This document shows, one piece after another, positions 1-40,487 of a DNA stretch of 40,487 nucleotides (position 1 is the stretch's first letter; every line of letters starts with the position of its first letter). The notes beneath the pieces are model-generated. The model made no database searches. It had not been told where the DNA came from and saw nothing but the letters and a program-made list of their open reading frames with translations. The position numbers were made by a program, and so were the translations under genes. The stretch is taken from assembly GCA_015233375.1 (NCBI GenBank), contig JADFXW010000005.1:541-41027 (forward strand), in the 5' to 3' direction. This DNA comes from Candidatus Omnitrophota bacterium (lineage in GTDB: Bacteria > Omnitrophota > Gorgyraeia > Zapsychrales > Fredricksoniimonadaceae).

Positions 1-130
1 GTTTGCGAGCTGATTTTCCTTCTTCAACAAAGAATACACGTATATCTTTAACCAGATCAATGATATAATTCGGTAATAATTGTTCTGTTTTATCGCTGAT
101 GGTATTGGGAATCAGATATAATTTAGGCAT
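1..130 (-). CDS. SAM-dependent methyltransferase, RsmI-like tetrapyrrole methylase family (5' part, runs off the window)
   Basis: Not in ORF track. Manual translation from ATG at 130 gives MPKLYLIPNTISDKTEQLLPNYIIDLVKDIRVFFVEEGKSARK, with the LYLIP...FxVExxKSAR N-terminus of this family. Starts 3 nt after the stop of 134..568. Confidence 0.7.
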   Translation of the reverse strand, partial: MPKLYLIPNTISDKTEQLLPNYIIDLVKDIRVFFVEEGKSARK

Positions 131-133
131 TGC

Positions 134-568
134 TTAGTCATGGGTTTGGCAATAGGTCAAGACTTCACTTAATTCTTTTGCAGTAATAAAACCAACAATC
201 CTGGCATTTTCAATTTCTTGACCATGGCTATTTAAAAAGATGAGTGTTGGAACACCCTCAAGCCCATATTCCCCGGCAATCTTCTGAACTGCGGGGCTTT
301 CTTGATCCGTAACATCGACCTTTAAAGCCGTAAATTTGGCTAATTTAGCCTGAATTTCAGGACGGGGAAAAACTTGTTCTTCTAGCTCATGGCAAACCCC
401 GCACCAATCAGCTGAAAAATCAATAACAACAGGTATACCTTTTGCGAGTGAATCAGCAAGGGCCTCTTTACTATACGTCTTCCATGGCATCTGGGATGAA
501 TGAACAAAACCTTGAGAATACGCACAGAACACAAAAATTAAACAAATAATACCCATCAAATTTTTCAT
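134..568 (-). CDS. Exported thioredoxin-fold protein (DsbD gamma-like)
   Basis: WCGVC active site in VVIDFSADWCGVC; GVPTLIF cis-Pro motif; signal peptide from MKNLMG (ATG 568, chosen because a -10 box lies just upstream). Confidence 0.85.
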   Translation of the reverse strand: MKNLMGIICLIFVFCAYSQGFVHSSQMPWKTYSKEALADSLAKGIPVVIDFSADWCGVCHELEEQVFPRPEIQAKLAKFTALKVDVTDQESPAVQKIAGEYGLEGVPTLIFLNSHGQEIENARIVGFITAKELSEVLTYCQTHD

Positions 569-617
569 GGCATTATTATACCATAAAATATAATTGCTCA
601 ATCTATAGAAATAAATA

Positions 618-646
618 TTGCGTCAGGAAATACCAACAGGTATTAT
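618..646 (+). promoter_or_regulatory. Putative sigma70 promoter for the radical SAM gene
   Basis: TTGCGT (618-623), 17 nt, TATTAT (641-646). Confidence 0.5.
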
Positions 647-698
647 AGTAAAAATTAAGTTATTTGAGATTTTAAATAAGTAGAGTGAGCAAGGATGA

Positions 699-832
699 GG
701 ACTTGGTAAAATTGTTTTTTAAAAGGGATTTGGTCATTTTAGCCTAAAATTGGTCAGAGCCACCGAAGGCTATGACTAATTTTAGGCGTAAAAAATGACC
801 CATCCCTTTTAAAAAATAATTTTACCAAGTCC
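699..832. repeat. Long imperfect inverted repeat (~134 bp rod-like hairpin)
   Basis: GGACTTGGTAAAATT...AATTTTACCAAGTCC outer arms; AAAAGGGAT/ATCCCTTTT, GGTCATTTT/AAAATGACC and GCCTAAAATT/AATTTTAGGC inner arms. Confidence 0.9.
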
Positions 833-859
833 GTCCACTATCAAGCAATTACCCATTTT

Positions 860-2389
860 ATGAAAATAATCATCTTAAACCCTTCATTTGGAGATAATTT
901 TGTCCGCGTGGCTCGTTGGGCTGCGAAATCCCGTGGCCGCGTCCAACGGCATCCTGAATATTTGTTAACTGCAGCACAGGTACTCATTGATGCGGGGCAT
1001 GACACCCATTTTATTGAAGCTGCGGCACGCAATTTGACGGTGGAAGAATCTGTTGATTCAACAGTTCATCTAAAGCCTGATCTTCTGGTGATGCACGTCA
1101 CCACCCCTTCTATTTATTCTGATATTGAACAGGCCAAAATCATCAAAAACAAAACTCATTGCAAGATAGCCTTTGTTGGCCAACACGCCACCGCTGAAAT
1201 TGACAATACCTTTGAAATAGGACGCGGTGTGGTGGATTATATCCTCGCGCGCGAATATGATTATACCCTCCGTGATCTGGCCCAAGGCCTGCCTGATGAT
1301 AAGAATCCAGGCCTTTGCTGGATTAAAAATGGACAAGTCATTAAAAATAACCCCAGACCTGATCTGGATGTGAATGATCTCCCTTTTCCTGCTTGGCATT
1401 TGATTAAACCTGAATGGTATCCTGACGCTGGTAAGAAATTCCCGTTTTTGACCTTAATGACTGGACGTGGTTGTAATAATGCCTGCACCTTTTGCAGGGA
1501 CCCCCAATTAATGTACGGCCATCAATTCCGCAACCGCCGGGCAGATCTCGTTGTTGCTGAAATGGAGCATGATCTAAAACTGCACCCGCAGATTCGTGAA
1601 ATCATGTTTGAAACAGATACCTTTGGGGCCAACCGCCAGCATGTCATTGATGTTTGCAATTTAATAATCTCCAAAGGTATTCATAAGCGGATCAGCTGGT
1701 CTTGCAACATGCGTGTGAACACGGATTTATCCCTGCTTCCACTCATGCGCAAAGCTGGCTGCCGGATGCTCATGACAGGTTTTGAATTTGGGACTAATGA
1801 AAATTTACGGGTTGTGCGTAAAGGCGGCGTATCCATCGAAATGGCCAGGGCCTATACTAAGGAAGCCCATCGTTTAGGCTTTACAGTGCATGGCTGTTTT
1901 ATGTTTGGAGCACCTGGTGAAACCAGGACAAGCGCTCGTGCAACCATTGATTTTGCGAAATCTTTAGCCTTAGACACCATTCAATTTACTGGTATCGCTG
2001 TTTATCCAGGCACATCACTTTATGCCTGGGCCAAGGAAAATGGGTATATATTAGCCCAAGACTGGAAGGATTGGCTAACCGCAACGGGTGAGCAGCGTAC
2101 CCTGCTTTCCTATCCTCAATTTTCACATAAAGACATTGATGAGCATATTGATATTGGGCTTAAAGAATTTTATTTAAGGCCCAAACAAATCTGGAGCATG
2201 TTGATTTCCATTAATTCTATAGGAGATCTCTTAAGGAAACTTTACGGCTTAAAAGCCTTTATTGATTACTTTTCGCACAAAATGAAGAAAGGTTTTCAAA
2301 AACCAACGGATAAAAAACCATTCGCAAAATTCTTGCATAGAAAAATTAAAGGTCGAAATAACAACATGAGATTGACACCTGCGTGTTGA
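860..2389 (+). CDS. B12-binding domain radical SAM protein (HpnJ-like)
   Basis: N-terminal cobalamin-binding domain; GRGCNNACTFC CxxxCxxC motif; GFE, HGCFMFGAPGET and PGT motifs. Confidence 0.88.
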   Translation: MKIIILNPSFGDNFVRVARWAAKSRGRVQRHPEYLLTAAQVLIDAGHDTHFIEAAARNLTVEESVDSTVHLKPDLLVMHVTTPSIYSDIEQAKIIKNKTHCKIAFVGQHATAEIDNTFEIGRGVVDYILAREYDYTLRDLAQGLPDDKNPGLCWIKNGQVIKNNPRPDLDVNDLPFPAWHLIKPEWYPDAGKKFPFLTLMTGRGCNNACTFCRDPQLMYGHQFRNRRADLVVAEMEHDLKLHPQIREIMFETDTFGANRQHVIDVCNLIISKGIHKRISWSCNMRVNTDLSLLPLMRKAGCRMLMTGFEFGTNENLRVVRKGGVSIEMARAYTKEAHRLGFTVHGCFMFGAPGETRTSARATIDFAKSLALDTIQFTGIAVYPGTSLYAWAKENGYILAQDWKDWLTATGEQRTLLSYPQFSHKDIDEHIDIGLKEFYLRPKQIWSMLISINSIGDLLRKLYGLKAFIDYFSHKMKKGFQKPTDKKPFAKFLHRKIKGRNNNMRLTPAC

Positions 2390-2400
2390 TTTGTTATATT
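2372..2400 (+). promoter_or_regulatory. sigma70 promoter for ferredoxin
   Basis: TTGACA (2372-2377), 17 nt, TATATT (2395-2400) preceded by TGn; SD AAGGAG at 2421-2426. Confidence 0.7.
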
Positions 2401-2432
2401 AGCCAAAATTAATTATTAATAAGGAGAGTTAT

Positions 2433-2708
2433 ATGCCACACGTTGTAACCGAAGCCTGTCTTAAATGCAAGTACACTGATTGTGTTGTTGTCTGTCCAGT
2501 GGAATCCTTCCGTGAGGATGCTGAAATGGTCTATATTGATCCAGACGTCTGCATTGACTGCGGCGCCTGTGTTCCAGAATGTCCTGTTCAAGCCATCTTT
2601 CCAGACGCTGAAGTGCCGGATAAATTCAAAAATTACATTGCCTTAAATGCAAGCAAATCAAAAGAATGCCCGGTCATCAACCAAAAGAAACCACCGCTGG
2701 CAAAATAA
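2433..2708 (+). CDS. fdxA: FdxA-type 7Fe ferredoxin
   Basis: CLKCKYTDCVVVCPV and CIDCGACVPECPV motifs; good SD. Confidence 0.92.
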   Translation: MPHVVTEACLKCKYTDCVVVCPVESFREDAEMVYIDPDVCIDCGACVPECPVQAIFPDAEVPDKFKNYIALNASKSKECPVINQKKPPLAK

Positions 2709-2738
2709 GTTTTATTTACGTTATCTTATAGTTTATTT

Positions 2739-2774
2739 GAACTCCCCCTACCCCCTCTTTAAAAAAAGAGGGGG
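2739..2774. repeat. REP-like palindrome, family A (GAACTCCCCCTA-CCCCCTCTTT..AAAGAGGGGG)
   Basis: 36 bp identical to 15905-15940; related copies at 3829, 13683 and 36257. Confidence 0.9.
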
Positions 2775-2869
2775 CCTCTTCTTGAAATTCTTTTTGAGGC
2801 CTTTTTTATAAAAGAGGTGGAATTAAGCAGAGTGTGTTTTTGGGGACCAATTTCGAAAGTTAGGGAATT

Positions 2870-3418
2870 TCAGCACCAATCACTCATCCCAAAGAAATAC
2901 CACAGGTTTGAAGCCACATGAACACCCTGCTCTAATTGAGAGAGCATGAATTCTTTGGCGTCTTTTCGATAGACCAAGAAGACTTGGATGTCTTCGGCGT
3001 CCTCCAATTCTTGGACAGGATTTTGATTGGCGGGCAGGTTTTCATCGACTTCAACACAAACAATCCTGGCGCTATCATTGACAAGGGACGCGCCAGTTTT
3101 TAGCACAGGACTGACCTCAATGATTTGACCTGTATAACCAGTCTCTTCTTTTAGCTCTACTAAGGCATGGGCCGGATCATTAAAGGCCAAACCTGCTGGA
3201 AAAGAAATAATATAACTGTCAATGGCAGGACGGTATTGCTTAATCAAAACAAATCTTTTTGAAGGCATCAGGCGGGCTAGCACAATAACACCCACCGTGG
3301 AACGTTTCCTGTCCACACATTCCCATGTTAATTCTGCGCCTTTATCATTTTGATACTTGGTTTCACGGACAGCAAGCCAGTTGCCGTCGTAAACTATTTT
3401 TTCGCTTAGTTTTTTCAT
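2870..3418 (-). CDS. NUDIX hydrolase (ADP-ribose pyrophosphatase-like)
   Basis: KQYRP..FPAG..ELKEETG Nudix box (shortened); QELEDAEDI C-terminal motif. Confidence 0.85.
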   Translation of the reverse strand: MKKLSEKIVYDGNWLAVRETKYQNDKGAELTWECVDRKRSTVGVIVLARLMPSKRFVLIKQYRPAIDSYIISFPAGLAFNDPAHALVELKEETGYTGQIIEVSPVLKTGASLVNDSARIVCVEVDENLPANQNPVQELEDAEDIQVFLVYRKDAKEFMLSQLEQGVHVASNLWYFFGMSDWC

Positions 3419-3438
3419 TATTGCTTTCCAAATTGATC

Positions 3439-3498
3439 GTAGGGGCTGACCTTGTATCGGCCCGTTAGACTTTGGGAGGACACAAGGTCCTCCCCTAC
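3439..3498. repeat. GTAG-type REP doublet (BIME-like), family B
   Basis: GTAGGGGCTGACCTTGTATCGGCCC...GGGAGGACACAAGGTCCTCCCCTAC: two inverted REP units with GTAG feet. A single related unit lies at 13631-13655. Confidence 0.8.
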
Positions 3499-3546
3499 AA
3501 CTTACAGGAAATCTGCGTCATAAAGGGACACAAAATCCATCAGTGT

Positions 3547-3807
3547 TCACTTGATTGCAGTCATTTGATCCGCAAGCAAGGTCACTTGATGCGCCATGTC
3601 CACTTCCACAACCCCGCTTGTTATTTCATATCCAGACTCCTGGTTATGCTGACGCACACGAACCTGTCCTTGTTTTAATGTGGACACTAAAGGCATATGA
3701 CCTGTGTAGATTTCAAATGACCCTTCAGCACCTGGAAGAAAGACAGAATCGACCTGGTCTTCGAAAATGATGCCTGTAGGCGCAACTATTAATAGTTTAA
3801 ATGACAT
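3547..3807 (-). CDS. atpC: F1 ATP synthase epsilon subunit (short form)
   Basis: LPGAEGSFEIYTGHMPL motif; last gene of the atp operon. Confidence 0.92.
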   Translation of the reverse strand: MSFKLLIVAPTGIIFEDQVDSVFLPGAEGSFEIYTGHMPLVSTLKQGQVRVRQHNQESGYEITSGVVEVDMAHQVTLLADQMTAIK

Positions 3808-3828
3808 AAAATTACCTGAATTTAAAAT

Positions 3829-3872
3829 GAACTCCCCCTAACCCCCTCTTTAATCGCTTCGCAAAGAGGGGG
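3829..3872. repeat. REP-like palindrome, family A (variant with AATCGCTTCGC loop)
   Basis: Identical to 13683-13726. Confidence 0.9.
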
Positions 3873-3877
3873 AAAAG

Positions 3878-4114
3878 AATTTCGGTTCTTTTGAATTTTG
3901 AATGAGTAGGAATAGTATAGATTAGCGGGTGGCTTGGACAGCGTGTTAACGAGCGCACGACCAGTGCCCAAGTCAGCGGTAAAGGGAAACCCCCTTTCTG
4001 GCCGCTGATAGGGTTGCCATTCGCCAAGAGGAGCACGTTAACACGCTGTCCAAGACAGGCCCCGCGTAAGATTAAGCTTTGCTACCCATTCAAAATTTCA
4101 AAGAGCCAGAATTT
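3878..4114. repeat. Long nested inverted repeat (~235 bp) between atpD and atpC
   Basis: Perfect 19-bp arms CTTGGACAGCGTGTTAACG (3933-3951) / 4036-4054; outer arms TTTTGAATGAGTAG / CTACCCATTCAAAA; inner TCAGCGG/CCGCTGA and AAAGGG/CCCTTT. Confidence 0.85.
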
Positions 4115-4128
4115 CCTATAGTATTAAA

Positions 4129-6435
<2,307 letters not shown>

Positions 6436-6439
<4 letters not shown>

Positions 6440-7950
6440 GGTTTAAATGTGCCTTTTACTTCTTCTAATATCTTCTTGAAACCTGCCTTAATTTCATCCG
6501 TCATGGCCAAGGTCTTGTTAAACAAGGCCACAAAATCACCATAACGGGTATCTAATTGGATGAACAGATATTCTTCAAACCTGCGTACCTGGTTTACTGG
6601 AACATCATCCAAATACCCGTTAGTACCTGCAAAAATAATCGCTACCTGATTGGCAACGGATAAAGGCTCATGGATACCTTGCTTGATAATTTCCATCAGG
6701 CGCTTGCCGCGGTCTAACTGTTTGCGGGTTGCGGCATCCAAATCTGAAGCAAATTGAGAGAAGGCTGCTAATTCACGGTACTGCGCTAATTCCAAACGCA
6801 AGGAACCCGCGGTTTGCTTCATGGCCTTGACTTGACCATCACCACCAACGCGTGAAACGGAAAGGCCTGCATTAATAGCCGGCCTCTGGCCTGCATTAAA
6901 CAAATCGCCTTCCAGGAAAATTTGTCCGTCTGTAATGGAAATAACATTGGTGGGAATATAGGCTGACAAATCACCTGCTTGCGTCTCAATAATCGGTAAA
7001 GCAGTCAGACTTCCCGCACCTTTTTTATCCGATAACTTGGCAGCCCTCTCCAATAAACGGCTATGAAGATAAAAGATGTCGCCTGGAAAAGCCTCTCGTC
7101 CCGGCGGCCTGCGTAAAAGAAGGGATAATTGACGATATGCTTGGGCTTGTTTGGTTAAATCATCATAAATAATCAAGGCATGCTTGCCATTATCCCGGTA
7201 ATGCTCTGCCATGGCGGTGCCTGAATAAGGCGCTATAAATTGCATGGGAGCTGGATCAGAGGCGGTGGCTGCAATGATCGTCGTATACTCCATGGCCCCG
7301 AATTTCCGCAAGGTCTCGGAAACCTGGACAACTGTAGATCTTTTTTGACCAATAGCCACATAGAAGCAATAAACACCTTTGCCCTTTTGGTTAATGATAG
7401 TATCAATGGCCAAGGAGGTTTTTCCTGTTTTTCTATCCCCTATAATAAGCTCACGCTGGCCACGACCTACAGGTGTTAAAGCATCAATGACCTTGATACC
7501 TGTTTGCAAAGGCTCATGCACGTTTTTCCTGTCAATGATACCAAGGGCCTTACGCTCAATAGGCAGATAATCTTTGGGAACAAAAGCAGGCTTGCCATCA
7601 ATAGGCACACCTAAAGCATCCACGATACGGCCAAGCAAAACATCACCCACAGGCACAGAGGCAATTTTACCTGTACGTTTAACCTCATCGCCTTCCTTGA
7701 TAGCAGAATCCTCGCCAAAAATAGCAACCCCCACATTCGAACTTTCCAAATTCAAGGCCATGCCCATAACACCGCATGAAAACTCAACTAATTCACCTGC
7801 CATGACATTACTTAAGCCATAAACACGCGCAATACCATCCCCTACATTGAGAACTGTGCCAACCTCGTAGGTTTCAACCTTACTTGAAAAGTTGGCTAAC
7901 TGTTGTTTTAAAATTGAAGATATTTCATCAGGTTGTAATTGTTGAGTCAT
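6436..7950 (-). CDS. atpA: F1 ATP synthase alpha subunit
   Basis: [31 protein letters not shown]. Confidence 0.99.
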
Positions 7951-7965
7951 AACACAAGTCCCTTT

Positions 7966-8502
7966 TTAAACCGGTTGGATGGTCTTTTGTAAATAATTTT
8001 CTAACTGATTTCTAAAACTATAATCGTACATCTTGTCCTTAACCAAAATCTTGAATCCACCAATAAGGCTTTTATCTATTGTCCATTGGGGCAAAACATG
8101 GGCTTTAAATTTATCATTTAAACATTGGCCAATATAAGTTTTTTCGGTATCCTCCGTCACCTGGGCGGTGGTGATCAACGCCTTTAATTGACGGGTGCTT
8201 TGCAAATACAAAGCATCAAAGGACTCAATCATATCAGCCAGCCCTGACAAACGGCCTTTATAGGCGATAAACAACAAAAATTGTAAAAAAAGGTCAGGGA
8301 CTTTTTTCTCAAACAAGGCCTTTAAAAGAGAACTCTTCTGGTCATAAGACAAAAGCGGATTGCCCAGGAATCGGCGGAAGTCTGCTGATTCCTGGATAAA
8401 TTTGCCTATACCTGACATGCTTTGATGCAGTTCTTCCAGGCTCATTTTTTCTTGAGCCAGGTCAAATAATGCTTTTGAATAACGTTCGGATGATTGGGAC
8501 AT
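7966..8502 (-). CDS. atpH: F1 ATP synthase delta subunit
   Basis: RYSKALF N-terminus, DKSLIGG motif. Start set at ATG 8502; the longer ORF-track start lies inside a palindrome. Confidence 0.92.
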   Translation of the reverse strand: MSQSSERYSKALFDLAQEKMSLEELHQSMSGIGKFIQESADFRRFLGNPLLSYDQKSSLLKALFEKKVPDLFLQFLLFIAYKGRLSGLADMIESFDALYLQSTRQLKALITTAQVTEDTEKTYIGQCLNDKFKAHVLPQWTIDKSLIGGFKILVKDKMYDYSFRNQLENYLQKTIQPV

Positions 8503-8533
8503 ATCTATTGTATTAAATTCATTTACACACGCA

Positions 8534-8713
8534 GGATTGAGGGATGGCAATTATGTTTTCGGAACAATCAGGGATTTTTGGCCAAATGTTTGCGAGGATT
8601 TACAATAAATTTTTTCCAAATATACTAAGGATGCTTTAGAAAAAATTTATTGTAAACCGAAGCAAACGGCCAAAATATCCCGTTCAGAAAACATAATTGC
8701 CATCCCTCAATCC
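8534..8713. repeat. 180-bp palindromic (MITE-like) element between atpF and atpH
   Basis: Perfect 27-bp terminal inverted repeat GGATTGAGGGATGGCAATTATGTTTTC / GAAAACATAATTGCCATCCCTCAATCC, with nested inner arms such as TTTACAATAAATTTTTT / AAAAAATTTATTGTAAA. Confidence 0.9.
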
Positions 8714-8726
8714 CTGGATGATTTAT

Positions 8727-9251
8727 TTATATACCCTTTATCGCCTCATTGATTAATTTCTTATTTTTCTCATTATCCATGTTTTCTTTAAGGATCTTTT
8801 CAGCGAGTGACACCGCTATTTGCGCGCTTTCTTTTTTTAGGGCATTTTTAACACGCTGGCGTTCACTCTCAATTTCTTGATAGGCGTTCTCGATGATATC
8901 TTCCGCGTTCTTTTTAGCTTGCCCCTCAATCTGATTGGCTAATTCATGGCCAGATTTTCTGGATTGCTCGATGATGATATTTGCTTTTTCCTTGGCTTCA
9001 TTTAAAATTTGGATCTTTGTTTCTTCAACTTTTACTAATTCGGCCTTTATTTTATCCGCGTCATCCAGGGACTTGCGGATATAATCCTCCCTGTTTTTTA
9101 AACCTTGTAAAATAGGCTTCCAGGCAAATTTTTGTAAAATCCACAGGACAAGAAAGAACGTCACCCATGTCAAAATGACCATGAGTGTTTCGGGCATTAA
9201 AATATTAGGACCGCCATTGGATGCGGCATGAGTCACGGACGAATTTTCCAT
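8727..9251 (-). CDS. atpF: F0 ATP synthase subunit b
   Basis: Single TM helix, KFAWKPI motif, coiled coil; operon position. Confidence 0.96.
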   Translation of the reverse strand: MENSSVTHAASNGGPNILMPETLMVILTWVTFFLVLWILQKFAWKPILQGLKNREDYIRKSLDDADKIKAELVKVEETKIQILNEAKEKANIIIEQSRKSGHELANQIEGQAKKNAEDIIENAYQEIESERQRVKNALKKESAQIAVSLAEKILKENMDNEKNKKLINEAIKGI

Positions 9252-9268
9252 AAAATTTTAATCCTTTA

Positions 9269-9505
9269 TTATGATTGAAGCGCTAAAAAGCAAAACACCG
9301 CGCACAACAAAGCCACGCCTTCAACCAAGGCCGCACCCACAAACATGACTGTCTGAATCTTACCTGATTGTTCAGGCTGACGGGCAATGCCGTTTAAAGC
9401 CGCAGAAACAATTAAACCGACACCAATACCAGCTCCTACAGAACAAAGGCCGAAGCCGATCCCTACAAAAAGTCTTCCTAAATGTGCTATTTCCCATGAT
9501 TGCAT
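9269..9505 (-). CDS. atpE: F0 ATP synthase subunit c
   Basis: GAGIGVG, ARQPE loop, essential Glu in ALVEGVAL. No Na+-binding Q/ES(T) signature, so probably H+-coupled. Confidence 0.97.
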   Translation of the reverse strand: MQSWEIAHLGRLFVGIGFGLCSVGAGIGVGLIVSAALNGIARQPEQSGKIQTVMFVGAALVEGVALLCAVFCFLALQS

Positions 9506-9519
9506 AGTTTTTTCCTTTC

Positions 9520-10284
9520 TTAATGTTCTGGATGATACATTTGACCTATAAAAACAGCTGATAACAACACAAAAATGTACGCTTGCAAAAAGACAATCAA
9601 AAGCTCAAGAAGCGATACTCCCACCGCTAAAACCAAGGATGGCAGGGCTATCCAGCCAAATAAGGCGATCATCCCAAGCAAGGACAAAACAAGCATATGA
9701 CCTGCCAGCATATTGGCAAAAAGTCGGATCATCAACGCAAAGGTCTTAATAAAAAGACTTATAAATTCCATCAAAAAGATAAAAGGCAAAATGATTACAG
9801 GAACACCCGCAGGCATAAAAGCCTTTAAAAAACCGCCTAAACCATTTTTTCGTATTGTATCCGCAGTCATGAAATAGAACGTCACCAGTGCTAATGGAGC
9901 CGTTACACTAATATTAGCAGTGGCTGAGGCAAACAAAGGAATCTGGCCCATTAAATTTAGACCAAGGATAAAAAAGAAAAAGGTGCATAATAAGGGTGTT
10001 AACCGCTGGCCCTCTTCTTCTCCTAAGGATGGGATTGCAATACCATCACGAACAAATTGGACCATGGCCTCAAGGCAATTGGTCAAACCCGTAGGAACAC
10101 GTTGCTCTCTTTTATAACAAACGCAAAAAATGACAACCAATAATAAAGCCCATATCACCAGCATCAAGCCATGCAAGGACAAAAAATGAGGCAAAAGAAC
10201 TGGCCCCATAAACGGCAGATGCCATTCATTGGAATTGGTCACATGATGCATGATATAGGAACTTAAATCAAATGATGGATTCAT
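9520..10284 (-). CDS. atpB: F0 ATP synthase subunit a
   Basis: IRLFANMLAGH and LQAYIF motifs. Confidence 0.97.
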   Translation of the reverse strand: MNPSFDLSSYIMHHVTNSNEWHLPFMGPVLLPHFLSLHGLMLVIWALLLVVIFCVCYKREQRVPTGLTNCLEAMVQFVRDGIAIPSLGEEEGQRLTPLLCTFFFFILGLNLMGQIPLFASATANISVTAPLALVTFYFMTADTIRKNGLGGFLKAFMPAGVPVIILPFIFLMEFISLFIKTFALMIRLFANMLAGHMLVLSLLGMIALFGWIALPSLVLAVGVSLLELLIVFLQAYIFVLLSAVFIGQMYHPEH

Positions 10285-10287
10285 TAA

Positions 10288-10503
10288 TTATTTATACAAC
10301 CCTTTTTTTAAAACCTTCCAAACCTCATAAACACAGTACACAATGCCTAAAACAATCCCAATCATAGTCCAAAGAAAACGGGTATGGCACTTTTGATCTA
10401 ACCACCAACCCAGCATGGTCAAAAAAACAATACCACAACCCATGCTCCACAATATCGCAAAAAGAGAATAATCAGGCCTATCTTTTGGGGATTTTTCAGG
10501 CAT
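10288..10503 (-). CDS. AtpZ/AtpI family small membrane protein
   Basis: GWWLD motif between two TM helices; first gene of the atp operon. Confidence 0.85.
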   Translation of the reverse strand: MPEKSPKDRPDYSLFAILWSMGCGIVFLTMLGWWLDQKCHTRFLWTMIGIVLGIVYCVYEVWKVLKKGLYK

Positions 10504-10668
10504 AAATTAAAAAAGAACTATATCAAAAGTTTTGATGGTGATCAAATTTTAAATTTTAAATCCTGCGATAACTACGCAGGCCCTATATTAGAAGAAGCGG
10601 CGAAGAAGATTGTGCAAATTTGTTCGGACAAATTTTATGCTTGATTACCTTCTATTGGGTAGGTCTTT

Positions 10669-10971
10669 TTAAAGAACACCTGCTAATCCCTTATCTTCAA
10701 TGATGTGCAGTAGCTTTAAGGCCGTTCCTGAGGGCTTCTTATCGCCCTGTTCCCACTTCTGGACTGTGCGCACGCTGGTATTAATAAACCTGGCTAATGC
10801 TGCTTGGCTTAATTTTAGCTTCCTACGTAACCTGGAAATGGATTTAGGAGTATAGGGCTTTACTTCTAAAGCCAATGCTCTAACTTCTTTAAGGGTTATT
10901 TCATTAATTGAACCCAGCTTATAAAGATCCTCCATTGATTCTAAGACCATATTTTTAATACTGTTTTCCAT
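10669..10971 (-). CDS. XRE-family HTH antitoxin (HigA/YiaG-like)
   Basis: LSQAALARFINTSVRTVQKWEQGDKKPSG helix-turn-helix; 5 nt downstream of the toxin. Confidence 0.9.
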   Translation of the reverse strand: MENSIKNMVLESMEDLYKLGSINEITLKEVRALALEVKPYTPKSISRLRRKLKLSQAALARFINTSVRTVQKWEQGDKKPSGTALKLLHIIEDKGLAGVL

Positions 10972-10976
10972 AGATC

Positions 10977-11354
10977 TTATTCTCCCGGTTTTAAAATCTT
11001 AAAAAATTTCTTTTGTTGAATACCTTGGGCTATTATCCCATCCGTTGAATCCTGATAACCGTCCGATAATTTATGGAGAAAATTAATTTCTGAACTGCTT
11101 AAATTACTTTGGTGACTTTTTTCGAACCCGTAACAAAAAATTAATTTTTTGCCCTTTTGATAAAACAATATCGTCCGTGTTCCTGCGCTTTTTCCTCGAC
11201 CAGCTAATGCAATGCGTTTTTTAAATAAATGATTCCCCAGATCAGCTTCAAATAACCCACTCTCAAATTCACTAACAGCATCTAAAAGAACGTTGTCTGT
11301 AATTCCGTGTTTTCTAGCCCAACGTGCAAAATATTTATTTTTTAAATAATTCAT
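10977..11354 (-). CDS. RelE/ParE-family type II toxin
   Basis: ADLGNHLFKKRIALAGRGKSAGTR..YGFEK signature. Start ATG 11354 lies downstream of the promoter. Confidence 0.9.
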   Translation of the reverse strand: MNYLKNKYFARWARKHGITDNVLLDAVSEFESGLFEADLGNHLFKKRIALAGRGKSAGTRTILFYQKGKKLIFCYGFEKSHQSNLSSSEINFLHKLSDGYQDSTDGIIAQGIQQKKFFKILKPGE

Positions 11355-11377
11355 GGCCCTTTTAAATATCCATCGTG

Positions 11378-11406
11378 AGTATACCCCCAAGTACGATACA
11401 TGTCAA
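11378..11406 (-). promoter_or_regulatory. sigma70 promoter of the TA operon
   Basis: TTGACA (11401-11406), 17 nt, TATACT (11378-11383). Confidence 0.85.
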
Positions 11407-11415
11407 GCTGCTTTT

Positions 11416-12579
11416 CTAAACCCGCCAGCTAAAATAGGGCCATCGATGTTGGTTTTTGTGGCTGTCATATTCGATAAAACCATCGGCTTGGGCTAAGGAG
11501 GCAAAATCACCCAAACCTCCTACGACCACTAATTTACCAGCTAAAACAGGTAAGAATTGAGTCAAATCTGATTGGATGTTAATATTTTCAGCAACCTCAA
11601 CAAATTCCTGTTTCACATCAAGCCCACTGGCCTTCTTTAAAAATGGGACAATATATCGAAAAGCACAGATTTGCGCAGATACAGGATTTCCAGGCAGGGC
11701 AAAAACAGGTTTCCCTCTTTGGGCTGTCCCAAACCAAAAAGGCTTGCCTGGCCTTTGGGAAACCTTGTGAAAAAGCTTTTTTATCCCAACCTTTGCCAAA
11801 ACCTTAGGCACATAATCAAAAGCTCCCATGGACAAACCGCCACTTAATATCACCACATCAAATTTTCCTAAAACTTCCTTAATACAATTAAATATCACCT
11901 GCTCATTATCAGGAGCATGAAAAATCTGGACGTCCCCTAGTTTAGCTTGATGGAATAACGCCTGTAATGCATACGAATTAGACAACCTGGTTTGATATTG
12001 CTTGATAGGCTTACTGATATCGACCAACTCATCACCTGTGGCTATCATCGCTATTTTAGGTAACGCGCTGACCTTAAATGTTGATTTTCCGACAATGGCT
12101 GCGGTTGCGATATGTGGAGCCAAAAGCTGGCAACCGTGTTTTAACAAGACCTTTCCCCTTTTCCCATCAGCAGCTTGAAAACGGATATTCTGGTTCTTTT
12201 TAACAATCGTCCAATCCTTAATTTCAGCTATATTACCTTCTAGATCAATTTGATCAATGGGTATAACACAATGACACCCTTTAGGCAAAACAGCGCCTGT
12301 CATGACACGTAAACAATAAGAAGAATTCTTTAAAGGTTTGGCTGCTATTCCTGGCGGAACAATGGCTTGGACATTAAACTGCCTGATGCCTTTTTGCCAA
12401 GCCTCAAAACTAATGGCAATACCGTCTAAAAGGCACTTGTCAAAAGGCGGTTGGTCACGATCGCTTTTTATATCTTCACGCAAAACACGACCTACTGCTT
12501 TTGAAAGTTGAATCGATTCAACAGCCAAAGGCTTGGCATGAGATAAGATAATCCTGATTGCTTCTGATGGAGAAACCAT
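11416..12579 (-). CDS. moeA: Molybdopterin molybdotransferase
   Basis: PPFD..DG, VMTGAVLP, TGDEL, SGGLSMGAFD, RPGKP, LPGNPVS. Confidence 0.95.
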   Translation of the reverse strand: MVSPSEAIRIILSHAKPLAVESIQLSKAVGRVLREDIKSDRDQPPFDKCLLDGIAISFEAWQKGIRQFNVQAIVPPGIAAKPLKNSSYCLRVMTGAVLPKGCHCVIPIDQIDLEGNIAEIKDWTIVKKNQNIRFQAADGKRGKVLLKHGCQLLAPHIATAAIVGKSTFKVSALPKIAMIATGDELVDISKPIKQYQTRLSNSYALQALFHQAKLGDVQIFHAPDNEQVIFNCIKEVLGKFDVVILSGGLSMGAFDYVPKVLAKVGIKKLFHKVSQRPGKPFWFGTAQRGKPVFALPGNPVSAQICAFRYIVPFLKKASGLDVKQEFVEVAENINIQSDLTQFLPVLAGKLVVVGGLGDFASLAQADGFIEYDSHKNQHRWPYFSWRV

Positions 12580-12624
12580 AGACTTTATTATCTCACAGAT
12601 TTACAAGATAGCAAGTAAGTTGAC

Positions 12625-12697
12625 GAACGGACCTGGAACTAAAATGGGGACAGGCCAATTTTTTTGTCCTGTCCCCATTTTAGTTCCAGGTCCGTTC
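12625..12697. repeat. Perfect 30-bp-arm hairpin (GGGGACAGG/CCTGTCCCC family C); may also terminate the TPR gene
   Basis: GAACGGACCTGGAACTAAAATGGGGACAGG, 13-nt loop, exact reverse complement; abuts the TPR stop codon. Confidence 0.9.
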
Positions 12698-13611
12698 TAG
12701 AAAAAACGAGGGTTGATAGAACGATCGTAAGGAAAACGAGGGTTATTCTGGCGATGAAGCATTAAAGAGACTTCTAGTAAATTCTGGGCCTCTTTGAGAC
12801 GCCCCATAGTTTTATAAATATTCGCCATATAGTAATAAACTTCAGGATTATTCTTCTCAATCAATAAACTTTTTTGAAAAAACTGCTCTGCCTGTGCTAA
12901 TTGCCCTTCTTCAAGAAGCCCAACCCCTAAATAAAGATATAAAGCATCTTTACAGGGCAACCCTCGGCCTAAAGCTGAATTGGCAAGAATGATCATTTTG
13001 TCATACTGTTTTAAATGATTTAAGGTTGATAATAATAAAATATAAGATTTTTCCAGGGCATTTTCCAACTGTTGGCCATAGGTATATTTAAAGTAAGGAC
13101 TTGCAGAAACCTGTCTGTAAATAATTGAAGTCTGCACTAAAAAAGCTGTTAACTTGGGATTTGCCCCAATAGCTTTAAATAAATATTGAGCGGACTCAGT
13201 CCACATGCCTTTTTTATAATAGATAACGCCTAAATTATAGTCAGGCCAAAACACATCCTGCCCGCCAAGCTGGGCAACATCTTTGTATAATTTAATGGCC
13301 CTTGCCTCATCACCCACATAATAACTGACATACCCAAGAAACTGTTTAGCAATCATATCATCTGGCACGTATTGCAAGATAAGCTCAAAATAATCCTTAT
13401 ATCCTTGCCATGACACCTTTTCATCTTTCGCCATTAAACCTTTTTCAAACAAAATTAACTGTGAAAAATCCCGGGCAGCAGAATTGAGGCGTCTTACCTT
13501 AATACGCTCATCAAGCGTCTTTAGATCTAAGCAGGTCAGACAAAAAATAAATATCACCAAGTAGATGACAGCAACCCTGCTAAAAAACCATTTAATTTGT
13601 TGGATAATCAT
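12697..13611 (-). CDS. Membrane-anchored tetratricopeptide repeat protein
   Basis: N-terminal TM segment; YNLGVIYYKKG, LYLGVGLLEEG and YYMANIY TPR units. Confidence 0.8.
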   Translation of the reverse strand: MIIQQIKWFFSRVAVIYLVIFIFCLTCLDLKTLDERIKVRRLNSAARDFSQLILFEKGLMAKDEKVSWQGYKDYFELILQYVPDDMIAKQFLGYVSYYVGDEARAIKLYKDVAQLGGQDVFWPDYNLGVIYYKKGMWTESAQYLFKAIGANPKLTAFLVQTSIIYRQVSASPYFKYTYGQQLENALEKSYILLLSTLNHLKQYDKMIILANSALGRGLPCKDALYLYLGVGLLEEGQLAQAEQFFQKSLLIEKNNPEVYYYMANIYKTMGRLKEAQNLLEVSLMLHRQNNPRFPYDRSINPRFF

Positions 13612-13630
13612 ATTATTTCAAATTTTATTC

Positions 13631-13726
13631 GGGCGGACACAAGGTGTGCCCCAACGACCATAAGAAGCGTCCTGCTTATTATGAACTCCCCCTAACCCCC
13701 TCTTTAATCGCTTCGCAAAGAGGGGG
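13631..13726. repeat. REP cluster: family B unit (13631-13655) and family A unit (13683-13726)
   Basis: GGGCGGACACAAGGTGTGCCCCAAC, and an exact copy of 3829-3872. Confidence 0.85.
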
Positions 13727-13750
13727 GGACATCTTGAACACGCATGATAA

Positions 13751-15868
13751 TTAACGATAAATTATAAAAAGGGCCACCAAACCTATTAATACCCCAAAAA
13801 ACAAAATTATTAAAGAATAATGAAAAAAATAGCGGCCAAAAGATCCAAAACGCAACACCACCTTTGATTCACCTGCGGGGACCCATAAACCCTTAAATGA
13901 ACCATTAGCCCTAAACAAATGGACTTCTTGGCCATTCACAAAAGCATGCCAATGGCTATGATAATTATCATTAATGACTAAAAACTCCTTATGAGACAAA
14001 TGCGTTTTTAAAATCCAGGTGTTTGAGTCGTGCTTCAAAACCGTCAATTCACCTAACGCCACAGGGTCAAAATCCGCGTTAAAGCTACGGGCCATATCAC
14101 CATGCATATTGTTCTGGATTCCCGCTTTCGCGGGAATGACAATATAAGAGGTATCCGCCCTTGGAACAAAGGCCAGATTAGCATGGGCTTTCATCGCATT
14201 TTGCAAATCAGTATAAAAATTGGGTGTTTCATCGTAAGGCTTCAGAATGTCATAAAAAATAAAGAGGTGTTGGCAATAACCATCAAACACCTCTGGATCA
14301 ATGTGATTAACCAGGTCCCCAAACCAATGGGAAGCATAATACAAATCAATTTTGTGTTTTCCTGTCACTTGATGAGTGTCCTCATAATGGGCAATAAATT
14401 TTTCTAATTGGAACAATTGTTTCTGTAAACTACTGTACACAGGAATTGACTGAATAAAAACAGCCAATAAAACCAACAAAAAACCAAGAAAACAGGAAAT
14501 CTTACGGTCATACAAAATCAATACTATAAAATAAATCAAACTCAATATAACAGCTAACCAATCAGTCCATAAAAGTCCTTGATGCGTTAATAAAAATAAA
14601 ACAAAAATCACATGAGCTGCAATGATAAAAAATAACCATTTTATTTTATGACCAGAAACCTCGATACACGAAAACAGGGATTTTAAAGCAGTCATGGCTA
14701 ATAATAAACCTGCGGGCAGTATTCCTAACCAAAAGAAATAATAAATGTTCCTGATAAATTTAAAACCCATGAGGTGTTCATACAAGAAGCGATGAAGACC
14801 TGAAGCTGTTGTAACCGTTACTAAAAAAAGCGCGAGAATATTAAACAACAAAAAGAAAATTAATTTGTTAACCCGTGCTGGTATAGTAACAAGTAAAATC
14901 AAGAAAAAGATAAACGGCAGGTAAATATCTCCCATGTCTAAATGAGCATGATCCGCAAAAAGTCGATCAAAGAAGCCATGGCTTATAAAATCTCCGCTTT
15001 TCACATGCTCCATGCTCACCGTCACTTCTGAAGCAGTTTTTGCCCCAGCATGCCGGTTTGGAAGAACAAATTCCCCAGCTTTCGAATCTTTATAAAAAAG
15101 AGCGCCAGGAACACATGCGGCTAATAAAAAAAACACACAAAACACGGAAAAAATTTTATTAATTTTAACAAAAGCCAGGCTGCCTTGCATAAACCCAACG
15201 AATTCTTTCCCATAAAACACCAAAACCGCCAAGATAAAAACAGTCAAAATCGTTATAAAGAAAAACGGGATATAGGTTGTGACCAACAACCCCAAGCATA
15301 AACACATCCCTAAAAAATGCCCCTTTTGAAAACGTTGAGCAAAACATAATAAAAAATAAAAAAACCAGACCACAGGAACAAAAATAATAATAATATAATT
15401 ATAAAAAATTTCCGTCGACCAAGAGGAATAAAGAAAAAGAAGATACGCTAAAAAGGCGCAAAAATGATCTTTTAAAAGAAGACGGGTTATCAAATACAAC
15501 GACCACCCTGCTAGAAAATAATAAAAACCTAGAAATATCAAATAGGCAAAAGAGCCGGGTAACCCAAACCCTTTTAAAATTAGTATTAGAATAAAAAATG
15601 GATTAACATCGCCCATCCTTCTTAAAAAGAAATCATTGGACGCCCCGTTAAACCAGGTCGGGTCCCATAATGGATAAACCCCACGACTTAAATTATCAGC
15701 ATAAAAACAAATATGGTTCGCGTAAGAGATAGCATCTTCATATAAAAGCAGGCGACCTGTAAAAAAATGCCAAAAACAAATCACCCATAAAATAAAGGGG
15801 AAAGATAAATAAAAAAATTCGTATCTGGAGGTGTGAGAGGAAAATTTATCAAGGAATGACTTAAACAT
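13751..15868 (-). CDS. YfhO-like polytopic membrane protein (GT-C-like)
   Basis: GVYPLWDP N-terminal motif; many TM helices; C-terminal DNYHSHWHAFVNG..RANGSFKGLWVPAG. Confidence 0.8.
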   Translation of the reverse strand: MFKSFLDKFSSHTSRYEFFYLSFPFILWVICFWHFFTGRLLLYEDAISYANHICFYADNLSRGVYPLWDPTWFNGASNDFFLRRMGDVNPFFILILILKGFGLPGSFAYLIFLGFYYFLAGWSLYLITRLLLKDHFCAFLAYLLFLYSSWSTEIFYNYIIIIFVPVVWFFYFLLCFAQRFQKGHFLGMCLCLGLLVTTYIPFFFITILTVFILAVLVFYGKEFVGFMQGSLAFVKINKIFSVFCVFFLLAACVPGALFYKDSKAGEFVLPNRHAGAKTASEVTVSMEHVKSGDFISHGFFDRLFADHAHLDMGDIYLPFIFFLILLVTIPARVNKLIFFLLFNILALFLVTVTTASGLHRFLYEHLMGFKFIRNIYYFFWLGILPAGLLLAMTALKSLFSCIEVSGHKIKWLFFIIAAHVIFVLFLLTHQGLLWTDWLAVILSLIYFIVLILYDRKISCFLGFLLVLLAVFIQSIPVYSSLQKQLFQLEKFIAHYEDTHQVTGKHKIDLYYASHWFGDLVNHIDPEVFDGYCQHLFIFYDILKPYDETPNFYTDLQNAMKAHANLAFVPRADTSYIVIPAKAGIQNNMHGDMARSFNADFDPVALGELTVLKHDSNTWILKTHLSHKEFLVINDNYHSHWHAFVNGQEVHLFRANGSFKGLWVPAGESKVVLRFGSFGRYFFHYSLIILFFGVLIGLVALFIIYR
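14114..14140. repeat. dRS3/RPE4-like palindrome inside a CDS
   Basis: CTGGATTCCCGCTTTCGCGGGAATGAC matches ATTCCC-N8-GGGAAT; translated in frame as VIPAKAGIQ. Confidence 0.85.
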
Positions 15869-15904
15869 AGTATTTTATAGCAAGGTTTATAGACATCTTA
15901 AAAA

Positions 15905-15940
15905 GAACTCCCCCTACCCCCTCTTTAAAAAAAGAGGGGG
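15905..15940. repeat. REP-like palindrome, family A
   Basis: Identical to 2739-2774. Confidence 0.9.
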
Positions 15941-15972
15941 AAAAATTGCCCATGATTTAAATTTAAAAAAAA

Positions 15973-16494
15973 TCATAAAAATTTGCTGCGTATTTGGTAG
16001 ACGGCAATGCCAAAAGCAACAGCCACATTTAATGAATTCTTAATCCCATCCATATCAATTTCAATAGCCGCGTTGGCCCATTTGGCTAAAGAATCAGATA
16101 TCCCTTCAACCTCATTGCCAACCACCAAACATACAGGAAACTTAGGGGTAAAGGCATCATAACTCACCGCGCCTTGCATCTGCTCCAAAAGAACAATTTG
16201 ATACCCTTGAGTTTTTAATTCTTGGACCAAACTAACCGGGTCTTCTCTATATTCCCATGGGACATGATTTTCAGCGCCTAACGCGGTCTTTGCAATACCA
16301 CCTTGTGGAGGATAACCTGTAATACCGCAAAGCCAGACCTTTTGAATCCCTGCCCCATCCGCAGTCCTGAACATATTACCCACATTATGAAGACTGCGGA
16401 TATTATTTAAAAGAACACATAAAGGAAGCCTGCGATTCTTGACGCGTTGAACCTGCCGGGCAATGATTTCCTCATGGGAAAGCTTTCGAATCAT
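15973..16494 (-). CDS. TrmH/SpoU family RNA methyltransferase
   Basis: NIRSLHNVGNMFRTAD, VVGNEVEGI, SLNVAVAFGI; ATGA overlap with the upstream gene. Confidence 0.92.
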   Translation of the reverse strand: MIRKLSHEEIIARQVQRVKNRRLPLCVLLNNIRSLHNVGNMFRTADGAGIQKVWLCGITGYPPQGGIAKTALGAENHVPWEYREDPVSLVQELKTQGYQIVLLEQMQGAVSYDAFTPKFPVCLVVGNEVEGISDSLAKWANAAIEIDMDGIKNSLNVAVAFGIAVYQIRSKFL

Positions 16495-18209
16495 GAAAGC
16501 TTCTCCCATTCACGAGTGACCTCTTCAACCAATGGTTTGATAATACCCTCTGAAAAATCAAACGAAATCCCGCTCGTAGTAAATAACTCTCTCAATGGTC
16601 TTGAACCGCCTAAAGCCAATCCCCTTTTATAATTTTCTAAAGCTTCTTTAAGATTGCGGCGTGCATGAAGCCATACCTGCAATGCACCTAACTGGGCAAT
16701 CCCGTATTCAATATAGTAGAATGGTACCTCAAAAATATGCAATTGCCTATGCCATAAATAACTTTTTATTTCTGACAAGCCATCCCAATCGATAAATTGA
16801 CCACCAAACTTGTCAAACAAACCATTCCAGGCCAAGGAACGCTCTTGATGAGAATGGTTTGGGTGTTCGTAAAGCCAATGTTGAAACGCGTCAATATTAG
16901 CCACCCACGCTAAAACCTGAATAATCCCTTCCAGATGTTCCCGGTTAGATCTTCTCACATCTTCTGGATCATAAAATTCACTTAAATAATCACTTCCTAA
17001 AAGTTCCATGGACATGGACGCCACTTCACAAAACTCCATCGGTGCATGACGGTAATCAACCATTGGGTCTGACGCACAAGCCATCGCATGAAAGGCATGA
17101 CCTGACTCATGTAATAAGGTGCGGACATCATCATCCACACCCACCGCATTCATAAAAATAAAAGGTTTTCTGGACTCATCCAGGGTGTTTTGGTATCCGC
17201 CAGGCGCCTTGCCCTTACGGTTTTCTAAATCTAAAAGCCCTAAACTATCCATTTCTTGAAATTGACGATTGAATTCAATATCCAATTTGTTAAAGATAGC
17301 GCCTGTGGATTGAATTAATTTCCTGGTGTCTTTAAAAGGTGAAAGGGGCTTTTTGCCTAATGGATCACAAGATGTGTCCCAAGGACGGAGTGATTTTAAT
17401 TTCATCTGTTGGCGCCTTGTATTCAAAATCTTTCCATTTAAAGGGACAATCCACTTTTCTATTGTCTGATGATATTTATGGCAATCTTCAGGGGTGTAAT
17501 CAAACCGATGATACGCTTTAAATTGATAATCAATAAAACTTTTATAACCTGCATTTTGGGCTATGGTATTTCGAAGATTAAAAAGCTTATCAAAAATTTC
17601 TTCAAATTTATCCTTATCTTGAAGGCGGCGCTGGGCTGAGGCTTGCCAGGCTCTTTGGCGCAAGGCGGAATCTGTTTCCTGCAAATATTTAGCCATCTGA
17701 GGCAAGGTCTGTTGGCGGCCTTCAAACATGACCGTCATGGCCCCTGAGAGTGTTTGATATTCCTGGGCCAATAAATCAACCTGTGTTTGCAAGGGCACAT
17801 TTTGTTCACAAAAAAGTTTTATGTCCTGTGAAATATCACGCTCATACACCTCATAGCGTTTTTTGTCTAAACCAAAAGACTTTTGGGCCTTCAGGTATTT
17901 ATGGTTTAACCGGTCGTTGATAGGCTTGACTGCTGGCGGAACTGTTTGTATAAAACGCGCATAAGCCTCTGTTCTTTGGGCATCATCTGTTTGGCAGGTC
18001 ATGCGGATATAAAGGATGGAACCTGCTTGAGACAAGCTCGCATCCAATTCAGAACGGTCCATGAGCCAACGTTCTAAGTCTTGGGCTGATTCTATATTCC
18101 TGGCCTCTAATTGTTGATAAAGGCTTTTGACCAGCTGAACATCAGTTAAATCAACCCCTTCTGGAACAAAGGATCGTTTTTGATAATAAGGTAATTGGTC
18201 TAAATCCAT
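16491..18209 (-). CDS. M3B family oligoendopeptidase F
   Basis: HESGH zincin motif, GKAPGGY, EVASMSME, PFYYIEY. Start ATG 18209 has a GAAAGG SD. Confidence 0.93.
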   Translation of the reverse strand: MDLDQLPYYQKRSFVPEGVDLTDVQLVKSLYQQLEARNIESAQDLERWLMDRSELDASLSQAGSILYIRMTCQTDDAQRTEAYARFIQTVPPAVKPINDRLNHKYLKAQKSFGLDKKRYEVYERDISQDIKLFCEQNVPLQTQVDLLAQEYQTLSGAMTVMFEGRQQTLPQMAKYLQETDSALRQRAWQASAQRRLQDKDKFEEIFDKLFNLRNTIAQNAGYKSFIDYQFKAYHRFDYTPEDCHKYHQTIEKWIVPLNGKILNTRRQQMKLKSLRPWDTSCDPLGKKPLSPFKDTRKLIQSTGAIFNKLDIEFNRQFQEMDSLGLLDLENRKGKAPGGYQNTLDESRKPFIFMNAVGVDDDVRTLLHESGHAFHAMACASDPMVDYRHAPMEFCEVASMSMELLGSDYLSEFYDPEDVRRSNREHLEGIIQVLAWVANIDAFQHWLYEHPNHSHQERSLAWNGLFDKFGGQFIDWDGLSEIKSYLWHRQLHIFEVPFYYIEYGIAQLGALQVWLHARRNLKEALENYKRGLALGGSRPLRELFTTSGISFDFSEGIIKPLVEEVTREWEKLS

Positions 18210-18315
18210 AACAACCTTTCTAAAAACGCTTGACAAATAATTTATTTGGATTATATTTAAAATTCAAAATTTAAGCATTAAATTTAATGAATATTCTTAT
18301 TTGAGGTGCAAAAAC

Positions 18316-18543
18316 ATGAGATCTTGTATTGTTTGTTCTAAAAGTCCGACAACCGGAAAGAAATATAGACGCCGTGGTATGGAAAAGAGAAAAGGCGGTG
18401 CAGGTTCCAAAGTTGTCGGTAAAAGTTTCCGCACGGTTTTTCCTAATTTACAACGCATTAAAATTTCTTTAAACGGTAGTGTGCAACATGCGATGGTGTG
18501 CACAAGCTGTATTCAAGCCAATAAAGTCACTAAAGCGGCTTAA
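18316..18543 (+). CDS. rpmB: 50S ribosomal protein bL28 (zinc-binding C+ form)
   Basis: CIVC...FPNLQ...VCTSC; SD GAGGTG; TTGACA (18230)-16 nt-TATATT upstream. Confidence 0.95.
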   Translation: MRSCIVCSKSPTTGKKYRRRGMEKRKGGAGSKVVGKSFRTVFPNLQRIKISLNGSVQHAMVCTSCIQANKVTKAA

Positions 18544-18559
18544 TTAAATTCTTAAAAAC

Positions 18560-18590
18560 AAGGACAGGTCTTAAAAGCCTGTCCTTTTTT
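18560..18590 (+). terminator. Intrinsic terminator between convergent rpmB and recJ
   Basis: AAGGACAGG / CCTGTCCTT stem followed by a T run. Confidence 0.8.
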
Positions 18591-20269
18591 TATGATTTAA
18601 TGTCCTTTAAGATAAGCTGCACCGTATCTGGCTTGTTCCAATCATCAATCGCTACAGAATAAGCTAAATCAATTTTTTTTCCAAGTTGAACCATGTCTTT
18701 CATGGAAGCCATCCCAAAACCTACCACACTTAATGTGCACGCCCCATCACTGACCCAAAATTTAATCGTATCCTTACCTAACACATTCACCGCGCTTTTG
18801 ACAACAACCTGCCTTGTACAAAACACAGGAGCAGGGTTTCCTTCTCCATGAGGTTCCATGGCACAAATAAAATTAACAAGAGACACATCAAGCATGCTTA
18901 AAGGCATATCATAATCAATCTCAAGCGTTGGGATAAAATTTTCCCGCGTCATGTTCTGTTTAGCAAAATCATTAATCGCAAGACGAAAATTCTCAATATT
19001 GTCATGTTTAAGCCTTAAACCAGCGGCCCGCTTATGTCCTCCATAATTATCTAATACACCCGCACAAGAACTCAAGGCTTCATGTAAATGGAAACCTTCT
19101 ATAGAACGGGCTGATCCTGTCCCTATACCACCTTCCACTGAAATGACCACGGTGGGTCGATAATATTTATCCACAATACGGCTGGCCACAATACCTAAAA
19201 CGCCTTTATGCCAGCCTTCTTTATGCACCACAATAATATCTTGGTTCTTAATGCCTTCGTTAGACTCAATCATTAAAAGCGCCTCTGTAATCACCTCACC
19301 TTGCATTTTTTGGCGGGTTTGATTATGCGCCTCAAGACTATGGGCCAACGCATACGCGTCGGTCTGATTCTCAGATAAAAGAAGATCTAAAGAAATAGAA
19401 GCCCTATCCATGCGGCCTGCGGCATTAAGCCTGGGGCCTAGCATAAAACCAATATAATGAGGTTTCATCTTTTTGCCCGCGATTTTGGCCACGTCCAACA
19501 AAGCTTTAATTCCTGGCTTACTACTCCGTTCAATATAAGGCATGCCATTCTTCACTAAAATGCGGTTCTCGCCAGATAACGGGACGACGTCAGCAACAGT
19601 CCCCAGAGCCACTAAATCAAGTTCCTCCATAGGTATGGACCCCAGCATCGCCTGCATTAATTTAGCGACCAGACCAACGGCAGATAAGCTTTTAAAAGGA
19701 TATAAACAATCATGCCTTTTAGGATTAATAACCGCTCTAGCATTCGGGAGTTTTAAACCTTCAGGCTCATGATGATCAATAATAATAACATCAATCCCTG
19801 CCTTATTAAGCGCATCCACAGGAGAAAAAGCATTAATACCGCAATCAACGCTTATCAACAGATTAATATCCTGGTCTTTGGCTAATTTGGCAATATCATC
19901 ATTCAAACCATACCCATCTTCCATGCGATGAGGAATATAATTAATAGTATTTATCTGCAGTTGATTCAACAAACGGCGAAGAAGGGCGCTTGAGGTCACG
20001 CCATCAACATCATAATCACCATAAATAAGAACCTTATCGCCATTCATTCGCGCAGCTTCAATACGCTCAACCGCCTTGTCCATGTCTGTAAGTAAGAAGG
20101 GATTATATAAAGAAGAGATATCCGCAGACATAAACATCCTTGCCTGGTCTAAAGAAGTAATCTTACGGTTTATTAAAAGCTGAGCTATGACAGGATGGAG
20201 CCCTAATGTATCACTGATGTGTTTTTGCAGGTTGGGGTCATGGGGTTTAATGAGCCATTGTCGGGTCAT
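18590..20269 (-). CDS. recJ: ssDNA exonuclease RecJ
   Basis: YGDYDVDG, DCG, DHH, PRLNAAGR, GSARS, GGHKRAAG. Confidence 0.98.
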   Translation of the reverse strand: MTRQWLIKPHDPNLQKHISDTLGLHPVIAQLLINRKITSLDQARMFMSADISSLYNPFLLTDMDKAVERIEAARMNGDKVLIYGDYDVDGVTSSALLRRLLNQLQINTINYIPHRMEDGYGLNDDIAKLAKDQDINLLISVDCGINAFSPVDALNKAGIDVIIIDHHEPEGLKLPNARAVINPKRHDCLYPFKSLSAVGLVAKLMQAMLGSIPMEELDLVALGTVADVVPLSGENRILVKNGMPYIERSSKPGIKALLDVAKIAGKKMKPHYIGFMLGPRLNAAGRMDRASISLDLLLSENQTDAYALAHSLEAHNQTRQKMQGEVITEALLMIESNEGIKNQDIIVVHKEGWHKGVLGIVASRIVDKYYRPTVVISVEGGIGTGSARSIEGFHLHEALSSCAGVLDNYGGHKRAAGLRLKHDNIENFRLAINDFAKQNMTRENFIPTLEIDYDMPLSMLDVSLVNFICAMEPHGEGNPAPVFCTRQVVVKSAVNVLGKDTIKFWVSDGACTLSVVGFGMASMKDMVQLGKKIDLAYSVAIDDWNKPDTVQLILKDIKS

Positions 20270-20273
20270 GAAA

Positions 20274-21944
20274 TTACATTTTCTGAGGCTGTGACACCCC
20301 TAAAAGCCTTAGGCCATTGCCTAAAACCACACAAGCTGCCTCAATTAACCCTAAGCGTTCCGAAGAAATATCTTTATTTTCATCCAAGACCCTGCAGGAA
20401 TCATAAAATTTATGGAAAGCTGCCGCCATTTCCTGTAAATACCTGACTAAAGCAAAAGGTTCTATGAAATGCGCACAACTCACAAGAATATCTGGATAAA
20501 GACCAATTTTACGCATTAAATCCAATTCTTCAGGCGCATGAAGACTTCTGAAATCATTTTGCTTAGGTGTTAAATGGAGTTCGTCATAAGCCTTGCGGAT
20601 AATACTGCATATGCGCGCATGCGCGTATTGAATATAATACACGGGATTTTCAGCGTTTTGTTTCTTGGCTAACGCCAAATCAAAATCCAAATGAGCGCTG
20701 GCCTGGCGCATCAAAAAGAAAAACCGGGCTGCATCACGGCCTACTTCATCCATGACTTCCCTAAGAGTGATAAATTCACCTCTTCTGGTGGACATGGAAA
20801 CCTCAACACCATCCCTAAAAATAGTGGCTAACTGGACAATCAGGACGTCTAAATCGTCCGTTTTATACCCCAAGGCGCCTGCGGCAGCCTTAATACGGGG
20901 AATATAACCATGATGATCCGGACCTAAAATATTCACAATACGACTGAAACCTCGCGCGAATTTGTCTTTATGATACACCATGTCCGGTGTCAAATAGGTG
21001 TATTGGCCATCGCTCTTTCTGACCACACGGTCTTTATCATCAGACCATAAAGTAGATTTAAACCACCAGGCCCCTTCTGCTTCGTAAACATAGCCCTTGT
21101 TTTTTAGATCAGCCAAAAGCGCTTCAATAGACTGCGGGTTTGCAATAACCGATTGATACGACCAAATATCAAAATGAACTCCAAAATCCTCAAGATCTTT
21201 CTGAATCAGGTCCATCAAATATTGGACACCAAATTTCCTGAAAGCATCATCTTGCAGCTTTAATAAATCATCCAGTGATTGAATTTGATGTTGACCCATA
21301 AAAACCTTGGCCATGTCTCGAATATAATCACCTTGATAACCATCTTCCGGGAATGTGATATCGCTCCCCAGGATTTGTAAAGCCCTGGCTTTAATGGATC
21401 GTCCTAAAATATTAATTTGATTGCCTTCATCATTAACGTAATATTCTCTTTGAGCATTAAAACCAACGGCTTTCAGGATATTCACCAGAACATCCCCAAC
21501 AGCTGCTTGACGGCCATGGGCCACGGTCAGCGGGCCGGTTGGATTAGCAGAGACAAACTCTAAACAAAACTTTTGGCCATCCCCGAAATTTGAACACCCA
21601 TACCTGTCTTTTTGCTCAAACACGTCATATAAAACATGATAAAAACCTTCAGGTGACAAATAAAAATTAATAAAACCAGGGGCTTTTATTTCAATCTTGC
21701 CTATCTCTTTATTCAGGGGGCTTTGATTCAATAAATCTTGTAAGACAGGCAGGACTTCCTTGGCAATTATCAAGGGATTTTTCTTAAGCTGCCTGCTTAA
21801 TTGCAGGGCGATATTACAAGAAAATTCACCATGTTGTGTTTCTGCAGGAATATCGATAATAATATTAGGAATGGTAATCCCCTGAAATATAGACAAGGAA
21901 TCTGAAATTAAGTTTTTGAGCTGTTGACGTGTCTCTGAAAACAT
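20274..21944 (-). CDS. argS: Arginine--tRNA ligase
   Basis: EFVSANPTGPL.VAHGR, MSTRRG, YIQYAHAR, C-terminal DALR-type domain. Confidence 0.98.
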   Translation of the reverse strand: MFSETRQQLKNLISDSLSIFQGITIPNIIIDIPAETQHGEFSCNIALQLSRQLKKNPLIIAKEVLPVLQDLLNQSPLNKEIGKIEIKAPGFINFYLSPEGFYHVLYDVFEQKDRYGCSNFGDGQKFCLEFVSANPTGPLTVAHGRQAAVGDVLVNILKAVGFNAQREYYVNDEGNQINILGRSIKARALQILGSDITFPEDGYQGDYIRDMAKVFMGQHQIQSLDDLLKLQDDAFRKFGVQYLMDLIQKDLEDFGVHFDIWSYQSVIANPQSIEALLADLKNKGYVYEAEGAWWFKSTLWSDDKDRVVRKSDGQYTYLTPDMVYHKDKFARGFSRIVNILGPDHHGYIPRIKAAAGALGYKTDDLDVLIVQLATIFRDGVEVSMSTRRGEFITLREVMDEVGRDAARFFFLMRQASAHLDFDLALAKKQNAENPVYYIQYAHARICSIIRKAYDELHLTPKQNDFRSLHAPEELDLMRKIGLYPDILVSCAHFIEPFALVRYLQEMAAAFHKFYDSCRVLDENKDISSERLGLIEAACVVLGNGLRLLGVSQPQKM

Positions 21945-21959
21945 AATATAAAAATAGTA

Positions 21960-21996
21960 TAAAGGCCTCTTTAGGATATCCCTCCAGAGGCCTTTA
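21960..21996 (-). terminator. Hairpin downstream of rsfS (probable terminator)
   Basis: TAAAGGCCTCT / AGAGGCCTTTA 11-bp stem. Confidence 0.65.
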
Positions 21997-22007
21997 AATA
22001 TATAAAA

Positions 22008-22424
22008 TTACACTTTCTTACGACGGGAAATTTTATATTCTAGCCTTGGGGCATCTTGCCAAAGATGTTCTAAGGCATAAAACTCACGGGATCTGGGCTC
22101 AAACACATGGACCACCACATTCCCTAAATCTAATATAACCCATGCCCCATTCTCTTGGGCTAGTAACACACCCGATTTATCCAGGTTCCTGGATTTCCCA
22201 TTCCCCTTATTATTAAGCCCTTCGTCAACGCCTTCAGCGATGGCTTTGATGTGCCTGTCAGATGTACCTGTTGCAATGATAAAGAAATCACAGAAATTGA
22301 CCATCTGACGCATGTCTAAAATGACAATATCTTCTGCCTTCTTATCATTAGCCAACTTCGCTATCTTCTCGGCTAAACCTTGAGAATTGAGCTCTTTTTT
22401 GCGAATAGTTCCCGTTCTTGCCAC
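22008..22424 (-). CDS. rsfS: Ribosome silencing factor
   Basis: DKKAEDIVILD, WVILDLGNVVVHVF, REFYALEHLW; GTG start. Confidence 0.96.
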   Translation of the reverse strand: MARTGTIRKKELNSQGLAEKIAKLANDKKAEDIVILDMRQMVNFCDFFIIATGTSDRHIKAIAEGVDEGLNNKGNGKSRNLDKSGVLLAQENGAWVILDLGNVVVHVFEPRSREFYALEHLWQDAPRLEYKISRRKKV

Positions 22425-22598
22425 TTATTTAGTTTTCAATTTTGCAGCTTGATCTTTACTTAAAACGCGCCAGCATTCATGTGGCCCCTTAGGAGATTTA
22501 GCTACCGCAAAAAAACGGCCGCTTTTTTCCTTTACCTCATAAACTTCCGTTTCAAATTTTCCCTTGGTCTTCACATCATAAAACGATAATTTCTCCAT
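22425..22598 (-). CDS. 57-aa basic protein resembling crenarchaeal chromatin protein CC1 (absent from ORF track)
   Basis: MEKLSFYDVKTKGKFETEVYEVKEKSGRFFAVAKSPKGPHECWRVLSKDQAAKLKTK; SD GAGGAGG (22604-22610); TAA directly abuts the rsfS GTG. Confidence 0.85.
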   Translation of the reverse strand: MEKLSFYDVKTKGKFETEVYEVKEKSGRFFAVAKSPKGPHECWRVLSKDQAAKLKTK

Positions 22599-22673
22599 CC
22601 AAGCCTCCTCATGTTTTTGTTAATTTATCTTAAGAATGCTCTTCACGCATTCGAGAAAAATCAATTTAAACAA

Positions 22674-22702
22674 AGTGTAATGGATAATATTTTCTTTGTC
22701 AA
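22674..22702 (-). promoter_or_regulatory. sigma70 promoter for the CC1-like gene and rsfS
   Basis: TTGACA (22697-22702), 17 nt, TACACT (22674-22679). Confidence 0.8.
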
Positions 22703-22715
22703 TTCAATTTAAAAA

Positions 22716-23744
22716 CTACTCGGATTTTAAAGAACGACCCATTAAATCTTTCATGGCCAAAAGAGCTGACTTTTGTTCAAAAATAATATTATAAACCTCT
22801 GTCACAATAGGCATAGGGATTTTCATTCGACACGCTAATCGATAGACCGCGCGGGCTGTCACAACACCCTCGGCCACCGCATTCATATGCCCTAAAATCG
22901 CCATTATCTTTTTACCTTGACCCAAGGCCTCACCCACCGTACGGTTACGGCTGTCCGGGCTAAAACAGGTCGTGGCCAAATCGCCAAGACCTGCCAGGCC
23001 ATAAAAGGTTTCAGGCCTGCCACCTAACGCAATACCAAGACGAGTTATTTCAGCAAGACCGCGGGTCAAAATAGCCGCCTTTGTATTGGTCCCCAGTTTA
23101 AGCCCATCACATATCCCGCAGGCCAAGGCAATAACGTTTTTGACACTACCCCCTATTTCAACACCAATCATGTCCGTATTCGTATAAATACGGAAGGTGT
23201 CAGAATTAAAAACCTTTTGGATGGATGACGCTAACCTTAAATCGCTGCAAGCCGCCACCGCGGTTGTCGGGATACATGAGGCCACCTCAGGGGCAATGGT
23301 TGGGCCTGATAAGACAACCAGGGGAGATTCTGGCAAGTGATCCTTAATAATTTCTGACATCCGCTTAAAAGACACGGGATGTATCCCCTTGACCACACTG
23401 ACAAAGACCTTGCCTTGATAGGCTGTTTTTTTGATATTAATTAATGTATTAGTTAAATATTCTGAAGGAATGGCTAAAACAACCAAATCACCAAAAGTAA
23501 TCGCTTCATCAATGTTAGAAGTTAACTCAACCTTGGCCGGTATTTTAAATTTAGGCAGGAATTTCTTGTTAATCCGGGTCTTTTGCATCTGGGCGATATT
23601 CAAAGGGAAAGCACCCCAAAGCATGACTGGATATTTCTTCCGGCTTAAATGAATTGCCAGTGTCGTGCCCCAGGCCCCATCGCCAATAATGCATATTCTT
23701 TTAAATGAAACAGCTTTTAGTGCCAAATGAAAATCTCCCGCCAA
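22716..23744 (-). CDS. gpsA: NAD(P)H-dependent glycerol-3-phosphate dehydrogenase
   Basis: GDGAWGT, SGPT.A.EV, KNVIA, GLAGLGDLATTC..SRN. True start may be TTG at 23726 (GGAG upstream). Confidence 0.96.
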   Translation of the reverse strand: MAGDFHLALKAVSFKRICIIGDGAWGTTLAIHLSRKKYPVMLWGAFPLNIAQMQKTRINKKFLPKFKIPAKVELTSNIDEAITFGDLVVLAIPSEYLTNTLINIKKTAYQGKVFVSVVKGIHPVSFKRMSEIIKDHLPESPLVVLSGPTIAPEVASCIPTTAVAACSDLRLASSIQKVFNSDTFRIYTNTDMIGVEIGGSVKNVIALACGICDGLKLGTNTKAAILTRGLAEITRLGIALGGRPETFYGLAGLGDLATTCFSPDSRNRTVGEALGQGKKIMAILGHMNAVAEGVVTARAVYRLACRMKIPMPIVTEVYNIIFEQKSALLAMKDLMGRSLKSE

Positions 23745-24421
23745 ATTTCAAACATATAAGCCGCGCCCCATTTGAGGATTTGTAATTTACGCTCTCCACC
23801 CTCGCGGGCTGGCTCATCGCCTGGAATATCAATCAACTTTAACCGGCGTTTTGCAGCACGGATAGACAATAAAGGTTCCCAACTAATCTTTGTCTTAAAT
23901 AATTTTTCTTCAAATGAATAACTGGCATCTTTATCAAGGTCTAAATCATAAATCAACTGCTTAGGATACGCCCTATAAATCACCATGGCGTCTGTATAAT
24001 GCGCCCTATGTAATAAATTAATAGAGCCTGTAAATAACCAGTTACCAAAGGCCGTGATAACATCATCATCGTAACTCTTCGCACCCTTCGCATAACGGGA
24101 CACGATGCACATATCATAACCTTCTTTTATCTTAAGAAGGCACTCTGGAATAAGCTCAGGGATAGAATTGCCATCAGGGCTAAAGGTCAGGATAACGTCC
24201 CCTTTAATAAAAGGTAGGGCATCCATATAGGCCCCGCGAATTCCTGGAGATTTTTGCATCACCACATCATAACCCATTTCACGGGCAATATCCGCAGTGC
24301 CATCCTTAGAATTACCATCCACAATAAGGACTTGATCAACCCATTCCTTCTTGACCTTAGGCATAACGGCACGCATACCCACAGCTTCATTCAAGGTCGG
24401 GACTAATAAGGTTGTCTTCAT
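23717..24421 (-). CDS. Glycosyltransferase family 2 (DPM1-like)
   Basis: VPTLNE, VDGNSKDGT, SPDG (variant DxD), VSRY; start ATG 24421. Confidence 0.88.
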   Translation of the reverse strand: MKTTLLVPTLNEAVGMRAVMPKVKKEWVDQVLIVDGNSKDGTADIAREMGYDVVMQKSPGIRGAYMDALPFIKGDVILTFSPDGNSIPELIPECLLKIKEGYDMCIVSRYAKGAKSYDDDVITAFGNWLFTGSINLLHRAHYTDAMVIYRAYPKQLIYDLDLDKDASYSFEEKLFKTKISWEPLLSIRAAKRRLKLIDIPGDEPAREGGERKLQILKWGAAYMFEIWREIFIWH

Positions 24422-24452
24422 AAATGTCCTTTTTTCCAATAGGGACTTTAAT

Positions 24453-24526
24453 TGGAGCGGGAGAACGGAATCGAACCGTCGTTCTTAGCTTGGAAGGCTA
24501 GAGTTCTGCCACTGAACTACTCCCGC
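24453..24526 (-). tRNA. tRNA-Gly(TCC)
   Basis: GCGGGAGTAGTTCAGTGG...CTTCCAA...GGTTCGATTCC...CTCCCGCTCCA cloverleaf; CCA encoded. Confidence 0.96.
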
Positions 24527-24528
24527 GT

Positions 24529-24563
24529 CCCACCCCTACATCCCTCCCTCATGATGAGGGAGG
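24529..24563. repeat. Family-A-like palindrome in the tRNA-Tyr/Gly spacer
   Basis: CCCACCCCTACATC-CCTCCCTCATGATGAGGGAGG: same C-rich tail plus hairpin architecture as family A. Confidence 0.6.
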
Positions 24564-24592
24564 TTTGAAGCAGGGGCGGAAATTCTTTTATA

Positions 24593-24673
24593 TGGGCAGG
24601 GAAGGATTCGAACCTCCGAAGCGTGTGCAGCAGATTTACAGTCTGCCCCCGTTGACCACTTGGGTACCTGCCC
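24593..24673 (-). tRNA. tRNA-Tyr(GTA)
   Basis: GGGCAGGTACCCAAGTGG...CTGTAAA...long variable arm...GGTTCGAATCC; CCA not encoded. Confidence 0.95.
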
Positions 24674-24686
24674 TAAAAATATTATA

Positions 24687-24762
24687 TGGAGCTGGCTAGA
24701 GGCTTCGAACCCCCGACCTGCTGATTACAAATCAGCTGCTCTACCAACTGAGCTAAGCCAGC
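24687..24762 (-). tRNA. tRNA-Thr(TGT)
   Basis: GCTGGCTTAGCTCAGTTGGTAGAGC...TTTGTAA...GGTTCGAAGCC...GCCAGCTCCA, 76 nt. Confidence 0.95.
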
Positions 24763-24957
24763 ATAATCATCAATTCTTAGATGACGAATTATACAATATA
24801 TTCACGTTTTGTATATATTTTTTTTGATTTATAAAACCGATTGGGGACACTTCTGCTGTAAATACCTGCAGCTCTAGAGTCCACGCAGAAGCGGTCTGGC
24901 TTATTGTCTGGCTTATTCTATTTGCGGATGATTTTTGTTTATGTTAGAGTACACTTC

Positions 24958-25686
24958 ATGCGTATTCATAAGAATATATTATTGGCCAAAGACGTGGATG
25001 GTTTCTTGACGGATCGTGAAGGGCAAATACTCTATAGTTTAGCCTTTGAGTGTCGAGGAGTTGGAAGCATTGTTGAAATCGGGTCCTGGAAAGGCAAATC
25101 CACGATTTGGTTGGCCCAAGGCGTTAAGGATGCCAAAAAGAAGCAGGTTCTTTATGCGATTGATCCACATGTTGGATCATCAGAACACCAACAAGAAAAC
25201 CACAAGGTGTGGACCTATGAAGAATTTCTTAAAAATATTGATGCGGCGAACGTAACCGATATCATCCATCCAATTGTAAAATATTCATCAGAAGCCATCC
25301 CTGATCTGAAGGTCAGGCCCATCGAGCTGCTTTTTATCGATGGCGCCCATGAATATGAATTTGTGGCCCAAGACTATAAACTTTTCGCGCCACTTGTTTC
25401 TATGGATGGTTATGTGGCTTTTCATGACACGCCATGGCCTGGGGTCAAACAATTTATCAAAGAAATCTTTAAATCTAATGAGCTCAAGAATATTTACTTT
25501 GTTGATACGATTTTATTAGCCCAAAAGACCTCGTCTTTATCTTTAAAGGATAAAATTAAAAATCGATTTATGCTTGGGCTTCATCAACAACTTCAACAGG
25601 CTTGTGATTCTAAGGCCCCAAAAACCTTCCGGGCTCTTTGGAAAAATTGGATTAAACTAATGAGGGATATTCTTTACCAGCTTTAA
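24958..25686 (+). CDS. Class I SAM-dependent methyltransferase (Methyltransf_24-like)
   Basis: VEIGSWKGKST, AIDPH.GS, LFIDGAHEYE, AFHD; start ATG 24958. Confidence 0.88.
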   Translation: MRIHKNILLAKDVDGFLTDREGQILYSLAFECRGVGSIVEIGSWKGKSTIWLAQGVKDAKKKQVLYAIDPHVGSSEHQQENHKVWTYEEFLKNIDAANVTDIIHPIVKYSSEAIPDLKVRPIELLFIDGAHEYEFVAQDYKLFAPLVSMDGYVAFHDTPWPGVKQFIKEIFKSNELKNIYFVDTILLAQKTSSLSLKDKIKNRFMLGLHQQLQQACDSKAPKTFRALWKNWIKLMRDILYQL

Positions 25687-26309
25687 TCCAGGCAGGAGGT
25701 AATATCTGCTTTTTGAGCGAGGCTGATAAGTTCTGTGACGGTTTTGACCTGCATCTTCTTCATGACTTGGCCTCGTTGGACCTTGATTGTTTGTAAGGAC
25801 GTCCCCCGCTTTGCAGCAATCTGTTTATTCAATAAGCCTCGGGCCACTAACTGAAAAACCTCTAGTTCTCGCGGCGACAGGGTACTAATATGCTTTTTGA
25901 TTTGGGCCACCTCGGCTTGACCCTGATTAAGGACCTTGCTTCGCACAAGGGCTGCTGTGACGCTTTTAAGTAATTCTTTATTCTTAAAAGGCTTGGCCAA
26001 AAAATCAATCGCCCCTGCCTTCATGGCCTTTACTGTCATGGGAATATTGCCATGACCTGTTATAAATATAATAGGGACAAGAATCCCTCGTTGGCTCATT
26101 ATTTCCTGAAGGGCGAATCCATTAATATTCGGAAGACTGATGTCTAATATCAAACATGAGGGTATCTTGGGATGCTTAAAGTCTAAAAATCCTGAAGCAC
26201 TGGTGAATGTTTCTACCCTGAATCCCTGTGATTTTAACAATAGGCTCAAGGCTCGGCACACGGAAACATCATCGTCAACAACATAAAGGATTGACCCTGG
26301 AAGACTCAT
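25683..26309 (-). CDS. FixJ/NodW/TodT-family response regulator (REC + LuxR HTH)
   Basis: VVDDD, CLILD, FITGHG, AMKAGAIDFLAKP, GLLNKQIA..TIKVQRGQVMKKM; ATGA overlap with the kinase. Confidence 0.93.
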   Translation of the reverse strand: MSLPGSILYVVDDDVSVCRALSLLLKSQGFRVETFTSASGFLDFKHPKIPSCLILDISLPNINGFALQEIMSQRGILVPIIFITGHGNIPMTVKAMKAGAIDFLAKPFKNKELLKSVTAALVRSKVLNQGQAEVAQIKKHISTLSPRELEVFQLVARGLLNKQIAAKRGTSLQTIKVQRGQVMKKMQVKTVTELISLAQKADITSCLD

Positions 26310-27571
26310 ATATTTTCCTTTATGGCAACAGGAAGAGAAAAACTGAAAGTTGATCCGCAATCCACATTATTCTCTGCCTCTAAATGGCCGCCATGGGCCT
26401 CTACAATGGAACGGCTGATGGATAAGCCCATCCCCAACCCATCTGGTTTGCTCGTAAAAAAATGGGAGAATAACTTCTTTATATTTTCTGGTGGGATACC
26501 ACATCCGGAATCCTTGACCTGAACCATAATCGTTTTAGTATTCATAAGAAATGATTTAATCAATAAATCTCTGGATTCAGGCCTCTCACCCATGGCCTCC
26601 AAACTATTGCTGATAAGATTTAAAAGCACTTGCTGTAATTGTACCCTGTCTCCCAGAATCACAGGAAGCTTGCTATCCAACTCAAAATTAATAATTTTAT
26701 TTTTTGAAATGACATGGGCCAACATAAGGGCCGTCGTATCCTTAATCAGATCATTAATATTTAAAAGTTTAAAAGCAGGTTTATTCTTTTTTAATAATTC
26801 CCTTAACCGCTGGATAACCTCGGAGGCCCTCACATCATCATTAATAATATTCTGGATAATTTCCTGCAGCTGGGGCTCTCTACCTTTAAAAAGACGCTGA
26901 ATAGCCTCCGCATAAGAAAGAATCGCGGCCAGGGGTTGGCTTATTTCATGAGCCAAAGAAGAAACAAATTCCGCAAGTTTCCCAACCCTCGTGACATGCA
27001 AAAGCTCTTCACGCTGCAGGTTAATTTCTGACTCCCGCTGTTTCATTAATGTGGTATCTGTTTTAATCCCCACATAATGAGTGATGACCCCTTCATTATC
27101 ACGTACCGGCGCGATACGCAGTAAAGTCCAATACTTTTCGCCATTCCTTTTGTATTTTAATATCTCCCCATGAAAAGATTTTCCCTGGAGTAAATTTTTT
27201 TTTATTTCTTCAGGGTTACTCAAATTAACATCAAAACCGTTAAGTAAAAAATAACCTTTTCCCAAGACATCTTTCTTGGAATAACCGGTAATCCTTAAAA
27301 AAGACGGGTTAACATAAATAATAGGAAAATCAGGTTTGATGGCATCAATAATAAAAATAGCATCCAATGTGAATTCCATGGCCTTGGTTTGAATATATAT
27401 TTGCTCTTCTGCAGATTTTTCTCTATCAGCGCCTTCCTTGAGCTGCCCTTTTTTATTCTTTAGTTCAGCTGATTGGCGACTAATTTTCTTTTCTAAACTG
27501 CTGCGAGTAAAATCTTTTATTCGTTGTTTTTTTATTTTCTTTTGCTTATGCACCGTTTTATTGTTTTTCAT
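26306..27571 (-). CDS. Cytoplasmic PAS/PAC sensor histidine kinase (FixL/NodV-like)
   Basis: PAS-PAC; H-box LAHEISQPL; QLQQVLLNL..N, DSGCGI, FFTSKPDGLGMGL. Confidence 0.93.
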   Translation of the reverse strand: MKNNKTVHKQKKIKKQRIKDFTRSSLEKKISRQSAELKNKKGQLKEGADREKSAEEQIYIQTKAMEFTLDAIFIIDAIKPDFPIIYVNPSFLRITGYSKKDVLGKGYFLLNGFDVNLSNPEEIKKNLLQGKSFHGEILKYKRNGEKYWTLLRIAPVRDNEGVITHYVGIKTDTTLMKQRESEINLQREELLHVTRVGKLAEFVSSLAHEISQPLAAILSYAEAIQRLFKGREPQLQEIIQNIINDDVRASEVIQRLRELLKKNKPAFKLLNINDLIKDTTALMLAHVISKNKIINFELDSKLPVILGDRVQLQQVLLNLISNSLEAMGERPESRDLLIKSFLMNTKTIMVQVKDSGCGIPPENIKKLFSHFFTSKPDGLGMGLSISRSIVEAHGGHLEAENNVDCGSTFSFSLPVAIKENI

Positions 27572-27584
27572 TGAGAATCGCCTT

Positions 27585-27947
27585 TTATTTTTTTAATGTT
27601 GAATTGATAAGAGAAACCAAGTCCTGACCATGAATAGGTTTTTGTAAATAACCCACTGCTCCAGCATTAAGGGCCCGTTGAAGAGCGTTCTCTTTCTTCT
27701 CAGCAGAAATAAAAATAACGGGGTGTTTCGATCCAGAATCAATATTTTTCTTCTGTGCCTGCCATCCATCCATCCCGGGCATATGGATATCAAGAAGCAA
27801 ACAACCTGGCAGATCCACATTTTCATTCTCAAAAAAACTTTGTGCTGAATTAAATGTTTTCACCTCAAAACCAAAGGTCATTAAAAGAATTTTAAGCGAG
27901 CGACATACGGATTCGTCATCATCGACAATATATATATTTGTGGACAT
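27585..27947 (-). CDS. Single-domain response regulator
   Basis: IVDDD, LLDIHMPGMDG, FISA, YLQKP. Confidence 0.92.
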   Translation of the reverse strand: MSTNIYIVDDDESVCRSLKILLMTFGFEVKTFNSAQSFFENENVDLPGCLLLDIHMPGMDGWQAQKKNIDSGSKHPVIFISAEKKENALQRALNAGAVGYLQKPIHGQDLVSLINSTLKK

Positions 27948-28049
27948 TTTTCTCCCTAAATATAATAAATCAAAGAAAACAAGTTGGAAGCAAAAACTCC
28001 GATCAAAATTGACTTGTTATTATTATGATGCAAAGAAACTTGGATAACA

Positions 28050-28067
28050 ATTATACCAAGGTATAAT
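28050..28067. promoter_or_regulatory. Palindromic operator ATTATACC-AA-GGTATAAT (copy 1)
   Basis: Perfect 8-2-8 palindrome, 22 nt upstream of CATAAT (minus strand, 28022-28027). Confidence 0.7.
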
Positions 28068-28140
28068 ACCACAATCTTTCCTGCTAAACACCTTTTGATG
28101 CCTCACAGGAAAGATTTCAAACCTAAAGCACAGTCGTTGC

Positions 28141-28200
28141 CTAAATAAAGATTATTCTACAGAGAAACAACATCCACTGCCCTAATGTATTATGTTCCAT
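28141..28200 (-). CDS. Putative 19-aa small ORF (MEHNTLGQWMLFLCRIIFI) or gene remnant
   Basis: Strong SD GGGGGAGGGT 6 nt before the ATG; followed by an 11-bp-stem hairpin at 28073-28116. Confidence 0.35.
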   Translation of the reverse strand: MEHNTLGQWMLFLCRIIFI

Positions 28201-28319
28201 GATTCCACCCTCCCCCTTTTTATCCCCTTACCGTTCTTACAAAAAAACTGTAATGGGTTAAAATCTGCTCTTTTTCTGGCCTGGATGAAGGTAGTATGGA
28301 ACAATTCCAAATATTATCA

Positions 28320-28337
28320 ATTATACCAAGGTATAAT
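28320..28337. promoter_or_regulatory. Palindromic operator ATTATACC-AA-GGTATAAT (copy 2)
   Basis: 21-bp exact repeat of 28048-28068; 21 nt upstream of CATACT (minus strand, 28293-28298). Confidence 0.7.
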
Positions 28338-28346
28338 AGGCTGTAT

Positions 28347-29393
28347 TTACCTGATATCTTTAATATGCTCTTCGGTGTATCTGATTATCTGGCGCATCAT
28401 ATCAACGGATTCTACAGGATATTTTCCTGCAGCCGTTTCCGCGGAAAGCATTAAAAAATCAGAACCATCCAAAAGAGCATTGGCCACATCTGTCACTTCC
28501 GCGCGGGTCGGCCTTAAATGCTCTGTCATGCTTTCTAACATTTGCGTTGCGGTTATCACAATTTTCTTCATGCGGTTACATTTTTGGATAAGCATCTTTT
28601 GAATGACAGCTATCTCATAAATGGGCAGACAAACACCCATATCGCCCCGCGCAATCATTATCCCATCAGAAACAGACATGATTTCATCAATATTTTTAAT
28701 ACCCTGCTTGTTCTCGATTTTAGCAATGATCTGACAGCCAGGACGCCGGTCCTTGACAGAATCCCTAAATTTCAAGATATCCTCCTTACTCCTGACAAAG
28801 GACTGGGCAATATAATCCACCTTGTTTTTAACACAAAATTCTATGTTCACCTTATCCTTATCCGTCAACCCGCTAAATTTCAGATCAATCTCTGGAATAT
28901 TGATCCCCTTATGCTCTTTTAAAACACCTGGGACAATCACTTCTGCCTTAAGAGAGCCCTTGTTGCCTGAAATAACCTTAATCGCGATAAGCCCATCATC
29001 AATATAAATCAAAGTACCCTTGCGAATATCCCTTAGATCCCCTTGATAGTCCAGAGGCACAACACCTTTGGTACAAAGACCTGGCTCATTAGTTAATATA
29101 AGCGTTTGCTTTTTCTTTAACAGGATATCACCTGGAAGCTTCCCAATCCTGACCCTAAAACCTTCCAAGTCACCTAATATTTTGACCCCAGAAGAGGACA
29201 GGGCCCTTGTAAAGCCTGGGCCTGTCCCCTTGTTTAAAGTCCTTATCAAATTAATATTTTTCGTATGTTGACCAAGATGGCCATGAGAAAAATTAAGACG
29301 GGCCACATCCATACCCGCCAAGATCATCCCTTTGAGAACGGTTTGTGTGTTGCTTGCTGGTCCAATCGTACAAATAATGCGTGTTTTGGCCAT
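28347..29393 (-). CDS. pyk: Pyruvate kinase lacking the C-terminal regulatory domain
   Basis: IICTIGPAS, ARLNFSHG, IIAKIEN, MIARGDMG, ATQMLESM, PTRAEVTDVANA, MLSAETA; ends at 348 aa. Confidence 0.93.
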   Translation of the reverse strand: MAKTRIICTIGPASNTQTVLKGMILAGMDVARLNFSHGHLGQHTKNINLIRTLNKGTGPGFTRALSSSGVKILGDLEGFRVRIGKLPGDILLKKKQTLILTNEPGLCTKGVVPLDYQGDLRDIRKGTLIYIDDGLIAIKVISGNKGSLKAEVIVPGVLKEHKGINIPEIDLKFSGLTDKDKVNIEFCVKNKVDYIAQSFVRSKEDILKFRDSVKDRRPGCQIIAKIENKQGIKNIDEIMSVSDGIMIARGDMGVCLPIYEIAVIQKMLIQKCNRMKKIVITATQMLESMTEHLRPTRAEVTDVANALLDGSDFLMLSAETAAGKYPVESVDMMRQIIRYTEEHIKDIR

Positions 29394-29412
29394 TTTTACA
29401 TCCCTTCATAAT

Positions 29413-32400
29413 TTAGATTACTGATAAAAACCTTCGGATGTTTTGAATACGATATATTGTATCAATAACTGGAGTAAAACCTGGATAATTTTGGTAGCGT
29501 TGGATCATGGCAGCATCAAAACCTGATTGGGCTTGGGCAGCCATTCTATTGAGGTCTATCATTCTTGGGCTCAAATCTATACCACCAGGACTGGCCATGG
29601 CAGAGCTCTTTAACTTGACGCCTAACTTTCGGCTAGGTAATCTTTTATTCCCATCTATCTTTCGACCATTCAGATCAACCCATTGACCTGTCTGAGCGTC
29701 CCGTATTAAATGACATTGCTCCTCCCATTTGCGCCTATCAACATTCCACTGTAACTGATATTTTTCTACAGAAACAAATTTACCTTTCTTAGAATCCCAT
29801 CGAAAGGCACAAGTTTTCACAATAGTGGAATCATATCTCGGATATCCATAAAAAATAACCAATGGACCCCCTTCTTGAGACCTGACAAATGCTTCTGCCC
29901 TCTGTAAACCACCACCCACTTCCATATACCCATCCTTTTGTTTCCATATTTTTGTATTATCCACATCGTTTGGTAATGGCACAATGCCTCTCATATATCC
30001 TCTGTTTAAATTACTTTTTGTCAGCCATGAGTCAAATTTAATCCAACGCCCTTTTGGGTCCTTATACCCTTCTCTGAATTCTTGAGCTATCTTTTCGCAA
30101 AGCTTCTGGTCATCTGTTATCTGATATATCAATTGTTCTTTCTGTTTATCCCAGAACCATACAGATCTCATCACTTCCTTACCTTTTCTGTATTTAACAA
30201 AAGTTATCTCCATTTGACCATTATTATTAACAATACCTATTTGGCCCTCCTGCAAGTGATCACCCGCCTTCACATACATCCTTGGCATCATTTGACCATT
30301 GGGTAAGGGGAGCCCAAGAACATCTCCTTTTTCTAAATAACTCAACGGCACGAATTTGTCTAATCTGAACCATACTTGAGTTGAGCTTTGATACGCCTCC
30401 AGCATGTCCTTTTGTATCCTTGACTTCTCTTCATCTTTTGGCTGATATACTAATTGCTTTTTAGTATTGTCCCAGAACCAGACAGATCTCATCACTTCCT
30501 TACCATCCCTGTAATTAACGAAAGTCATTTCGATTTGACCATTATTATTAACAATACCCATCACACCTTCCTGTAAATTGTCACCAGCCTTCACATATGT
30601 CCTTGGCATCATTTGACCATTTGGTAATGGTATCCCAAGAACATCTCCTTTTTTTAAATAACTCAACGGCACGCGCTCATCCAACTTAAACCATTGTTGA
30701 GTAAAACCTTTGTAAGCTCTTAAAATAGCTCTTTCAATTTGGACTTGTTTTTTATCTTTTTGATATTTAAATCGTCCTGCTCTTTTAAGCCAAAGCCATT
30801 TTGATTGAGCATGCACCTTTGATCCTTTAAATCCGATGATGGTCATTTCTATCCGTCCATTCCCATTATTATCAATAACCACTTCAACATCTTCCAAGTC
30901 ACAACCTACTTGCATAGAATTAGTGGTCTTTGTTCTATACCACAAGTTGCCATTGGGAAGCGGTGTAGCCGGTTTTATAAAGCCTTGTTTTAAGGATGAC
31001 TCTCCTATCCACTGGCCTATTCTGAATCTACAACTCCCTTTCTTAAGGTAAGCATTCCTAAATTTTGTTTCAATCTCTTGGTATTGGAATTGCCCCTGGC
31101 CTTTATTCCATAACCACTGCGATAATGACGCCCTTTCTTGACCAATCAATCCATAAACCGTCATCGTGATACGCCCATTTCCAGCATTATCAATAACCAC
31201 TTCCATATCATCTAAACCTTCTCCAACCTTCATGTCCCGACTTGTTTCTTCTTTCGTCCATAATGAGCCATCAGGCAAAGGCATATCTGGCATACATCCT
31301 TTTAATAAAGAAACAGGGGAAACCCTGTCTTTGACTCTAAAAGTCCTCAACCCCACTTCTCTATAAGCTGTTTTAAATTCATCCTCAAGTGACATGGGCG
31401 TTTCTTTTTCTATAACTGTTATCTTATCAGCCTGCTGCTTATGAACAAATCTCTCAATGTTATTATCCCACCGATAAGCGCAACTATGAAATCCACCATC
31501 AAGAAAACCTAAAAAAACAATTATGGGAACACCGCCTAAATCCGTAACAATAGCTCTTGAGGGTATAAAAACATTTCCCACATCACTATAGAGTTCTTTG
31601 ATTTGCAGGGAGGTTTTATTAGGTAATGGGATTAAAATTTCTAAATCAGCTTCTACTAAATCAATAGATACTCCAGCCGCGGTTTGATATCCATTTTCAA
31701 ATAACTCGCTGATCGTTTTTATTCGCTGTTCCTTAACAGCCTCCTTTTTATCTTGGCTTGAAACAACGTCACTTTGCCCATCTTTTTCTTCAGTCGATAA
31801 GACTTCTGGCCTCGCTTGTTCCTCTTGTTCTTCAAGACCACCGCTGCGTATCTCAGGAACCTCATTTTTAATATTTTCTGATGTACCCGCCTCTTTCTGA
31901 TTTGGTGGATTCACAGGCGCATCTTGTTGTGGACTTCTTTTCTGACGTTGTTTTTCTGAATTTTTATGTTTTACACATTTAATTTGAAAATTTCCATAAT
32001 AGGTAACCTCACCGCCTCCTTTAAACTTCACGCGATAGCCTTGCCCCAAATCAGGATAATCAGGATTTTGTTCAATCACTTCAATAATCTTCCCATAACG
32101 TTGTCCAATTAAAACCTCATCTCCAGCTTCCAATTCATCATCATCACTAAATTTAACAAACCCTGGGACTGCCGTTTCTATGCTTCTCTGTGAAGATTTA
32201 AGCCTTCTCGCCTTTTTACCCTTTTTAGTCCTACCTCTCTCTAAAGTCTTGTCTGCCAAAACAACTTCTTTCTGTCTTTCAGGTATTTTGACCTGACTCT
32301 GTGCTTTCTTATCAGGCATTGGAACATGAGGGACTTGAATGTCTATATCTGGAATGGGCCTGCTATCTATCCCTTCAATAGAGAGAAGATCAAATTTTCC

Positions 32401-34308
32401 TTTTATGGGGTTCCATAACCATTGACTTTGTCCTGTTTGATGTCCATTCTTAACCCCAACAATAGTTCTTTCTATATGATGGGGATTTCTTAAAACCTCT
32501 AATAATGCCTTGAACACCTGCTTATCTTTAACAATTTCTTCAATCTTATCTTCATCAATTAATCCGGGATCAACAAAAACCTGTCCTCCAACCCTGACCA
32601 TATAACCTTGAGATATTAATTGCTCAAAAACCATAATTCCTGCAGAACGACCCTGCAAAGATCTCAAGGCATCAAAAATATCACTTGTTTCAACAACACC
32701 AGACCCTCCTATCGTATGTTCAATAATCACGTGGGCGTTCGTTAACCCTTGGCCTACCTCCATATATTCTTGACTCAAAAGTTTCCTCCCATTAGGTAAC
32801 AAACAACCAGGTTTTAAATACCCTGCCATTAAAAGATCTTTTTCAAGCCATTCGGTTAATTCTATTTTAGCAGTTCCAGGAACTGTATAGGCCAGCCTCA
32901 ACGCATTTCTTATACTTATATCTACGTTTCTTTTTATCTTATTTCTTTCTTCTTGATGTAATACTTCTTCTTGGGGTATTTCATTAGTCTCTGAAGAATC
33001 TATAGGGACTTTTATAATACCACTTCTTCTCGAACGATAAGTCATCACCACTCCATTTCTCTCAACCTCATATACCGCTAAACCAGCGAGTGGCCCTTCC
33101 TTCTCAGAAGGCAGCTCTGACTTAATCTTCCATGGCGTCCCCTGGATTAAAATCAAATCCCCAGGATTTATCGTTTGATATTGGGGACCTTGACTCTCTT
33201 GTGCTGGTGAAACCAATCTTACCTTCATGCCAAAACTTTCTTTTTCAGGCACGGCCATGGCTCCATCTTCCCTATCCAGTGTTATTTTCTCAAAACCTGA
33301 AATCCCGCCTGAAAAATATTTTCTGGGAATACGAAGACCGTTGGTTTTGTTGATATCCTCCTTGATGTAATTAAAAACACCCTTCTGATAGGCCTTAATA
33401 TAACGCTCATAAATTTGTTCCTTTATTGTCTTATCTTCAATATCAACGCCTTTTATCTTGCCCTTACCCACATAAACCTTGGCCAATAAAGTCTTTGTAA
33501 TAACATCCCTGTACCATTTTGCTAAAATGGCGGCATAATAAATTTGACGTAAATGAGAAAAATTCTTGCCCTCGTTAACCTCATGTTCGATGGCCGGTAA
33601 GATGATTTGACGAATAAGTTGGGAAGTAGAATGGTGAATATTGTTTTTGTGATGAGAAAACGCCAAATAATCCTCTTCAAGCATCACCTTCAATCGAGCT
33701 TCAGTCACATAAACAGCATGGCCTTTTTCATAAATTTTTGCTTGAGCAGGCACGATCCAAACCTTGTTAAAACAATTAAGCGGGATATCATGGGTACCAA
33801 AACGCTTTGAGGCTTCTTCATAAATCTTGTCCCAAAATTCCTTACCCAAAGCTTTTTCTGGATAAATAAGAGAGGCTGTCAATTGCTTAAGCAGATAATC
33901 CTGGGCTAACATGTCTCGTCCCAGATCCGTATTACCTAATTCATTGGGGATGACCCTGTTATGCTCATAGGGCGATAAATTGACCCATAAATCTGATGCT
34001 TTGACAGTCAGAGCAGCTAAGAAGTACCTCACCATGCGCCGGCCTTCTTCTTTTATTGTGCTTTGATACACTCGAGTGCTGCCTGAATCTAATATGAAAT
34101 CAAAATCAAATGGTTTGTCAGGGAAGGTTATCATCCCCTTTAACAGCACAGGGACAAAATCAGAAGATAGATAAACCTGACTGCCTACAGATGGCAAGGC
34201 GTTTAGAAATAGATTTTGAGCAAAGGCCTGTCTTGGACTAAGAAGCAAGGAACCGCTTAATAGGACACACAGAATCTTTCGAGCTAAAGATTTTATATGA
34301 TATTTCAT
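29413..34308 (-). CDS. Large exported modular protein, paralog 1 (conserved N-domain, ~106-aa repeat cargo, GGIDL C-module)
   Basis: Signal peptide ending AFA-Q; WVNLSPYE / GRDMLAQDYLLKQLTASL / FNKVWI / YQKGVFNYIK / YFSGG (33304-33318); GGIDL (29572-29586). Confidence 0.85.
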   Translation of the reverse strand: MKYHIKSLARKILCVLLSGSLLLSPRQAFAQNLFLNALPSVGSQVYLSSDFVPVLLKGMITFPDKPFDFDFILDSGSTRVYQSTIKEEGRRMVRYFLAALTVKASDLWVNLSPYEHNRVIPNELGNTDLGRDMLAQDYLLKQLTASLIYPEKALGKEFWDKIYEEASKRFGTHDIPLNCFNKVWIVPAQAKIYEKGHAVYVTEARLKVMLEEDYLAFSHHKNNIHHSTSQLIRQIILPAIEHEVNEGKNFSHLRQIYYAAILAKWYRDVITKTLLAKVYVGKGKIKGVDIEDKTIKEQIYERYIKAYQKGVFNYIKEDINKTNGLRIPRKYFSGGISGFEKITLDREDGAMAVPEKESFGMKVRLVSPAQESQGPQYQTINPGDLILIQGTPWKIKSELPSEKEGPLAGLAVYEVERNGVVMTYRSRRSGIIKVPIDSSETNEIPQEEVLHQEERNKIKRNVDISIRNALRLAYTVPGTAKIELTEWLEKDLLMAGYLKPGCLLPNGRKLLSQEYMEVGQGLTNAHVIIEHTIGGSGVVETSDIFDALRSLQGRSAGIMVFEQLISQGYMVRVGGQVFVDPGLIDEDKIEEIVKDKQVFKALLEVLRNPHHIERTIVGVKNGHQTGQSQWLWNPIKGKFDLLSIEGIDSRPIPDIDIQVPHVPMPDKKAQSQVKIPERQKEVVLADKTLERGRTKKGKKARRLKSSQRSIETAVPGFVKFSDDDELEAGDEVLIGQRYGKIIEVIEQNPDYPDLGQGYRVKFKGGGEVTYYGNFQIKCVKHKNSEKQRQKRSPQQDAPVNPPNQKEAGTSENIKNEVPEIRSGGLEEQEEQARPEVLSTEEKDGQSDVVSSQDKKEAVKEQRIKTISELFENGYQTAAGVSIDLVEADLEILIPLPNKTSLQIKELYSDVGNVFIPSRAIVTDLGGVPIIVFLGFLDGGFHSCAYRWDNNIERFVHKQQADKITVIEKETPMSLEDEFKTAYREVGLRTFRVKDRVSPVSLLKGCMPDMPLPDGSLWTKEETSRDMKVGEGLDDMEVVIDNAGNGRITMTVYGLIGQERASLSQWLWNKGQGQFQYQEIETKFRNAYLKKGSCRFRIGQWIGESSLKQGFIKPATPLPNGNLWYRTKTTNSMQVGCDLEDVEVVIDNNGNGRIEMTIIGFKGSKVHAQSKWLWLKRAGRFKYQKDKKQVQIERAILRAYKGFTQQWFKLDERVPLSYLKKGDVLGIPLPNGQMMPRTYVKAGDNLQEGVMGIVNNNGQIEMTFVNYRDGKEVMRSVWFWDNTKKQLVYQPKDEEKSRIQKDMLEAYQSSTQVWFRLDKFVPLSYLEKGDVLGLPLPNGQMMPRMYVKAGDHLQEGQIGIVNNNGQMEITFVKYRKGKEVMRSVWFWDKQKEQLIYQITDDQKLCEKIAQEFREGYKDPKGRWIKFDSWLTKSNLNRGYMRGIVPLPNDVDNTKIWKQKDGYMEVGGGLQRAEAFVRSQEGGPLVIFYGYPRYDSTIVKTCAFRWDSKKGKFVSVEKYQLQWNVDRRKWEEQCHLIRDAQTGQWVDLNGRKIDGNKRLPSRKLGVKLKSSAMASPGGIDLSPRMIDLNRMAAQAQSGFDAAMIQRYQNYPGFTPVIDTIYRIQNIRRFLSVI
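30121..30700 (-). repeat. Recent intragenic tandem duplication, 321-bp period
   Basis: CCAGAACCA at 30151/30472, CTGATATA at 30121/30442, CCCAAGAACATCTCCTTT at 30313/30634. Confidence 0.9.
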
Positions 34309-34374
34309 CGTATTTATTATTTTAAATCAGAATAAAGATGAGGAATTATACAACATATTAATATTTTGTATATA

Positions 34375-36969
34375 TTAATTTGTCTTATAATCAAACACAG
34401 AAACACCAAAAGTGGATGATATATCAAGAAGGCCAATATGGAGGATAATAGGCACGATTTTTTTCACGCCTTGACGCTTCATCTTCATCAATAAAGCTTT
34501 ATTAACGGAAACATGAATTTGATTATGCTGGTCTCTCTGGACTGAAAGGACCGCATCTTCTGACTTTAAGTCAATACCACCTTCTGGATTAGGCTGCCTG
34601 TCTGCTGCTTCGCTTCGCAGATAAGATGAGCCTAAAAGAAACCCATATACCTCATCCATATGATACCTATCGCCTTGATCTAAATAAAAATCTAAAGAAT
34701 GGGAAGACTTTATCAGGTCTATCACATTTATCAAAAGAGCCTTTTGCCTTTCATACTCTCTTATCTGATGATGTGCTGTTTGATACCTGATACGCTCTTC
34801 TAAACCTGTCCCAAAATTCTTATAAAGATTATAAAGAACATCCGCAAAGGATACCGACACAAAATCGCCTGACTTAAAATGAGTTAGATAATCACCCGTT
34901 TTATATTGACTATAATAATAACTGTAAACGTAAGCCATCCAATAATGCCGTACAATTGGGTCAATCGGCCTTCTTACCCACTGCTCAAACGTGTTAAAAT
35001 ATTTCCTAAAGGCAATAACAGCATTCACTCTTTCTTCAATATAATCCCTTTGATAGTAGAATGACCCTTCTCGCAGGTGTCTTGCTAAACCCCAATGTCC
35101 AGGAACATATCTATGGCGTTGATATTTCCCTAGATACCTTTCAAAAACCTTCTCATTTGATCCAAAATCATCTGGAAGAAGGTCTAAATATTCCATAATA
35201 ATATAGGCCGCTTCATCGATATATACAGGCTGTTTACTGGTTTCTTGAATAAGTTGTATCAAAGGGACAACTTCATCAACCATGGGCACTCGGCGCTGAC
35301 CTTTGCCTAAAGAATCCCTGGAAACACCTGCCTTGGTTTTTTGATTGAAATTAAAATGTTCCATGAGAGCTGTTAAAACCCTTGAGTTTCTTATCTTATT
35401 TTCTTGATTGTCTGGATCTGCGGCAATAGCAATCCCTTCAAGATCTGATATCAAACCTGATAAAGACGTCTGGTCAAAAGCTGAAATCCGCTGCAACGCA
35501 TTTTGAGCAGCCCTGATTTTCTCTAATGACTCAAAAATCCCAGAAGGGTCTAACGCCAGATAGGCAGATTGGTATTTGGATAATATAGGCTGCAATATAC
35601 TGCCCCTCTTTCTTGTTAACCGAGAAATTTTGAGGGCAATTTCGTATTCCTTTTGTTGAAAATCTCTTCTAAGACGCCTGATTTCCTCTACAATAGCTGC
35701 CTTTTTTTGGTGAATTTGTTCGCTCCATTGAATGATTTCCGGCTCAAGAGGGGTTAAGACAAGCCTTTCATAAGGCCTCTCTTTTTCTTTGACCATTTGA
35801 GGCGATGCCTGAATCTCTTCTGCGACCATACCAGGATTGGCAAAAACCTTAACAGCTAAACAACCGTCTAATTGAGGGATAACGGATGCTAACTGCGCAT
35901 TGCTTCTTAATAAAAATTCTTTCATTCCCCCATCATACCCGCCAGAAAAATATTGATGCGCTACCGGCACTTGAGTCTTTGGGTCAAACTCATCTTTGAT
36001 AAAATTAAAAACACCTTTTTGGTAGGCTTTTAAATATTGGTTATAAATAGCTTCATTGGTGGCCTTATCATTCTGATCAATCCCTTTCACCGTACTTTTA
36101 TTGGCATAGACCTGATTAAGTAAGGCTTGCTTTAAATGACGCTTAAACCAGACCGCTAATACCTGTGCATAAAAAATCTGGCGTAAGGTGGAAAAATTCT
36201 TGCCTTCATTGACTTCTTTTTCGATTTCAGGAAGAATAATTTGACGGATAATATTTGAACTCCCCCTAGCCCCCTCTTTCAAAAAAAGAGGGGGGATATT
36301 ATTGGTTTTAATGTCTTCTTGTTTAGCCAATGCAAGATAATCCTCTTCTAACATCACCTTCAAATGCCCACTGACGATAAACCCTGTTTGACCATGTTCA
36401 TACACACTTGCCTTTTGAGGGACTATCCATACTTTATTAAAGGTATTTACTGGTATTTGTGTTGACCCATATAATTCTTGAGCTTGTTTATAAATTTTGG
36501 CCCAAAATGTTTTTCCTAAAGAATTTTCAGGATACATCAAGGATGCAGTCAACTGCTTGAGCAAATAATCTTGGGCTAACAAGTCCCTGCCCATGACTGT
36601 TTGGCCCAGCGCTGTTGGTATAATCCTGTCTTTTTCATAGGGGCTTAAATTGACCCAAATATCCTTATCAGGCAGGGTTAAGGAAGCAAAAAAGTATCTG
36701 ACCATCCGTAACGCTTCCCTTTTCAATTCTTCCTTTGATGTCTTTGATTCACCAGGTGAAACAATAAAATCAAATAAAAAGGGATTGTTTTCATTAATGA
36801 TCACCCCTTTCATTAATGCAGGTTGAAACAAAGGACTTGCAGAAACCATGGTCCCTGCAACAGGTAAATCAGCAATAGACATAGCCATGCTCATAGAGCC
36901 CCCCGGCCCTGGCATAACCATGATTGATAAAATAACAAAATAAGTGAATATTCTTTTGAGTTTATTCAT
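34375..36969 (-). CDS. Exported modular protein, paralog 2 (unknown helical cargo)
   Basis: Same N-domain motifs; YFSGG (35938-35952); GGIDL (34567-34581). Confidence 0.85.
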   Translation of the reverse strand: MNKLKRIFTYFVILSIMVMPGPGGSMSMAMSIADLPVAGTMVSASPLFQPALMKGVIINENNPFLFDFIVSPGESKTSKEELKREALRMVRYFFASLTLPDKDIWVNLSPYEKDRIIPTALGQTVMGRDLLAQDYLLKQLTASLMYPENSLGKTFWAKIYKQAQELYGSTQIPVNTFNKVWIVPQKASVYEHGQTGFIVSGHLKVMLEEDYLALAKQEDIKTNNIPPLFLKEGARGSSNIIRQIILPEIEKEVNEGKNFSTLRQIFYAQVLAVWFKRHLKQALLNQVYANKSTVKGIDQNDKATNEAIYNQYLKAYQKGVFNFIKDEFDPKTQVPVAHQYFSGGYDGGMKEFLLRSNAQLASVIPQLDGCLAVKVFANPGMVAEEIQASPQMVKEKERPYERLVLTPLEPEIIQWSEQIHQKKAAIVEEIRRLRRDFQQKEYEIALKISRLTRKRGSILQPILSKYQSAYLALDPSGIFESLEKIRAAQNALQRISAFDQTSLSGLISDLEGIAIAADPDNQENKIRNSRVLTALMEHFNFNQKTKAGVSRDSLGKGQRRVPMVDEVVPLIQLIQETSKQPVYIDEAAYIIMEYLDLLPDDFGSNEKVFERYLGKYQRHRYVPGHWGLARHLREGSFYYQRDYIEERVNAVIAFRKYFNTFEQWVRRPIDPIVRHYWMAYVYSYYYSQYKTGDYLTHFKSGDFVSVSFADVLYNLYKNFGTGLEERIRYQTAHHQIREYERQKALLINVIDLIKSSHSLDFYLDQGDRYHMDEVYGFLLGSSYLRSEAADRQPNPEGGIDLKSEDAVLSVQRDQHNQIHVSVNKALLMKMKRQGVKKIVPIILHIGLLDISSTFGVSVFDYKTN
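36257..36295. repeat. Family A palindrome in frame within paralog 2
   Basis: GAACTCCCCCTAGCCCCCTCTTTCAAAAAAAGAGGGGGG, read on the minus strand as PPLFLKEGARGSS. Confidence 0.9.
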
Positions 36970-36978
36970 AATTGAGCT

Positions 36979-37977
36979 TTAACTTGTTTGCAGTCCTAAA
37001 ATTGGCAGAATGCTTAAAAGAGGTATAATACGAATAATATTCGCTACTACACCTGAAAATTTTCCACGTTGAAATTCAGCAATCATCGCAGGGTTAAATT
37101 TTATTTTAACACCTTGACCAACCCTCTCAATATCCAGCCCCGCCTTCTTAACCTTAAGGTCAATACCGCCAGGCACAAAATTCTCTTCTAAATGCCGAGC
37201 CTTTCCTATGTCACTTATATTCATGGCAAAATCTTGGGACCATTCAAGCTCAATTTTCAACTGATTCTTATCGAAACCTGCTAACCGAATAACATCATCT
37301 TCATCCATCATCAGAAGCCTCTTTACCACGTTCATTTCTTTTTCACCCGTATCTTCGCCTGTTTCTTGACTTAAAAGGACTTCTTTAGCCTTATTAAAGA
37401 CGGGTTTAATACGTTTGGAAACATCGACAATCTCATCCACCTTGGGGAATAAAACAGATCCAGATTTATCCCGATAACCATTTAACCGTGCCACATATTG
37501 CTGTTGAATAGACAAATCCCCTGGATTCATGACTTTTTCCATAAGCCGTTCGGTTGCATTGATAACAAAATCATCAAAATCTTCTATCCTCAATTGTTGA
37601 ATCTTCAAAAGACCGTCATCACCAAAAACAAAGTTTACAAATTCCTCCATCCCTTCAAAAGATTCAACCAGGCGTTTATCCTTATACATTAACTTATAAG
37701 CCAAAACAAAATCTTCGACATACCCCAACATTTTATCCGCATTAAAGAATAATCTTGCTTCTGGTGATTGAATTTCATCAAATGTCTTTAAAAGAAGATG
37801 ATTAATATCCCTGGAAATATCATGATCAATAGCCAAGTTATTCTGATTGTATACAATTTCCTGGGCTGCTGCCTGATTATACCGTGTCACCACACGTGAT
37901 CCAACCTGCATCTGGGCTGCGATTACGGGATTGGCTGAAAAATATTCACCTATCCCGGCCTTCCACAAAATGAACAA
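36979..37977 (-). CDS. C-terminal part of paralog 3 (frameshifted), carrying the GGIDL module
   Basis: No convincing start; overlaps the upstream ORF by 32 nt in another frame; GGIDL at 37156-37170. Confidence 0.75.
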   Translation of the reverse strand: MFILWKAGIGEYFSANPVIAAQMQVGSRVVTRYNQAAAQEIVYNQNNLAIDHDISRDINHLLLKTFDEIQSPEARLFFNADKMLGYVEDFVLAYKLMYKDKRLVESFEGMEEFVNFVFGDDGLLKIQQLRIEDFDDFVINATERLMEKVMNPGDLSIQQQYVARLNGYRDKSGSVLFPKVDEIVDVSKRIKPVFNKAKEVLLSQETGEDTGEKEMNVVKRLLMMDEDDVIRLAGFDKNQLKIELEWSQDFAMNISDIGKARHLEENFVPGGIDLKVKKAGLDIERVGQGVKIKFNPAMIAEFQRGKFSGVVANIIRIIPLLSILPILGLQTS

Positions 37978-40288
37978 ACGGGAGCCTGCCTAACTCATGA
38001 GCTAAAGCTACCGTGACGAGTTTATCTTGATCCATTTGTAATTTCATTTTCTGTGTATATAGTTGGGCAGAAGCCAAGCCACGCAGGACATGCCTTTGTC
38101 TATTCGTCAATGTTTTTGTCGAATCCTCTTTAACATGTACAAATGTTGGAAAACAGCCGCCGATATTCTTAAGCCTTACCCACCCCGAGGATGAACGAAT
38201 TTTCTCTGCTAATCCGGCGCTTGTCATAGAGGCACTGACCTCTTGTTTCTGACTAAGAAGCTCAGTTCTTCCTAAATGCAACAGTTTAGAAGTTATATTG
38301 TTTCTTATTTTAGCCAGTTGCGGTGATCCTTGAAGTCTCTCAAGAGCATCGTGGTCTAATATATTCCCAAAGCTTATATTGTTCCCGTACACCGATGCCT
38401 CCAGTACACCTTTCGAATCAAGATATAAATACGATTGATCATAGGAGGGAGTATCGTATGCTATTGTAAAATCGTTATCAAATTGTCTTCGTATAGCCTG
38501 ACACGCTTCAAAGTATGTTTCATAATCAATAAAATATGGATCCTTTTCTTCCGCATATAATTTAGCTGTTTTTCCTATTCTTTTATACCTGCTTATTTTC
38601 CAACGAAAATTCTGGAGACCTTGTCTTTGTTGCTCCATTAATTGACCGATTTTAGGAAGGTCTGCCAAATTTTTTGCCGAAGCCACGGTCAAAATTTGGG
38701 TCTTTAGATGAGGAAAATGTTGCTTAATCAATCCGATTGTACGCAAACCTGCTTCAAAAGTTCCCTGACGTCCACTGACTTGATCATTTTCAATATTATA
38801 ACCATTGATTGAAACAGAAAGAAAATCAATATTGGGTATAAGATCTAAAAATTTCCTCTCATTTAATAAAACGCTGTTTGTATAAAATAAAATCCGTAAT
38901 CCCTTTTCTTTGGCATATTTTACAAGATCTACTATATGAGAAACCATCAAGGGTTCTCCTCCAGTAATCGTTAAGGAGACAACCCCATTAGCCTGCATCA
39001 TATCAACCATTCTTTTATGTTCTTCAAGAGTCCCTTCCTGATCTGCCGCAAAATTGTCCTTCCAACATATAGAACAATCACGATTACATCTTTTTGTAAC
39101 CAAAAATTCCATTACCGGCGGCAATATCATTGCCGCATTAGACTTGCTTACAAACGTTTCAACGACAGCCATGGCCCCATTCACTGTTATTTGGTCTCCT
39201 GGAGTTGGCTTCTGTTCTGCTTCCAGGATACCAGAAGTCTTCATGGCTAATCCACCTGAGAAATATTTGCGTGAAATGAACTGTTTACTACCCTCATCCA
39301 TCTCTTCCTTAATATAATTAAAAACCCCCTTTTTGTACGCTTTTAAATACTCTTCATAAATTTTTTCCTTGACCCCAATATCATCAGATAAAACGCCACC
39401 GATTTTGGCTTTATTGCTATAAACCTGATTAAGCAAAGCATCTTTCAAAGCCAGCTTATACCATGAAGCCAAAATCATTGAATAAAACATCTGCCGCAAG
39501 GGTGCAAAATTCCGTCCTTGATTGACCTCTTTTTCAAGTTCAGGAATGATGATTTCGCGGATGATGTGACTGCCTATTTGATTGGTAGAGACGCCATAAA
39601 TAGCATCTCTGCGATGATAAAAATTGCCTTGATATTTTTTAAGAGAAAGATAATCCTCATCAAGCATCACCTTTAATTTTGCGCCAACCACATACACGGC
39701 GTTGTTATGTTCCAAAACCTTGGCCTTTTCTGCCACAATCCATACCTTGTTAAAAGTACTCACCAAAATTTCAGATGTGCCATATTTTGCCTGGGCCTTT
39801 GCATAAACCCTATTCCAAAACTCTTGGCCTAAATGTTTCTCAGGATAAATGAGGGACGCGGTTAATTGCTTTAAGATGTAGTCTTGGGCTAACATATCAC
39901 GCCCCAATCCTGTTTTTCCTAACTCGGTTGGAATCATCCTGTTTTTTTCATAAGGAGATAAATTAACCCATAAATCATCTTCTTTGATGGTCAATGAGGC
40001 CAAGAAATATTTAATAAGTTTTTCGGATTCAACCTTAAATTCATGCCTGTTCACTTTTAGACCGGAATTGCCCGTGTCTAGAATGAAATCAAATAGAAAT
40101 GGATTTTCAGAATGAACTTTCAAGCCTTTAATCAAAACTGGCTCGAAGGCAGGGCTTAAATTTACCATGGTCCCTGCAACAGGTAAATCAGCAATAGACA
40201 TAGCCATGCTCATAGAGCACACCGGCCCTGGCATAGCCATGATTGATAAAATAACAAAATAAATGAATATTTTTTTGAGTTTATTCAT
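37946..40288 (-). CDS. Paralog 3, N-terminal part: conserved N-domain, viperin-like radical SAM, start of HD-like domain
   Basis: Start MNKLKK (40288) matches paralog 2; YFSGG (39251-39265); CNRDCSIC (39065-39088), TGGEP, RWK; ALAHELGRLPF just before the stop. Confidence 0.8.
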   Translation of the reverse strand: MNKLKKIFIYFVILSIMAMPGPVCSMSMAMSIADLPVAGTMVNLSPAFEPVLIKGLKVHSENPFLFDFILDTGNSGLKVNRHEFKVESEKLIKYFLASLTIKEDDLWVNLSPYEKNRMIPTELGKTGLGRDMLAQDYILKQLTASLIYPEKHLGQEFWNRVYAKAQAKYGTSEILVSTFNKVWIVAEKAKVLEHNNAVYVVGAKLKVMLDEDYLSLKKYQGNFYHRRDAIYGVSTNQIGSHIIREIIIPELEKEVNQGRNFAPLRQMFYSMILASWYKLALKDALLNQVYSNKAKIGGVLSDDIGVKEKIYEEYLKAYKKGVFNYIKEEMDEGSKQFISRKYFSGGLAMKTSGILEAEQKPTPGDQITVNGAMAVVETFVSKSNAAMILPPVMEFLVTKRCNRDCSICWKDNFAADQEGTLEEHKRMVDMMQANGVVSLTITGGEPLMVSHIVDLVKYAKEKGLRILFYTNSVLLNERKFLDLIPNIDFLSVSINGYNIENDQVSGRQGTFEAGLRTIGLIKQHFPHLKTQILTVASAKNLADLPKIGQLMEQQRQGLQNFRWKISRYKRIGKTAKLYAEEKDPYFIDYETYFEACQAIRRQFDNDFTIAYDTPSYDQSYLYLDSKGVLEASVYGNNISFGNILDHDALERLQGSPQLAKIRNNITSKLLHLGRTELLSQKQEVSASMTSAGLAEKIRSSSGWVRLKNIGGCFPTFVHVKEDSTKTLTNRQRHVLRGLASAQLYTQKMKLQMDQDKLVTVALAHELGRLPFVHFVEGRDR
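39585..39612. repeat. GTAG-type REP in frame within paralog 3
   Basis: GTAGAGACGCCATAAATAGCATCTCTGC hairpin, read on the minus strand as RRDAIYGVST. Confidence 0.75.
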
Positions 40289-40323
40289 AAATAAATTTTG
40301 ATAATAAATATATAGACAGTGAG

Positions 40324-40352
40324 AGTATACCCGGTATGCAAGAAATAAGCAA
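40324..40352 (-). promoter_or_regulatory. Putative sigma70 promoter of the paralog array
   Basis: TTGCTT (40347-40352), 17 nt, TATACT (40324-40329); supports the start at 40288 over 40393. Confidence 0.6.
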
Positions 40353-40487
40353 ATTTGTTTATTTTTGAAAATTTTTTCTGGGGAAAATTTCATGCAACTG
40401 TATTTTTAAAAAATAAGAAAAAAGAGGAAATCAAATATGGTGGGATGATAGGAAATGTTCTAGAAACTGCTTGGTACCTTCTAATAA

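What the first reader, a model, noticed from the sequence alone, without database searches (positions are those of the whole stretch)
29413..40288. Tandem array of exported carrier-cargo proteins: constant N-domain (..YFSGG), swappable cargo, constant GGIDL tail
Seen: three co-oriented genes share a signal peptide and a ~340-aa domain (FDFI, YFxAxLT, WVNLSPYExxR, GRDxLAQDYxLKQLTASL, FNKVWI, EVNxGxNF, YxKGVFNxIK, YFSGG), plus a ~60-aa C-terminal module starting GGIDL. Between the constant ends the cargoes are unrelated: ~1230 aa of repeats, ~450 aa helical unknown, and radical SAM plus HD-like. Established: polymorphic toxins (RHS, CdiA, LXG) usually carry the variable part at the C-terminus with an adjacent immunity gene. 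Here the cargo is bracketed on both sides and no immunity ORFs intervene. Inference: an undescribed export/delivery or display chassis in which the N- and C-modules act together, possibly aimed at a host or prey cell if this is an Omnitrophota organism.
Basis: partly seen in the sequence, partly recalled or inferred. Interest (0 to 1): 0.9.

Follow-up and report, generated by a model that had tools for sequence, protein, structure and literature searches.

The report
Exported cargo proteins with clasping ends
Three neighbouring genes belong to a family of some 55-60 apparently exported proteins, about a ninth of this small Omnitrophota genome, in which a constant head and a constant tail that are predicted to clip together frame an ever-changing middle part, an arrangement that matches no described protein family.

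Summary
Three co-oriented minus-strand genes (29413-34308, 34375-36969, 36979-40288) share a Sec-type signal peptide, a ~310-aa N-domain and a ~60-aa GGIDL tail around unrelated middles. The third gene is split by a frame change, and its 'HD-like' part could not be verified.

They are a sample of a much larger family:
- About 55-60 copies make up 11.3% of this 1.76-Mb assembly.
- The family was found in 54 of 61 sampled genomes of the same order, but in only 5 of 81 sampled across the phylum.
- At least 4249 database proteins match the N-domain.

Head and tail are coupled. In a near-complete relative, 59 of 62 tails lie in the same open frame as an N-domain. None of the 76 sampled genomes without the head has the tail. 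A controlled complex prediction docks the GGIDL strand onto the head's invariant motifs (score 0.76, best control 0.00).

Cargo is swapped freely: 16 of 2775 pairs are related. It includes cytoplasm-type enzymes such as PGK, adenylate kinase, enolase, GGDEF and a viperin-like radical SAM. A new [NDST]-x-A-M motif marks both cargo borders.

Pfam, NCBIfam, PADLOC, PDB sequence and fold searches, and the papers searched, give no match to head or tail.

Export and N-tail docking are predictions; the route and the target are inferred. No expression data were available.

The parts
29413..34308 (-). Family gene 1 (1631 aa): signal peptide, N-domain, repeat cargo, GGIDL tail
34219..34308 (-). Gene 1 signal peptide (residues 1-30, ends AFA|Q)
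   Evidence: Read from the sequence; heuristic test
33304..34218 (-). Gene 1 N-domain (residues 31-335, ends YFSGG)
33256..33261 (-). Gene 1 border motif (AM of D-G-A-M), 15 residues after YFSGG
29731..32859 (-). Gene 1 cargo region holding at least 7 copies of a 107-aa repeat (residues 484-1526)
   Evidence: DNA repeats D2 and D6
29416..29601 (-). Gene 1 C-terminal module: S-A-M motif, then the GGIDL tail (residues 1570-1631)
34375..36969 (-). Family gene 2 (864 aa)
35938..36879 (-). Gene 2 N-domain (residues 31-344)
34582..35937 (-). Gene 2 cargo (residues 345-796): no family, no solved relative
34378..34581 (-). Gene 2 GGIDL tail (residues 797-864)
37946..40288 (-). Family gene 3, upstream ORF: signal peptide, N-domain (39251-40198), radical SAM cargo. 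The ORF is open up to 40393, but the likely start is the ATG at 40286-40288.
38342..39115 (-). Gene 3 radical SAM domain, viperin-like (residues 427-684 of the 815-aa ORF)
   Evidence: PF04055 at 5.4e-19. NF038283 at 81.8 bits, under its cut-off of 180. PADLOC pVip at 2e-26.
37946..37977 (-). Overlap of the two ORFs of gene 3; the reading frame changes by +1 somewhere in here
36979..37977 (-). Gene 3, downstream ORF (332 aa): rest of the cargo, D-F-A-M motif (AM at 37222-37227), GGIDL tail (36982-37170)

Best explanation
The three genes are members of a very large family restricted to one order of Omnitrophota.

Each protein has five parts: a cleavable Sec signal peptide; a ~310-aa alpha/beta N-domain with no solved or catalogued relative; a hypervariable middle of about 100 to over 5000 aa; a short [NDST]-x-A-M motif at each border of that middle; and a ~60-aa tail beginning GGIDL at the extreme C-terminus.

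Proposed mechanism:
1. The protein is threaded through Sec, N-terminus first.
2. The N-domain folds in the periplasm.
3. When the C-terminus emerges, its GGIDL strand docks into a pocket built from the N-domain's invariant motifs (FDFI, WVNLSPYE, AQDYxLKQ, FNKVWIVP, LRQ), by adding a strand beside the 152-165 hairpin.
4. The two constant ends thereby become one composite module that closes the protein around its cargo.
5. That module serves as the common handle for the next step. This could be retention or display on the envelope, or passage through one of the many secretin systems of these genomes. Any sequence inserted between the ends thus becomes an exported protein.
6. The cargo repertoire (cytoplasm-type enzymes, nucleotide-signalling and DNA-binding domains, repeats) suggests action on or in another cell.

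Shown here: the architecture, the coupling of head and tail, the family's taxonomic range, the cargo diversity and the signal-peptide features. Predicted: head-tail binding. Inferred: the export route, the role of the AM motifs and the target.
For: Scale:
- 80 N-domain matches in the own genome.
- A local HMM scan finds 71 ORFs with the head and 54 with the tail, including 22 complete ORFs with both. The tail lies 6-26 aa from the C-terminus in all 54.
- Family ORFs total 198,960 nt, 11.3% of the assembly.

Range:
- 54 of 61 genomes of the order, and 9 of 9 of the own family, the latter with 18-79 first-look candidates each.
- 5 of 81 genomes across the phylum.
- 4249 database proteins at E <= 0.001.

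Coupling:
- In genome G113, 59 of 62 tails lie in the same open frame as a head.
- In 80 other loci, 51 of 59 complete head ORFs carry the tail.
- The tail occurs in 3 of 81 phylum genomes, all of which have the head, and in 0 of the 76 without it.
- Head and tail identities co-vary (Mantel r 0.42; 0 of 999 permutations reach it).

Binding:
- Complex prediction gave score 0.76, best of 3 controls 0.00. That mark was reached by 58 of 80 solved complexes and 2 of 110 mismatched pairs; these counts hold only roughly because my own alignments were used.
- The runs agree in at least 53% of their contacts. The partner's pLDDT is at least 46.
- Tail residues 4-20 (GGIDL is 5-9) touch head residues 40-44, 75-85, 104-111, 152-165 and 224-239, which are the invariant motifs.
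- In AlphaFold2 the WVNLSPYE loop has pLDDT below 50 in the isolated head. In a full-length 573-aa member the corresponding blocks score 91 and 83 and the tail scores 77-88.

Export:
- 50 of 53 N-termini pass a crude signal-peptide test (basic residue, hydrophobic stretch, small-x-small), against 145 of 628 control ORFs.
- The tail is not membrane-helix-like (6 of 54).
- Secretin (PF00263) gave 7, 11 and 8 matches over the cut-off in G000, G113 and G093, a few of them short fragments. Omp85 is present in both near-complete relatives.

Cargo swapping:
- 16 of 2775 cargo pairs are related.
- 14 of the 15 most similar head pairs (82-93% identical) have unrelated cargo.

Border motif:
- AM occurs within 30 aa after the head in 42 of 53 proteins and within 30 aa before the tail in 31 of 53, against 5.8% expected.
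- It also holds in other genomes: 42 of 90 and 25 of 63 in the GTDB loci; 63 of 119 and 54 of 96 in database homologues.
Against: - Many cargoes need a cytoplasm. These include radical SAM (needs an Fe-S cluster, but the signal is Sec-type with no twin arginine), GGDEF, HTH_8, RNA polymerase alpha CTD, hexokinase, PGK, adenylate kinase and enolase. Export of such domains is odd unless they act in another cell.
- No secretion, processing or immunity gene is conserved next to family genes. The largest neighbour cluster occurs in 7 of 80 loci.
- The window's own surroundings are housekeeping genes.
- Signal peptides were judged by a home-made heuristic, not by SignalP.
- The docking is a model. 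The partner's pLDDT fell below 50 in one run, and contacts could not be read from the AlphaFold2 summary.
- The model cannot tell docking within one protein from docking between proteins.
- Tail-bearing database proteins often lack the head: 5 of 27 at >= 1000 aa, 5 of 10 at 700-1000 aa and 20 of 22 at 450-700 aa.
- One complete 400-aa ORF of this genome (C151:8426-9628) has the tail but neither head nor signal peptide.
- Many family genes are split by frame changes or in-frame stops.
- No expression or protein data exist.
Confidence: 0.5

Rival explanations
1. Head-to-tail polymer. The tail of one protein docks into the N-domain of the next, as in donor-strand exchange in pili. The ~60 different subunits then chain into a heteropolymeric fibre or coat on the cell surface, with the cargoes looped out.
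For: - The predicted interface is strand addition by a terminal peptide to an acceptor domain.
- Each protein has exactly one donor and one acceptor.
- Tail-only proteins could act as chain caps.
- The acceptor loop is disordered without the tail.
Against: - Nothing distinguishes docking within one protein from docking between proteins.
- AlphaFold2 gives a confident tail in a single chain.
- No usher, chaperone or sortase-like gene is conserved nearby.
- Head and tail identities co-vary. This fits a matched pair within one protein at least as well as promiscuous chaining.
Confidence: 0.2
2. Self-processing pro-proteins. The N-domain is an enzyme (a protease or transpeptidase) whose substrate is the tail and/or the [NDST]-x-A-M border motifs. 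Head and tail are cut off and the cargo is released.
For: - The head has many invariant polar residues (N, S, E, T, D, Y, K, R, Q) clustered where the tail docks.
- The border motifs flank the cargo on both sides at far above chance and sit near background frequency (1.25x) inside cargo.
Against: - No similarity to any peptidase or other enzyme family by sequence or fold.
- AM motifs are absent from some members, such as gene 2.
Confidence: 0.12
3. Not exported. The N-terminal hydrophobic segment is an uncleaved membrane anchor. The head-tail module tethers extra copies of cytoplasmic enzymes and regulators to the inner membrane as a scaffold.
For: - The cargoes are mostly cytoplasm-type domains.
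- A 2026 preprint on Omnitrophota giant proteins reads many of them as membrane-anchored with cytoplasmic domains (passages seen).
Against: - Basic residues precede the hydrophobic stretch, and small-x-small sites (AxA|Q) follow it in 50 of 53 N-termini. This is the layout of a cleaved Sec signal that puts the rest outside.
- The hydrophobic stretch is short.
- The related genomes keep ordinary standalone adenylate kinase and PGK.
Confidence: 0.1
4. A polymorphic toxin or effector system of the Rhs/CdiA/LXG kind, with the N-domain as the trafficking part.
For: - A constant trafficking-like head with swappable cargo.
- Some cargoes are of conflict types: viperin-like radical SAM, macro, NUDIX, M23 peptidase.
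Against: - The variable part is not C-terminal; a constant tail follows it in 59 of 62 cases.
- No immunity-like ORF follows. Gaps between the window genes are 66 and 9 nt, and there is no conserved neighbour.
- No Rhs, LXG, CdiA or other toxin-trafficking Pfam hit.
- Many cargoes are housekeeping-type enzymes or repeats.
Confidence: 0.04

Closest known systems
Type IX secretion cargo proteins with a conserved C-terminal domain (Bacteroidota). The comparison is from recall; membership was tested below.
   Same: Sec signal peptide, highly varied cargo, and a conserved C-terminal sorting module at the very end. There are dozens of paralogous substrates per genome.
   Different: - No match to the T9SS tail models in Pfam or NCBIfam.
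- The tail is shorter (~60 aa).
- Every member also carries a ~310-aa N-domain that is predicted to bind the tail.
PE/PPE families of mycobacteria (from recall)
   Same: A conserved N-terminal domain serves as a secretion handle in front of very variable sequence. The family is expanded to roughly a tenth of the coding capacity.
   Different: - PE/PPE proteins have no Sec signal.
- They use type VII secretion.
- They have no constant C-terminal tail.
- There is no sequence or fold relation to this family.
Polymorphic toxins (Rhs, CdiA, LXG)
   Same: A constant delivery part combined with swappable cargo. Near-identical constant parts carry unrelated cargo.
   Different: - Here the cargo is internal and bracketed.
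- There are no immunity genes.
- No family hits.
- Most cargo is not toxin-like.
Donor-strand complementation in chaperone-usher and type V pili (from recall)
   Same: A terminal strand of about 15 residues is predicted to complete or extend a sheet of an acceptor domain.
   Different: - No usher or chaperone genes nearby.
- Docking may occur within one chain.
DUF1598 (PF07643), uncharacterised, mainly Planctomycetota
   Same: The Atlas model of gene 2's N-domain aligns to a DUF1598-bearing cluster over 250 residues, with TM 0.58 by query and 0.42 by target.
   Different: - The Pfam model (84 positions) hits no N-domain in the genome.
- It is not among the 25 families shown, of 31, for 82 N-domains at E <= 10.
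- No paper in the library mentions it.

Membership tests
Radical SAM superfamily (cargo of gene 3) | Match to PF04055 over its cut-off, and a CxxxCxxC cluster motif | tested here: met
   69.4 bits against a cut-off of 29.5; CxxxCxxC at residues 436-443
Prokaryotic viperin (NF038283; PADLOC pVip) | Score over NCBIfam's equivalog cut-off (180 bits) | tested here: not met
   81.8 bits, E 4.4e-23, covering 3-261 of 281 positions. PADLOC pVip scores 91 bits, but that library has no cut-off. The domain is viperin-like only.
   No Pfam or NCBIfam hit at E <= 0.1 in either ORF outside the radical SAM part. The gene is split just there.
DUF1598 (PF07643) | Match to the Pfam model | tested here: not met
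   Best hit in the whole genome is E 0.16, outside any N-domain. Not among the families shown for 82 N-domains at E <= 10.
T9SS C-terminal sorting domain, and other catalogued C-terminal sorting signals (PEP-CTERM, GlyGly-CTERM, LPXTG and similar) | Match of the C-terminus to the curated Pfam or NCBIfam models | tested here: not met
   No family covers the tail of P0001, P0002 or P0004 at E <= 0.1
Type I secretion / RTX substrates | Nonapeptide Ca-binding repeats before an uncleaved C-terminal signal, and no Sec signal | tested here: not met
   No HemolysinCabind or other repeat hit. 50 of 53 members have a Sec-type N-terminus.
Polymorphic toxin systems (Rhs, CdiA, LXG) | Variable toxin at the extreme C-terminus, followed by a cognate immunity gene | tested here: not met
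   A constant tail is at the C-terminus. Gaps between the window genes are 66 and 9 nt. No recurrent neighbour in 80 loci.
Sec-dependent secretory proteins (cleavable type I signal peptide) | Basic n-region, hydrophobic h-region, and small-x-small cleavage site | tested here: met
   50 of 53 N-termini pass, against 145 of 628 control ORFs, by a crude script. The sequences are shown. No dedicated predictor was run, and cleavage is not shown.
[not shown]
   [not shown]

The most novel reading that the evidence does not exclude
The head-tail clasp is a previously unknown general protein-delivery chassis. A host-dependent or predatory Omnitrophota lineage exports some 40-80 different proteins per genome through Sec and a secretin system. 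These are extra copies of glycolytic and nucleotide enzymes, signalling and DNA-binding domains, and a viperin-like radical SAM. They are held closed by N-domain/GGIDL docking. On arrival in or on the prey cell, the cargo is released by cleavage at the [NDST]-x-A-M border motifs. This would be an effector arsenal on the scale of Legionella's, but with a physical carrier and cassette-like cargo exchange.
Probability: 0.2. Interest if true: 0.95.

Novelty: categorically new. Interest (0 to 1): 0.82.

Why it matters
Omnitrophota are widespread, uncultured, ultra-small bacteria thought to depend on or prey upon other cells. How they act on their partners is unknown.

- **Scale.** A single protein architecture takes up about 11% of the genome, recurs in 54 of 61 sampled genomes of one order, and carries hundreds of different cargoes. 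It is probably central to that lifestyle.
- **A testable handle.** The family can be followed by antibody or mass spectrometry against one conserved domain. The predicted 15-residue peptide-domain interaction can be tested in vitro.
- **A new motif.** The [NDST]-x-A-M border motif may mark processing sites.
- **Possible use.** If the clasp is a generic export handle, it would be a new secretion principle and a possible tool for exporting arbitrary proteins.
- **Practical warning.** These repeats break assemblies: 36 of the 90 family ORFs in this genome run off a contig end. They also leave many split gene calls.

Tried and rejected
- **DUF1598.** The PF07643 model was run against the own genome and all Pfam models against 82 N-domains at E <= 10. 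Neither gave support. No paper mentions the family.
- **PDB sequence searches.** P0004 and P0002 gave only chance-level hits.
- **PADLOC.** Nothing matched outside the radical SAM domain.
- **Conserved neighbours or partner machinery.** Clustering 450 non-family ORFs from 80 loci gave no cluster in more than 7 loci.
- **Fused enzymes as sole copies.** In 5 genomes of the family, adenylate kinase and PGK are ordinary standalone genes and no fused copy was found. The fused forms seen come from other, unplaced metagenome records.
- **Alignment A7** (full query plus separate head and tail rows). MAFFT laid the tails onto the head, so I discarded it and built A8 from full-length rows after a local trial.
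- **Read-level check of the frame change, and expression.** The look-up of sequencing runs listed no run and no RNA holder.
- **Literature.** Searches found no description of this family.
  - Passages only were seen of 10.64898/2026.06.07.730766, 10.1101/2023.11.21.568195 and PMC13153191.
  - PMC10066038 had none of six search terms.
  - Supplements were not seen and could list such a family.
- **Tail-only proteins in the 1.84-billion-protein library.** I could not tell real N-less genes from fragments and split genes, because no genomic context was available.

Full report
**1. What is at the coordinates**

The minus strand holds three consecutive reading units:
- 29413-34308 (1631 aa);
- 34375-36969 (864 aa);
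- 37946-40393 (815 aa), overlapping 36979-37977 (332 aa) in another frame.

The gaps between them are 66 and 9 nt.

All three begin with a basic, then hydrophobic, then small-x-small N-terminus. A ~310-aa domain follows, 52-54% identical between copies, with 70% mean column identity.

All three end in a ~60-aa module that starts with an invariant GGIDL. For the third unit the head and a radical SAM domain sit in the upstream ORF and the tail in the downstream ORF. The unit is therefore one family gene whose frame changes by +1 within 37946-37977. With no reads available, I cannot tell a sequencing error from a pseudogene or a programmed shift (one search listed no run).

The three middles are unrelated (best BLAST E 0.24):
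- Gene 1 has at least 7 copies of a 107-aa repeat found nowhere else in the genome.
- Gene 2 has no family and no solved relative.
- Gene 3 has a radical SAM domain (PF04055, 69.4 bits). It resembles prokaryotic viperins but stays far under NCBIfam's cut-off (81.8 against 180 bits). PADLOC pVip scores 2e-26.

The 'HD-like' part got no model hit.

**2. The three genes are the tip of a very large family**

The N-domain profile finds 80 matches in the window's own genome (1.76 Mb, 209 contigs, 64% complete).

My ORF and HMM scan of the laid genome finds 71 ORFs with the head and 54 with the tail; 35 ORFs carry both.
- 22 complete ORFs have a full head and the tail.
- 13 tail-bearing ORFs are cut at the 5' end by a contig end.
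- 10 ORFs with a full head are cut at the 3' end.

In all 54, the tail ends 6-26 residues before the stop.

Of the 90 family ORFs, 36 run off a contig end, so the family is a main cause of the fragmented assembly. Together they make 66,320 aa, or 198,960 nt, 11.3% of the assembly.

Outside this genome:
- 4249 proteins of 475-1512 aa match at E <= 0.001.
The record titles name Candidatus Omnitrophota, or 'uncultured Planctomycetales' MAGs.
- In sampled genomes the head occurs in 5 of 81 across the phylum and in 54 of 61 of the same order. It occurs in 9 of 9 genomes of the same family, with 18-79 first-look candidates each.

**3. Head and tail belong together**

- In G113, a 94%-complete relative in about 10 contigs, 59 of 62 tail matches lie in the same open frame as a head match. 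Two of the other three lie downstream of a head in a broken frame (68 of the 77 head rows were entered, see Tried and rejected).
- In 80 loci from other MAGs, 51 of 59 complete head ORFs carry the tail.
- There were five complete 'tail-only' ORFs. Three lie downstream of a head ORF, one starts at a contig end, and one (L062:3703-5682) is separated from its head by two in-frame stops.
- Across the phylum sample the tail occurs in 3 of 81 genomes, all of which have the head. None of the 76 head-less genomes has it.
- Head and tail identities co-vary across 75 proteins (Mantel r 0.42; 0 of 999 permutations reach it).

Against this:
- The tail profile finds 5906 cluster representatives among 1.84 billion proteins (2836 at E <= 1e-10). 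The tail is at the extreme C-terminus in all 150 listed.
- Many of the 150 lack the head. The head is present in 22 of 27 at >= 1000 aa, 5 of 10 at 700-1000 aa, 2 of 22 at 450-700 aa, 1 of 43 at 200-450 aa and 0 of 48 under 200 aa.
- Most are probably fragments or pieces of split genes. Without genomic context I cannot show it.
- One complete 400-aa ORF of this genome (C151:8426-9628) has the tail without head or signal peptide.

**4. Predicted docking**

I gave complex prediction the head alignment (82 rows) and the tail alignment (50 rows).
- The score was 0.76, and the best of 3 controls was 0.00.
- That mark was reached by 58 of 80 solved complexes and 2 of 110 mismatched pairs. These counts hold only roughly because my own alignments were used.
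- The runs agree in at least 53% of their contacts. The partner's pLDDT is at least 46, under 50 in one run.

Tail residues 4-20, with GGIDL at 5-9, touch head residues 40-44 (FDFI), 75-85 (WVNLSPYE), 104-111 (AQDYxLK), 152-165 (the FNKVWIVP strand) and 224-239 (the LRQ helix). These are the invariant columns of the head alignment. The most conserved parts of both modules therefore meet at one predicted interface.

Indirect agreement comes from AlphaFold2.
- The isolated head (pLDDT 76, pTM 0.76) has its WVNLSPYE loop below pLDDT 50.
- In a full-length 573-aa member, those blocks score 91 and 83, and the tail scores 77-88 with two short strands. The cargo, which has no alignment depth, stays below 50.
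- I could not read contacts from that summary.

Neither method can tell docking within one chain from docking between chains.

**5. Export**

All N-termini printed show a basic stretch, a hydrophobic run, and sites such as AFA|Q, VYA|Q or VFA|Q a few residues before the conserved L-P-x-P-G. A crude three-part test passes 50 of 53, against 145 of 628 control ORFs. The tail is not membrane-helix-like (6 of 54).

These genomes have many secretin genes. PF00263 gave 7, 11 and 8 matches in G000, G113 and G093, a few of them short fragments. Omp85 is present in both near-complete relatives. Sec followed by a secretin is therefore an available route, but nothing links the family to it. No neighbour is conserved; the largest cluster occurs in 7 of 80 loci. 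The window's flank is housekeeping: pyruvate kinase, a two-component system, ArgRS, RecJ and ATP synthase.

**6. Cargo**

Of the 63 cargo segments of this genome, most have no Pfam family. The ones that do include GGDEF, several methyltransferases, GDSL lipase, hexokinase, TPR, RNA polymerase alpha CTD, HTH_8, protein kinase, GH77 and M23.

Database members carry full-length PGK, adenylate kinase, enolase, transaldolase, macro, NUDIX with aldo-keto reductase, proline dehydrogenase and a carrier-protein domain. In each case the domain sits between head and tail. In five genomes of the family, the ordinary adenylate kinase and PGK are separate, standalone genes.

Cargo is exchanged freely:
- Only 16 of 2775 pairs among 75 complete proteins share cargo at E <= 1e-5.
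- 14 of the 15 pairs with the most similar heads (82-93% identical, some within one MAG) have unrelated cargo.
- None of the 120 best head homologues shares cargo with the three window genes.

**7. A new border motif**

The dipeptide AM, usually in the context [NDST]-x-A-M, occurs at both cargo borders.
- Within 30 residues after the head: 42 of 53 proteins.
- Within 30 residues before GGIDL: 31 of 53 proteins.
- Expected: 5.8% (binomial P 4e-42 and 5e-25).
- Inside cargo the frequency is 1.25 times background.

The pattern holds in other genomes: 42 of 90 and 25 of 63 in the GTDB loci, and 63 of 119 and 54 of 96 in database homologues. Genes 1 and 3 of the window have the motif at both borders; gene 2 has none. 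The motifs may be processing sites or hinge or recognition elements. This is inference.

**8. Comparison with what is known**

The searched literature has no paper with YFSGG or WVNLSPYE. The five papers holding 'GGIDL' are unrelated. The Omnitrophota papers I could query do not describe the family in the passages seen.

Functionally the nearest things, all from recall, are:
- T9SS cargo with a C-terminal domain;
- PE/PPE proteins;
- polymorphic toxins;
- donor-strand complementation in pili.

Each shares one principle and fails on defining features (see Membership tests).

For context, one Omnitrophota predator is reported to pass molecules into its archaeal prey, with open cytoplasmic contact (passages of PMC13153191). 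Whether that organism has this family was not tested.

**9. Verdict**

The best reading is a lineage-specific, Sec-exported carrier-cargo family whose two constant ends form one composite module by peptide-in-pocket docking. Its route and purpose are still inferred. Rivals are a head-to-tail polymer, self-processing pro-proteins, an inner-membrane scaffold and a polymorphic toxin system. The toxin reading is the weakest.

Noticed in passing
G000:C143:21442-21945, C125:12996-13493, C131:2751-3254, C152:8012-8503, C147:3558-4073, C186:5255-5764, C60:88-303; also G113 and G093: Unusually many secretin genes. PF00263 matches over the cut-off number 7 in this 64%-complete genome, 11 in G113 and 8 in G093, a few of them short fragments. 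Some lie beside family genes, for example G113:C2:611939-612442 right after a family tail at 611578-611766. With about 60 family genes per genome this could be chance.
   Followed up: partly
L062:2113-5682: A family gene in another Omnitrophota MAG is interrupted by two in-frame stop codons between head and cargo (…F*L*M…). Split family genes are frequent in all the genomes looked at. Real decay, sequencing errors and recoding were not told apart.
   Followed up: partly
L037/L038 (one MAG) and L060/L065 (one MAG): N-domains that are 91-93% identical within one genome sit on unrelated cargo. This suggests gene conversion of the head, or recent cassette exchange of the middle.
   Followed up: no
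G000:C142:1-318 and G000:C187:1-210: Two contigs begin with nearly the same ~200-300-nt sequence just upstream of tail-bearing ORFs. It may be the end of a repeat or mobile element that breaks the assembly.
   Followed up: no
window 13751-15868 (-): A 705-aa, Phe-rich polytopic membrane protein without any Pfam family. It coincides with the AT-skew spike (0.274) and GC dip (0.353) of the window.
   Followed up: partly
window 28347-29393 (-): The pyruvate kinase gene directly downstream of family gene 1 encodes only the barrel domain (348 aa; PF00224 positions 2-328 of 328). No C-terminal domain was reported.
   Followed up: no
window 10977-11390 (-) and 10669-10971 (-): A RelE-family toxin gene (PF06296, 1.1e-35) with a 100-aa ORF immediately downstream, set among housekeeping genes. 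It is a likely toxin-antitoxin pair. The small ORF was not searched.
   Followed up: no
G000:C151:8426-9628: A complete 400-aa ORF has [NDST]-x-A-M motifs and a GGIDL tail but no signal peptide and no N-domain. It lies directly after another family gene's stop. It has no Pfam family. It is either a remnant or a genuine tail-only client.
   Followed up: partly

Follow-up and report, generated by a model that had tools for sequence, protein, structure and literature searches.

A frameshifted carrier-family gene of an Omnitrophota bacterium joins a viperin-related radical SAM domain to a dGTPase-like HD domain

Results

The window (the whole stretch of DNA analysed, 40,487 nucleotides from a Candidatus Omnitrophota bacterium) holds on its minus strand a gene of a carrier family, in which a viperin-related radical SAM domain with intact Fe-S cysteines is followed by a dGTPase-like HD domain, and in this assembly the gene is frameshifted within the latter. 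We give somewhat under even odds (about 0.45) to the reading that the intact product would be exported by Sec and would deliver both the radical SAM enzyme and the dGTPase-fold phosphohydrolase into the cytoplasm of a host or prey cell; their target there would be a nucleotide-like substrate different from that of viperin.

Gene boundaries and the frame break

A preliminary description of this DNA had read radical SAM and HD motifs within 37960..39139. Each of the quoted motifs was located in the minus-strand open reading frame (ORF) 37946-40393 (all features below are on this strand), confirming the motif reading; the gene is longer than the extent given and is frame-broken here. The earlier description did not include the frame break, the tail in the next ORF or the large carrier family. 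Translation most likely begins at the ATG at 40288 rather than at 40393, because the database protein P0115 (780 aa) begins there and because 120/125 of the first nucleotides from 40288 are identical to the start of the neighboring paralogue.

The HD domain is not finished at the stop at 37946, and an overlapping ORF in another frame (36979-37977) contains the rest of the domain, including the AD...D motif, as well as the tail. Three intact HD homologues cross the frame junction uninterrupted, indicating that the frame shifts by one base near 37,960 (37955..37965). No slippery run was seen at the break, which may be either a true lesion or an assembly error, and the ORF list showed no further stop or break across the 3.3 kb. 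Metagenome contigs gave no match to an exact 23-nt pattern or to the second HD half, and scans for promoters and terminators returned chance-level signals only. Should the lesion be genuine, the product would lack the tail and half of the HD domain, and the gene has probably become a pseudogene only recently.

A carrier family with a fixed head and tail

The gene is one of a family whose head domain has 66 matches in this genome and whose members are laid out as a signal-peptide-like start, a fixed head, a variable cargo and a GGIDL tail; this is not a published family. The query head (39245..40189) matched at 517 bits. Head domains occurred in 37/41 genomes searched, and the domain had no match in Pfam or NCBIfam. 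The conserved GGIDL tail (36979..37173) is absent from the upstream ORF and present in the overlapping downstream one, and head and tail together bracket the cargo. Two tandem paralogues share this layout, an 864 aa protein with unknown cargo (34375..36969) and a 1631 aa protein with repetitive unknown cargo (29413..34308). The neighboring genes are paralogues and housekeeping genes, with no defence genes among them. P0115 is a one-member cluster found on this contig only, and neither cargo domain turned up in the other genomes of the family (0/62), so there is no sign that the fusion persists.

The N-terminus (40202..40288) has three lysines, a 12-residue hydropathy peak of 2.77 and a Pro/Ala-containing end with a predicted cleavage site; neither a Tat motif nor a lipobox is present. 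The signal call was made with a home-made heuristic (n-, h- and c-region, Tat motif, lipobox) that was run without a shuffled control. By the same heuristic, 48/49 family N-termini had a 12-residue peak of at least 2.0, 44/49 a positive n-region and 39/49 a small-residue, cleavage-like end, while Tat motifs and lipoboxes were each found in 0/49. On this heuristic, the signal-peptide-like start proposed earlier is supported for the query, and most of the 49 paralogues score likewise. TatC was found in 4/4 relatives tested. Beyond the N-terminus, no strongly hydrophobic 19-mer that could return the cargo to the cytoplasm occurs in the upstream ORF.

Cysteine makes up 0.33% of residues in 34 complete family members, compared with 1.24% in other long frames. 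Among the sibling cargoes, 13/40 were named by Pfam and the other 27 had no Pfam match. Most of the named ones are modules of cytoplasm-acting kinds (GGDEF, protein kinase, FHA, Fis HTH, RNA polymerase alpha-CTD, methyltransferases, AAA and starch synthase), and two are of envelope type (OEP/HlyD and GDSL lipase). The genome also has seven secretin matches.

A radical SAM domain beside the viperins

The radical SAM domain (38291..39142) has no SPASM extension and belongs to a separate, unnamed clade. Its [4Fe-4S] motif CxxxCxxC (39065..39088) is intact and is the only one in the 66 family cargo stretches of this genome; it is accompanied by GGEP (38951-38962), by the RWK common to viperins (38597..38605) and by SYxYLD (the SYxxxD motif, 38417..38434), whose Tyr matches the viperin active-site Tyr. 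Together with CxxxCxxC and a partial TIM barrel, a Pfam Radical_SAM match (PF04055, E 5.4e-19, 69.4 bits, cut-off 29.5) places the domain in the superfamily.

The domain model had a pLDDT of 92, and a single-sequence fold of the cargo reached only 40. In the fold comparison viperins occupied ranks 1-10 (Z 26-28, rmsd 2.0-2.5 Å over about 260 residues), with lower Z for SuiB (24.5), SkfB (22.8) and MoaA (19.6-19.8), and the barrel is closed with a C-terminal extension and no SPASM, as in the viperin fold. SkfB came first by phmmer and by Foldseek E-value; it was rejected as nearest relative because its TM by target was 0.57 against 0.74-0.81 for viperins, with a lower Z. Most hits of a word-based protein search were generic SPASM enzymes (up to 76 bits), and SPASM/MoaA profiles mostly aligned to the N-terminal core alone. 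A search for SPASM/twitch auxiliary cysteines found only one further Cys in the domain, which falls outside the SPASM/MoaA outgroup.

The best NCBIfam and PADLOC matches were viperin models, and NF038283 ranked top of 63 families, yet its score of 81.8 bits is below the cut-off of 180. In the tree, the domain stood apart from SPASM/MoaA enzymes (100/99) and within its own clade (96/92), while the eight annotated viperins, all plasmid-borne and prokaryotic with no eukaryotic ones, formed a separate group (100/98). Grouping the domain with these eight was rejected in a 34-row tree (AU p = 0.0004). The preference for a viperin-like over a SPASM or MoaA identity stood by fold rank and by tree, which places the domain in a wider viperin-related group (100/99). 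Against the eight viperins, 3/9 NTP-pocket positions were kept and 6/9 changed, mouse N77, H79, K120, N122, K220 and N222 being replaced by E, L, S, T, Q and L. At the C-terminal RxxxY phosphate clamp the query has Lys at the putative Arg position and no Tyr, and strict RxxxY occurs in just 3/8 annotated viperins. By score, clade and pocket alike, the predicted enzyme is not a viperin.

Cluster ligands were present in 15-16/18 clade relatives; P0121, one of the relatives, no longer has two of these cysteines. The clade includes stand-alone proteins of 274-287 aa that start at the barrel, and it also occurs inside giant proteins. An HD domain follows the radical SAM domain in 8/13 other fused members, and 7 of these 8 HD neighbors are of one subtype, unlike the query HD type, and kin. 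An E. coli plasmid carries a more remote relative together with a deoxynucleoside kinase and NudI. No full-length clade members were found with P0117 in genome contigs, with the clade alignment in viral contigs or with P0124 in phages. The viperin model matched nothing in 401 genomes of the phylum, nor in control genomes, and is hence uninformative on absence.

The HD domain

The first half of the HD domain (37961..38215) carries RLxN (38165-38176), NRxxH (38090-38104) and HELGRLPFVHxxE (37961-37999), and the second half (37270..37959) carries EAxLFFxAD...D; by motif, the putative metal ligands are H, H, E and D. A Pfam search of the two halves in the window gave no match. The dGTPase-like HD fold proposed for this region was recovered on an intact homologue, P0227, with TM 0.64-0.72 to HD/dGTPase models, scores under the Atlas naming bar; on another, P0234, Pfam HD reached 20.7 bits (cut-off 22). 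An hhalign comparison with dGTPase gave a probability of 56 (E 1e-4, 41 columns). TIGR01353 found in the query's own genome only a separate dgt gene on contig C195 and not the query HD, and the HD profile had no match among solved HD structures. The best PDB matches of this profile were 14-3-3 helices (E 0.004), dismissed as helical look-alikes.

The changes from HD to HE and from H to R had been taken to suggest altered or lost activity. As signs of decay they did not hold up: both the Glu and the Arg are found in all three intact homologues, and are therefore family traits. The His-x-x-Glu catalytic dyad of dGTPases is kept in 4/4 sequences by motif mapping, and such a dyad is described for Vdg (PMC13519002). 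Position 4 after the second metal-binding Asp is Gly in 4/4 sequences, as against Tyr in 4/4 dGTPases. One HD homologue lacks a metal-binding His. Within the sequence covered, none of the three intact homologues matched the radical SAM domain of the query, and a search for the HD profile among longer proteins found none, which is weak evidence.

Discussion

Proteins exported by Sec leave as unfolded, cofactor-free chains, unlike those exported by Tat. If the N-terminus acts as a Sec signal and is cleaved, the chain would therefore exit unfolded and without its Fe-S cluster. A further step of transport, perhaps by way of one of the secretin systems, could then use the head and tail as its handle, and the radical SAM domain would acquire its [4Fe-4S] cluster and SAM only inside another cytoplasm. 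The substrate may be a nucleotide or sugar-nucleotide that carries fewer phosphates or differs in some other way, because two triphosphate-binding lysines are gone and the domain has its own conserved pocket of D/E, Q, K, N/S and Y; perhaps a ribose hydrogen is still abstracted. The HE domain would strip phosphates from the substrate or product of the radical SAM enzyme.

Several features seem to favor delivery of this kind: signal-like family N-termini without a Tat motif though TatC is encoded by relatives, the lack of another strongly hydrophobic stretch in the upstream ORF, cluster ligands retained in a cysteine-poor family, the mostly cytoplasm-acting named cargoes, the secretin matches, and the association of the clade with HD domains and, on the E. 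coli plasmid, with nucleotide enzymes. Omnitrophota are described as largely host-dependent (PMC10066038). Against it stand the 27 cargoes that Pfam could not name and the two of envelope type, the stand-alone and giant-protein settings of the clade (such giants often being predicted to be membrane-anchored and cytoplasm-facing; bioRxiv 10.64898/2026.06.07.730766), HD neighbors mostly of one differing and kindred subtype, intact HD homologues without a radical SAM match, the lack of both cargo domains in the 62 other family genomes, and the broken gene. A fuller scenario, in which a host-dependent bacterium weaponises relatives of two antiviral nucleotide enzymes through an undescribed head/tail export into prey cells, where host Fe-S clusters and SAM arm them and they make a new modified nucleotide, is unlikely as a whole.

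Fe-S clusters are loaded and SAM is supplied in the cytoplasm, and the cargo could instead act in the producer's own cytoplasm, through a membrane anchor or a cut before export, with the carrier as a scaffold and the enzyme pair modifying the cell's own nucleotides or glycans. Stand-alone clade members, sibling cargoes of cytoplasmic type and the predicted anchoring of many Omnitrophota giants are consistent with this. The family-wide positive n-regions and cleavage-like ends orient the chain outward, the upstream ORF has no second membrane segment, and the cysteine depletion fits exit from the cytoplasm, leaving action at home unlikely, though the best placed of the alternatives.

The next to consider is that the gene is passenger DNA, a birth-and-death array having captured random domains in a fusion that is decaying and never was, or no longer is, functional. 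The frame break and the single occurrence of the fusion fit this, as do damaged family members elsewhere in the genome, with a frameshift (contig C166), repeat insertions (C12, C135), in-frame stops (C10, C194) and IS110 insertions. Yet both cargo domains, at 30-42% overall identity to their relatives, retain the residues conserved in their families, the single break might have arisen in assembly, and no other interrupts the 3.3 kb, so any loss is recent; we regard mere passage as rather improbable.

A product confined to the periplasm or surface, folding cluster-free as a nucleotide-binding or structural module, would suit the signal-only architecture, the envelope-type siblings and the ligand losses in P0121 and in one HD homologue. 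It is distinctly improbable given the cluster ligands kept in a cysteine-poor family and the named cargoes, most of which require cytoplasmic substrates.

A true antiviral module, in which ddhNTP chain terminators from a viperin and dNTP depletion by a dGTPase protect the bacterium or its host against phage, would explain the viperin fold, top model matches and retained RWK and Tyr, and since human viperin His78Ile still yields ddhCTP (bioRxiv 2026.09.10.750538), the loss of this His is by itself compatible with activity, but such a module is very improbable with a score of 82 bits against 180, rejection from a clade with the eight annotated prokaryotic viperins, six altered pocket positions, an HD domain that the dGTPase model does not match, and neighbors other than defence genes.

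A cluster cannot travel out through a Sec-type signal with its enzyme, so the fusion is a sharp probe of where the family's cargo works: radical SAM activity would require that the cargo either reach another cytoplasm or stay in the producing cell. The domain samples an unnamed branch next to the viperins, which combines a rebuilt substrate pocket with small, easily expressed stand-alone members, and new nucleotide chemistry is therefore directly testable. The value is tempered in that the fusion is a singleton and the copy broken.

Comparison with known systems

With viperin/RSAD2 and the pVips (NF038283, PADLOC pVip; PDB 6Q2P, 6Q2Q, 7N7H, 7N7I, 9DFN) the query shares the whole-domain fold, CxxxCxxC, GGEP, RWK, the active-site Tyr, the lack of a SPASM cluster and the larger tree branch. 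It differs in being about 20% identical, under the family cut-off, in its own clade, changed at six pocket positions, without the RxxxY tail that 3/8 annotated viperins show in strict form, and fused within a signal-peptide carrier.

The motif order RL, RxxH, H[DE]xGxxPFxHxxE, EA...AD and D at +8 is that of dGTPase (Dgt, TIGR01353) and SAMHD1-type enzymes, as are the motif-mapped His-x-x-Glu dyad and, on the intact homologue, a TM of about 0.7 to dGTPase-cluster models. Unlike these enzymes, the query has HE for HD and Gly for Tyr, is shorter, has no TIGR01353 match and is split by the frameshift.

The Omnitrophota giants, or Archaeovorins, likewise combine a signal peptide with cytoplasmic-type enzymes that include radical SAM and HD domains (bioRxiv 10.1101/2023.11.21.568195; 10.64898/2026.06.07.730766). 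They reach 10,000 aa or more, whereas the carrier has about 1,100 aa and no membrane helices ahead of its cargo, and its fixed head and GGIDL tail do not appear in the parts of those accounts consulted. The closest relatives of both cargo domains reside in long multi-enzyme proteins.

Polymorphic toxin and effector carriers (two-partner secretion CdiA, Rhs, MafB) join a fixed trafficking module to a C-terminal cargo. In the query family the cargo is instead bracketed by head and tail, no immunity gene follows the query, and there is no sequence match to CdiA, Rhs or MafB. Common to both are a fixed module, swappable cargo, many paralogues and evidence of recombination.

Gene and carrier family

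The motifs quoted in the preliminary description were all present, in a minus-strand ORF at 37946-40393. This query gene belongs to a family of predicted exported proteins ("carriers") with a signal-peptide-like start, a fixed head, variable cargo and a terminal GGIDL tail. It likely starts at the ATG at 40288, where its database protein, P0115 (780 aa), begins. Over its first 125 nt it agrees with the beginning of the adjoining paralogue at 120/125 positions (40164-40288 vs 36845-36969), dropping to 45/75 thereafter; either the signal-peptide segment underwent gene conversion recently, or this is an assembly artefact.

Three carrier members lie in tandem within the window. The head domain, forming the N-terminal third of the protein, was matched 66 times in the organism's own genome (G000; 1.76 Mb, 64% complete) and in 37 of the 41 genomes searched (own genome counted), and head and tail occurred together in 34 ORFs. 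A home-made signal heuristic applied to 49 carrier N-termini found a hydrophobic core in 48, a positive n-region in 44 and a cleavage-like end in 39, with a Tat motif or lipobox in none. TatC was present in 4/4 relatives and was not found in the incomplete own genome, which gave seven secretin matches. Cysteine content was 0.33% in complete members vs 1.24% in a crude control set of further long reading frames, non-genes among them. The other contigs of G000 hold 50 long cargoes free of gaps; a Pfam scan of 40 of these gave a match for 13 and none for 27; the named cargoes were mostly cytoplasm-acting modules, along with OEP/HlyD and GDSL lipase. Sibling cargoes behind the same signal and head matched RNA polymerase alpha-CTD-like, Fis HTH, FHA and protein kinase domains (L135, G000:C177; L127, C10; L118, C143; L126, C204).

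In the third paralogue (29413-34308), a unit of ~90 aa with a PLPNG motif recurs several times in diverged form, and no Pfam match exceeded the cut-off. A short hairpin lies in frame within the head domain of the second paralogue (36270-36295), and a 705-aa ORF at 13751-15868 had no Pfam match.

In at least six paralogues, the transposase-side end of an IS110-family element (L111, G000:C88:17860-19483; 346-aa frame with a PF01548 match) falls on one and the same conserved head motif, W-V-N-L-S-P. Besides C88, junctions were seen on contigs C36, C43, C145, C184 and C185, and on C5, C26 and C175; a matching other end was found on the last three, both ends never on one contig. The inverted repeat of the element is short and sub-terminal, and the element looks site-specific and possibly RNA-guided, targeting the carrier gene family.

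The radical SAM domain

Pfam recognized the radical SAM domain at E 5.4e-19. The best NCBIfam model was NF038283, aligned over 3-261 of its 281 positions and scoring 81.8 vs a cut-off of 180, whilst most SPASM and MoaA models matched only the core of the domain. PADLOC pVip models gave 91-93 bits, and a profile of 44 relatives placed nine viperin sequences at the top among solved structures. The predicted model (pLDDT 92) matched viperin structures at Z 26-28 and rmsd 2.0-2.5 A, and other radical SAMs at lower Z (SuiB 24.5, SkfB 22.8, MoaA 19.6-19.8). The alignment behind this model consists of viperin-like relatives, and a bias of the model towards known viperin folds is possible. Other rankings ran counter to the viperin match: SkfB came first by phmmer and by Foldseek E-value, and a word-based protein search returned mostly SPASM enzymes.

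Phylogeny against pVips and MoaA-like families, a comparison proposed in the preliminary description, did not place the query with the SPASM/MoaA-type outgroup. In a quick 91-row and a careful 34-row tree it fell in its own, unnamed clade (support 96; 96/92), sharing with viperins a branch distinct from that outgroup. Eight annotated prokaryotic viperins grouped apart from this clade in both trees (99; 100/98), and forcing the query among them was rejected (AU p 0.0004; eight prokaryotic and no eukaryotic viperins, test picked after the quick tree was seen). L073, a sequence placed in the clade beforehand, fell elsewhere.

The pocket was compared at nine positions, each fixed or basic in 7-8 of 8 viperins, with mouse numbering taken from structure/profile alignments. 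The query keeps three (R245, K247, Y302) and alters six (N77E, H79L, K120S, N122T, K220Q, N222L). The 18 other clade members have a pocket of their own, with Asp 77 in 14, Gln 220 in 17, Lys 247 in 17, Asn 249 in 16 and Tyr 302 in 14. At the RxxxY clamp, the query has Lys and no Tyr, and strict RxxxY occurs in only 3/8 viperins. One preprint describes this clamp as essential, and reports that human viperin His78Ile still makes ddhCTP (10.64898/2026.09.10.750538). Thus the "viperin-like" label held for fold, profile ranking and branch and failed for membership, by score, clade and pocket: the domain is viperin-related and is not a viperin. We infer that its substrate is nucleotide-like but is not an NTP bound as viperins bind theirs.

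The closest relatives (29-40% identity) occur either as domains of larger proteins, ~460-6,000 aa long, or as stand-alone proteins 274-287 aa in length. The phylum is probably Omnitrophota, as two relatives of the cargo domains bear the label Candidatus Omnitrophota. Run on 400 other genomes of the phylum, with six candidates scored in each, a clade profile found five matches at E <1e-50, all in ORFs >2,000 aa. The cluster motif varies in relatives within giant proteins (P0120, P0121, P0172, L065): a long insert follows it in P0120, and P0121 retains only one of its three cysteines. On E. coli plasmid NZ_CP045714.1 (L098:3968-5965), a radical SAM gene related to viperins but lying outside their clade appears to share an operon with genes for a deoxynucleoside kinase and NudI. 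Toxin-antitoxin pairs lie on both sides, and the group is a candidate nucleotide-based defence module.

The HD domain and its frame break

Three intact homologues (the mutually similar P0227 and P0234, plus a domain from G115) covered the last part of the upstream ORF and the first part of ORF 36979-37977 in gap-free alignment, and comparison of register placed one surplus base near 37,960. The HD domain is judged real, family-conserved and split. An Atlas model of P0227 matched HD and dGTPase clusters at TM 0.64-0.72, below the Atlas bar for naming. Pfam HD scored 20.7 bits on P0234, just below its cut-off of 22, in an alignment crossing the junction; hhalign against four dGTPases gave a probability of 56 over 41 columns. 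The HD profile matched no HD structure among solved structures, and TIGR01353 matched only a separate dgt gene in the own genome. The proposed dGTPase-like character was upheld by the homologue's fold and by motif order, but not by TIGR01353.

All four HD sequences share NRxxH, Glu for Asp, Arg, a His-x-x-Glu dyad, AD and an Asp eight residues on, and all have Gly for the conserved dGTPase Tyr; G115 has also lost one metal His. The dyad and Tyr, described for a Vibrio dGTPase in PMC13519002, were mapped by motif only. As the changes are shared 4/4, the domain belongs to an altered dGTPase-like family and is not a decayed dGTPase; the HD-to-HE and H-to-R changes, which the preliminary description took to suggest altered or lost activity, are family traits. 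In 8/13 other fused members of the radical SAM clade, an HD domain comes next, but seven of the eight are related to one another and are of a single different subtype (the count leaves out two near-copies, and nine sequences that are short or stand-alone). P0234 carries a kinase-type P-loop motif after its HD domain (residues ~1540-1570).

Conserved control genes (97,669 bases) had six flagged frame shifts, of which two coincide with N gaps, three fall at gene boundaries and only one, in a hypothetical protein, is real. Among five stops flagged within the alignments, four look like shadow frames. Head domains (58,150 bases) showed a single plain shift, apart from repeat and IS110 insertions. 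Since errors do not pervade the assembly and decay does occur in the family, the break near 37,960 is somewhat more likely than not to be a real lesion. Elsewhere in G000, a common repeat-like insert breaks the carrier frame in C12 (2330-2520) and C135 (1270-1420), a small indel lies at C166:8130-8300, and in-frame stops occur at C10:4798 and C194:530.

Where the cargo may act

Sec exports chains unfolded, and Fe-S proteins normally leave folded via Tat. We propose that the carrier would be exported without Tat and its radical SAM cargo armed with an Fe-S cluster in another cytoplasm. Because the cluster motif is intact in a cysteine-poor, Tat-less carrier without a second membrane segment, this is the best explanation, at a probability of roughly 0.45. 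Action at home, behind a membrane anchor, is unlikely; most family N-termini have a positive n-region and a cleavage-like end. Slightly less likely again is passenger DNA: in its favour, P0115 is known only from this contig and a search of 62 further genomes of the family recovered neither cargo domain; against it, both domains retain residues conserved among their relatives. A surface module is improbable: the named sibling cargoes are mostly cytoplasm-acting, though OEP/HlyD and GDSL lipase are of envelope type. A true antiviral pair is very improbable for a radical SAM domain that is not a viperin.

Relation to known systems

The original observation was confirmed and its interpretation supported in part; the weight of the finding is tempered by the singleton fusion and the frame break. 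No published record of the head/GGIDL-tail family was found, though giant-protein preprint supplements may list it, and the literature searched yielded no secreted viperin-like enzyme. Those preprints list, in general terms, radical SAM and HD modules that follow signal peptides (10.64898/2026.06.07.730766; 10.1101/2023.11.21.568195). What is new here is an unnamed viperin-related enzyme joined to an HE-type dGTPase-like domain in an unpublished carrier.
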